Shown: piece by piece, positions 1 to 42,512 of the stretch
Position numbering within the stretch: the first letter of the stretch is position 1
Layout of the letters: each line of letters starts with the position of its first letter
NCBI GenBank assembly: GCA_034722955.1
Contig: JAYEOM010000063.1
Span: forward strand, 1 to 42,512
From: Campylobacterota bacterium
GTDB taxonomy: Bacteria; Campylobacterota; Campylobacteria; Campylobacterales; Sulfurovaceae
Direction: 5' to 3'
Length of the DNA: 42,512 bases
The notes under the pieces: generated by a model
The model's input: the letters and a program-made list of their open reading frames with translations, nothing else
The model's database searches: none
What the model was told of the DNA's origin: nothing
Translations under genes and position numbers: made by a program

Positions 1-19
1 AGCCTACCTCCTACCTAGT

Positions 20-559
20 TTACCTAAACCGCTTAAATACTCGTGCAAAGTCTAGGGTTATCTCACATGTAGTCTCTTCAAAACTATAGCTCTCTTGCAG
101 AAAGTCACCCTCTTTGTCATATTTTGACCCTTTGAGTCTGTATATTTTGGCTCTTAGGTCATTGGGGTAGAGGAGTATGTAGTAGTTGACTTTCTCTCTT
201 TCATAAATCTCAAACTTATATTTCTCATCTCGTTTGGCTGTGGATTTAGAGATAATCTCTACGATAATCTCTGGTGCTTTGGTGAGATAGCTCTCGTTGG
301 TCTCACCACAGGTCAAGACAATATCAGGCTTCAAGATAGTATCATCACTCACTTTGTAGTCTATCTCTCCTAAGACTTCACACTCTTGGCACGCCTCTAG
401 CTGATTATGTAGTTCTGCTATTATAACTGTAGCTATACCCTGATGTCTTCTGAGCGGAGCAGGTGACATGGCCAAGGGGATACCATCTATCAGCTCCCAC
501 TCCCCCTCCCACTCTTTATAGTCATCATAGGTGTAATACTCTATAGCTTGGGCTGACAT
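20..559 (-). CDS. Uma2/DUF820 family putative PD-(D/E)xK endonuclease
   Basis: 179 aa with ELIDG..MSPAP...HQ, PDI, APEIIVEIISKST..D...K...Y motifs; AAGGAG SD upstream. Confidence 0.9.
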   Translation of the reverse strand: MSAQAIEYYTYDDYKEWEGEWELIDGIPLAMSPAPLRRHQGIATVIIAELHNQLEACQECEVLGEIDYKVSDDTILKPDIVLTCGETNESYLTKAPEIIVEIISKSTAKRDEKYKFEIYEREKVNYYILLYPNDLRAKIYRLKGSKYDKEGDFLQESYSFEETTCEITLDFARVFKRFR

Positions 560-622
560 GGTTTCTCCTTTGATGCTTAGGCTACCCCAATGAAATAAAC
601 ACCCAAATAGCTTTATCTCTCT

Positions 623-631
623 ATTATATCA
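623..631 (-). promoter_or_regulatory. Extended -10 promoter (TGATATAAT) for the Uma2 gene
   Basis: Exact TGnTATAAT on the minus strand, ~65 nt upstream of the ATG. Confidence 0.55.
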
Positions 632-841
632 AAAGAGTCTAAAGAGTTATAGCGAAGCATTGAAAGTTTAGGACCAGGTGATGAAACCAAACTTTTACTC
701 ATATTTATCTCTTCCATTTACTGCTCCATGGGTCTGGCGTTGAATATACACTTTTCATAAAATACACAAAAAAGTAACAAACATTACGCTAAAATAATAA
801 ACCAAAATAGGAGATTGCTAAACTAGCACTTATCATTGCAC

Positions 842-931
842 CTAGGGTATTTGCGAGAAAATCATCGATTAACCTGCCCTGACCAAAGGGAAGAAATGCC
901 CTTGGGGTGAAAATTTTCACAAACACCCTAG
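842..931. mobile_element. Short MITE-like element with terminal inverted repeats, CTAG at both ends
   Basis: cctagggtatttgcga (841-856) is the inverse of tcacaaacaccctagg (917-932) at 14/16; CTAG at 842-845 and 928-931; no ORF inside. Confidence 0.6.
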
Positions 932-958
932 GCACAAGCATAAACGCTATTTTGGCAA

Positions 959-1543
959 CTATATTGCATATTTCGGGTTCAACCGTTCAAACCACCACAT
1001 AAAAGCAAACATCAATCCTGGGGTTTTGGCGATCGTCTCATCGTAGATAAAGGCTTTTGCTTCCACTATGGACATCTCTATCACTTCGATCATCTCATGA
1101 TCTACGCCACCACCCTCAGAGACCTTCATATCATCATTGACTTCTACATAGTAGAGTCTCTGGCTACTTCCTGCGAAACCTACAGAGGTGTAAAAAGAGG
1201 TGATATTCTCTACACTCTCTAGAGGTACTTGGTAGCCACACTCCTCTTCGATCTCCTCTTGAGCGATCTGCTGAAGCGTCAAATCCTTATCTACGATACC
1301 TGCACATAGCTCGATCGTCACTCCGTCATCATTGTGAAGATAGACAGCCGGTCTGAACTGCTTTACAAGGATGAAAGACTCCCTCTCACTATGGTAGATT
1401 AAAACTGCCACACTATCATGTGCTTTGACGATCTCCCAATCTTTGGCTACTCCGTTTTGTCTGTATCTAGCCAGGGAGGTATGCACAAATCTAGGATCGG
1501 TTAGTGGCTCCAATCTAAAGTTTTCTATCTCATTTCTCATCAT
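959..1543 (-). CDS. Nudix hydrolase, NudK/YffH-like nucleotide-sugar pyrophosphatase
   Basis: HDSVAVL, VKQFRPAV and Nudix box ELCAGIVD...IAQEEIEEECGY; start may be the second ATG (1540). Confidence 0.85.
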   Translation of the reverse strand: MMRNEIENFRLEPLTDPRFVHTSLARYRQNGVAKDWEIVKAHDSVAVLIYHSERESFILVKQFRPAVYLHNDDGVTIELCAGIVDKDLTLQQIAQEEIEEECGYQVPLESVENITSFYTSVGFAGSSQRLYYVEVNDDMKVSEGGGVDHEMIEVIEMSIVEAKAFIYDETIAKTPGLMFAFMWWFERLNPKYAI

Positions 1544-1550
1544 AATCCTA

Positions 1551-2921
1551 TCATATAAGTATCATCTGTGCCAAACCCAAAAAGGCGAAAAAGCCCAATA
1601 CATCTGTCACAGTAGTTAGCAGTACTGAACTAGCTACAGCAGGGTCAGTTCCGATTTTTTTGAGTCCTAGGGGGATCACCGTACCGAAGAAACCTGCTGC
1701 AAGCAGATTGATGATCATCGCCATAGCGATCACGATACCCAGTCTAGCATCAGAGAACCAGAAAAATGCGATAGCACCCATCAGCAGTGCAAAGAGCAAT
1801 CCATTCAGGAGTGCGATGATGATCTCCTGCCTGATAGAGTCTTTCGCCTCTGACCAGCTCATCTCACCCAAAGCTATCTGTCTCACCATAATAGTCAGAG
1901 ACTGTGTACCGGCATTTCCTCCCATAGATGCAACGATCGGCATTAGGATCGCTAGTGCAACATACTTTTGGATCGTCTCATCAAAAAACGCTATCACCAG
2001 TGAAGCCAAAATAGCAGTAACTAGATTGACCCCTAGCCAAACACCGCGTTTTCTGGTGATAGATGCAATATCTCTATCCTCCTCTGTCTCATCATCAACC
2101 CCTGCCATCTTATAGATCTGATCTGTAGCCCGCTCTTCGATAATATCATAGACATCATCTGAGGTGATACGACCGATCAATACTCCTCTACTGCCTACAA
2201 CAGGAAGAACTACAAGATCATAGTTTTCAAAGATATTGACAACTACATTGATATCATCACTCGCTTTGACTCTCTGAATCATCTTGTGTGTTTTATCAAA
2301 ATAGTCTCTAAATGTTTTATCAAAATCATAAGTAATAAGATCTTCGAGCAAGATCACACCGATCAATATATTAAATTTATCAACGATAAAGGCTTGATGG
2401 ATATTATCAAGATCCTCCTCTCTCTTCATCTTTTTCAACCGCTCTACGGCTTCGCCTATCATCTCATCGAGATGTGCAGAAAAAAGCTCTGTCTGCATCA
2501 ATGCACCAGCTTCATCCTCTTCATACTTCTTGAGAAGTTTGATATCCTCGATATCCTCTTTATCGAGATTGGATAGTACCTCTTGCTCTTTATCACTATC
2601 TATATCTTCGATATCCTGCATCAAGTCAACAGCATCATCTGAGTCAAGCTCATCAACGATCTCGACCAGTTCTCTAACGGAGAGCTCTTTGAGTGCTTTA
2701 TCTTTGATCTTCTCTGGAAGCTCTAGAAGTACTTCACCTAGATGCTCCTCTGGAATCACACGAATATATACGAGAAATGCATCAAATCCCTCTTGATTAT
2801 AGACCTCTTTTAGTATTTTGGCTATCTCATTAGAGTGATACTCTTCAAAGTTTTCAGGATTCTTTATCAGGGTCTCTAGCAGCACCTTCGACTCTTCGAG
2901 ATGTATGGTATCTTCTATCAT
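1551..2921 (-). CDS. mgtE: Magnesium transporter MgtE
   Basis: Acidic N-domain, CBS pair, TM region with MGGNAGTQ and DPA...TTVTDV. Confidence 0.95.
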   Translation of the reverse strand: MIEDTIHLEESKVLLETLIKNPENFEEYHSNEIAKILKEVYNQEGFDAFLVYIRVIPEEHLGEVLLELPEKIKDKALKELSVRELVEIVDELDSDDAVDLMQDIEDIDSDKEQEVLSNLDKEDIEDIKLLKKYEEDEAGALMQTELFSAHLDEMIGEAVERLKKMKREEDLDNIHQAFIVDKFNILIGVILLEDLITYDFDKTFRDYFDKTHKMIQRVKASDDINVVVNIFENYDLVVLPVVGSRGVLIGRITSDDVYDIIEERATDQIYKMAGVDDETEEDRDIASITRKRGVWLGVNLVTAILASLVIAFFDETIQKYVALAILMPIVASMGGNAGTQSLTIMVRQIALGEMSWSEAKDSIRQEIIIALLNGLLFALLMGAIAFFWFSDARLGIVIAMAMIINLLAAGFFGTVIPLGLKKIGTDPAVASSVLLTTVTDVLGFFAFLGLAQMILI

Positions 2922-4174
2922 TGATCAACTCCTATCATTACAGACTCCTTTTCATCGACTAAACTATAGTTGATTTTATAATCATCCCATCTGAAATTTT
3001 CAGGAGGGTTCTCTAGCATTTTCAACACTTTAACTCTATTTTGTTTGGCCCCTTTGATCTCTATCTTTTTAGTGATAAAGGATTTGAGTCCTCCGCTGCT
3101 CTTTTTTTTGAGGTACTTTAGAGGATTTACAGCTCGACCATTTTTGTATAATCCAAAGTGCAGGTGCGGACCGGTACTACGCCCTGTGTTGCCTACATAC
3201 CCTATGATCTCTCCTTTTTTGACCTTTTTCCCTCTCTTGGCACGAGTACTTTTTTGGTGGGCATAGAGAGAGACATATCCACCGGAGTGTTTGATCTTGA
3301 CAACCTTTCCATATCCACCCTTCCATCCGGAGAATATGACTCTACCTGGGGCAACAGCCAGTAGCGGAGTTCCTCTTCTCGCTGCAAAATCTACTCCTAA
3401 ATGCGGTCTATATCGACGCAGGATCGGATGCCATCTCTTGTAGCTAAAATGCGATGAGATACGAATATGTCTCAACGGCATTCCAAATTTATCATTTCGT
3501 TTCAATCTTTTGATTTTAGCTGTTGAGACAGGATTGCCTCTGCTGTCATAGGTTACAGTTTTACTAGTACTCTGATAGGGCATACCATCTTTATCTGCAT
3601 AGATAAAACTCCTCTTGCCTCCTGTCTCGATCATAGCTATTTTGAGATCAGGAGAACCAAGTGGTCTGCCTAAACGCTCTTTTTGGGTATAGATCATCGC
3701 TATAGTATCATCTTTTTTCAGTTTTCGACAGTTGACACTATTTTTGAAAAACTTGTTCACCAAACTTGCAAGTTTGCGGTTACCAGTTGTATTTTTGATA
3801 TCACTGTATGGATTCATTGTGATGGGTGTCACTACTCTATACTCATCATCAGAAAAGATGATCGGTATAATATCAAAAGCATAATCTCCACTCTCTTGAT
3901 CTCTAACAACCTGTATCTGCATCTCTTCACCGATGGGGATGAGTGACTGCAATAACCTACCATCTTGGTCAAAAAGTTCATAAAATGCTACACCACTCTC
4001 TATCTCAGATAGAAATTCCATATCATCAGACTCAATAGTCTCAATCAAAGAGAGGGATATATTGCGATCTTCGAGATAAGTAGAAAATACCTCTCCCTCC
4101 AACCAATGAGTCTCGACGACTTTTGCTGAAAAAAGTGATGAGAGCAGAAGCCAAAACAGAAGTAAAGTTTTCAT
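2918..4174 (-). CDS. M23 family peptidoglycan DD-metallopeptidase (Csd3-like)
   Basis: Signal peptide; RWHPIL..HLGVDFAA, GGYGK, YAH, STGPHLHFG. Confidence 0.9.
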   Translation of the reverse strand: MKTLLLFWLLLSSLFSAKVVETHWLEGEVFSTYLEDRNISLSLIETIESDDMEFLSEIESGVAFYELFDQDGRLLQSLIPIGEEMQIQVVRDQESGDYAFDIIPIIFSDDEYRVVTPITMNPYSDIKNTTGNRKLASLVNKFFKNSVNCRKLKKDDTIAMIYTQKERLGRPLGSPDLKIAMIETGGKRSFIYADKDGMPYQSTSKTVTYDSRGNPVSTAKIKRLKRNDKFGMPLRHIRISSHFSYKRWHPILRRYRPHLGVDFAARRGTPLLAVAPGRVIFSGWKGGYGKVVKIKHSGGYVSLYAHQKSTRAKRGKKVKKGEIIGYVGNTGRSTGPHLHFGLYKNGRAVNPLKYLKKKSSGGLKSFITKKIEIKGAKQNRVKVLKMLENPPENFRWDDYKINYSLVDEKESVMIGVDQ

Positions 4175-4210
4175 AAAATTCCCATTAACAAGTTAGTATT
4201 ATCAGTATAA

Positions 4211-4368
4211 GGAGCCTCCCAAAAACAAATATACCCATCTTTCTTCTCCTTTTGTCCCTATTTGAATTCTCTCAATCGTCGCATAGAGTCACTATGCTCC
4301 TCACGAGAGTATCCAACTAGAAACAAAATTCCTGCGTCATATTGGTATATTTGTTCTTGTGCAGCTCC
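4211..4368. mobile_element. 158-bp MITE-like element (family A, longest copy)
   Basis: 25-bp TIRs ggagcctcccaaaaacaaatatacc / ggtatatttgttcttgtgcagctcc (21/25), TAA on both sides (4208-4210, 4369-4371), central hairpin gcatag-agtca-ctatgc. Confidence 0.85.
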
Positions 4369-4380
4369 TAAAACAAAAAG

Positions 4381-4444
4381 ATTATAACAAAAAATGGTTA
4401 ATCTCTGTAGAAACACTATATTTTTAATCTTTGTCAAGTATAAT
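4381..4444. promoter_or_regulatory. Divergent promoters: TGTTATAAT (minus, 4381-4389) and TATAAT (plus, 4439-4444)
   Basis: Consensus -10 boxes facing the M23 operon and the pgbA-like operon. Confidence 0.55.
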
Positions 4445-4477
4445 CGTATCAATACATGTTCAACACAAAGGATTCTT

Positions 4478-5164
4478 ATGCGTGCTATCGCAATTACTTT
4501 TCTCCTCTCTATAGTCCCCTTGATGGCGGATTTTTATCCATCTACAGTACAGAGTACGATATCTGGTATCGGGCAAAATAGTATCACACTAAAACGCGGT
4601 TTCCCTGCCAAAGGGATGAGTGCGATCATTATGCATAAATATGGAGATGATCTTAAAGCAGTCACAAGCTATATGCGTTATGATGGTGGCAACAGAGGCA
4701 GACTCATAGAGAATGAACCTATACTACATGATGAGCTGCCTGCAGTCAAACCCAAGGTAGGTGTCGGAGACAGAGTAATCGCCGGATACCTATATAAAAA
4801 TATCCTTCTGCTTGCACCTGATGCCAATACATATGCAAGGATCACAAGTTCTGCGAAAAAAAACTGGATACACCCTGATCTCTATGCGATGTTCCTCTCT
4901 CAGGAGGGAGATCAATATCCCACACAAGAGAATTTGCAAAAATTTGCCAATGAGTATCAGATAGGTCTAGTCTATATAGTTCAACGAGGCAAGGCTCTCC
5001 TCTATGACCCTATAAGCAGACGGTATGTCTCCAAAAAAACATTGACAGGATTGCCGGCAAAAGGGCAATTCCCTTTCTATATGAGACTAGGCAAGATCGA
5101 ATCAGGCTGGTTTTCGAGAGAAGCAGATGGTGAGTATTATCAACTCATGAAGAGTATTCGGTGA
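4478..5164 (+). CDS. Plasminogen-binding protein PgbA N-terminal-domain family exported protein
   Basis: ATG 4478 with AAGGA SD and signal peptide (MRAIAITFLL..); LLAPD...Y, IHPDLYA, P..ENLQ motifs; upstream of glcD as in related genomes. The ORF-track start at 4394 is probably too long. Confidence 0.75.
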   Translation: MRAIAITFLLSIVPLMADFYPSTVQSTISGIGQNSITLKRGFPAKGMSAIIMHKYGDDLKAVTSYMRYDGGNRGRLIENEPILHDELPAVKPKVGVGDRVIAGYLYKNILLLAPDANTYARITSSAKKNWIHPDLYAMFLSQEGDQYPTQENLQKFANEYQIGLVYIVQRGKALLYDPISRRYVSKKTLTGLPAKGQFPFYMRLGKIESGWFSREADGEYYQLMKSIR

Positions 5165-6549
5165 TAGATGAAAAACATCTTCAAGCCTTTGAGGAGATAG
5201 TAGGGGCAGAAAACCTCTATAGTGACAAGGCTCACCTCATCGCCTACAGCTATGATGCTACACGAACACACTTTGAGCCTGATGCTGTCATCTTTCCTCG
5301 TCATGAAGAGGATGTGAGCAAAATATTGCAATACTGCAACCAAAACCATATCATCATTACACCACGCGGTGCAGGATCAGGTTTTACCGGTGGTGCACTA
5401 CCGGCAAATGGTGGTATCATTTTGGCGATGGAGAAGCATATGAACAAGATTTTGGAGATTGATTTCCAAAATATGGTCGCTGTGGTAGAGCCTGGTGTTA
5501 TAAATATGGATCTGCAAAAGGCTGTCGAAGAGGTGGGTCTCTTCTATCCGCCTGACCCGGCAAGCGAAGAGTATTGTACTCTTGGTGGCAATGTCAGTGA
5601 AAATGCCGGAGGGATGCGTGCTGCAAAGTATGGCATCACCAAAGACTATGTTATGGCTATGCGTGCTGTACGAGCCAACGGAGATATCATCCGAGCAGGA
5701 AAACGAACGATCAAAGATGTAGCAGGATATAACATCTCCGGTATTCTGACTGCTAGCGAGGGAACTCTAGCTGTGATTACCGAGATCACTCTCAAGCTTA
5801 TCCCCAAGCCAAAGTTCACAAAAGCCTATATGGGGATATTCCCCTCTGTTGAGAATGCTATGAATGCTGTATTTAAGTCTCTAGCAGCAGGTGCAAATCC
5901 TGTAGCTATGGAGTTTTTAGACTCTCTAGTAGTACAAGCTCTCAAAGAGAAACTTGGTATAGAGCTTCCTGAAGATGCTGGGGCACTGCTGATCGGTGAT
6001 GTCGATGGCAATGTTGCTCAAGAGGTTGATTTTCAACTAGATATTTTGCAAACATCATTCAGAGAAAATGGTGCACAGGATTTTGTCATCGCAGAGGATA
6101 GCAAAGCACGAGACAAACTCTGGTATGCTAGACGAAACGCCTCTCCATCCATCACTATCTTTGGCAGTAAAAAACTCAATGAAGATATCTCTGTACCTAG
6201 AAGCATGCTGCCAGAGGCACTAAATCGTATCTATGCTATAGGAGATAAGTATGGGTTTAAAGTCCCCTGTTTTGGGCATGCTGGTGATGGCAATATCCAT
6301 GTAAATATCATGGTAGATGGAGCAAATCCCAAAGAGCTAGAGGATGGACATAGAGCAATAGAGGAGATATTTAGACTTGTGGTAGATATGGGCGGTACCC
6401 TCAGTGGCGAGCATGGTATAGGGACAAGCAAAGCACCCTTTATGCATATCGCTTTCAGCGAAGAGGAGATTCAACTCTTCAGAGATATCAAACAAGCCTT
6501 CGACCCAAACAATATACTCAACCCCGGCAAGATGGGTCTTCCAAACTAA
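5161..6549 (+). CDS. glcD: FAD-linked oxidase, glycolate/D-lactate dehydrogenase GlcD family
   Basis: PRGAGSG, PPDPAS, ENAGG..KYG, GHAGDGNIH, SGEHGIG, FDP..ILNPGK. Confidence 0.9.
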   Translation: MIDEKHLQAFEEIVGAENLYSDKAHLIAYSYDATRTHFEPDAVIFPRHEEDVSKILQYCNQNHIIITPRGAGSGFTGGALPANGGIILAMEKHMNKILEIDFQNMVAVVEPGVINMDLQKAVEEVGLFYPPDPASEEYCTLGGNVSENAGGMRAAKYGITKDYVMAMRAVRANGDIIRAGKRTIKDVAGYNISGILTASEGTLAVITEITLKLIPKPKFTKAYMGIFPSVENAMNAVFKSLAAGANPVAMEFLDSLVVQALKEKLGIELPEDAGALLIGDVDGNVAQEVDFQLDILQTSFRENGAQDFVIAEDSKARDKLWYARRNASPSITIFGSKKLNEDISVPRSMLPEALNRIYAIGDKYGFKVPCFGHAGDGNIHVNIMVDGANPKELEDGHRAIEEIFRLVVDMGGTLSGEHGIGTSKAPFMHIAFSEEEIQLFRDIKQAFDPNNILNPGKMGLPN

Positions 6550-6552
6550 TAT

Positions 6553-7374
6553 ATGAAAAAACCCAATATCAATCCACCTATGATAAAAACTTTTTTCAAT
6601 GATCTGCTAGATGAACGGATAGGGTATTACGCCTCCAGCATGAGCTGGAGTACCATATTTTCGATTATTCCTCTACTGGTTATTTTACTCTCTGTATTTA
6701 CCTCGTTGCCTATATTTCAAACTGTATATGACGATATTCATACTCTTATCTTTGAAAATCTCATGCCTGCAAACTCCGAAGAGATCATGAAGTATATCGA
6801 TGGTTTTATAGCAAACTCTGGAAAATTAGGTATAGTTGGCTTCTTATATGTTTTGATCGCTGCTGTTATGTTTTTCAAAAACTACGATTTTATCGTCAAT
6901 GACATCTTTGAGACTCCTAGAAGAACAGTAGTTGAAGCACTCACAAACTACACTCTGCTGATCGTCATTGTTCCAGTTATGTTGGGAGCCTCCTTTTTCC
7001 TATCTACTAACATGCAGTACTATTTGGACAAGAGTGATATTACCAGTGTTATTCATCTCTACTTTTTCCTGCCATACTTGATGATATGGGGGACATTTTA
7101 TATCGCTTATCAACTCTCAGCCCATACCGTGATCTCCAAAAGAGCTGCTCTAAGTAGCTCTTTTATCGCTGCACTTATCTGGGATCTTGCCAAGAGCGGT
7201 TTTATCTTTTATGTCACAAGCAACCATACTTACAGTAGTATATACGGTAGCATCAGCACACTTCTATTCTTTTTTCTCTGGATATATATCTCATGGATGA
7301 TTTTTTTGTATGGTTTGCGATTTTGTTATCTATTGGACAAAAAGGTAACAAAGGTAGAGCGTAGCGGTACTTAG
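6553..7374 (+). CDS. YihY/BrkB family inner membrane protein
   Basis: Multi-TM; S..TIFSIIPLL and YSSIYGS....LFFFLWIYISW. Confidence 0.85.
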   Translation: MKKPNINPPMIKTFFNDLLDERIGYYASSMSWSTIFSIIPLLVILLSVFTSLPIFQTVYDDIHTLIFENLMPANSEEIMKYIDGFIANSGKLGIVGFLYVLIAAVMFFKNYDFIVNDIFETPRRTVVEALTNYTLLIVIVPVMLGASFFLSTNMQYYLDKSDITSVIHLYFFLPYLMIWGTFYIAYQLSAHTVISKRAALSSSFIAALIWDLAKSGFIFYVTSNHTYSSIYGSISTLLFFFLWIYISWMIFLYGLRFCYLLDKKVTKVERSGT

Positions 7375-8595
7375 AGTCAAACTGAAAAAAAAACGACTCC
7401 ATATAGATGCGATCGACAGGAGCAGATAGACCAGCACTGCCCACTGAGGCAATATATGCTCTTGGTATATAGATGGGAGAGAAAATAGCCACAGCAGAGC
7501 AGTATCAAATATCCCTCCCAACCCAATAATATGCAAAAAGATCACAATAGGGTAGAAAGGTACAAAAGCTAGAGATAGCAGTGGAGAAAGCAGTTGCCAC
7601 GGTGATGTTATGCCAAAAACTTCATGGACAATAGGCAGCATCAAAACAAATATGCCTACTGGTATATAGAGTAGTGAAATCAACAATTTGTCACTCTGCC
7701 TACTCCAGTGCAGAACCAGATATATATAAAATACTCCTATAACAGAAAAACGAAATCCAAGTGAAACAATCAACTCTGGGAAGAGTGCCAACAGAAGCAT
7801 CACCACAAATCCAAGCAGTTCAAAACTGATAAGTTCAATCCCTAGAAGAAGCATCACCCATGCAATGGAGAGCATCGTATATGAACGCACAAGAGAGGGC
7901 GGAAAGTCGACAAACCATAGATAAAAACCCAAAACTCCCAGCGTCACGATACCCATATCCAAAAGCATCAACCTATAGGGAAACCATCTCTGCTGCATGG
8001 GTTTGTAGATAAAACTCAGCAACCCATAAACCAATCCCCAAAGTATCGTCAAGTGAAATCCACTCAATGCTACCAAATGACTCACCCCAAGTCCCGCGAT
8101 CTTCTCTCTGAGGGTGATGGATAGAGGAGTTGCCAAAAATATTGCCTGATAGAAGGAGACCAGTTGAGAATCTTGATGCTGCAGAGCGATCCTATCCAAA
8201 ACTCTACTCTTCCCACTATTTGGACTCTCACCAACTACAGTAACCCTTGTTTTGACAAAAAATGTTCCCAAATAGTCTCTAAAGCTGATCTTCTTGTCAG
8301 GGATCATCTTGACACGGACTATCTTCCCGGTCAAATTATCAGATAGCAGAGCTGTTGTGTAAAACTTCTTCCCCTCTATACTCTTAAGCTTTAACACCTC
8401 ATAACTTTTTCCTGATCGGTTTTTGGTGTATTGTTGCAAAACTGTAGCTTTGGTATAGTAAAAAGGCTTATCCATAAAATCACTATACTCAAAATAGAGC
8501 CAAGTCAGACGCACAAAAAGAGTGACAGCAAGAGTCCCAAAAACAATCAAAAACTCTCTATTATCGAGAAAAAGTTTGGGTTTCTCCAGTATCAT
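7330..8595 (-). CDS. comEC: ComEC/Rec2 competence channel (no beta-lactamase domain)
   Basis: GVSHLVALSGFH, PSLVRS, SLGFRFS; likely start ATG 8595 (MILEKPKLF), which avoids overlap with dnaB. Confidence 0.85.
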   Translation of the reverse strand: MILEKPKLFLDNREFLIVFGTLAVTLFVRLTWLYFEYSDFMDKPFYYTKATVLQQYTKNRSGKSYEVLKLKSIEGKKFYTTALLSDNLTGKIVRVKMIPDKKISFRDYLGTFFVKTRVTVVGESPNSGKSRVLDRIALQHQDSQLVSFYQAIFLATPLSITLREKIAGLGVSHLVALSGFHLTILWGLVYGLLSFIYKPMQQRWFPYRLMLLDMGIVTLGVLGFYLWFVDFPPSLVRSYTMLSIAWVMLLLGIELISFELLGFVVMLLLALFPELIVSLGFRFSVIGVFYIYLVLHWSRQSDKLLISLLYIPVGIFVLMLPIVHEVFGITSPWQLLSPLLSLAFVPFYPIVIFLHIIGLGGIFDTALLWLFSLPSIYQEHILPQWAVLVYLLLSIASIWSRFFFSLTLSTATLYLCYLFVQ

Positions 8596-8605
8596 GTCGC
8601 CGGTA

Positions 8606-10045
8606 TCATATCGATGGCAGTTCGATCGTTCCCTCACGCATATCGATATTGCTCTCATCATAGACCACTTCAAACGCTGCTGTAGCAGAAGCATCAACAA
8701 AACGGGTAAAGTTCTTCTGAAAGATCAGATCTACCGTACCTGTCGGACCATTTCTCTGTTTTCCGATGATGATCTCAGCCTCCTCTTCGGACTTCTTGCG
8801 AAATTCACTCTGGTACTCTTTGCCTTCCGCTTTGGCTCTCATCTCCTTCTCTTTCTCTTGAGCTTCACGGTAGACATCATCACGATAGACAAAGAGTATG
8901 ATATCTGCATCCTGCTCTATCGCTCCAGACTCTCGCAAGTCACTCAGCATTGGTCGTTTATTATCTCTGGATTCCAGGGATCTATTGAGCTGGGAGAGTG
9001 CGACTATAGGCATATCCAACTCCCTTGCAAGCTGCTTGAGTCCTCTGGATATCTCTGATATCTCCTGCTGTCTTCCCTCTCTGCCACCCTCACCGCTCAT
9101 CAGCTGAAGATAGTCGATGATCGCCATAGTGATCTCGGGATGTTGTGATTTGAGTTTGCGAAGTTTGGAACGCACATGGTGGATCGTCGCATATCCCCCA
9201 TCATCTACAAAGAGTTTCTTCTGTGCTATATCATCCACAGCAGCCGAAAACTGACTCCACTGATCATCCTTGAGGTCCCCCACACGAAGAGCCTGTAGAG
9301 GGATCGAAGTCTTAGCAGAGAGCATCCTCAGCATCAACTGCTCTGCCGGCATCTCTAGCGAGAAAAAAGCTACACCCTCATCCCTCTCTATAGCTTTTAG
9401 TGCCATATTTAACACAATTGCCGTTTTCCCCATAGATGGTCTTGCTGCGATAATGACTAGATCTCCTTTGCCAAATCCACTCGTTTTATCGTTGAGATTT
9501 CGAAATCCGGTATCTGTACCGATGAGTCTGGAGTTTCCTAGTGCTTTGAGTCGCTCTATCTCATCCATCATCGCTAGTGTTATATCTTTGGATTCACGAA
9601 AATCATCGTTTGTACTGTTCTGTGTGATCTCATAGAGCTTTTTCTCGACAAGGTTCATGATCTCTATAGCAGGCAGATCATCTTCGATCGTAACCTTTTT
9701 GATCTCAGTAGCCAGTGTAGCAAGGGCCCTTTTGCTTGACTTGGCTTTGATCTCACTGAGATAGGCAGATGTATTTGAGATAGGGTTGGCAGCAAGTATA
9801 TCAAGCATCCCTGTCTCATCAAACTTACCCATAGAGACTAGCTTGCTACGCAGAAACTCCTCGTCGATCGGCTTCTCATCTACCGTCAAATCCTCCATCG
9901 CCTCAAAGATGTGTTGATGAAAAGGGTAATAAAAATCATGTGCCTTCAGCTTTGCAGCTATCTCCTCAAAGACCTCAGGATCGAAAATAATCGCAGAGAG
10001 TACCGCTCTTTCGATATTGAGATTGTACATATTTTCTATACTCAA
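8606..10045 (-). CDS. dnaB: Replicative DNA helicase DnaB
   Basis: [48 protein letters not shown]. Confidence 0.97.
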
Positions 10046-11103
10046 CTACTCTCCTTTGCAAACTTCTCTACCTCTTTGACAAAACAATCTACCAACTCTT
10101 TCTCAGGCAGCCTTGTCAACACTTCACCTCTGACCATCACAAGTCCGCTACCCTTGCCAAAGGCTATAGCAACATCCGCATGTTTGGCTTCTCCTATAGC
10201 GTTGACTACACATCCCATCACAGATACATTCATCGGTACCTTGACATGTGCAGTTCGCCGCTCTACCTCTTCGACAGCAGAGACAAGATCTGCTTCTATA
10301 CGACCACAGGTAGGGCAAGATATGATATTGATCCCATCTGTTGCTCTACCGCTATCTTTGAGTATGGCACGGGCTACTTTGATCTCCTCTTCAAGCTCAC
10401 CGGTGATAGAGACACGCATAGTATCTCCGATACCATCTAACAGAAGAGTACCCAAACCGATGGAGGATTTGACAGTAGCATGAAAGAGTGTACCAGCTTC
10501 CGTGACACCTAGATGGAAAGGGTAGCTGTTTTTGGGTCTAAGCATACGATATGCATCTACCGTCCTATCTACATCACTAGCTTTGAGGGAGACTTTGATA
10601 TCGGTAAACCCAAGATCTTCGAGATATTTGATATTATACTCAGCCGATGCTACCATCCCCTCTGCTGTCGGACCATACTTGTGATCAAACTCCTTCTCTA
10701 GTGAACCGGAATTGACACCGATACGAATAGGAATAGAGCGATCCTGACACGCCTTGACGATCTCTTTGATACGAGATTTTTCACCTATATTTCCAGGATT
10801 GAAACGGATACAATCTACCCATTTAGCTGCTTCTAGTGCTAGCTTATAGTGGAAGTGTATATCTGCTATGAGAGGAATAGATATCCTCTCCTTTATCTCT
10901 TTGAGTGCCAAGGCATCCTGCATCTGAGGCACAGCTACACGAACTATATCACACCCGGCAAAATGCAGTCTATTGATCTGCTCTACTGTGGCATCTACAT
11001 CATGTGTACTGCTATATGTCATAGACTGCACCGATATAGGTGCATCACCACCCACAGCGATATCACCTACATATATTTTTTTGGTTGGATAACGCTCTTT
11101 CAA
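10042..11103 (-). CDS. ispG: HMBPP synthase IspG
   Basis: [42 protein letters not shown] start with GAGGA SD. Confidence 0.97.
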
Positions 11104-11155
11104 AATTTCCTCTTTTAGTTTTATTTGGGAATACTATCTATCTGCAAGTAGTTGC

Positions 11156-11184
11156 ATTTTAACTAAATGTTCACACAATGTCAA
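11156..11184 (-). promoter_or_regulatory. Sigma70 promoter for ispG-dnaB-comEC
   Basis: TTGACA-17 bp-TAAAAT on the minus strand. Confidence 0.6.
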
Positions 11185-11192
11185 CACGAGTT

Positions 11193-13025
11193 TTATGAAA
11201 ACTCTACGGGATCCATATCTATCTCAATACCTCTCTGATTGATAAAATGGAGTGCTTCCAGAAGAGGTGTGCGTTTTTTTGAACGCAGCAGTATATGGTA
11301 TCGGTATCTGTTTGCGATTCGCTCTATAGGAGCCTTTCCATCTCCTACTATCTCTATTTGGGGCATAAGCTGTAGTCTCTTAACTATATCTGCTGTCAAA
11401 TCCATAGCTTTGGTTTGATCTTTATGTGCAATAAGGATGCGTGCTAGAGAGACAAATGGCGGATAGAGATCTTTCAAAAATGCCAACTCATCCAAAATAA
11501 ACTTCTCATAACTCTCCAGATATGGCATAAACATCTCTTTATGATTGCTCTGAATAATCACTGTAGCCTCTTTGACTCTGCCTGAACGACCTGCTATTTG
11601 GATCAGAAGACTCACTGCTCTCTCCCTAGCACGATAATCTGCCAAACCCAAGATATAGTCTAGCCCCATGATGACAGAGAGGGTGATATTTGCATAGTCA
11701 TGCCCTTTGCTGAGCATCTGTGTCCCTAACAGCAGTCTACTCTCTCCACTCTCAAATCTATTGAGAGCATCTTTAAGCTTCTTTGCGGAGGTTATACTAT
11801 CTCTATCAAACTGCTCTATCTCTATATCGGGGATCTGCTCTTTGATCATCTCTATCGCCTCTACGGTACCCATCCTCTCACTCTTGAGAGGGTGATATCC
11901 ACAATAGGTGCAGGTATCGACTATAGCTTCTGTATAGCCGCAATAGTGGCATTTGAGACTGCGATGATAACGATGCAGTGCCATACCTACCGAGCAGTAG
12001 GGGCAGAGATGTGTCTTGCCACAGCTTTCGCAATATAGATATTTGAAATTTCCTCTTGTAGGGAGAAAAACCAGCCCTTGATCTCCTCTGATAAAGTTTT
12101 TGCGGATCACGCTGATCATACTGCTGCTAAGCAGTGATCCCCCTACAAAATGATACGATTTCTTCGTCTCTATAAATGGTTTATCCAATCTGACTACATC
12201 ATATTTATGGTAAGAGCTAACACTAGGTGTTGCACTTGCCAACAGAACTTTGGCTCCCATCTTTTGACCCATCAGCAGTGCGACATCTCGTGCATGGTAT
12301 CTCGGTCTTGTCATCGCCTTGTAGCTATCATCATGCTCCTCATCTACAACGATCAAACCCAAATCTCTCAATGGAGTAAAGAGTGCCGACCTTGCACCGG
12401 CTATGATGCGAATCTCTCCACTGTCTATCCCCTCTAGTATCTGCTCCTTCTTTCTCTTGGTCAACTTGGAGTGCCACATAGCAACATGATCACCAAAGTA
12501 GACCTTGAGCCTCTTCTCCATCTGTGGCGTGAGTGATATCTCCGGCATCAAAAAGATCGAACTTCTACCCTCTCTGAGCATTTGAGTCATAAGAGAGATA
12601 AATATCTCTGTCTTCCCTGAACCTGTAACACCAAAGAGCAGAACTCTCTCTTTTTGGAGGATTGCATCATAGACTCTCTGTTGCTGCTGGGTCAATTGTG
12701 GTGATTTTTTATCTATTGCATATTTGGAGGGGAGAGCAGCAACATATGAACCAAATAGAGATAGTGCTTCAGATAGAGAGGAGAAGTAGTACTCTGAGAT
12801 AAACCTAGCTATATCTATCTGCTTCTCACTATAGATTCTATCCGATATGGAGTCAATCTCCACTGTCTCAAATGTTGGTTTATCTACCTCTTCTATGACG
12901 ATAGCATCTTTAGTCGTACTCTTCAGAGGAACAGAAACAACACTCCCTGAAACCAATTGATCACAAGAGCGATAGGTCAGAGCAGGAGCACTCGACTTGA
13001 GCAAGACAACTTTGTAATAGTACAC
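11193..13025 (-). CDS. priA: Primosomal protein N' (PriA)
   Basis: GVTGSGKTE, PEISLTPQ, DEEHD, four CxxC, QIAGRSGR; GTG start. Confidence 0.95.
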   Translation of the reverse strand: MYYYKVVLLKSSAPALTYRSCDQLVSGSVVSVPLKSTTKDAIVIEEVDKPTFETVEIDSISDRIYSEKQIDIARFISEYYFSSLSEALSLFGSYVAALPSKYAIDKKSPQLTQQQQRVYDAILQKERVLLFGVTGSGKTEIFISLMTQMLREGRSSIFLMPEISLTPQMEKRLKVYFGDHVAMWHSKLTKRKKEQILEGIDSGEIRIIAGARSALFTPLRDLGLIVVDEEHDDSYKAMTRPRYHARDVALLMGQKMGAKVLLASATPSVSSYHKYDVVRLDKPFIETKKSYHFVGGSLLSSSMISVIRKNFIRGDQGLVFLPTRGNFKYLYCESCGKTHLCPYCSVGMALHRYHRSLKCHYCGYTEAIVDTCTYCGYHPLKSERMGTVEAIEMIKEQIPDIEIEQFDRDSITSAKKLKDALNRFESGESRLLLGTQMLSKGHDYANITLSVIMGLDYILGLADYRARERAVSLLIQIAGRSGRVKEATVIIQSNHKEMFMPYLESYEKFILDELAFLKDLYPPFVSLARILIAHKDQTKAMDLTADIVKRLQLMPQIEIVGDGKAPIERIANRYRYHILLRSKKRTPLLEALHFINQRGIEIDMDPVEFS

Positions 13026-13028
13026 TTA

Positions 13029-13078
13029 GGAACCTCCCAAAAACAAATATACCAATCTCGCTTGTCCTTGTGCAGTCC
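13029..13078. mobile_element. 50-bp internally deleted MITE (family A)
   Basis: ggaacctcccaaaaacaaatatacc...ttgtccttgtgcagtcc flanked by TTA (13026-13028, 13079-13081). Confidence 0.8.
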
Positions 13079-13091
13079 TTATCGCTTAATA

Positions 13092-13514
13092 CTAAAAATC
13101 ACCAGTCAATCGGTTACCGGTAAGAGTAAAGACCGCACTCCCGCCACTGGGTTTTCTAAAAGTATAGACAGGTGCAGCATCCGAGCCAGTTACTGCCCAA
13201 CAACTTGTTGCACCACTACCACTGCATATTTTTACCGGATACTCAAGCAACTCACCAAAAACTTGACTATTGGTGGTATCGTAACCTATATCTGTTCTCG
13301 TTATATTGTCAAAATTACCACGCAATATCCGCTTCTGCCGCTCTGTAGCAAGTGAACTACGCACAGATGCCAAGGTAGTCCTAGCTTTTGTCATAATAGC
13401 ATCATCTCGTGTCACGGCAAACTTTGGTATAGCGATAGCAGAGAGTATCCCGATCACTACTATCACAAAAACTAACTCTAGCATGGTAAATGCACTTCTT
13501 CTATTTTTATCCAT
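13092..13514 (-). CDS. Prepilin-type N-terminal cleavage/methylation protein (pseudopilin)
   Basis: RRSAFTMLELVFVIVVIGILSAIAIPK; ATG 13514 with AAGGA SD; own TGATATAAT at 13541-13549. Confidence 0.85.
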   Translation of the reverse strand: MDKNRRSAFTMLELVFVIVVIGILSAIAIPKFAVTRDDAIMTKARTTLASVRSSLATERQKRILRGNFDNITRTDIGYDTTNSQVFGELLEYPVKICSGSGATSCWAVTGSDAAPVYTFRKPSGGSAVFTLTGNRLTGDF

Positions 13515-13577
13515 CACTAATCCTTTTCTCAAACTACTTAATTATATCAAAAAACAGACCCAAAAGATACTCCTGGA

Positions 13578-13961
13578 TCAATACTCTACCAAATTGCCGC
13601 CAATAGTTACAAAGTTATCACCGGTCAAACCCTTTTTTTCCGCTTCTCTCTGTGCATTTTCACAATATTCTCTACCATCATGATCTCCTCCGTTAAGGAT
13701 AGAGATAGTAATCGTATCGTTTTCATTTGAAACACTAGAGACAAAACAGTTAAGTTTGGTACCGCTGTGATTTTCATCTGCCACACCTGTAGCAGTATAA
13801 TAGGTCGTTATGTCACCTATATAGATAGCTAAATTAGATAACTCCAAACTAGTTTTAGCATCATCTCTAGTGGATGCCAATTTGGGGATAGCCACTGAAG
13901 CCAATATACCTATAATCACTATCACAAAAATTAACTCTATCATTGTAAAAGCACTTTTCAT
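13578..13961 (-). CDS. Prepilin-type N-terminal cleavage/methylation protein (pseudopilin)
   Basis: MKSAFTMIELIFVIVIIGILASVAIPKL..TRDDA; AAGGAG SD. Confidence 0.9.
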   Translation of the reverse strand: MKSAFTMIELIFVIVIIGILASVAIPKLASTRDDAKTSLELSNLAIYIGDITTYYTATGVADENHSGTKLNCFVSSVSNENDTITISILNGGDHDGREYCENAQREAEKKGLTGDNFVTIGGNLVEY

Positions 13962-14048
13962 CTCTATCTCCTTTTGCGTCAGATAATAGATACTAGCTTA
14001 CATTTTAACATAATTTTTATAGATAAAAGATAAATAGTGTTTCTTTTA

Positions 14049-14117
14049 GGAACTTCACAAGAACAACTAGGAGCAAAAGGGCGAGTCAGGTGGGTAGAAT
14101 TGTTTTTGGGAGGTTCC
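14049..14117. mobile_element. 69-bp MITE (family A), inverted relative to the first two copies
   Basis: ggaacttcacaagaacaa...ttgtttttgggaggttcc flanked by TTA (14046-14048, 14118-14120). Confidence 0.85.
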
Positions 14118-14411
14118 TTAATGCCAATAGATATCACAAGTAGCATGCACAAAAACCAGTGGAGCAGCAGGACCAACTGATCCGGGTCTTATTCTTATTC
14201 TCTTTCTCTCAAAGATTGCTTGACAGCCATTACCAAAATGGACAACCTTTCTCCTCAAGTCAATAGATTTCAAACTTGATATAACCCTATCATGCTTTTT
14301 GACAAAACTGACCATCACATTTAAATCGTTCATATTTTGGTGTTTTGGAGAGAGTGCCGCAAAAGCGGTCTGCATACTCAATAGTAACATTATGCTTATA
14401 ATTTTCTTCAC
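14118..14411 (-). CDS. Small basic exported hypothetical protein
   Basis: 97 aa, clear signal peptide (MKKIISIMLLLSMQTAFA), two Cys, abuts the rhomboid stop. Confidence 0.7.
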   Translation of the reverse strand: MKKIISIMLLLSMQTAFAALSPKHQNMNDLNVMVSFVKKHDRVISSLKSIDLRRKVVHFGNGCQAIFERKRIRIRPGSVGPAAPLVFVHATCDIYWH

Positions 14412-14412
14412 T

Positions 14413-15102
14413 CTATATCCTTTCTAAGATTCCTTCTAAATATAGTGATGGCAAATATAGATAATAACCTATCATCACAATCAACATAATAACCACAAAT
14501 AGCCAGAGTCGCTGAGGGTATCTAGCGACTATAAATCCACCGACCAAACCAGATATAAGCCCTCCTGCGTGGGCACTGACATCTATATTTGGGATAGAAA
14601 AACCCAACAGAAGATTGATACCAATAATAATAGCAAAATCCTTCATAAATCGGTGGGCATTCTCTCCCAGCTCCTGACGAAACGCAAAGAAGTACCCCGA
14701 GAGTGCCCCAAAGATACCAAAGATCGCACCAGATGCACCTACACCTACTGATACAGGATGAAAAGAGATCGATACCAACCCACCCAATATACCAGTAAGA
14801 AAATAGATACTTAGATAACTTTTAGGGGAAAAATAGATCTCCATAGGACGACCGATAATGTATAGAGAGAACATATTCATCAACAGATGCGTCATACCGC
14901 CATGGAGAAACATAGCAGTTATCAGTCGCCACCACTCTGCGCCAAGCACAACTTTCGGACCAAAAATAGCACCTAAATCTACCAACTCCCTAGCAGGCAT
15001 ATCGACCACTTGACCTGTATATAAGATCGAGACTATATAGAGGAGTAAGTTGGCAAATATCAAGGTATAGGTGATCTTAAAATTAGATAGTTCGTTTGAC
15101 AT
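14413..15102 (-). CDS. Rhomboid family intramembrane serine protease
   Basis: EWWRLITAMFLH, HLLMNM, GASGAIFG, AHAGG. Confidence 0.93.
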   Translation of the reverse strand: MSNELSNFKITYTLIFANLLLYIVSILYTGQVVDMPARELVDLGAIFGPKVVLGAEWWRLITAMFLHGGMTHLLMNMFSLYIIGRPMEIYFSPKSYLSIYFLTGILGGLVSISFHPVSVGVGASGAIFGIFGALSGYFFAFRQELGENAHRFMKDFAIIIGINLLLGFSIPNIDVSAHAGGLISGLVGGFIVARYPQRLWLFVVIMLIVMIGYYLYLPSLYLEGILERI

Positions 15103-15117
15103 AGTGATATGGCTCCA

Positions 15118-15498
15118 TCATAAAATAGCAGATGAGAAGATAACCCCATCTATGCCTTGCTTGGCATATATTTCGATCTGGCTCTCATCAGCTATTTCAA
15201 CTACTATTTGAGTATCAAATAGATAGTTCTGGGCAAGTGCTTGAACCTCTACTGCTATAGAACTCATAGCGATAATATAGCGAGCATTTAGTGCATGTGC
15301 AAAGAGTGCCATCTTCAGATCTATCACTCTGACAGCAAAAGGCAGCCCCTCTCTCCGACAATAGTGCAGTAGCTCTATAGACTCTCTCATATCATCAAAG
15401 AGCAGTATAGAGCCTGCCGGACTCTCCCTGATCTTCTCTACAGAATCAACAACAACAAATAGTTCACTCTCTACCCAAGGATGACCTATGATCTTCAT
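15118..15498 (-). CDS. Conserved hypothetical protein
   Basis: 126 aa, GGAG SD, in operon; QNYLFD and GIDGVIF resemble a Campylobacterota family. Confidence 0.75.
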   Translation of the reverse strand: MKIIGHPWVESELFVVVDSVEKIRESPAGSILLFDDMRESIELLHYCRREGLPFAVRVIDLKMALFAHALNARYIIAMSSIAVEVQALAQNYLFDTQIVVEIADESQIEIYAKQGIDGVIFSSAIL

Positions 15499-15510
15499 CT
15501 CAATACTCCA

Positions 15511-15750
15511 CTAAAAACCTGCACACTCACTGGAGCAGTAGATTTTTCCTTTGACAATAATACTCTCTTTGAATGTAACATAAGTACCGCACTCTTGACA
15601 CTCGACTAGAGTATCCTCTTCGATCCTCTTCTGATCTTCATCTTTGGAGATTTTGCCCTTTTTTTTGCCACCTATTTGTGGGAGTTTCCCCCCAAGTACT
15701 TTGTAGATTGCAAATCCTAAAATAGCAAATAAAATTAACTTTAATATCAT
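15511..15750 (-). CDS. PP0621-like small membrane protein with Cys motif
   Basis: N-terminal TM, CQECGTYV....YCSSEC. Confidence 0.75.
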   Translation of the reverse strand: MILKLILFAILGFAIYKVLGGKLPQIGGKKKGKISKDEDQKRIEEDTLVECQECGTYVTFKESIIVKGKIYCSSECAGF

Positions 15751-15761
15751 CTTTGACTCTT

Positions 15762-16349
15762 TTATGGTTGGATGTAGAGGTAATTTCTACGATTTTTTTG
15801 TACTATATCATAACTAAGCTGATATTGCACATCTTCTATCTCATCAAAAACCCTCTCACCTTTGTAAAATAGATACGCTGTTTGATGATCACTCAGCTCC
15901 TCTGTCAACTCCAAAAGCAGACGAGTATTGGTCACCGCCCGTGAAGTGATCAGCTCAAAAGGATCATGATCTATCTGCTCAACGCGTCTGCCTTGGGCAT
16001 CTACATTTGTCAACTCCAGATCCATCACAGCATATCTCAAAAATGCTATACGCTTCTTGAGGGGTTCAGCAAGTACCACCTCTGTATCTGGGAGTGCGAT
16101 CGCCAAAACAAGCCCTGGAAAACCTGCACCTGTACCAACATCCAGAAGAGTTCTGGGATTTGCTATAAAAGAGAGTGGATAGAGCGAATCGATGATATTA
16201 TCATAAATCGCTGAAATAGATTTGGCTCCGGTGAGATTGTGAACACTATTCCACTCTTGCAGCAGTTTGCTAAACTGCTCTAGTTTTATGATCGTCTCCT
16301 CATCCAAAACGACTGACTCTTGCTCTAAAAGATCTTTTAGTCTCATCAT
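15762..16349 (-). CDS. rsmG: 16S rRNA m7G527 methyltransferase RsmG (GidB)
   Basis: [25 protein letters not shown]. Confidence 0.95.
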
Positions 16350-17140
16350 CTATACTCCTCAAGTACAAACATCTCATCTCTCATACTCTTGGCTTCGGGG
16401 TTACGGACTCTCTTCAGCTCCATATCGATAAACTTCAAACCAGATAGTCTATCATCTATCATGATGGGGGATGCGAGCATCCAGTCACGCACTCTCTCCC
16501 CTGATAGTATGAATAGTTTAAATCCATTTTCATCCAAACCCATCCTGACTGCGGCAGCTATAGAGTAGGTGGTCAAAACAGCATCTTCTCTCATCACAGC
16601 ACGAATCTGAGCAAAATACTCTCTCGTCCAGAGTAGAGGATTTTGTGCTGGGCTAAATGGATCTTGGTATACGATATCAAATCTCTGCTGCATCTTGGCA
16701 ATAGTTTTCCGTGCATCTCCCAGACAAATCTCGATCTTGAACTGTTCATCTTCATAGTAAAACTCTCTACTGAGTCTTTCGATAATGAGCCTCAGTGATT
16801 CAAACTCAGGAGGGTAAGAGAAGGTAGAGAGAGACTCTATCAGAGCTTGGTCAAACTCAGGAGAGATGATCTCTATCTTTGTGGAGAGACTCTCTCTCTT
16901 TACATAGTATATTGTTGCTAGAGTGTTGTACCCTAGCCCAAAACATATATCCAAGATAGTTACACTCTCTCTATCCCCCATCAGCATAAAAGCTGGTATG
17001 ACATGCTTCTGTAGAGACTCATACAGAGCTCCATCCCTATCGGAGTGATAAGTCTCGTCAAATTCGGCAGAGTATAGTGTCAAGGAGCCATCCCCTGTCA
17101 CAACCTGCTTTTTTTCATCTCGTAACGATCTGTTATACAT
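16346..17140 (-). CDS. Stand-alone MnmC methyltransferase domain (MnmD-like tRNA mnm5s2U methyltransferase)
   Basis: [45 protein letters not shown]; start taken at ATG 17140 (uncertain). Confidence 0.8.
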
Positions 17141-17153
17141 AGGCGGAGGCTTG

Positions 17154-17459
17154 CTAAAGGCCCACTTCATCCAACTCTTTGAATTTGAAAGCCTCTATGA
17201 TCTCTTCGATCGTCTCTTCACTACGGCGGGAGAGTACCATCATACCCTCCTCCATAAACTCCATATAGTTTTCAAATTTATTCTCTAAAACTACAAAATC
17301 TATCCATTCGGCACCTGTCTGCATCCTATCTTCGAAGAATGATACTGACTTTGCCTCTCCCTCTTCGAAATGAACCAAAGCCCATCTCTCTACACTCATA
17401 ACGGTTGTGATTTTAGATTTTTTCTCATCTTTACCATCTACAGGGATCAAGATAAACAT
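17154..17459 (-). CDS. Conserved hypothetical acidic protein
   Basis: 101 aa, ATG directly follows the luxS stop (TAAATG). Confidence 0.7.
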   Translation of the reverse strand: MFILIPVDGKDEKKSKITTVMSVERWALVHFEEGEAKSVSFFEDRMQTGAEWIDFVVLENKFENYMEFMEEGMMVLSRRSEETIEEIIEAFKFKELDEVGL

Positions 17460-17969
17460 TTAGACTCCTTTTAATAACTTTTTTGACAATTTCAATCTCT
17501 TGTTACTCATAGTACCTATACCTCTCTCTAGTACGATCTTTGCGATCTCCTGTGCATCTTTGAGTGAGTGCATTTCACAAGTACCGCATTGGTAGATATT
17601 GAGTTCAGGGATATCTTTTTGATGCTCTACCTTCAACACATCCTTCATAGACTTTTTCCATGCTTTGGCAACCTTTTTTCTCTTCGGTTCTCCTAGTAGA
17701 GACATATAGAACCCAGTTCTGCACCCCATAGGAGAGAGATCTATGATCTCTACACTTTTGCTATTGAGATGATCTCTCATAAATCCTGCGAAGAGGTGTT
17801 CTAGAGTATGTATCGCTCTAGATGATATCTTCTCCTCATTTGGCATGCAAAAACGCAGATCAAAAACTGTGATCACATCTCCACTAGGCGACTTCATCTT
17901 CTTGGCAACACGGACTGCCGGTGCATTCATCCTCGTGTGATCTACGGTAAAACTATCTAATAGTGGCAT
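17460..17969 (-). CDS. luxS: S-ribosylhomocysteine lyase LuxS
   Basis: [32 protein letters not shown] 17969 with AAGGA SD. Confidence 0.97.
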
Positions 17970-17988
17970 CTCTATATCCTTTTTATGC

Positions 17989-17997
17989 ATTATAGCA
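17989..17997 (-). promoter_or_regulatory. Extended -10 promoter (TGCTATAAT) for luxS operon
   Basis: Exact consensus 20 nt upstream of the luxS ATG. Confidence 0.65.
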
Positions 17998-18051
17998 AGT
18001 TTTGCAGATAAAAGTGGAGAGATTGATCCAAATTTTGCAAGAACCTGTATA

Positions 18052-21039
18052 CTATTTTCCTCTCAAATATCCCATAGCTGTAGCGATAAGATCATCATCA
18101 TCTTTGCTAGGTGACTTGAGTACCAATCGATCCCTGCCCTCATCCAAAAACTCGATAAAGACATTTTGTTCATAACTCGATACTTTGGAGATCTTCTGTT
18201 CTTTTGCCAAAACCTTCATGACTATGATATCGATAAACTGTCGAGTCACACTGTCTGGTTTGCCAAAGCGATCCTCTATCTCGCTCTCTATCTCATACAC
18301 CTCTCCCACCTCATCACATAGAGAGAGTCGGCGATATAGTTCTAGTCGGAGGCGATCCTCCTCGATAAGCTCTTCACTGAGATAGGCATCTACAGAGAGT
18401 TTCATATCTACACTCTTCTCCTTATCCTGCTTCTGTCCGCTCAGTTCTCGTATAGCATCTTCGAGCATACGAAGATAGAGTGAATAACCGATCTGCTTGA
18501 TATGACCGCTCTGTGCTTCACCGATGATATTCCCCCCACCACGGATCTCCAGGTCATGAAATGCCAACACAGCACCACTCCCCAACTCTGAATGTGACTC
18601 TAGTGCTAGCAGACGGCGTTTGGCATTGTCTGTCAACTGCTCCTTATCTTCGACTATAAAATAGCCATACCCCTCTTTGCCGCCCCGTCCTACACGACCA
18701 CGCAACTGATGCAGATCTGCGATACCGAAGCTCTCTGCTCCATCTACGATCATAGTATTTGCATGTGGCATATGGATACCTGACTCCACTATAGAGGTAG
18801 AGAGCAGCAGATCATACTCTCCTGCCTCAAACAACATCATCTCATTTTCTGTCTCAACAGCAGAGATCTTGGAGTGGAGTACTGCCACTCTAAGGTCAGG
18901 TAAAAACTCTAAAATCTCTTTTCTCTTTGCCTCTATCCCTGCTATGGAGTTATAGACATAAAATATCTGTCCTCCTCTGCGCATCTCTCTGAGTATCGCC
19001 TCCTTGAGAATCTTCTCATTGTAGCTTTTGACAAAGGTACGCACACCCTGTCGCTCTGTCGGTGGGGTTAGTATCTCTGAAAAGGTCTTGATCTGAGATA
19101 GTGCGAGGTTGAGACTTCTAGGGATTGGGGTGGCACTCATACTGAGTAGATGTACATCGACAGCTATCTCTTTGAGAGCCTCTTTCTGCTTGACACCAAA
19201 TTTGTGCTCCTCATCGATGATGACCAAAGCTAGTTTGGCAAATTTGGCTTTGAGCAGAGCATGTGTACCTACCACCGTATCTATCGTACCCTCCTCCAAA
19301 CCTTTGAGTACCTCTCTCTTGGATTTGGGTGTTGAAAATCTATCTAGCTTGGCTACTTTGATACCGTACTTTTCAAGCCGCTCTTTGAGACTTTTGTAGT
19401 GTTGTGCACTCAGTAGTGTAGTGGGTGCAACCATCATCGACTGATATCCATTTTTTGCAGCTATAAATATCCCATTCATCGCCACCTCTGTCTTGCCGAA
19501 CCCTACATCCGCAGAGAGCAGTCTATCCATCATCCGACCACTACCCATATCTTCGAGCATATCCATGATGGCTCGCTCCTGATCTTCGGTATGCAAAAAC
19601 CCTGCATCAGCCATGAAGAGTGCATGCTCCTCCATATTGCTCTTGAGTACGATACCCTTTTGCAGGTGACGCTGTGCAGAGAGATTTATGATCTGCGATG
19701 CGATGGCAAATAGCTTCTCTCTCACCTTGCCTTTGAGGCGTTTGAAGCTCGCTTTGCCTAGCTTGTCGAGTGCTGGCAAGGTACCACCCTCTGCCACATA
19801 ACGATCTATCACTTCGAGATTTTCTACTGGGACAAGCAGGCTATCTTCATTTTGGTAGTTGATGACGACAAACTCACGAGTCGCACCCAAGATCTCACGC
19901 TTCTCTATAGCTCGAAAGAGACCAACTCCATGGTTCTCATGCACTACATAATCACCAGGTTTGAGCTCATCTAGTATGATGGAGGCTTTTTTGACTCGCT
20001 TTTTTTTGAGTGGTTTATTGAGAGAGAGTATGAGATGATCGGGACCCAATATATTGACTATGCCATCTTGATATAGAAACTCTATACCCCCAAACGAAGC
20101 TAGTTCACTCCCTCTAACTATACTCTCATTTTTTGCAATAATCGTGATCCTCTTATCTCGGTGAGACTCTAGGAGTGCATTGGGCTTGACAACTTCAAGA
20201 TCGCGGAACTGTTTGGCAGGCGGTATGAGTTTAGCAGGGATACTCTCCTTGCTTATATGAGGTGTTTGTAGACTATATATCTCCTCTATCTCCAAACTTA
20301 GATCAGAGATAGATAGTGTCTCAAAGAGAGGGAAATATGACTCAGATAGCTCTGCTAAATGCCAAAGCCCCAAAGAGTCTATATCTTTTACAAAAGTATC
20401 ATAGCGGCTCTGCTCTGCACGACCTCTCCAAGCTTCAAACTGCTCACTACCTAGTGCTAGATAGGTAGGTGTGATCTCTATAGCTTCCAACTCCTCCTTG
20501 AAGCTCTTTTGGGAGTTTTCATCATAGTGACGAATGCTCTCTATCTCCTCATCAAATAGGCTGATACGATAGGGAAGGTCAGAATCTATCGGAAAGATAT
20601 CTATAATATCCCCACGAAAAGAGACTTCTCCTCGTCCAGATGCGATATCGACAAAACTAAACCCCCAGTGATAGAGATCCTCCTTGAGACTCTGCAGTAC
20701 CACACTCTGTGCGAACTCTATCCTCATCTGTGCAAATAGTTCTCTCTTTGGCAGAGGCAGCAGCATAGTTCTCAGTGGCGCAACCAATATCTTTCTCTCT
20801 ATAGATTTGAAGTAGTTTGAGAGTGTAGAGAAGAGAGCATGGATCTCATCTTGGTAAGCACGCAAATCCTCCCCTACACTCACACGAATGTCAGGAAGGG
20901 TAAATAGTTGATACCCACAGATAGAAGCTACATCCGCTATACGCACCGCCTCTTTATCATCTCTGCTCAGGATCAATAGCGGTTTGGATGCACTATCACT
21001 CCTCTCCTGAAGATACTCATAACAGTTACTTTGATACAT
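18052..21039 (-). CDS. mfd: Transcription-repair coupling factor Mfd
   Basis: [56 protein letters not shown]. Confidence 0.96.
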
Positions 21040-22201
21040 CTACTCTCCATTTTTTCAAAAACTCCTCTACTACATAGAAAGAGCCAAAAACCAAATAGTC
21101 TCTCTCCTCATCTATCGTACCATCATAAAAGCTATACTCTATACCTACTCTACTGAGTGCCTCTTCTATCTCTACTATAGTTGCTGCCCTCTCTCCTCGG
21201 ATAGAGAGTATCTCTACTCGCTCTATCCTTGGCTTGAGTATACGCAGAACCTCTTCATAATCTTTATCATCCAGACTATTGTAGATCAAAACTACTTTTC
21301 TATCCAGTGCTTTGACTATAGCTTTGGCTGCCAAGGGGTTGTGTCCTACATCTATGCGGATATTTGCTGTCAGCTGGTAGAATCGTCCAAATAGCTCTAG
21401 ACTTTTGAGATGAGAGATAGCATAAGAAGTATCGAGAATATCTAGAGCTTTTAGAGCTACTAGAGCATTATCTATAAGGTAGTCACCCCAACTTTTGGGT
21501 AGAGCGATCTCTCTTATCTTTGACACTCTACTCTCATCTATGGAGTCTGAGCAGATATAGAGTTTCGCTCCTCTCTCCAGGCATATCTCTTCTGCTATCT
21601 CCAACACTTCAGGGTAGACTTGAGGAGCTATCAAAACCTGCTTTTGGATACTCCGTATCTTTGTTCTTGCGATCTCATCTATCGTTTCACCTAGAAAGGC
21701 TTGATGGTCTACTCCTATAGGCGTAATGATACTCAACACTTTATCACATACATTGGTAGCATCAAATTCACCACCGAGCCCTGCCTCTAGAACGACAAGG
21801 TCAACAGATTCAAACAGTACAAGTGCCAGCAGTGTAGTATACTCAAAATAGCTCAGCTCTTCACTCATCTCTGCCCCAAGATAGCTATACAATCTTCGGT
21901 GAGCTATCTCTAGCACCTCATCACTGCTATCATCTCCATCGATCCAGATGCGCTCATTAAATCTGAGGATATGAGGGGAGGAGAAGTGACCCACACTCAG
22001 ACCGCTAGAGTAGCTCAAATGTGCGATCATCCGTCCAGTTGAACCTTTGCCATTGGTACCAACGATATGGATAGCAGGAGGGTGCGATATCTCATCTTTG
22101 AGTAGGGCATAAGCACTATGCACCCGTTGATGATCTATCTCTTTATAGTAGAGTGGTTTTGCTCTGAGAAAACCACAAAAAGGTGGGATAACTACTCTCA
22201 T
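21026..22201 (-). CDS. folC: Folylpolyglutamate/dihydrofolate synthase FolC
   Basis: GTNGKGS, SSPH..FNERI, EAGLGGEFDATN, DVGHNP, FGSFY. Confidence 0.93.
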   Translation of the reverse strand: MRVVIPPFCGFLRAKPLYYKEIDHQRVHSAYALLKDEISHPPAIHIVGTNGKGSTGRMIAHLSYSSGLSVGHFSSPHILRFNERIWIDGDDSSDEVLEIAHRRLYSYLGAEMSEELSYFEYTTLLALVLFESVDLVVLEAGLGGEFDATNVCDKVLSIITPIGVDHQAFLGETIDEIARTKIRSIQKQVLIAPQVYPEVLEIAEEICLERGAKLYICSDSIDESRVSKIREIALPKSWGDYLIDNALVALKALDILDTSYAISHLKSLELFGRFYQLTANIRIDVGHNPLAAKAIVKALDRKVVLIYNSLDDKDYEEVLRILKPRIERVEILSIRGERAATIVEIEEALSRVGIEYSFYDGTIDEERDYLVFGSFYVVEEFLKKWRVDVSK

Positions 22202-22204
22202 CTA

Positions 22205-22735
22205 CTACTTGGAACTATCCTCTCGCAGTGCCCCTTGTGCAGCAGCATAAGCTAGGAATTGGTCTAGTGCCTTCTCCATACCTTTTCGTATAGCTTGTAT
22301 CCTGAGATTTGAAGATAGACTTGAGCTTGCATGGATATCCTCTTCGACATACGCACTGATCGAACGCTGAAGATTTCCTTTTTTAGTCTTCATCTTAAAC
22401 TTCATATATACTTTGGCTCGATAGCGTGTGATATATCCATTTTCATCATAACTGACCGGAATAAATATCGTACCATCATAAGAGGCGACTATCACGCTCT
22501 GGGCTTGCTCTCTAGGAACTACTTTGCCTTGAAAACGCGTGATGATCATACGATGCAGAGCATCTTTCACATAAACAGCATTTTCAGGCTCTTTTCTTGA
22601 GACGATCACATCTACATAGACAGAGTCATCAAAAATATTCTGAATATAGTGTGTCGAAGGCTTATACCCACAACCACTGATCACAAAAAGTGCAACAGCT
22701 GCCCATAAAAATCTACTCAATATATCTTCTCTCAT
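22205..22735 (-). CDS. lptE: LPS assembly lipoprotein LptE family
   Basis: Lipobox ISGC followed by GYKP; downstream of leuS, the usual position. Confidence 0.75.
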   Translation of the reverse strand: MREDILSRFLWAAVALFVISGCGYKPSTHYIQNIFDDSVYVDVIVSRKEPENAVYVKDALHRMIITRFQGKVVPREQAQSVIVASYDGTIFIPVSYDENGYITRYRAKVYMKFKMKTKKGNLQRSISAYVEEDIHASSSLSSNLRIQAIRKGMEKALDQFLAYAAAQGALREDSSK

Positions 22736-22762
22736 CTACTCTCCATTATATTATTTTTACTC

Positions 22763-25204
22763 TCAAGATGGTTTTACAACCAAATTGACTAACTTGTTGG
22801 GAACTACAATCTCTTTGATCACTGTCACTCCATCCAGCCACTTTGCTCCAGCCTCTTTGGCTGCCTCTAAAATCTCATCTTTTGATGCATCAGGAGAGAC
22901 CTCTATCTCACTCCTCTTTTTGCCATTGATCGTCACAGCCAATGTGATACTATCCTGAACAAAGACCTCCTCTTTGATAGCTATAGCATCTCTCAAGTTG
23001 GCACGACCAAAAAGCTCTGCACTCAACTCTGTCGTGACATGAGGGGCGATAGGTTCGAGAAGATTCAAGATGATATAGATCCCCTCACTCCATACTGCTC
23101 CATCATCTTGCTTGTCCAGAGCATTGAGGGCTTCCATACAGGCGGCAATGAGTGTATTGAAAGCGAAAGATTTGGTATAGACATCTGTTGATTTACGCAG
23201 TGCCTCATAGACTTTAGCTCTTGCCTCTTTTGATTTGGCATCGAGTTGGCTATGGTCTATCTCCGGCATAGTATCTTCTGTCACTCTATCTCTTCGATCG
23301 TAGAGTTTTTTGATAAACCTGAAGGCACCCTCTACAGCAGAATCATTCCACTCCAACTCTTTTTGCGGAGGAGCAGCAAAGAGGACAAATAGGCGTGCAG
23401 TGTCAGCTCCATACTTGGCTATTAGCTGATCAGGATCTACTGTATTGCCTTTGGACTTACTCATCTTGGCACCATCTTTGAGTACCATACCTTGGGTGAG
23501 AAGATTGTCAAACGGCTCATCGATATCACAATAGCCCAAATCTCTAAGTACTTTGGTAAAAAACCTTGCATAGAGCAGGTGGAGTATCGCATGCTCAATT
23601 CCGCCGATATACTGGTCAACCCCAAGCCAGTAGTTGACATCATCTCTATCTATGCCTGTATCACTCCACTTGTTTGGGTTGGTTGCGTAGCGGAGTTGAT
23701 ACCAGCTAGACTGCACAAATGTATCGAGAGTATCAGTCTCACGCATCGCATCTTGACCGCAGTTGGGGCAGATACACTCTCTCCAAGTGGGGTGATTTTC
23801 GAGTGGATTACCCTCTCCTGTGATCTCTACATCATCAGGTAGAGATATGGGAAGGTTCTCTATCTTTTCAGGAACCAGACCACAATCATCACAATGGACA
23901 AATGGTATAGGGGCTCCCCAGTATCGTTGACGGCTTACACCCCAGTTACGCAGTTTGAAGTTTGTAGTTCCCTTGCCGATATTTTTGGTTTCAAAAAGAG
24001 CGATGATATCCTTTTTGGCTTGACTATTTTTCTCTCCCGTAAAGATATCAGAGTTCTCAAGCACCCCTTCACCTATATAGGGCAACTCATCTCCGCCACT
24101 GATCACTCTCTTGATAGGCAGACCATACTGTGAAGCAAATTCAAAATCTCTCTCATCGTGTGCAGGCACTGCCATCACAGCACCTCCACCATAAGATGCC
24201 AAGACAAAATTCGCCGTCCAGAGAGGGATATGATCACCTGTGAGAGGGTGAAGGACATCAATCCCAAGAGCATACCCTCTCTTATCTGCTTGGGCTCTAT
24301 CTCTCTCTGTAGCGTTGGTGATCATTTTGATCTCTTTGGCTATATCATCTGCCAGTAGATTGTTATCAATAAGGTATTTGGTGATAGGGTGTTCAGCTGC
24401 CAATGCACTATAGGTCACTCCATAGATCGTATCTGGACGAGTGGTAAAGACGCTATAGCGGTCAAAGTTGCCACCTAGTTTGGTTTTGCTCTCTTCTGTA
24501 AGTTCAAATGCAAACTCTAAACCTTGTGATTTTCCTATCCAGTTCTTTTGCATCGCAAGTACCTGATTGGGCCATCTACCCTCTAGCTGTGACAGATCTC
24601 TGAGGAGTTCATCGGCATATTTGATGATATCGAGGTAGTAGCCGGGCATCTCTTTGGACTCCACTTCATTGTCACAACGCCAGCAGCACCCCTCCTCTAC
24701 CTGTTCATTGGCTAGAACAGTGTGACACTCTTCGCACCAGTTGACAGTAGTAGACTCACGATAGAGTAGATCCTCTTCAAACATTTTGATGATAAACTCT
24801 TGTTCCCATTTGGTATATAGAGGGTCACAGGTAGCAAACTCCCGCGTCTTGGAAAATGAAAAACCTAGAGCATTGAGCTCTTTTTTCATATAGTCTATAT
24901 TGTCATAAGTCCACTCTTTGGGGTGTCTGCTATGTTTGATAGCTGCATTCTCTGCCGGCATACCAAAAGCATCCCAGCCGATAGGATGCAGGACATTGAA
25001 GTTTTGTTTGCGGTAGTATCGTGCCAGAGCATCTCCGATGGCGTAGTTGCGCACATGCCCCATATGCAGACGACCGGAGGGAAAGGGAAACATACTGAGT
25101 ATATATCTCTTCTCTCTCTCTAGCCCGTCATCAGGCTCATAAGCCCGCTCCTCTTCCCATATATCTTGCCATTTTTTCTCTATCTCATTAGGATTGTAAC
25201 CCAT
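22763..25204 (-). CDS. leuS: Leucine--tRNA ligase
   Basis: HMGH, KMSKS, FTTRPDT editing domain, [11 protein letters not shown]; start ATG 25204 (or GTG 25210). Confidence 0.97.
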
Positions 25205-25298
25205 TATCACTCCAACTTGTATTGATTGGATAGATTATAGCTTAGGAGTGGTTAGGGGGAGTTTTAGAGCCTATATTTATTGTGATTTTACTGATTTG

Positions 25299-25307
25299 TG
25301 GTATAAT
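25299..25307 (+). promoter_or_regulatory. Extended -10 (TGGTATAAT) for the GGDEF/EAL gene
   Basis: Exact consensus 36 nt upstream of the GTG; divergent TATAAT for leuS at 25234-25239. Confidence 0.6.
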
Positions 25308-25343
25308 AGAGCAAGAGATAGCTAAGAGTCATGAGGCAGAGTA

Positions 25344-28300
25344 GTGAATAACTATATAAAATATATACTTGAAAATAGAGTGATCGTAATTGTTGTTATA
25401 TTTTTTATTACTATTAATGGTTTTACCTATACCGTTACAGAGCAGAGCAAAAAAGATAAGATCGAAATAGCTTTGAAAGAGGAGTTAGACAAGCTGCAGC
25501 TACACTATCAAATACTGCTCCAAACACAAAAAATGACCTCAGTGGCCATATATAAATCAACCATCAATCAAGAGAGAGTCATCCAGATCATAGCAGAAGC
25601 GAACAGTGCCTCAAAAGAGAAGAGAGCAGTGTTGAGAGATGAACTCCATAAACTTTTGGCAGAAAAATATGAGATAGCCAAAGGCAAAGGTGTTTTACAG
25701 TATCACTTTACACTTCCCGACAATGAATCATTTCTGAGAATGCATAAGCCCATTAAATTTGGTGATGATTTGAGCAGTGCCAGATATGATTTTAACTATA
25801 CAAATAGAACTCAAAAACCAATTAGAGGATTTGCACAAGGCAGAACAGCACATGGTTTTAGAAATGTATTTCCTCTGTTTGACAAAGATGGCAAACATAT
25901 AGGAGCGATGGAGGTATCCTTCTCTAGTGATAGTTTTCAGTGGTATCTCAATAATATTAGCCACATCCACACACATTTTTTAGTCTTTAAGGGTATATTT
26001 CAAACAAAAGCGTGGAATAGAGACGATCTGATACTCAACTATTTGCCGAGTGCAGAAAATTCAAACTATATGATCACACTAATAGGTGAGATACATAGTG
26101 TAGAGGTGTGTATAGATGACAAGGTAGTGATGCTGAAGCCTGTCAAAGAGGAGATAGAGAGAAAAATGCTTCAAGGTGATATGTTTAGTCTCTATATTGA
26201 TCATCATGGTCATCTCGATATCGTCTCATTTCTGCCCATCCAAAATGTGAGAGGCAAACTTGCTGCTTGGCTAGTATCATATACTCATAGTGATTATATC
26301 CAATCCATCATAAAAGATACTCTCATAGAGCGTATAGCTGTATTGATATCTTCACTAATATTTCTCTATTTTATCTATAAGCAGATGCGATCAAGAGAGC
26401 TTTTGATGAAGAGTAATAACGAGATAACCATCCTAAAAGAGCGTTTAGAGTTGGTATTTTTGGCTACTCATGATGGTCTTTGGGATCGGAATCTTCTAGA
26501 TAACAGTCTCTATCTCTCACCTAGATGGAAAGAGATCATAGGATATAGTGATGAAGAGCTTCCAAATACATTTCAAACTTGGAGAGATCGCATCCATCCT
26601 GATGATATTGAAGCAGCACTATCAGATATGCAAGAGAATATAGATGGAAAAACAGAATATTATGAAGGAGTTCACCGTCTCAAACGCAAAGATGGGCAGT
26701 GGATATGGATACTAAATCGCGGGAAGACTATCTATGACACGAGTGGCAAAGCGATCCGTATGCTTGGTACACATACCGATATCAGTGATGAGAAGACTCT
26801 ACAGCTGAAAAATTCCAGACAAGCACAGATCATTGAACAGATTCGAGAGAGTGTTGTCTCTATAGATCTTGATGGAATCATCACGAGCTGGAACCACGGG
26901 TCAGAGGCTCTTTTTGGTTACAGAGCAGATGAAGCTATAGGTCAATATATCGGCATGATATATTTATCAGAAGATCAAAATATCGTTAAAAATAATATCA
27001 AATCTTTATTGAAAAGCGGAGAGGATCATTATGAAAATCGCTTAGTTACAAAATCAAATCAAATTCTGGATGTTGATCTATCTCTCTCTGTCTTAAGAGA
27101 TGAGAAGAGTAAACTTATAGGTATGATCGGTTATTTTCAAGACATTACAGACAAAAAAATCGTACAGAAAAATCTCGTCCAACAGAAGGAAAAGTTAAAT
27201 TATCAAGCTCATCACGACCCTCTTACCGCTCTTCCAAATCGTATCTTGTTTTATGATAGACTAGCACAGAGTATTGAGAAGATTAAAAGAAATGATAAAC
27301 ATATGGCACTCTTTTTTATCGATTTGGACTACTTTAAGGAGATCAATGACTCCTTGGGACATGCCATGGGTGACGAGGTTCTCAAGATGGTAACAGATCG
27401 TTTGAGTAATCTTATCAGAAAAGAGGATACACTCGCTAGGCTGGGGGGGGATGAGTTCACTATTATCGTTGAAGATTTAGCGAATGGAGAGGATGCCTCT
27501 ATCTTGGCACAGAAAGTTCTGGAAGTTTTAGTGCAGCCTATGAAGATAAAAGAGCATATACTTTACATCTCTAGCAGTATCGGTATCAGTCTCTATCCCG
27601 ATGATGGTACCACTACAGAAGATCTGCTCAAATATGCAGATGTAGCGATGTATAAAGCCAAAGCTGAAGGGAGAAATAATTTTCAGTTTTACAGTGTAGA
27701 GATGACTGAGCTTGCAATAGATAGGGTTATGATGGAAGCCAATCTAAGAGAAGCGATTAAGAGAGAGGACTTTACAGTCTACTATCAACCTCAAATCGAT
27801 GCTAGAGACGATACGCTTATCGGCTTGGAGGCTCTGGTTCGATGGCGACACATTACTCTGGGATTGGTCTTGCCTGACAAGTTTATCCAACTTGCTGAAG
27901 AGACAGGACTTATTGTTGCATTAGATAGAATAGTGATGAAAAAAGCGATGAGACAGATATCCAAATGGTACAAGGAGGGGTTAACCCCTGGTCTGTTAGC
28001 TTTGAATCTGACAGAGAGGCAGCTACAACAGAAGGACTTTATCTCTATGCTTGAGGAGACAATGGAGGAGACTAAATTCAAAGCAGAGTGGCTAGAGTTT
28101 GAAATTTCAGAGAGTCAAATCATGACAAACCCTGAAGAGACTATAAAGATTTTAGAGAGGATCAACCGTATGGGCATAAAGTTAGCTGTTGATGACTTTG
28201 GGACAGGCTACTCCTCTCTCTCTTATCTCAAAACACTCCCTATCGATAAACTAAAAATAGACCAATCCTTTGTGCGGGAGATACCTGACAATGAAGATAG

Positions 28301-28493
28301 TTCAGCGATCATACAAGCTGTGATTGCTCTCTCAAAGAGTCTGAGACTTAGTGTTATTGCAGAGGGTGTTGAGACCAAAGAGCAGAAAGATTTTTTAGTT
28401 GAAAATGGCTGCTATGAGATACAGGGCTACTTTTATGGCAAAGCTATACCACCGGATAAGATAGAGGTCATATTGAGGAGAGGCTTGACTTAA
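25344..28493 (+). CDS. Membrane Cache-PAS-PAS-GGDEF-EAL c-di-GMP enzyme
   Basis: Two TMs around a Cache-like domain, PAS (DGLWD..IHPDD; SWNHGSE..FGY), RKED I-site, GGDEF, EALVRW, DDFGTGYSSL, AEGVET. Confidence 0.93.
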   Translation: MNNYIKYILENRVIVIVVIFFITINGFTYTVTEQSKKDKIEIALKEELDKLQLHYQILLQTQKMTSVAIYKSTINQERVIQIIAEANSASKEKRAVLRDELHKLLAEKYEIAKGKGVLQYHFTLPDNESFLRMHKPIKFGDDLSSARYDFNYTNRTQKPIRGFAQGRTAHGFRNVFPLFDKDGKHIGAMEVSFSSDSFQWYLNNISHIHTHFLVFKGIFQTKAWNRDDLILNYLPSAENSNYMITLIGEIHSVEVCIDDKVVMLKPVKEEIERKMLQGDMFSLYIDHHGHLDIVSFLPIQNVRGKLAAWLVSYTHSDYIQSIIKDTLIERIAVLISSLIFLYFIYKQMRSRELLMKSNNEITILKERLELVFLATHDGLWDRNLLDNSLYLSPRWKEIIGYSDEELPNTFQTWRDRIHPDDIEAALSDMQENIDGKTEYYEGVHRLKRKDGQWIWILNRGKTIYDTSGKAIRMLGTHTDISDEKTLQLKNSRQAQIIEQIRESVVSIDLDGIITSWNHGSEALFGYRADEAIGQYIGMIYLSEDQNIVKNNIKSLLKSGEDHYENRLVTKSNQILDVDLSLSVLRDEKSKLIGMIGYFQDITDKKIVQKNLVQQKEKLNYQAHHDPLTALPNRILFYDRLAQSIEKIKRNDKHMALFFIDLDYFKEINDSLGHAMGDEVLKMVTDRLSNLIRKEDTLARLGGDEFTIIVEDLANGEDASILAQKVLEVLVQPMKIKEHILYISSSIGISLYPDDGTTTEDLLKYADVAMYKAKAEGRNNFQFYSVEMTELAIDRVMMEANLREAIKREDFTVYYQPQIDARDDTLIGLEALVRWRHITLGLVLPDKFIQLAEETGLIVALDRIVMKKAMRQISKWYKEGLTPGLLALNLTERQLQQKDFISMLEETMEETKFKAEWLEFEISESQIMTNPEETIKILERINRMGIKLAVDDFGTGYSSLSYLKTLPIDKLKIDQSFVREIPDNEDSSAIIQAVIALSKSLRLSVIAEGVETKEQKDFLVENGCYEIQGYFYGKAIPPDKIEVILRRGLT

Positions 28494-28562
28494 CATATTT
28501 AAATATTATGTTGATTCGATATAATACTACAATAAATTAACATAAACACAAAGAGTGAACTC

Positions 28563-30362
28563 TTGGATAAAAAATCAATCAAAATACTATTTCTTGCTAC
28601 TTTTGCCGTGCTTTGGTTGGCACTATTCACTGCTCTCCAAGTAGCAGATCAAAATGAAATAGAAGATTATTTAGAACAAAAAACTACACAATACACCCAA
28701 GATTATGATATTATATACAACTCTTATAGAAAATTAGCAAATACTATCTATGCTACATATATCAATACTGATGAGATCAAAATCATCTTCAAGGAAGCCT
28801 CTTTGACTACAGGGGAAGAGAGAGATGCCAAACGACTCAAACTATATAATAGACTCAAAGGTACCTATCTGCATCTCAAGAAAGACCATATCAAGCAGCT
28901 GCATTTTCATCTCCCCGACAATGAGAGTTTCTTGAGAATGCATAGACCCGATAAATATGGAGATAATCTAACTGGTATCAGACCAACAGTCGAGTATGTC
29001 AACAAAAATAAAGAATTTATAGATGGGTTTGAAGAGGGGAGAGTTTACAATGGTTATCGTTTTGTCTATCCTCTCTTTTATGATGGAGAGTATTTAGGAA
29101 GTGTGGAAATTTCGTATGCAACGATAGTGATGAGTTTTGACTTTATCAACACCCTTAAAGTCTTTGCACATTTTCTAATCTTCAAAGATATAGTAGAGAA
29201 AAAAGTATTTGACGATGAGAAGAGCAACTATACTCAGTCTCCATTAGATGATTTGTATATCGAAAAAAGATTTATAAAGATGGTATCAGATAAGGGAGGT
29301 GCATATACCAAGAAAAAACTCTCCCCTCAGACTATAGATATCATCAATAAAAATGGACTAAACAGGGATAATTTTTCTCTTTATGATGACTATATAAAAA
29401 ATATCATAACTTTGATCAAAATAAAAAACCCCGTCAATGAGAAAGTTGTCGGAATTTTTGTTGTCAGAAGCAGTGCTGATTTTATCAATAGTCAAAATAA
29501 AAACTTTATGATAGATCTGCTATTATCTTCTCTCTTGCTCGCTATTGTATTGCTATTTGTCTATCAAGAGTTGCAAAAGAGGATCAACCTAAAACAACTC
29601 AATAAGACACTAGAGCAGAGAGTCAAAGAGGAGGTAGACAAAAATCGTCAAAAGGATAAACAGCTATTGGCACAGTCCCGTCTAGCCCAAATGGGAGAGA
29701 TGTTATCTATGATAGCACACCAGTGGAGACAACCTCTCGCTGCTATCTCAGCAACAAGTGCAGTATTAGAGCTGAAAGCTGAACTAGGTAGAGTAGATGA
29801 AGAGACAGTAATAAAACAATCAAAAAAAATCTCCCAATACTCTCAACATCTTAGCCATACTATAGATGATTTTAGAGACTTCTTCAAGCCATCCAAAGAG
29901 TTAAAGGAGAGTTCATACAATGAGATTATAGAGTCTGTACTCGATATCGTAGGCACCTCTATAGAGAACAAAAATATCACTATCATACAAAAGCTCTCAA
30001 CAGAGTATAGATTTTTAACCTACCCCAACGAGCTAAAACAGGTTATTCTCAATATCCTGAAAAATGCAGAAGATATCCTACTGGAGAAAAATATAAAAGA
30101 TCCTAAGATAAAAATAATCACTTATACAAAAGAGGGGGGAAATGTACTAGAGATACACGATAACGCTGGAGGGGTATCTACAGAGATAATCGAGAAGATA
30201 TTTGACCCATACTTCTCTACGAAATTAGAAAAGAATGGTACTGGTTTAGGGCTATATATGAGCAAAACCATCATCGAAGATCACTGTAGTGGTATCCTCA
30301 GCGTCTCAAATGATGAGTATGGTGCAGTCTTCAAGATAGAGCTAGAAACTGCAAAAGAGTAA
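28563..30362 (+). CDS. Membrane sensor histidine kinase with Cache-like domain
   Basis: IAHQWRQPL H-box, NILKNAED, DNAGG, FDPYFSTK, GTGLGLY; TTG start. Confidence 0.93.
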   Translation: MDKKSIKILFLATFAVLWLALFTALQVADQNEIEDYLEQKTTQYTQDYDIIYNSYRKLANTIYATYINTDEIKIIFKEASLTTGEERDAKRLKLYNRLKGTYLHLKKDHIKQLHFHLPDNESFLRMHRPDKYGDNLTGIRPTVEYVNKNKEFIDGFEEGRVYNGYRFVYPLFYDGEYLGSVEISYATIVMSFDFINTLKVFAHFLIFKDIVEKKVFDDEKSNYTQSPLDDLYIEKRFIKMVSDKGGAYTKKKLSPQTIDIINKNGLNRDNFSLYDDYIKNIITLIKIKNPVNEKVVGIFVVRSSADFINSQNKNFMIDLLLSSLLLAIVLLFVYQELQKRINLKQLNKTLEQRVKEEVDKNRQKDKQLLAQSRLAQMGEMLSMIAHQWRQPLAAISATSAVLELKAELGRVDEETVIKQSKKISQYSQHLSHTIDDFRDFFKPSKELKESSYNEIIESVLDIVGTSIENKNITIIQKLSTEYRFLTYPNELKQVILNILKNAEDILLEKNIKDPKIKIITYTKEGGNVLEIHDNAGGVSTEIIEKIFDPYFSTKLEKNGTGLGLYMSKTIIEDHCSGILSVSNDEYGAVFKIELETAKE

Positions 30363-31007
30363 CTACGGGGTACATCTAAGGAACTCCACATACTGTTCCA
30401 ATCCACCCTCAACACTCCACCACTCAGGATATAAGGCATCATAAAATGGTTTTGTTACCTCATCAAAACTCTCCCTATCCTCAAACAGATTGACACACCA
30501 ATCAAAATCAATCTCCCTAGATGTGAGTGCCTCTATACTCAAGAGTGTGTCATTGATAGATCCTAAACGGCTAGGTGTAACCAGAAGTACCTTGGTATCG
30601 AGTGCTTGTATCAAATCTATCATCATAAAATCTCTAGTGATAGGAACCATCAAACCCCCTGCACCCTCTATGATGAGAAGATCGCAATATTGTGAGAGTT
30701 CATCAATCTTTTCCAAGATCTTCTCTATCTCTATCGTTTGATTCGTGTCAGCAGAGAATGGGGCAGCAGGCAGAGAGAAAGTATAGGCTGTGATATCAGT
30801 GGGGCTTAGTGATGCGAAAGCAGGATTGTGAACCCCACATGCCTCTAGAAGTATCTTGGCATCGACAGGTATATCATCGACCCCTGTCTCTATAGGTTTG
30901 CAGACACCTACAGAGATCCCCTGATCGGAAAATGCCCCAATCAGCTCTATAGTAGTGTAAGTTTTACCGATATTTGTGCCTGTAGCTGTGACAAAAAGTG
31001 TTTGCAT
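30363..31007 (-). CDS. bioD: Dethiobiotin synthase BioD
   Basis: TGTNIGKT, KPIETG, EGAGGLMVP, LGSINDTLL; ATG 31007 fits the GAGGA SD spacing. Confidence 0.93.
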   Translation of the reverse strand: MQTLFVTATGTNIGKTYTTIELIGAFSDQGISVGVCKPIETGVDDIPVDAKILLEACGVHNPAFASLSPTDITAYTFSLPAAPFSADTNQTIEIEKILEKIDELSQYCDLLIIEGAGGLMVPITRDFMMIDLIQALDTKVLLVTPSRLGSINDTLLSIEALTSREIDFDWCVNLFEDRESFDEVTKPFYDALYPEWWSVEGGLEQYVEFLRCTP

Positions 31008-31067
31008 TTGCAAATCCTCAAAATTTTTGTATAATATATCAAAAAGTCTATTGCATAAAGGATAGAA

Positions 31068-31367
31068 TTGCCTAAAATTAATGAGAGTGCAGAGGTATCA
31101 CTAGAGATCCAAGAGCCAGATATGTATCAAGTACTGCTACACAACGATGACTATACCAGTATGGATTTTGTTGTAGAGATATTGATGAAAGTTTTCCACA
31201 AAAATATACAAGATGCAGAGACGATCATGATTATGATCCATGAAAAGGGGAGTGCCATCTGCGGTCTATATAGTTACGAAATTGCACAAACAAAAGCCCA
31301 ACAGGTCAAAAAACTTGCCAGACAAAATGAGTTTCCCCTACTAGCAACGATAGAAAAGGATCTTTAG
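31068..31367 (+). CDS. clpS: Clp protease adaptor ClpS
   Basis: VLLHNDDYTSMDFVV, YEIAQTK, FPL. Confidence 0.95.
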   Translation: MPKINESAEVSLEIQEPDMYQVLLHNDDYTSMDFVVEILMKVFHKNIQDAETIMIMIHEKGSAICGLYSYEIAQTKAQQVKKLARQNEFPLLATIEKDL

Positions 31368-33554
31368 ATGATCAGTATCACACTCAATAATGTCTTCAAA
31401 AATTCTGTAGTCTATGCCAAAGAGAGTAGACATGAGTACTTAACACTCGAACATATCTTCTGGTCTATTCTCCGGAGCGATGAGGGGCGTTATATCTTTC
31501 AAGTACTAGATATCGATCCAGACAAGCTATCTAAAGGGATCACTGACCATATCCACGACACAATGCCCTCTCTCAACGAAGCGATAGAGCCTTTTGAGAC
31601 AGCAGTACTCTCGCAAGCGATCAATGATATGATGACACATATCCATAGCTCTGGACGCAAAGAGGCCACTGTAGGAGATATGCTTGCTGCTATATTTTTG
31701 CAAAAAGAGTCTTATGCTGTCTACCTGATGAAAAAAGAGGGGATAGATCGTCTCGATATCCTAGAGGTGATCTCTCATCAGCTAAATGAGGGCAAAGAGA
31801 GCCAGAAGGAGAAGGGAGAGGATACAGTACTTGAACAGTTCACCCAAGAGCTGGTAGAACTCTCCAAAACAGGCAAAATAGACCCTGTAGTAGGGCGGAG
31901 AGGGGAGATAGAGCGAGTCATGCAGACTCTATGCCGCAGGAAAAAGAACAATCCCCTGCTAGTAGGTGAACCAGGGGTAGGCAAAACAGCTATAGCAGAG
32001 GGTCTTGCACTGAAGATCTCTGACGATGAAGTACCCGATGTCTTAAAGGGATCCAAGATATTTGCACTGGATATGGGAGCACTAGTCGCAGGGACGAAGT
32101 ATCGTGGCGATTTTGAAAAACGGCTCAAAGCTATACTTGAAGAACTCCAAGAGATCGATAAAGCAGTACTCTTTATCGATGAGATACATACTATGGTTGG
32201 TGCGGGGAGTACAAGCGGTGGCAGTATGGATGCAGCCAATATCCTCAAGCCGGCACTTGCTAGAGGTGATATCAAGTGTATCGGAGCAACCACCTACTCT
32301 GAGTACCGTAACTTCTTTGACAAAGACAAAGCCCTATCTCGCAGATTTGCCAAGATAGATGTAGAGGAGCCCAGCATCGAAGATACGATGATGATCCTAC
32401 AGGGTGTCAAGCACAAGTATGAGGCTTATCATGATATTACCTTCAGTGATGAGTCACTGCAGAGGGCTATCGACCTCTCGGTAAAGTATCTACATGATCG
32501 CTTCCTCCCCGACAAAGCGATGGATATCATCGATGAGGTGGGAGCTCACTTTATGCTTCGGGGCAGATCAGGTGTAACAGTCACACCCAAAGATATAGAA
32601 GAGAGTATTTCCAAAATGCTCAAACTGCCATCTACAGTCATAGGGACAGATGATACCCAGAAGCTCAAAACCTTAGAGGAGGATCTCAAAGAGAAGATCA
32701 TAGGTCAAAACCATGCTATAGAGGCACTAGGAGGAGCGATCAAACGCTCTTATGCCGGTCTCAATAGACCCAACAGCCCTATCGGCAGTTTTCTCTTTGT
32801 CGGACCTACAGGTGTAGGGAAGACTGCACTAGCTGTGGAGTTGGCAGATACTATGCATGTACATTTCGAGCGTCTTGACATGAGTGAGTATATGGAGAAA
32901 CACTCTATCAGCAGGTTGATCGGAGCCCCTCCGGGATATGTGGGATTTGAGCAGGGCGGACTCCTCACAGAGATGATCAAGAAGTACCCACATACTGTAC
33001 TTTTGCTAGATGAGATCGAAAAGGCACACCCTGATATCATGAATATCCTGCTACAGGTTATGGATGGTGCAAAACTCACCGATAACAATGGTATGGTTAG
33101 TGATTTTAAAAATGTGATATTGATCATGACATCAAATATAGGTACAAAAGAGGCAAATGTCATGGGCTTCACGAAGGATAACTCAAGCAAAACGGAGAGT
33201 GCTCTAAAGGATTTCTTCACGCCTGAGTTTAGAAATCGCCTCAGTGCCACTATCACCTTCAAACCTCTCTCGCTTGATACTCTCATCACAATCGTTGATC
33301 GTGAACTTGAAAAACTAAATCTACAGATGAGTGACAAAAAGATCAAAATCAAAGTAACAAAAGAGGCAAAAGCCTATCTAGCAAAAGAGGGTTATGATGA
33401 GAAGTATGGTGCTAGACACATCGCTCGTGTCATAGATGAGTATATCAAAGAGAGATTGATAGATGAGATCCTATTTGGCAGCCTGAAAGATGGCGGTCGT
33501 GTCAAAGTTGGATTTAAAAGTGAAAATTTAAGCTTTGACTTCAAGGAGAGATAG
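31368..33554 (+). CDS. clpA: ATP-dependent Clp protease ATPase ClpA
   Basis: Two AAA+ modules (GEPGVGKT; GPTGVGKT), no middle coiled coil, MGF loop, follows clpS. Confidence 0.95.
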   Translation: MISITLNNVFKNSVVYAKESRHEYLTLEHIFWSILRSDEGRYIFQVLDIDPDKLSKGITDHIHDTMPSLNEAIEPFETAVLSQAINDMMTHIHSSGRKEATVGDMLAAIFLQKESYAVYLMKKEGIDRLDILEVISHQLNEGKESQKEKGEDTVLEQFTQELVELSKTGKIDPVVGRRGEIERVMQTLCRRKKNNPLLVGEPGVGKTAIAEGLALKISDDEVPDVLKGSKIFALDMGALVAGTKYRGDFEKRLKAILEELQEIDKAVLFIDEIHTMVGAGSTSGGSMDAANILKPALARGDIKCIGATTYSEYRNFFDKDKALSRRFAKIDVEEPSIEDTMMILQGVKHKYEAYHDITFSDESLQRAIDLSVKYLHDRFLPDKAMDIIDEVGAHFMLRGRSGVTVTPKDIEESISKMLKLPSTVIGTDDTQKLKTLEEDLKEKIIGQNHAIEALGGAIKRSYAGLNRPNSPIGSFLFVGPTGVGKTALAVELADTMHVHFERLDMSEYMEKHSISRLIGAPPGYVGFEQGGLLTEMIKKYPHTVLLLDEIEKAHPDIMNILLQVMDGAKLTDNNGMVSDFKNVILIMTSNIGTKEANVMGFTKDNSSKTESALKDFFTPEFRNRLSATITFKPLSLDTLITIVDRELEKLNLQMSDKKIKIKVTKEAKAYLAKEGYDEKYGARHIARVIDEYIKERLIDEILFGSLKDGGRVKVGFKSENLSFDFKER

Positions 33555-33555
33555 T

Positions 33556-34281
33556 TTGGGTTCTATGTTTGAAGAGGGCTACTCAATAGCCCCTCTGAGA
33601 AAAGATCTCATCTTTCCAAATCCAAGGCATGCAGCCACAGAGGGTTTGTTGGCATTTGGTGGCGATCTCTCTCCCAATCGCCTGCTAACAGCTTATCGCA
33701 AAGGGATCTTCCCTTGGTACAATGCAGATGATCCTATACTCTGGTGGTCTCCCGACCCAAGAATGCTACTCTACCCTATAGAGTTCAAAGTGAGCAGATC
33801 ATTTAGAAGAGTCCTAAGAAATAGCCATTTTAGAGTGAAATTTGATCACGCATTTGAAGAGGTTATTCGACTCTGCGGAACAGTACCACGCAGAGACCAA
33901 AACGGAACTTGGCTCATCAGCGAGATGCAAGAGGCGTATATAGAGCTGCATGATATGGGATTTGCTCATAGTGTTGAGGTATATCTCGATGAAGAGTTAG
34001 TCGGCGGACTTTATGGTATCGCTATGGGAAAGGCTTTTTTTGGAGAGTCTATGTTCTCCCTCAAGAGCAATGCATCAAAAGTTGCATTCAAGGCACTAAG
34101 CGATGTTTTGGGCTTGAGAGAGTATGATTTTATAGATTGCCAAATAGAGAATGATCATCTTCTCCGTATGGGAGCCACTATCGTATCAAGAGATAACTTT
34201 TTGGATAAACTAGAGCAGAGCTTGGAGAAGCCTAGTGATTTGGGATCATGGAGAGATTTCAAATGGGAGTTTGCAGAGTAG
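33556..34281 (+). CDS. aat: Leucyl/phenylalanyl-tRNA--protein transferase
   Basis: GLLAFGGDL, AY.KGIFPW, WWSPDPR, FFGESMFS, IDCQ; TTG 33556 has AAGGAG SD (ATG 33565 is the alternative). Confidence 0.93.
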   Translation: MGSMFEEGYSIAPLRKDLIFPNPRHAATEGLLAFGGDLSPNRLLTAYRKGIFPWYNADDPILWWSPDPRMLLYPIEFKVSRSFRRVLRNSHFRVKFDHAFEEVIRLCGTVPRRDQNGTWLISEMQEAYIELHDMGFAHSVEVYLDEELVGGLYGIAMGKAFFGESMFSLKSNASKVAFKALSDVLGLREYDFIDCQIENDHLLRMGATIVSRDNFLDKLEQSLEKPSDLGSWRDFKWEFAE

Positions 34282-34316
34282 TATCATATCAACAGGACGA
34301 TTAACCCCTGCTTCAC

Positions 34317-34382
34317 TCAATATAGTTTCACTGCGAGATAGATAATTGTAATGAGTATGATTAGTACTCTAGCATAAGGCAT
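34317..34382 (-). CDS. Candidate small hydrophobic type I toxin (Ibs-like), MPYARVLIILITIIYLAVKLY
   Basis: 21-aa single-TM ORF ending in Tyr, below the ORF-track cutoff; in-frame upstream ATG at 34406 gives 29 aa; SD is weak or distant. Confidence 0.5.
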   Translation of the reverse strand: MPYARVLIILITIIYLAVKLY

Positions 34383-34423
34383 TATTTGAGATTCCCACGC
34401 CTCCATCCAACTAAAAAGTAGCC

Positions 34424-34458
34424 AAAAAAAGGTAGTTAGAGAAAAACTCTAACTACCT
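34424..34458 (-). terminator. Rho-independent terminator
   Basis: Perfect 12-bp stem aggtagttagag/ctctaactacct with 5-nt loop, followed by a T run on the minus strand. Confidence 0.75.
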
Positions 34459-34552
34459 CCTCTCAACAATACTTGGTAGTCAATCATTTTTGGTGAGTTT
34501 TACAAAATTTCTATCGATTTTGTATCATTATGAAGTTCCCATTGAAAACCCA

Positions 34553-34840
34553 CTAAATACGCTTTTTAATATCCGACCAGCCCTCCATCCTAAAGCCATG
34601 AACACTCTTGACGCACTCTTTGAGACCCTCTATAGTAGAGAGTTCATCTACTGCATCAAATATAGAGTCTATATCATCTTTATCTTCAGTTCTATATACT
34701 GAGCCTTGGAGTCCGATAAACCCTGCTCTATACACCTTAGAGAGTCTTGATGTAGCCTTTTTTGGAGCCTCTGATTCATCTAATTCAGGGTGCTTCTCTT
34801 TTATGAAGTCTTAATATTTCAAATTCACTGGATAAAACAC
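34553..34840 (-). pseudogene. vapD: VapD-like (Cas2-fold) nuclease gene with in-frame TAA at codon 10
   Basis: GFIGLQGSVY...IFDAVDEL...VKSVHGFRMEGWSDI matches the VapD pattern GF..QGS.Y/F..E.WSD; GTG 34840 is in frame (95 codons) but TAA at 34811-34813 interrupts it. Confidence 0.65.
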
Positions 34841-34925
34841 TATATTTCTTTCATAATAAAAAACATCCTATAGAGACGGGATTTGACAAAATTTACATTT
34901 GGGATCAAAACTATTGATCAATCTT

Positions 34926-37900
34926 CTACACACCAACTTTTGAAGCCAATCTCTTCTGATTTAGAAAAGTATAAAGTACAGGTAGATAGAGTAGATTCAA
35001 TACTGTCCCCCAAGCCAACCCAAACCCTAGTGCTATGGCTAGGGGTTGGAATATGGCGGCTTGTCCTGTGGGAAAGAAGATGAGGGTGGAGAGTCCTACT
35101 AGAGTTGTGACAGAGGTCAGGACGATAGGGCGAAATCGTCTGGCGGCTAGGGTGTAGATATCTTCTATAGTGTTCGCCTTTTTGAGAGTCATGAGCATAA
35201 TGATACCATCATTGACTACGACACCGGAGAGTCCTAGTATCCCTACTAGTGAAGGCATTCCGATATTGACACCTAGCAGCTTATGTCCGACAATAACGCC
35301 TAAAAGTGAAAAAGGTATGACCGAAAGCAGCATAAAAGATTCTCTAAAGGAGTTGAAGAGGTATAGCATTGAGAGCAGTATCAGTATCAGGGCAAGAGCG
35401 GAGGCTGAGATCATATCGTTTTTCAGTTCAGCTTTTTTCTCTTGTTCGCCTTTCTGTACGATTTTTATGCCACTCTCTTGGATCTCTTGAAGTATCGGTT
35501 CGAGTGCTGTGAGTACCTCTTGAGTAGTGATGATCTGGGGATCTATATTGGCAAAGAGATAGAAGTTTTTGACTCCACTATCTTTGGTGACCTTCTCAAA
35601 TGCTTTTATGGATTCAAATGTTGCGATCTCTTGGAGTGCCACACTGCTGCCGTCTCCTAGCGGTATCTGTAGTTCTTCAAGTCTCTCTAGGCTATCTTTT
35701 TGGAGGCTCTGCACCTTAACCTCCAGAAGTCCTTCGTCATTGAAGGTTGTGGAGATTTTTCGTGAGAGATATAGGTCTGAGACGCTCTTTCCGATCGTCG
35801 CCTCATCTATACCAAGTGATTCACCATAGGAGTTGATATGGAGTTTGATCTCATCGATCCCAAACTGGATATTGTCTGTGATCGTGATGACTCCTGCTGT
35901 GGTTTCGAGCTTGCTTTCGAGTCTCTGCATAGCTTGGATGATCGCTTGGTTATCTTCTGAGATGAGTCCGATCTTGATATCTGCTTTGATAGGACCTACT
36001 TTTCGCTGAACTATAGATAGATCACGCAGTCCAAATCGCTCTTTGTAGTTCTGTTCTTTAAGATATAGAGCCAGTTGTTTGGATATCTCAGCTGATTTTA
36101 GCTCTCTTATTCTCTGGGTTTTGTCGTAATAAAATGAGAGATATGGAGTGATATATCTATCTACCAAGTTTTGTGCCTTGAGCTTCTCTAGCTCTATAGT
36201 GATATCTCCCACATAGGGATAAGTTTCGCTATTGGAGGCACTATCTCGCCTAAACCCTGCAACAGAGCCGATATGTTTGATATAGAACTTCTCTTTGAGA
36301 GGATATAGATCTAGTTGTATCTGCTCTAATATTTTATTCATCGCTTCAACACTAGTATTGACATCTGCCTTGAGTGCGATATGTATGGTTTTGGAGTCAA
36401 AGCGGGGGAACATTTGGAATTTACTTGATTTGAAGGCGAGTACCGTTAGCAGTGGAACTATGACAACAAATGTGACAAGAAATCCCTTTTTGTGTCGCAT
36501 CAGATAGTGGATGATAAGGCTATAGATATGTTTGGATTTTGCCCAAGAGTGTGTCTTTTGATCTGCTGATAGGGTGTGTGAGGCGTGTATAGGGAGAAAT
36601 ATAAATGACTCGATGAGAGAGGCGATAACCAAGACAGAGACTGCTATAGGGATGAGCTTCATCACCTCTCCCATCTTGCCCGATATGAGCAGTGCAGGTA
36701 TAAAGGCAAAGAGAGTAGTCAAAGAGGCGATGACAACAGGCTTTGCCATCTCTTTGGCACCGAGTATGGCAGCCTCTTTTGCCTCATACCCCTTCTCGAT
36801 ATACTGTTGTATATTTTCACTGACTACTATAGCATCATCGACTATGATCCCTAGAGCTAGGAGAACTCCTATGAGTGAAATCATATTGATACTGTAGCCA
36901 AAGAGATAGAGTGCAAAAGCTCCGATGAGAAAAGAGGTCGGTATCCCCAGAGCGATGATAAATGCCATACGGGAGTTGATGAGCCATGCAACCAGCATGG
37001 TGATGATGACGAGTCCTAGCAGGATATTGGAGATGACGATATTGAGTCTATCTTTGACCTTCTCTGATCGATCATTGTGAACAAAGGCTTCGATCTTGGG
37101 ATTTTGCTCACGAAATTTGACAAGCAGGGACTCTATCTTCTCTCCTAGACGCAATGCATTTCCTTTTTCATCCTGCTTGACGACGATATTGAGAGCTGTT
37201 TTGGTATCCATCAAAAAGAGTGTCTGTGCATCCTCATGATGTTTTTCTACCTTGGCTATATCTTTGAGATAGAGAGATTTGCCTTCGACGATGATACGCA
37301 TATCTCCCCAAGCCTCCGCACTCTTCTTGCCATTGGCAGTAGAGAGATAAAAAAATCCCCCCCCCTCATCCTCTATCTTCCCCAAAGGAAATATAAAAGA
37401 GAGTTTTCTAATAGCAGTGACGACACTCTCTGAGCTAAGATCAAAGGCTCTGATCTTTTGTGTATCTAGCTCTATCTCATAGATGATATCTGAGTCTCCA
37501 TATATCTCCACCTCGGAGATATATTTGATAGTGCTTAGCTGCTCTTTGAGTTTCTGGGCTTTGATCTTGAGAGCTGAGAGAGGGAGGCTATCTGAAGCGA
37601 TGACGATATTGAGAAGGTCTCGCTTGACCTCCAGAACTTTGACTACAGGCTCATCCATATCCTCTGGGAGATCTCTCTTGGCGATAGCAAGGGCATCCTT
37701 GACTTTGTCTGCGGTATTGTATTTATCTACACCTTTTTCGAGTTCGAGAACGATGGTAAACCTACCAGGGTTGATGATGGTTGTCAAATCTTTGATGCCA
37801 TCGATATTGTCGATCTCCTCTTCGAGAGGTTTGACTGCCATCTTGTCCATCACATCGAGGGAAGCACCGCTGTAGTTACCTGTGATAGAGACCATATCCA

Positions 37901-38030
37901 GGTCAAAGGAGGGGAAGATCTCTTTGGGTATCTTGATATAGGAGTAGATACCTACTGCTATAATGAGAAAAAAGAGTGTATAGTTCATTCGTGCATTTTG
38001 AGTAAAAAATCGTATCATATTGCTGAACAT
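34926..38030 (-). CDS. RND efflux permease (AcrB/AcrD/AcrF family)
   Basis: 1034 aa, two large periplasmic loops, IVDDAIVVSEN, VVNDGII, RFRPIVLTS; TATAAT at 38062-38067. Confidence 0.92.
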   Translation of the reverse strand: MFSNMIRFFTQNARMNYTLFFLIIAVGIYSYIKIPKEIFPSFDLDMVSITGNYSGASLDVMDKMAVKPLEEEIDNIDGIKDLTTIINPGRFTIVLELEKGVDKYNTADKVKDALAIAKRDLPEDMDEPVVKVLEVKRDLLNIVIASDSLPLSALKIKAQKLKEQLSTIKYISEVEIYGDSDIIYEIELDTQKIRAFDLSSESVVTAIRKLSFIFPLGKIEDEGGGFFYLSTANGKKSAEAWGDMRIIVEGKSLYLKDIAKVEKHHEDAQTLFLMDTKTALNIVVKQDEKGNALRLGEKIESLLVKFREQNPKIEAFVHNDRSEKVKDRLNIVISNILLGLVIITMLVAWLINSRMAFIIALGIPTSFLIGAFALYLFGYSINMISLIGVLLALGIIVDDAIVVSENIQQYIEKGYEAKEAAILGAKEMAKPVVIASLTTLFAFIPALLISGKMGEVMKLIPIAVSVLVIASLIESFIFLPIHASHTLSADQKTHSWAKSKHIYSLIIHYLMRHKKGFLVTFVVIVPLLTVLAFKSSKFQMFPRFDSKTIHIALKADVNTSVEAMNKILEQIQLDLYPLKEKFYIKHIGSVAGFRRDSASNSETYPYVGDITIELEKLKAQNLVDRYITPYLSFYYDKTQRIRELKSAEISKQLALYLKEQNYKERFGLRDLSIVQRKVGPIKADIKIGLISEDNQAIIQAMQRLESKLETTAGVITITDNIQFGIDEIKLHINSYGESLGIDEATIGKSVSDLYLSRKISTTFNDEGLLEVKVQSLQKDSLERLEELQIPLGDGSSVALQEIATFESIKAFEKVTKDSGVKNFYLFANIDPQIITTQEVLTALEPILQEIQESGIKIVQKGEQEKKAELKNDMISASALALILILLSMLYLFNSFRESFMLLSVIPFSLLGVIVGHKLLGVNIGMPSLVGILGLSGVVVNDGIIMLMTLKKANTIEDIYTLAARRFRPIVLTSVTTLVGLSTLIFFPTGQAAIFQPLAIALGFGLAWGTVLNLLYLPVLYTFLNQKRLASKVGV

Positions 38031-38127
38031 AGTTGATGCCTCTTGGGATTATTCATAAGAGATTATACTGTAAAAGAGGTGCATAAGAGTGCCTCTTCCC
38101 TCTATTTGGATAGGAAAAGGCTATATT

Positions 38128-38604
38128 TTAAAGGCTGGCGTAGTATTTACTTCCATCTGCGAAGGTATTTACCGTAAGTTTGGAGAATTTTTCGAGATAG
38201 CTCCAGAAATCATCTATCACCGCTGCATCAACTCCCTCTAGCTCATCAAGTGCTTCACGCATAGTTCCTAGCCACTCTACGCGAGACTTCTCATAGATGG
38301 AGAAGTCATCATGGATACGAACCATATACTCATTGAGATCCACTCCTTTTGCTTCACTCTCATAAACTTTTGGTCCACCGCAGATCTGGATGAAAAATTT
38401 GGTATTTTTCACTTTGATCTCATTGAACTCATCTTCATCCTGAGGGAAAAAGTTGGCGATATCACTCTCATAGATCTTATCATAAAAGTTATACATTAGT
38501 TTCTGCATACCCTCTTCTCTGCCTACAGCTTCATAAAAAGCAGGATCTGGGTTTTTGAAGTCCACATGTTCACCCTTGACGGTTGGGGTTATCTCAAGGC
38601 TCAT
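38128..38604 (-). CDS. Truncated (2/2) hemoglobin, probably group II
   Basis: FY (B9-B10), CD1 Phe, GGP, proximal His (RIHDDF), G8 Trp (EWLGTM). Confidence 0.8.
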   Translation of the reverse strand: MSLEITPTVKGEHVDFKNPDPAFYEAVGREEGMQKLMYNFYDKIYESDIANFFPQDEDEFNEIKVKNTKFFIQICGGPKVYESEAKGVDLNEYMVRIHDDFSIYEKSRVEWLGTMREALDELEGVDAAVIDDFWSYLEKFSKLTVNTFADGSKYYASL

Positions 38605-38677
38605 TTTTTTCCTTTATAATTCGGGTTTATTTAGCCATATTCTATCAAATTATTATAAATATAAGGAACCTCTGGGA

Positions 38678-39553
38678 CTATTGGTCACAGTAGCGTCTCA
38701 TCAAATCGCCATAACTCTCAATCCTGCGATCTCTGAGAAAAGGCCAAATATCGCGTACCTCTTTGGTGCGGTTATGGTCAATATCAGCATATAGGATGAT
38801 CTCATTTTTTGGATCTGCTTGAGCTAGTATCTCCCCTTGGACTCCACAGACAAAGCTGTGACCCCAAAAGTGAATCCCCTCCATCACACCGGAACTATCA
38901 GCTTCAAATCCTACACGATTGCATGATAGTAGAGGTATGGCGTTGGCGATAGCATGGGAGCGTTGGATGGTGACCCAGCTCTGAAGCTGTCTCTTTTTTT
39001 CCTCTTGGCTGTCGGAGTCGAACCAGCCTATGGCTGTGGGATAGATGAGCAGTTCGGCCCCTTTGAGTGTCATGATGCGTGCTGCTTCAGGATACCACTG
39101 ATCCCAACAGATGAGTACGCCTAGTCTGCCTACACTGGTCTGGATGGGTTCAAAACCCAGATCGCCGGGGGTAAAGTAGAATTTTTCATAAAATCCAGGG
39201 TCATCGGGGATATGCATCTTGCGATATTTCCCAGCCACACTCCCATCTCTTTCAAAGACTACTGCTGTATTGTGATAGAGTCCAGAGGTGCGTTTCTCGA
39301 AAAGTGAAGTGACAAGAACGATACTGTTAACTCTAGCAACTTCACCCCAATAGAGTATATCTGCTTCATACTCACTAGCATATTCAAAAAACTTAACATC
39401 TTCACTCTGGCAGAAGTACTCATTTTGATGGAGTTCCTGCAGGACGATCAGTTCTGCTCCGTTCATGGATGCCTCTTTGATCTTTTCAGAGGTTTTATCA
39501 ATAGTTTTTTGTCTCTCTCCGTAGTACTCTTGTTGAATCAGTGCAACTTTCAA
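38678..39553 (-). CDS. aguB: N-carbamoylputrescine amidase (nitrilase superfamily)
   Basis: LQEL, YRKMHIPDDPGFYEKFYF, ICWDQWYPE, PTAIG; next to agmatine deiminase. Confidence 0.9.
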   Translation of the reverse strand: MKVALIQQEYYGERQKTIDKTSEKIKEASMNGAELIVLQELHQNEYFCQSEDVKFFEYASEYEADILYWGEVARVNSIVLVTSLFEKRTSGLYHNTAVVFERDGSVAGKYRKMHIPDDPGFYEKFYFTPGDLGFEPIQTSVGRLGVLICWDQWYPEAARIMTLKGAELLIYPTAIGWFDSDSQEEKKRQLQSWVTIQRSHAIANAIPLLSCNRVGFEADSSGVMEGIHFWGHSFVCGVQGEILAQADPKNEIILYADIDHNRTKEVRDIWPFLRDRRIESYGDLMRRYCDQ

Positions 39554-39564
39554 ATCTCTCTCCT

Positions 39565-40563
39565 CTATTGGGCTATCTGCATCGTGGAGCAGTGGAGGCT
39601 TCCACCCTCTTCGATCAGTTTTTCACAGTTGATAGGGATGATCTCCTTGTCAGGGAAAATCTCCTTGAAGATACTATCTGCCTCTCTGTCTGTGGGGGCA
39701 TTGTAGGTTGGATAGATCAATGCTCTGTTGGTGATGAGGAAGTTGGCATAGGTGGCTGGGAGTCGGCTGCCCCCTTGGTCATACCGGGCTTCACACATAG
39801 GCAGGGGGATGAGTCTATAGGGTTCCTCCTCTATTGTACGGAAGTTTTTTAGCTCATCTTCCATCTTCTGCAACTCTATATAGTGCTCATCCCCTCTGTT
39901 GTCGCACTTGAGATAGGCGATTGACTCTTTGTCAACAAAACGGGCAAGTGTATCGATGTGGCTATCGGTATCATCTCCTGCTAGATAGCCACTGTTTAGC
40001 CATAGTATACGATCGGCACCTAGATATGCTGATAGCTTTGAAGCTACCTCATCTTGGCTCAGTCCACCGTTGCGGTTGCGGTTGCATAGACAGCGAGAAG
40101 TTGTCATGATCGTTCCTGCACCATCTGATTCGATGGAGCCTCCTTCGAGTACAAAATCTATACTCTCCAAGGGTGTGGTACCTAGATACCCTTTTTGGTA
40201 CAGTACTCTATTGAGTAGGTTGTCAAGAGAAGCATCAAACTTGCCTCCCCATCCATCAAAGCTAAAGTCGAGTAGTTTTGTCTCTCCGCTCTCTTCGATA
40301 GATATATATCCATAGTCTCGTATCCAAGTATCGTTGGTAGGGATCTCTATAAAGCTCATATTGCGGGTAGTGCAAAATCTATCAGATATACTTTTTTTGT
40401 CTCTACAGATGATATAGAGGGGTTGTGCATAGGCGATAGCTTGGGCTATACGGATAAAAGGAGTGAGTGCTGCTTCTAAGTTCTCTGCCCAGTCTGTATC
40501 TGCATGAGGAAAAGCCATCAATACTGCTCTTTGTCTCTCCCACTCTGCTATGGTTCTACGCAT
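39565..40563 (-). CDS. aguA: Agmatine deiminase family protein
   Basis: AEWE, DTWIRDYG, LEGGSIESDG, DDTDSHID, ATYANF, GGSLHCSTMQ. Confidence 0.9.
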   Translation of the reverse strand: MRRTIAEWERQRAVLMAFPHADTDWAENLEAALTPFIRIAQAIAYAQPLYIICRDKKSISDRFCTTRNMSFIEIPTNDTWIRDYGYISIEESGETKLLDFSFDGWGGKFDASLDNLLNRVLYQKGYLGTTPLESIDFVLEGGSIESDGAGTIMTTSRCLCNRNRNGGLSQDEVASKLSAYLGADRILWLNSGYLAGDDTDSHIDTLARFVDKESIAYLKCDNRGDEHYIELQKMEDELKNFRTIEEEPYRLIPLPMCEARYDQGGSRLPATYANFLITNRALIYPTYNAPTDREADSIFKEIFPDKEIIPINCEKLIEEGGSLHCSTMQIAQ

Positions 40564-40622
40564 ATAGATCCTTTGTCATGAAATATTCAATAGAGATTAG
40601 GCAAATTTAAGTATAATCCCTC

Positions 40623-41627
40623 ATGGCTTTTATCACAATAAATAGAGAAAACTTTTATCACAATCTTAACCAAATTGCTCTAAAAACAGGCTCAATAGAT
40701 AAGATATCTATCGTCCTAAAAGACAATGCTTACGGACATGATATCGAAATCATGGCAGGTTTGGCTAGTGATTTTGGTATCAAACATGCTGTAGTCGGAG
40801 ATCAAGGTGATGCATCGAAGATCATATCACTTTTTGAAACAGTATTGGTACTAGAGGGGAGAGTGGAGTCTTTGGCAAATGTCTCTTATGCTATCAATAC
40901 GACCGATGATATTGCGAATATCCCAAAAGGTACAAAGGTAGAGCTCAAAGTCGATACAGGAATGCATCGAAACGGCATAATGATAGAGGATCTTGAGTTG
41001 GCTCTATCTCTGATCAGAAAGCAGGGTTTGGAGCTAGTAGGTTTGATGACTCACTATCGCAGTGCTGATCTCTTGGGGTCAGAGTTTTTCTGGCAACAGA
41101 GAGAATTTGAAAAAGCCAAGGAGAGAGTCAAAAAAGCAGGATTTTCAAACTTGAGGATACACTCATACAACTCAGCTGCTATCTTGCGTTCGAAGAGATT
41201 TGATGAAGATATGGTTAGAGTGGGTATAGCAGCCTATGGATACAATGAACTCACCTGCCCATTTGATGATACCGTACTCAAACCAGTACTAAAACTCTAT
41301 GCTAGAAAAGTCTCAACTCGCATACTCAAGCAGGGTGAGAGGGTAGGGTATGGAGGTGCATTTACTGCTCCTGGGCAAATGTCTATCTCTACTTATGATC
41401 TAGGATATGGGGATGGTTGGTGCAGAGGTGATAGCAGCCACCCCTATATCACAGCTGAGGGACTCTCCATACTCGGACGAGTATCGATGGATTTTATAGC
41501 TCTTGAGACAGATAGAGATGAGGTCTGCATCATGTCTGATGCACAGATAGCAGCAAAACACTTCAATACTATCAGCTACGAAATGACCACAGCCCTCTCA
41601 CCAGCGATCGATAGAGTTGTTGTCTAA
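40623..41627 (+). CDS. alr: Alanine racemase
   Basis: VLKDNAYGH (PLP Lys), [32 protein letters not shown]. Confidence 0.93.
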
Positions 41628-41651
41628 AGAATATTATATCATTGCTGGTAA

Positions 41652-41674
41652 GGAACTTCACAAGAACAATTCTA
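41652..41674. repeat. Solo family-A MITE terminal repeat
   Basis: TAA + ggaacttcacaagaacaa; these 18 bp are identical to 14049-14066. Confidence 0.75.
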
Positions 41675-41693
41675 TGCGTGGTTTTCTTGGCAT
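41658..41693 (-). pseudogene. 5' remnant of a RAYT/TIRYT-like Y1 transposase (MPRKPRIELFL*)
   Basis: AAGGAG SD (41700-41705) and TATACT -10 (41711-41716); MPRKPRIE is a typical N-terminus of this family as I recall it; the frame runs into the MITE TIR. Confidence 0.55.
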
Positions 41694-41759
41694 GTTGGAC
41701 TCCTTTAAGAAGTATAGCGTAAGAGTTATTAGGTTATCGTTATCACCTGACACCTATAC
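41688..41759 (-). repeat. Left arm of an imperfect inverted repeat bracketing the TA module
   Basis: Core 41742-41759 matches the reverse complement of 42436-42453 at 16/18; tacgcta, aaaggagt and atgcca are also shared. Confidence 0.8.
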
Positions 41760-41815
41760 TCCAAAACTTACTTTCACTACTACTTATAGAAAAAACAACT
41801 CTTCAAATTAAACAA

Positions 41816-41852
41816 AAAGTATACATCTGTTTGATAAAATGATGTATACTTT
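41816..41852 (+). promoter_or_regulatory. Palindromic operator enclosing an extended -10 for the TA operon
   Basis: Perfect 12-bp arms aaagtatacatc/gatgtatacttt around a 13-bp spacer containing TGATAAAAT. Confidence 0.65.
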
Positions 41853-41868
41853 AATTTAGGAGTTCATC

Positions 41869-42102
41869 ATGATAGCTTTAAAACAACAAGAACTTTTTGA
41901 CGAAATTGATATTTTACCCATCGATATAAAAACTAAAATCATTGATAAAATATTAAGTAGCATCAGCCCCATCGACAAGTCTATAGATGATTTATGGATA
42001 AAAGAAGCCAATAAAAGAAAAGATGAAATAGAATCTGGAAACGTAAAATTAGTTAATGGTGATGAAGTGTTTAAAAAAATATCTAAAAGACTAAACTCAT
42101 AG
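41869..42102 (+). CDS. Addiction-module antitoxin (TIGR02574/unstable antitoxin family)
   Basis: LP...K..I...L.S....ID..W..E..KR..EI.SG.V......EVF pattern; AGGAG SD; directly upstream of toxin. Confidence 0.85.
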   Translation: MIALKQQELFDEIDILPIDIKTKIIDKILSSISPIDKSIDDLWIKEANKRKDEIESGNVKLVNGDEVFKKISKRLNS

Positions 42103-42393
42103 ATGAAATACTCATTTCATCCAGAAGCTGAAATTGAATTCAATACCTCAATTGATTATTATGAAGAATGTAAGCAAAATCTAGGCTTAGACTTTGCAAA
42201 TGAAGTCTACAAAACAATCCAAAGAATCTTAAACTTTCCAACTGCTTGGCACATTTTAGATAAAGAGATTAGAAGATGTTTGACAAATAGATTTCCTTTT
42301 GGAGTAATCTATTATCAAAGAAATAATGAGATTATTATTCTAGCGATTATGCAACTCAATAGAAAACCAAACTACTGGAAAAGCAGAAAATAG
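42103..42393 (+). CDS. RelE/ParE family type II toxin
   Basis: FHPEAE.E.....YY......LG..F, RR....RFPFGVIY, ILAIM...RKPNYW. Confidence 0.88.
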   Translation: MKYSFHPEAEIEFNTSIDYYEECKQNLGLDFANEVYKTIQRILNFPTAWHILDKEIRRCLTNRFPFGVIYYQRNNEIIILAIMQLNRKPNYWKSRK

Positions 42394-42399
42394 TAAAAG

Positions 42400-42426
42400 A
42401 TATAACAAAACATAGGAGCCAATAAG
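42400..42426 (+). other. Possible left half of an integron attC site
   Basis: ATATAAC core 6 nt after the toxin stop, 5-bp spacer, ATAGGAGC; no complementary right half downstream in the window. Confidence 0.45.
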
Positions 42427-42512
42427 TCACCTGAGGTAGAGGGGTCAGGTGATGCCAATGCTACTATAATCTAAACTACGCTACAATCCTCACAAAGGAG
42501 TAGCCGATGCCA
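42427..42512 (+). mobile_element. End of a putative TIRYT/RAYT-like element: hairpin, GGGGTCAG, promoter, SD and ATG CCA start (42507), cut by the window edge
   Basis: tcacctga-N10-tcaggtga hairpin; TATAAT 42465-42470, TACAAT 42482-42487, AAGGAG 42495-42500; mirrors the left arm. Confidence 0.6.

Follow-up and report, generated by a model that had tools for sequence, protein, structure and literature searches.

An integron-type toxin-antitoxin cassette bordered by two TIRtron ends downstream of alr in a Campylobacterota genome

The cassette downstream of alr

The window, the whole 42,512-nucleotide stretch of DNA that was analysed, is all of contig C63 of the source genome, G000, an assembly of 140 contigs (C denotes contigs, G genomes, L loci, and X1, X2, X4 and X5 sequencing runs). 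It carries alr, encoding alanine racemase (40623..41627, plus strand; Pfam PF01168/PF00842). Genes for a carbon-nitrogen hydrolase and a peptidyl-arginine/agmatine deiminase (38678-40563) are divergent from alr, and a deiminase-like gene recurs as an alr neighbour in relatives. Beyond alr, on the same strand, lie a 77-aa antitoxin of the ‘putative addiction module component’ type (41869..42102; PF09720, E 2.7e-12) and a 96-aa toxin of the ParE/RelE superfamily (42103..42393), whose PF05016 match (E 1.7e-4) scores 22.5 bits, slightly below the cut-off of 23. The AT-rich toxin-antitoxin (TA) pair of the original prediction is thereby upheld, with a Pfam match for the antitoxin, a sub-cut-off match for the toxin, and a GC content of ~28%. 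Runs X1, X2 and X4 hold a second TA variant, with 17 differences and 2 gaps in 199 nt over 41934-42132, which belongs either to another strain or to a paralogue. Homologous toxin loci numbered 131 (51 + 80), of which 116 were counted and 15 left out for a short flank or a partial match; the closest point to Campylobacterota. The 55 close homologues referred to below are at least 68% identical to the toxin and are not independent, as they include near-identical contigs and some short upstream flanks.

The pair is preceded by a leader (41762..41868, plus strand) that contains the TA promoter and an operator palindrome (41816-41852; z -4.22), and the promoter part of this leader is conserved in homologous cassettes. 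The toxin gene is followed, 7 nt past its stop codon, by a repeat that BLAST links to contigs C114, C28, C40, C65 and C125. An integron attC site consists of R’’, a 5-nt spacer, L’’ with an unpaired base, an inner hairpin, L’ and R’, and complete copies of the repeat show this layout. In the arrays of C28 (50634-52586) and C114 (31522-32061) they stand between small ORFs, and on C40 (225-291) and C65 (778-843) they come after ParE toxins; these four places comprise attC clusters as well as single TA cassettes. The window retains the left half of such a site (42400..42433, plus strand): R’’ ATATAAC, a 5-nt spacer, L’’ ATAGGAGC, and the inner arm up to the apex. A generic attC scan gave one convincing site among the three listed, and a family model was used instead; built with nhmmer from 8 sites, the window’s own excluded, it matched 42401-42432 (E 3.7e-4, model positions 2-34). 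Across 13 sites of the family, 88% of cells were paired and 12 pairs had changed on both sides, as against 0/500 shuffles and 27-44% in slid controls, although these controls flatter the structure because it was derived from the same 13 rows. Folding was in keeping with an attC site as well.

The attC family stands directly after the toxin stop in 9 of the 55 close homologues and within the locus in 14. At L058, a near-identical intact attC site lies behind a homologous toxin in an array with an integron integrase gene, intI; the array has three attC matches, including that of the TA pair, and the intI, which is divergent from it, encodes an N-terminus 64% identical to a TIGR02249 protein. Integrase genes above the TIGR02249 cut-off occur in 3 of 14 genomes of the genus. 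The 140 contigs of G000 hold none, only two other tyrosine recombinases under the cut-off; since its attC clusters thus lack intI in the assembly, we describe the G000 cassettes as CALIN-like. At L096, an attC R’ box, GTTATAG, lies ~110 nt upstream of the antitoxin start, and TTATAG at 41784-41789 in the window’s leader may be the remnant of an upstream R’ box.

The antitoxin-ParE pair is therefore a gene cassette of the integron type that has a promoter and an attC site of its own, which the original prediction had missed. In the accessible text of two accounts (PMC8618304; PMC8876359), both CALINs and TA cassettes that bring their own promoters are standard, and TA systems are among the commonest cassette functions reported. 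With the CALIN TA cassettes described there, the window shares two genes, an own promoter, an attC site just past the toxin stop, and relatives in clusters without intI. Unlike a typical CALIN cassette, it stands alone behind alr, its upstream attC is unrecognisable, and its own attC is cut at the apex: the sequence of the element to the right begins at 42433/42434, and the far half (L’/R’) is absent. By the biology of attC sites, excision of the cassette by IntI should no longer be possible.

Two variant ends of the TIRtron family

As originally predicted, both flanks of the TA pair carry the same ordered module in inverted orientation, with 18-nt arms at 41742-41759 and 42436-42453 that match at 16/18 positions (89% complementary). 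The left end (41694..41761, minus strand), which we call variant B, reads from a 7-nt foot (41761-41755) through a terminal inverted repeat (TIR) of ~22 nt starting at 41754 (GGTGTCAGGTGATAAC...), a -10-like box tacgctatact (41721-41711) and a ribosome-binding site aaaggagt (41706-41699) to an ATG at 41693. The right end (42434..42506, plus strand), variant A, has the 7-nt foot AGGTAGA, a TIR from 42441 (GGGGTCAGGTGATGCC...), tacgctacaat (42477-42487), aaaggagt (42494-42501) and ATG CCA (42507-42512), so that its gene reads Met-Pro where the window ends, as had been noted. The proposed fit to the TIR consensus GGGGWSAS was exact for the right end (GGGGTCAG, plus strand); the left end (GGTGTCAG, minus strand) has one mismatch. 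A sigma-70 scan listed neither -10 module and was uninformative (3 sites, versus 4.4 in shuffles); the modules are putative transposase promoters on the strength of their conservation across copies.

The two ends are only 54/82 (66%) identical, and each has its own variant family. Variant B is 91% identical over 78 nt to a copy on C75 of G000, where the matching 3’ TIR is present; the ends most like it in other genomes are 81-82% identical, and intact elements among these (L178, L224) encode 255-aa HUH/Y1 proteins. Its boundary was placed at ~41761/41762 because other alleles match the window only from 41762 on. These are two TA-bearing contigs without the left end, from two studies (X4 record 19 and X5 record 28), which align from 41762 and have ~450 further unaligned letters, the side being inferred for X5; run X5 covered only 0.22 of the sequence words, and only its one contig was used. 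Variant A has copies 87-97% identical on C22, C25, C111, C104 and C113, and the sister genes on C22 and C25 begin MPRKPRIEIAGYYHII....

The repeat is abundant. A 12-mer core occurs in 27 exact copies, against ~0.2 expected by calculation from 40% GC, and the genome scan called for by the original prediction yielded 105 ends by a stricter pattern. More than half of these (53/105) lie within 300 bp of a contig end, where 3.3% would be expected, and summed contig depth in X1/X2 was 2897-6747 at 42456-42512, versus 17-33 on alr. Contig C63 thus stops at Met-Pro because the motif is a genome-wide repeat that often lies at contig ends. MPRxPR-type starts number 14 in the genome, among them those of a 258-aa protein (C67) and of open fragments (C104, C25 and C22), and 7 places match PF01797 (Y1_Tnp). 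When 12 proteins from G000 and relatives were aligned, all matched Y1_Tnp, H59-x-H61 and Y118 were invariant, and the C-terminal region matched HTH_23 in 7 and HTH_28 in 4 (E<=0.01, mostly weak). The NF047646 score of 65.5 was below the cut-off of 80, and a sequence comparison of the Y1 core with solved structures gave no fitting match, the sole match being a designed repeat protein.

Of 301 genomes of the order, 81 contain relatives of the family. Complete elements (n=20 rows) measure 840-872 bp and have matched TIRs of ~20 nt. These 20 elements, all elsewhere than in the window, carry the inverted second TIR downstream of the gene that the original prediction had proposed to look for; derivatives with internal deletions and miniatures of 50-170 bp also exist. 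No target-site duplications were seen when the rows of complete elements were inspected by eye. Sister copies with the same 5’ ends run into Y1_Tnp ORFs with HUH motif, catalytic tyrosine and C-terminal HTH, which confirms the predicted TIRYT-type Y1 family. By these sister copies, the flanks of the TA pair are the 5’ ends of TIRtrons (~0.85 kb) predicted to encode a RAYT Y1/HUH transposase of subclass 2.1, an assignment that rests on the TIR and HTH features.

We equate the names TIRYT/TIRtron (Di Nocera et al. 2013, PMC3733652), TnpA-Y1 subclass 2.1 (Quentin et al. 2018, PMC6006769) and RAYT group 1 (Bertels et al. 2017, PMC5581495), as far as the accessible text of each allows. The first of these sources gives the GGGGWSAS consensus in the parts available, and the last, in its available text, credits group 1 with the top duplication rate in the RAYT family, 6.2%. 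The C-terminal HTH kinds of the subclass are Bac_DnaA_C, HTH_23 and HTH_28. The window’s family shares with TIRYTs, as described in those parts, near-gene GGGGWSAS TIRs, HUH plus catalytic tyrosine, a C-terminal HTH, and families of solo and dimeric TIR repeats. It differs in that the window shows only two 5’ ends, one of them a stub, and in its high copy number (105 ends).

The left element was predicted to be cut after MPRKPRIE, and this is the case: its ORF, MPRKPRIELFL* on the minus strand, comprises a transposase stub (41671..41693) whose LFL* is supplied by the terminal end of an unrelated MITE family (41652..41674). The ORF stops there because it is joined to the MITE end through a 4-nt microhomology (41671-41674); other variant B copies, on X1 and X5 contigs, part from the window at 41671 and continue as transposase. 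The MITE family, 51-158 bp with GGAAC ends and TAA/TA flanks, has 40 ends in G000; the core of the end at 41652..41674 has 13 matches, and that end is unpaired. The family also occurs in the window at 4211-4368, 13029-13961 and 14049-14117; the stretch 13029-14117 has one of its ends at either border and, between them, two short ORFs with a 116-nt repeat. Elsewhere in G000 (C112 186-1064), a reverse-transcriptase fragment (PF00078) lies between a TIRtron 3’ end and two MITEs.

We compared the 3’ side of alr among relatives, where the original prediction had called for a search for an empty site. No empty site was found: the neighbours differ, and ssrA has moved. The tmRNA gene ssrA lies directly after alr in 6 of 11 other genomes of the genus with a tmRNA locus, whereas in G000 it is separated from alr and lies with its promoter on C58 (42644-43017; tag ANNTDYRPAYAVA), behind a response regulator-kinase-like pair. 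In G006 (L016), an integrase-like ORF lies just beyond the tmRNA gene, by sequence look only. The 3’ border of alr is thus a rearrangement breakpoint, at which linkage has been broken rather than interrupted, and this suits the fusion of MITE and transposase. A deletion or rearrangement at the left junction appears to have also separated alr from ssrA.

Accounts of the arrangement

We consider it probable that two TIRtrons, through independent insertions, have enclosed and disabled an integron TA cassette at the alr breakpoint, where three kinds of known mobile DNA would have piled up. Two different TIRtron variants each present one left end at the cassette’s borders, the right one at the attC apex, and the left copy has been cut down to 8 codons and joined to an unrelated MITE end. 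The TA pair probably persists through addiction, which would protect it against deletion while its neighbours decay.

The original prediction instead took the two ends as a composite element that had moved the TA pair to its site after alr. The evidence does not bear this out. The ends belong to different variants, their repeats read away from the TA pair, which places it outside both units, and the body and outer end of the left element are gone, fused to another MITE family. Moreover, both window ends are 5’ ends, whereas complete elements have matched 5’ and 3’ TIRs. Among the 55 close toxin homologues, a TIR lies within 300 bp downstream in one, within 600 bp upstream in two and on both sides in none, and none has a transposase. 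The TA pair owns a separate mobility system, an attC site. The cargo between ends, which the original prediction proposed to list, proved unrelated from case to case in the 12 outward-pointing pairs within 6 kb in G000; across G000 and 20 related regions, 15 such pairs came in all end combinations, with many ends unclassed (automatic 5’/3’ classing left 42 of 106 G000 ends unclassed, including the window’s right end, which is short). Outward-facing inner ends are what any pair of neighbouring elements shows. An excised circle enclosing the attC site between both ends was rejected as well: the right TIR lies beyond the half attC site, and each of the two variants is represented by a 5’ end.

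A related account, in which two inverted full TIRtrons carried the TA cassette to alr by their outer ends and the left one decayed later, strikes us as improbable. It would fit the symmetric layout with its short 687-bp spacing, the variable neighbours 3’ of alr among relatives, and the pairs of copies in G121, G074 and G507 that bracket small genes or an integron fragment at a spacing of 2-4.5 kb. Against it, the window’s ends are of two variants, the outer left end is absent, the layout recurs in none of the 55 homologues, and alr borders a breakpoint rather than an empty site; the pairs in relatives are direct, and the G121 element truncates intI, as an insertion would. Composite transposons of the Tn5/Tn10 type carry cargo between two inverted copies of the same IS, which encodes a DDE enzyme. 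The window resembles them in having cargo between two inverted element ends. It differs in that its flanking elements are not copies of one IS, the outer end of one of them is missing, the enzyme is of the HUH type, and the target shows no visible duplication.

TIRtrons do occur in and around cassettes. In relatives, elements are found inside arrays of cassettes and next to TA or nucleotidyltransferase pairs, and among 22 further TA loci in G000, 6 have a TIR end within 1 kb, versus 4.5% at random. When matched for distance to the contig end, the mean was 2.4 (P 0.023), two of the six sharing one end; a looser end pattern gave 9/22, versus 8.6%. Individual loci vary in layout. At L206:5400-9230 (G121:C1), two direct TIRtrons lie around intI, which one of them cuts at 292 aa, and a GNAT cassette with attC. 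At L207:5561-11305 (G074:C1), an array of small ORFs without Pfam matches, behind a gene of 1464 aa, is interspersed with TIRtron sequences, all in a single orientation (two full copies, a mini element and solo left ends); its G035 homologue (L217) has ends too. A nucleotidyltransferase/substrate-binding pair lies between repeated left ends, with two transposase genes, at L208:2235-5871 (G507:C75). At L225:3545-5337 (G013:C79), head-to-head left ends surround a NucS-like cassette with intact attC, and the right one truncates the next cassette gene, a STAND NTPase fragment. Finally, at L262:880-1850 (G017:C23), an antitoxin/RelE-like pair lies between two direct TIRtron left ends, the first with a 54-aa stub and the second with a full 256-aa gene, each with a ladder of stutter copies (described below); this is the best candidate seen for cargo within a TIRtron. 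The enrichment of TA loci near ends, the head-to-head pair at L225 and the TA arrangement at L262 were counted against our main explanation, as were the absence of intI from the G000 assembly and an attC/TIR junction that none of the listed sequencing contigs spans.

We therefore considered whether TIRYT elements are steered to attC hairpins folded in single-stranded DNA, or to polymerase stalled there, and so break up cassette arrays; we regard this as about as improbable as the decayed composite. In its favour, the junction lies at an attC apex both in the window and in the single-contig genome G125, where a mini-TIRtron left end is joined to an attC loop with the far half missing (L210:7750-8091, G125:C1); TIRtrons lie within or beside arrays in G121, G125 and G013; and the window’s attC arm and TIR core form an 8-bp hairpin. 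The wider survey tells against it: a strict junction pattern was found in 1 of 250 genomes, the window’s own; a loose one at 20 places in 18 of the 250, versus 22 control matches, with 2 attC halves by eye; and the intact attC sites of G000 are uninterrupted. The reverse complement of the TIR core occurs in the flank of only 3 of 226 ends, and guidance by complementarity between flank and TIR core was rejected on that count. With apex junctions in only 2 of 250 genomes and the pattern at control level, attC targeting as a rule was likewise rejected for now. IS1111-attC elements and group IIC-attC introns, which are DEDD or retro-elements, target attC sites regularly. The present cases resemble them as a mobile element inside an attC site, and differ in amounting to 2 in 250 genomes, both with the far attC half lost. 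We conclude that the association of TIRtrons, cassettes and TA genes is best explained by shared accumulation in dispensable DNA; targeting or capture is a minority reading.

The weakest alternative, an assembly artefact in which unrelated sequences were joined through a collapsed repeat on one flank or on both, would draw on a contig end in a high-copy repeat and on an attC/TIR junction at 42433 that is unbridged among the sequencing contigs listed, and is very improbable given that alr, the MITE end, the left end and the leader lie together on an identical 1143-bp contig (X1, X2) and a 604-bp contig (X4), from runs that possibly include the source sample, and that G125 has the equivalent attC/TIR junction.

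End stutter and a candidate transposition mechanism

We examined 226 distinct ends in G000 and at the related loci L177-L244. A one-sided perfect tandem copy, or stutter, was present at 51, compared with 23 of 3000 sites chosen at random and 11 of 4520 flanks after shuffling. The stutter has its start outside the TIR, at a distance of 3-15 nt (6-7 nt in 34 of the 51), and ends 0-16 nt inside it. Neither of the window’s own two ends has a perfect stutter. A foot of 5-7 nt outside the TIR is common to copies of the element, and the allele boundary at 41762 lies 7 nt from the left TIR. The fixed start and variable end of the stutter copies, on one side only, point to nick-and-rejoin chemistry, and the ladders likely mark the nick site; repeated re-insertion of the element into its own end is the alternative.

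These features suggest a nicking mechanism for the TIRtron enzymes. The Y1/HUH enzyme would bind the TIR, probably through its C-terminal HTH, nick 6-7 nt outside the TIR on the strand reading into the element, remain attached to the 5’ end and re-ligate it to a free 3’-OH. Insertion in this way would leave the target unduplicated and would often delete adjacent DNA, and aborted primer extension followed by re-ligation could yield the stutter copies on one side. Whatever DNA lies between two outward-pointing ends would then be target, left behind, and not cargo. A nick-extend-rejoin model was put forward for TnpA-REP of E. coli in the accessible text of Ton-Hoang et al. (PMC3333891). By analogy with that model for REPtrons and BIMEs, as far as its available text goes, a Y1 nick, 3’-OH extension and phosphotyrosine re-ligation may lead to tandem additions here too. 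Unlike in TnpA-REP, the GTAG hairpin REP and fixed CT cleavage dinucleotide were not seen in TIRtrons, the start of the stutter is set by distance from the TIR, and the whole gene-bearing unit is multicopy. The one-sided stutter and the boundary 6-7 nt outside were not found in the available text of the TIRYT accounts of Di Nocera et al. 2013 and Quentin et al. 2018, and a search of the literature joining RAYT or HUH enzymes with attC or integrons, mostly outside subscription papers, found nothing on attC insertion or end stutter.

A bolder reading holds that the subclass 2.1 Y1 elements of Campylobacterota actively transpose: they would nick 6-7 nt outside the inverted repeats and ligate to free 3’ ends at folded sites such as attC apices, shuttling cassettes, TA cassettes above all, from one element end to another. 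We think this unlikely, if somewhat less so than the rivals above. If true, it would describe a second, HUH-driven system for moving cassettes, by which they leave the integron cycle; its products would include the window and the direct arrays in G017, G074, G507 and G121. Were TIRYTs to move cassettes or to target attC sites, for which the case is thin, an HUH enzyme would offer a new way of capturing genes.

The locus itself is ordinary in kind, a known element family adjoining a known cassette type. The TIRYT or subclass 2.1 family is large, and no biochemistry was found in the accessible portions of its three accounts (PMC3733652, PMC6006769, PMC5581495). The Campylobacterota family offers many intact, recently duplicated copies, and the scars at their ends predict a nick 6-7 nt outside the TIR, which can be tested.

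Follow-up and report, generated by a model that had tools for sequence, protein, structure and literature searches.

The 42,512-nucleotide stretch of DNA analysed here (the window, which is the entire contig C63 of a genome assembled into 140 contigs and 2.51 Mb) ends in a stranded toxin-antitoxin (TA) cassette, probably immobilised and bearing one clean junction between a Y1 element and the loop of an attC site. At the right end of the contig, alr is followed by a short non-coding stretch, the TA operon, 119 nt and the contig end. In the reading that we prefer, to which we assign a probability of roughly 0.58, the operon is a cassette of the integron system of its bacterial family, its attC was broken in the loop through end-joining by a Y1 enzyme, and the cassette is now frozen in place.

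The housekeeping gene alr (alanine racemase; 40623..41627, forward strand; matches to PF01168 and PF00842) serves as left-hand context only. Beyond it, also on the forward strand, lie an antitoxin gene of 77 aa (41869..42102), which scores 46.9 bits against PF09720 (Unstab_antitox; cut-off 23.3) and matches TIGR02574 weakly, and a ParE/RelE-type toxin gene of 96 aa (42103..42393, with the stop codon TAG at 42391-42393) whose start abuts the antitoxin stop. The toxin reaches 22.5 bits against PF05016, for which the cut-off (gathering score) is 23, and four of eight intact homologues give 23.4-35.8 bits; a search of the PDB with its sequence returned no match. Upstream of the antitoxin, a 17-nt inverted repeat (I4; 41816..41852, forward strand; 88% complementary) surrounds TGATAAAAT (41831-41839) and is in part conserved upstream of the TA homologue in genome G134. 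Judged from sequence, TGATAAAAT within this repeat is the likely promoter and operator of the operon; a scan for the sigma-70 consensus upstream of the antitoxin found no promoter. All 13 same-genus genomes carry an alr orthologue, with varying downstream neighbours and without attC, IntI or REP sequence within ~1.5 kb of the gene, so the alr locus is not a conserved integron platform; the intI genes of G099 and G174 do not adjoin alr either.

After the toxin stop, the window reads ATATAAC (42400-42406), AAAAC, ATAGGAGC (42412-42419), CAATAAGT (42420-42427) and CACCT, which are R'', spacer, L'', stem and the first loop bases of an attC-type site whose 5' half (42400..42432, forward strand) ends in the apical loop. 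On an ungapped weight matrix built from 18 intact attC sites, these 33 nt score 41.2 bits, a value reached by none of 20,000 random 60-mers of the same genome, and under a sequence-only model of the 5' half they rank first in their own genome (41 bits, E 4e-10). Weight matrices were used because nhmmer with 70-nt flanks returned no matches, the true half-site included, and half-site sequence models were built because the covariance model of the full attC passes over half sites: it gave the window site 17.9 bits (E 0.22), where a complete foldable R''-L''...L'-R' arrangement is missing. An Rfam scan of 41500-42512 with E values up to 10 produced four chance matches, and neither an attC family nor an intron. 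The TA pair is an integron-type gene cassette, with the 5' half of an attC directly 3' of its ORFs and R'' first on the coding strand. No cognate 3' half was found anywhere in the assembly, which leaves a simple insertion unsupported.

When the cassette DNA was searched against 200 genomes of the family, TA homologues came up together with many 30-39-nt matches to 42394-42432 at 85-96% identity. The shared sequence is a palindrome of ~62 nt right after stop codons, TAAC-AAAAC-ATAGGAGCC-AATAAGTTACC-loop-GGCAACTTATT-GGCTCTAT-TCAACC-GTTA. Eighteen intact sites in relatives fold with 18 pairs, with compensatory changes in six of these, and show the R''/R', spacer and L''/L' layout of attC, that is, their palindrome is imperfect and has R and L boxes, the spacer is unpaired and the stem covaries. 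The half-site model found the motif in 49 of 151 genomes and in 10 of 11 genera; one attC type in nearly all sampled genera of a single family points to a common cassette pool. A true integron uses the same type of site: in G099, an IntI of 415.8 bits (cut-off 265) has attC sites 2-4 kb away, and the TA homologue of G174 sits beside an intI fragment. IntI also exceeds the cut-off in G035, and does so in 3 of the 13 same-genus genomes, one of these genes having two stops. The G174 homologue (76% identity) is the closest one with context; an intact attC stands directly after its stop, and its first post-stop bases align with those of the window. The first-pass annotation, made from the letters of the window alone, had laid out the bases after the toxin stop as R''-spacer-L'' and had suggested that the TA pair is an integron cassette; the layout is borne out by the matrix and its controls, and the cassette by the attC half together with the homologous cassette and its intact attC in G174. 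In G174 (L045, G174:C19:29703-33291, and L085), the toxin of the homologue contains two in-frame stops, intI is reduced to the first 83 of 315 profile positions, and another ORF lies between intI and the cassette.

The genome that holds the window (G000), which is 99.97% complete, has no intI over the TIGR02249 cut-off, the best match reaching 59.1 bits against 265. Intact look-alikes of the half-site, which the first-pass annotation had asked to be sought in genome and genus, are present: the genome has eight on five contigs, mostly near contig ends, and the type is family-wide. The housekeeping genes beside attC-bearing cassettes differ from contig to contig: C63 has alr, C65 a cyclophilin-like ORF and C125 a helicase-like one. 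ParE-type TA cassettes with intact attC sites are found at two more places, C40:1-320 and C65:770-1400; on C40 two REP doublets begin ~20 nt after R', and on C65 the cassette follows the cyclophilin-like gene. At C28:50560-52600, near a contig end, a cassette array holds at least three intact attC sites and one attC 3' half that runs in frame into a DUF497/BrnT-like ORF, itself truncated.

TA cassettes are well established in sedentary chromosomal integrons and in CALINs, clusters of attC sites without an integrase. The locus resembles them in that a short TA operon with a likely promoter of its own is followed directly by attC in sense orientation, in that its genome has attC arrays and no intI, as with CALINs, and in that a relative holds a homologous cassette in a true integron context. 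It differs in that the 5' half of attC is all that is left of the site, in that no upstream cassette boundary was found, and in that the cassette stands alone at a contig end beside alr.

The attC half ends 8 nt before GGGGTCAGGTGAT, where the left end of a multi-copy RAYT-like Y1 element begins (42441..42506, forward strand), made up of the REP motif GGGGTCAGGTGATGCCAATGC and a leader that runs up to tnpA. The transposase gene starts at 42507, and its first two codons, ATG CCA (42507..42512, forward strand), are the last bases of the contig; the same leader runs on in other copies. Copies of this left end that are 95-100% identical lie at the ends of contigs C22, C25 and C111, copies in relatives are 84-95% identical, and in C25, C22, C104 and C111 the leader continues into a gene starting MPRKPRIEIAGYYHIINRGVE..., which bears out the proposal of the first-pass annotation that the repeats flanking the operon are ends of a Y1 (PF01797) element. 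PF01797 (Y1_Tnp) matches eight places in the genome, seven of them over the cut-off; in the C67 and C104 copies it scores 52.7-67 bits, and the HYH and Y..QNP motifs can be read, so that the Y1_Tnp domain with its HUH and tyrosine motifs is seen in other copies, the window holding two codons only. The two longest copies score 65.6 and 73.9 bits against the RAYT model NF047646, below its equivalog cut-off of 80, and 17.6 and 25.4 bits against the IS200 TnpA model NF033573, below its cut-off of 55. By these profile scores, the Y1 copies are nearer to RAYT than to IS200.

The ends of the element are spread over the genome. An 18-nt inverted repeat (41742-41759 and 42436-42453; 89% complementary, with weaker pairs extending to ~72 nt) brackets the TA operon, and this 18-mer has 30 genomic copies at up to two mismatches against none for the reversed control, many of them less than 300 nt from contig ends. 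Within the window, GGGGTCAG alone shows no enrichment, its 2 matches comparing with an expected 1.37. For the short core CACCTGACCCC, the genome gives 126 matches at up to one mismatch, about one per 20 kb over 2.5 Mb. REP cores stand in inverted orientation at both ends of a short element in C104/C117, so that flanking inverted REPs and abundance occur together, and inverted REP doublets of ~84 nt, like REPINs, were seen in C13, C41, C67 and C118. The left-end sequence was found in 26 of 200 relatives' genomes. The Y1 element is a general genome-wide repeat and not an attC specialist. As in REP/RAYT systems (TnpA-REP, or 'REPtron') and REPINs, the protein is nearest to NF047646, inverted REPs stand on both sides of the gene, and ~84-nt doublets and more than 100 REP copies are present. 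Unlike those systems, which have one domesticated gene, there are many gene copies here, mostly decayed with stops; the scores lie under the equivalog cut-off, the REP is not an obvious palindrome, and short tandem duplications occur at REP ends.

At the junction, the window follows the attC consensus through CAATAAGT-CACCT into the apical loop, continues with GAGGTAGA (42433..42440, forward strand) and then enters GGGGTCAGGTGAT. The same eight bases of GAGGTAGA precede the copies in C22 and C25, and the last five fit the pattern NTA(A/G/T)A found before most copies. In an anchored comparison of 29 left-end and REP copies, similarity stops just 5' of GGGG, with the preceding five bases varying around that pattern; the left end of the element is therefore complete at the window junction. 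The first-pass annotation had the attC followed directly by a repeat hairpin. Such a hairpin exists, TCACCTGA (42427-42434) pairing with TCAGGTGA (42445-42452) at a minimum free energy of -12.6 kcal/mol, and the attC is cut at its apex, but the element starts 8 nt further on. The hairpin pairs the last attC bases with bases 5-12 of the element itself, and is absent from other left-end copies.

We used Logan contigs from four runs of one study to check the assembly. One of them (X3 record 17) spans 41058-42122 and confirms the joint between alr, the Y1 remnant and the TA operon. Depth is raised at the left Y1 end in the four runs and, as a repeat would predict, climbs ~100-fold starting at 42428. 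No contig among those listed spans 42425-42440, so the junction rests on the assembly, and Logan loose ends that continue as an intact attC show no tie to this cassette. A chimeric join at the junction seems unlikely because attC and element share fewer than 10 nt there.

On the left side of the operon, the picture is different from the one first proposed, in which the Y1 element was held to split attC sites at both cassette ends. The downstream attC is indeed cut at its apex where the element starts, but the left flank is not an attC half. By sequence comparison, the left repeat is a second, diverged and truncated Y1 left end that faces the opposite way (41688..41759, reverse strand): the 72 nt that end at 41759 can be aligned to the leader on the right, its REP core CACCTGACACC lies at 41744-41754, and the inverted-repeat pairs I2, I7 and I13 link it to 42436-42512. 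A remnant of the transposase gene (41667..41693, reverse strand) reads nine codons, MPRKPRIEL, then diverges and stops; it was found by tblastn with the N-terminus of the C25 copy, and direct reading against intact copies agrees. The stretch cttact-...-ttata (41767..41788, forward strand), which the first-pass annotation had taken for the left attC half-site, is the low-complexity flank of this left Y1 end, and we rejected it as an attC half. Against the 3'-half matrix, 41755-41815 scores -23.1 bits, which 51% of random 60-mers equal or better; gapped local alignment of 41760-41810 gives a score of 22, and 6.9% of 2,992 random 51-mers do as well. When the right half is joined in silico to the left stretch, the product folds at -3.9 kcal/mol; random genomic 28-mers in place of the left stretch gave a mean of -7.5, 89.5% of them folding better, and the intact attC sites of the genome fold at -10 to -20 kcal/mol.

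How the junction arose can be pictured as follows. A Y1 (HUH) enzyme cuts and joins single-stranded DNA at or beside hairpins, and the left end of the Y1 element would have been joined to the loop that a folded attC exposes, the route being either an insertion whose far side was later lost or a deletion that began at the element end. The diverged left end with its nine tnpA codons would be what remains of another insertion, independent and decayed, that lies between alr and the cassette. A broken attC would be unable to fold or to recombine; with the site no longer foldable and no intI in the genome, the cassette would be frozen in place, probably locked there by the half attC, and its TA module may further resist cassette loss. 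This end-joining in the loop is our best explanation since a complete element end coincides with the attC loop and two of the three orphan halves in the genome adjoin Y1 sequence. Against it weigh the single number of clean junctions, the missing cognate 3' half, the rearranged state of the C28:32394 junction, the gap in the Logan contigs at 42425-42440, the REP surveys and the apex breaks in relatives that are described below, and the absence of attC in six of seven aligned TA homologues.

The adjacency of element and break might also come from unrelated events, the attC having lost its far half by palindrome instability (hairpin cleavage or slipped replication) without any action of the Y1 enzyme on it, and Y1 sequence having come to adjoin the break through insertion-tolerant cassette regions or through recombination between Y1 copies. 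The relatives speak for this possibility, because broken sites occur there without the element. Among 89 attC sites with context (loci L064-L082, L107, L114 and L138-L205, with downstream stretches L206-L216), intact sites number 72, another 16 have no good 3' half and one is cut by a contig end; most of the 16 are broken at or near the apex and none has a REP core nearby, so apex breaks occur without a Y1 element. When 11 orphan halves were followed downstream for up to 6 kb, no cognate half was found and the next ORFs were mostly long; the orphan half seems to close the array, and such half sites may mark non-excisable last cassettes. In the genome itself, the orphan 3' half at C28:50633 adjoins no REP and is joined to an ORF that is truncated. 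The REP elements that lie 20-70 nt outside intact attCs, on C40 of this genome and at L107, L114, L202 and L204 in relatives, show plain co-residence. What this account leaves to coincidence is that the break falls at a complete element end and that two of the genome's three orphan halves lie by Y1 sequence although REP cores come at about one per 20 kb, and we consider it possible but on the unlikely side.

Around these orphan halves, a few further features were recorded. In L215 (G035:C1:970991-977015), an ORF of 368 aa with an IS110-like N-terminus (MYSIGLDISKSS...) is present in two identical copies, both within 5 kb of an orphan attC 5' half and downstream from it. In L152, L169 and L167 (G052, G042 and G106), a recurrent sequence, GAAGCCTAACGGCAAGA..., follows attC sites and repeats the attC apex; in L167 the attC 5' half runs straight into a copy of it, as if recombination between apex copies had deleted the 3' half. 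At C28:32300-32660, a solitary attC 3' half adjoins two opposed Y1 gene fragments. This diverged half (C28:32394), which the 3'-half model missed, has a gapped score of 40, equalled by none of 2,992 controls, and adjoins the 3' end of tnpA from another Y1 subfamily; since the junction lacks this subfamily's terminal REP, it represents a rearrangement rather than a clean element end. Two other candidate junctions, C139:25 and C66:14102, were at chance level, 2.6% and 6.9% of controls being as good, and were rejected.

Returning to joining by a Y1 enzyme, a bolder form of it was the model of the first-pass annotation, in which the Y1 transposase recognises attC hairpins, inserts at their apex, splits both flanking sites and scatters cassettes. 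The one clean apex junction in the window, the messy one at C28:32394 and the placement of cassettes by different housekeeping genes (alr, cyclophilin-like, helicase-like) would all fit it. The surveys do not support dedicated attC targeting. In the genome itself, a single one of the 126 REP-core ends abuts an attC half, and that is the window's own; in relatives, none of 28 REP or left-end loci scanned lies at an attC apex (two have an intact attC 40-70 nt away). Among the 89 relatives' sites none has a REP core inside it, and three have one within 190 nt, each 35-70 nt beyond an intact site. The enrichment of GGGGTCAGG ends inside attC sites, which the first-pass annotation had named as a check, is thus not seen, and with apex breaks also occurring where there is no Y1 end, its proposal that the transposase is aimed at attC apices is not supported. 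Elements of the IS200/IS605 type have strand-specific left and right ends, and two facing left ends, as found around the operon, cannot act as one Y1 transposon. The left half-site at chance level and the joined halves that do not fold also speak against the model, and nothing ties the Y1 element to cassette movement; we regard it as very improbable. Dedicated attC specialists are known, namely IS1111-attC elements (IS110 family, DEDD transposase) and group IIC-attC introns, which insert recurrently at a fixed attC position. The present case shares with them a mobile element within attC and the exploitation of a folded single-stranded site; it differs in having a Y1/HUH enzyme, a genome-wide spread and a single clean attC junction, which lies in the loop. 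Identity with either specialist was rejected since the gene product of the element at the break is a Y1 protein and the Rfam scan showed no intron.

That the half resembles attC by chance, and that the TA pair is a chromosomal module of the ordinary kind, is scarcely credible: the lack of attC in six of seven aligned homologues would suit it, but it is refuted by the matrix score that no control equalled, by the E value of the half-site model and by the alignment of the post-stop bases with those of the intact G174 cassette.

Whatever made the cut, the case shows how a cassette can become stranded, with half of its attC gone, no integrase in the genome and mobile-element debris on its flanks, and it puts on record a single attC type that 10 of the 11 sampled genera of one bacterial family have in common. 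If a Y1 enzyme made the cut, REP/RAYT systems and integrons would interact physically, in direct cross-talk between two machineries that both act on single-stranded hairpins, an interaction undescribed in the accessible portion of the literature searched. A wider claim, that in this lineage Y1 enzymes of the RAYT type act on folded attC sites by cutting and joining their exposed loops, disabling the sites and fixing cassettes, TA cassettes above all, strikes us as rather doubtful; under it, such events could have left as scars the half attC sites with which many arrays in the family end. With a single clean junction, the locus is mainly a worked example and a lead for a family-wide survey.

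Related ideas have been voiced in print. The RAYT literature, in the sections available to us, compares hairpin recognition by TnpA-REP and by IntI and reports no physical overlap (PMC8266576). The accessible text of another study describes an IS200/IS605 element, ISHahl1, directly after the last attC of a CALIN, and its authors speculate on an interplay of single-strand-dependent elements (PMC7923331). As far as that text goes, the two cases share a Y1-family element by an integrase-less cassette array rich in TA cassettes, and they differ in that ISHahl1 has a tnpB and is located outside an attC that is intact, whereas here the element end falls within the attC loop and there is no tnpB. In the literature searched, whose coverage left out subscription journals and part of the text, we found no report of a Y1, RAYT or IS200 element inside an attC.

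The REP ends also bear short exact tandem duplications, with a unit of 5-10 nt running from the last REP bases into the flank, at 17 of 119 REP-core ends against 268 of 19,966 random positions (1.3%). Examples are C13:143, C74:218, C138:3320 and C126:1496, the window stretch to compare with them is 41755-41790, and at C22:22500-22600 partial copies of the REP tip are stacked. These duplications could be a footprint of cutting and rejoining by the Y1 enzyme.
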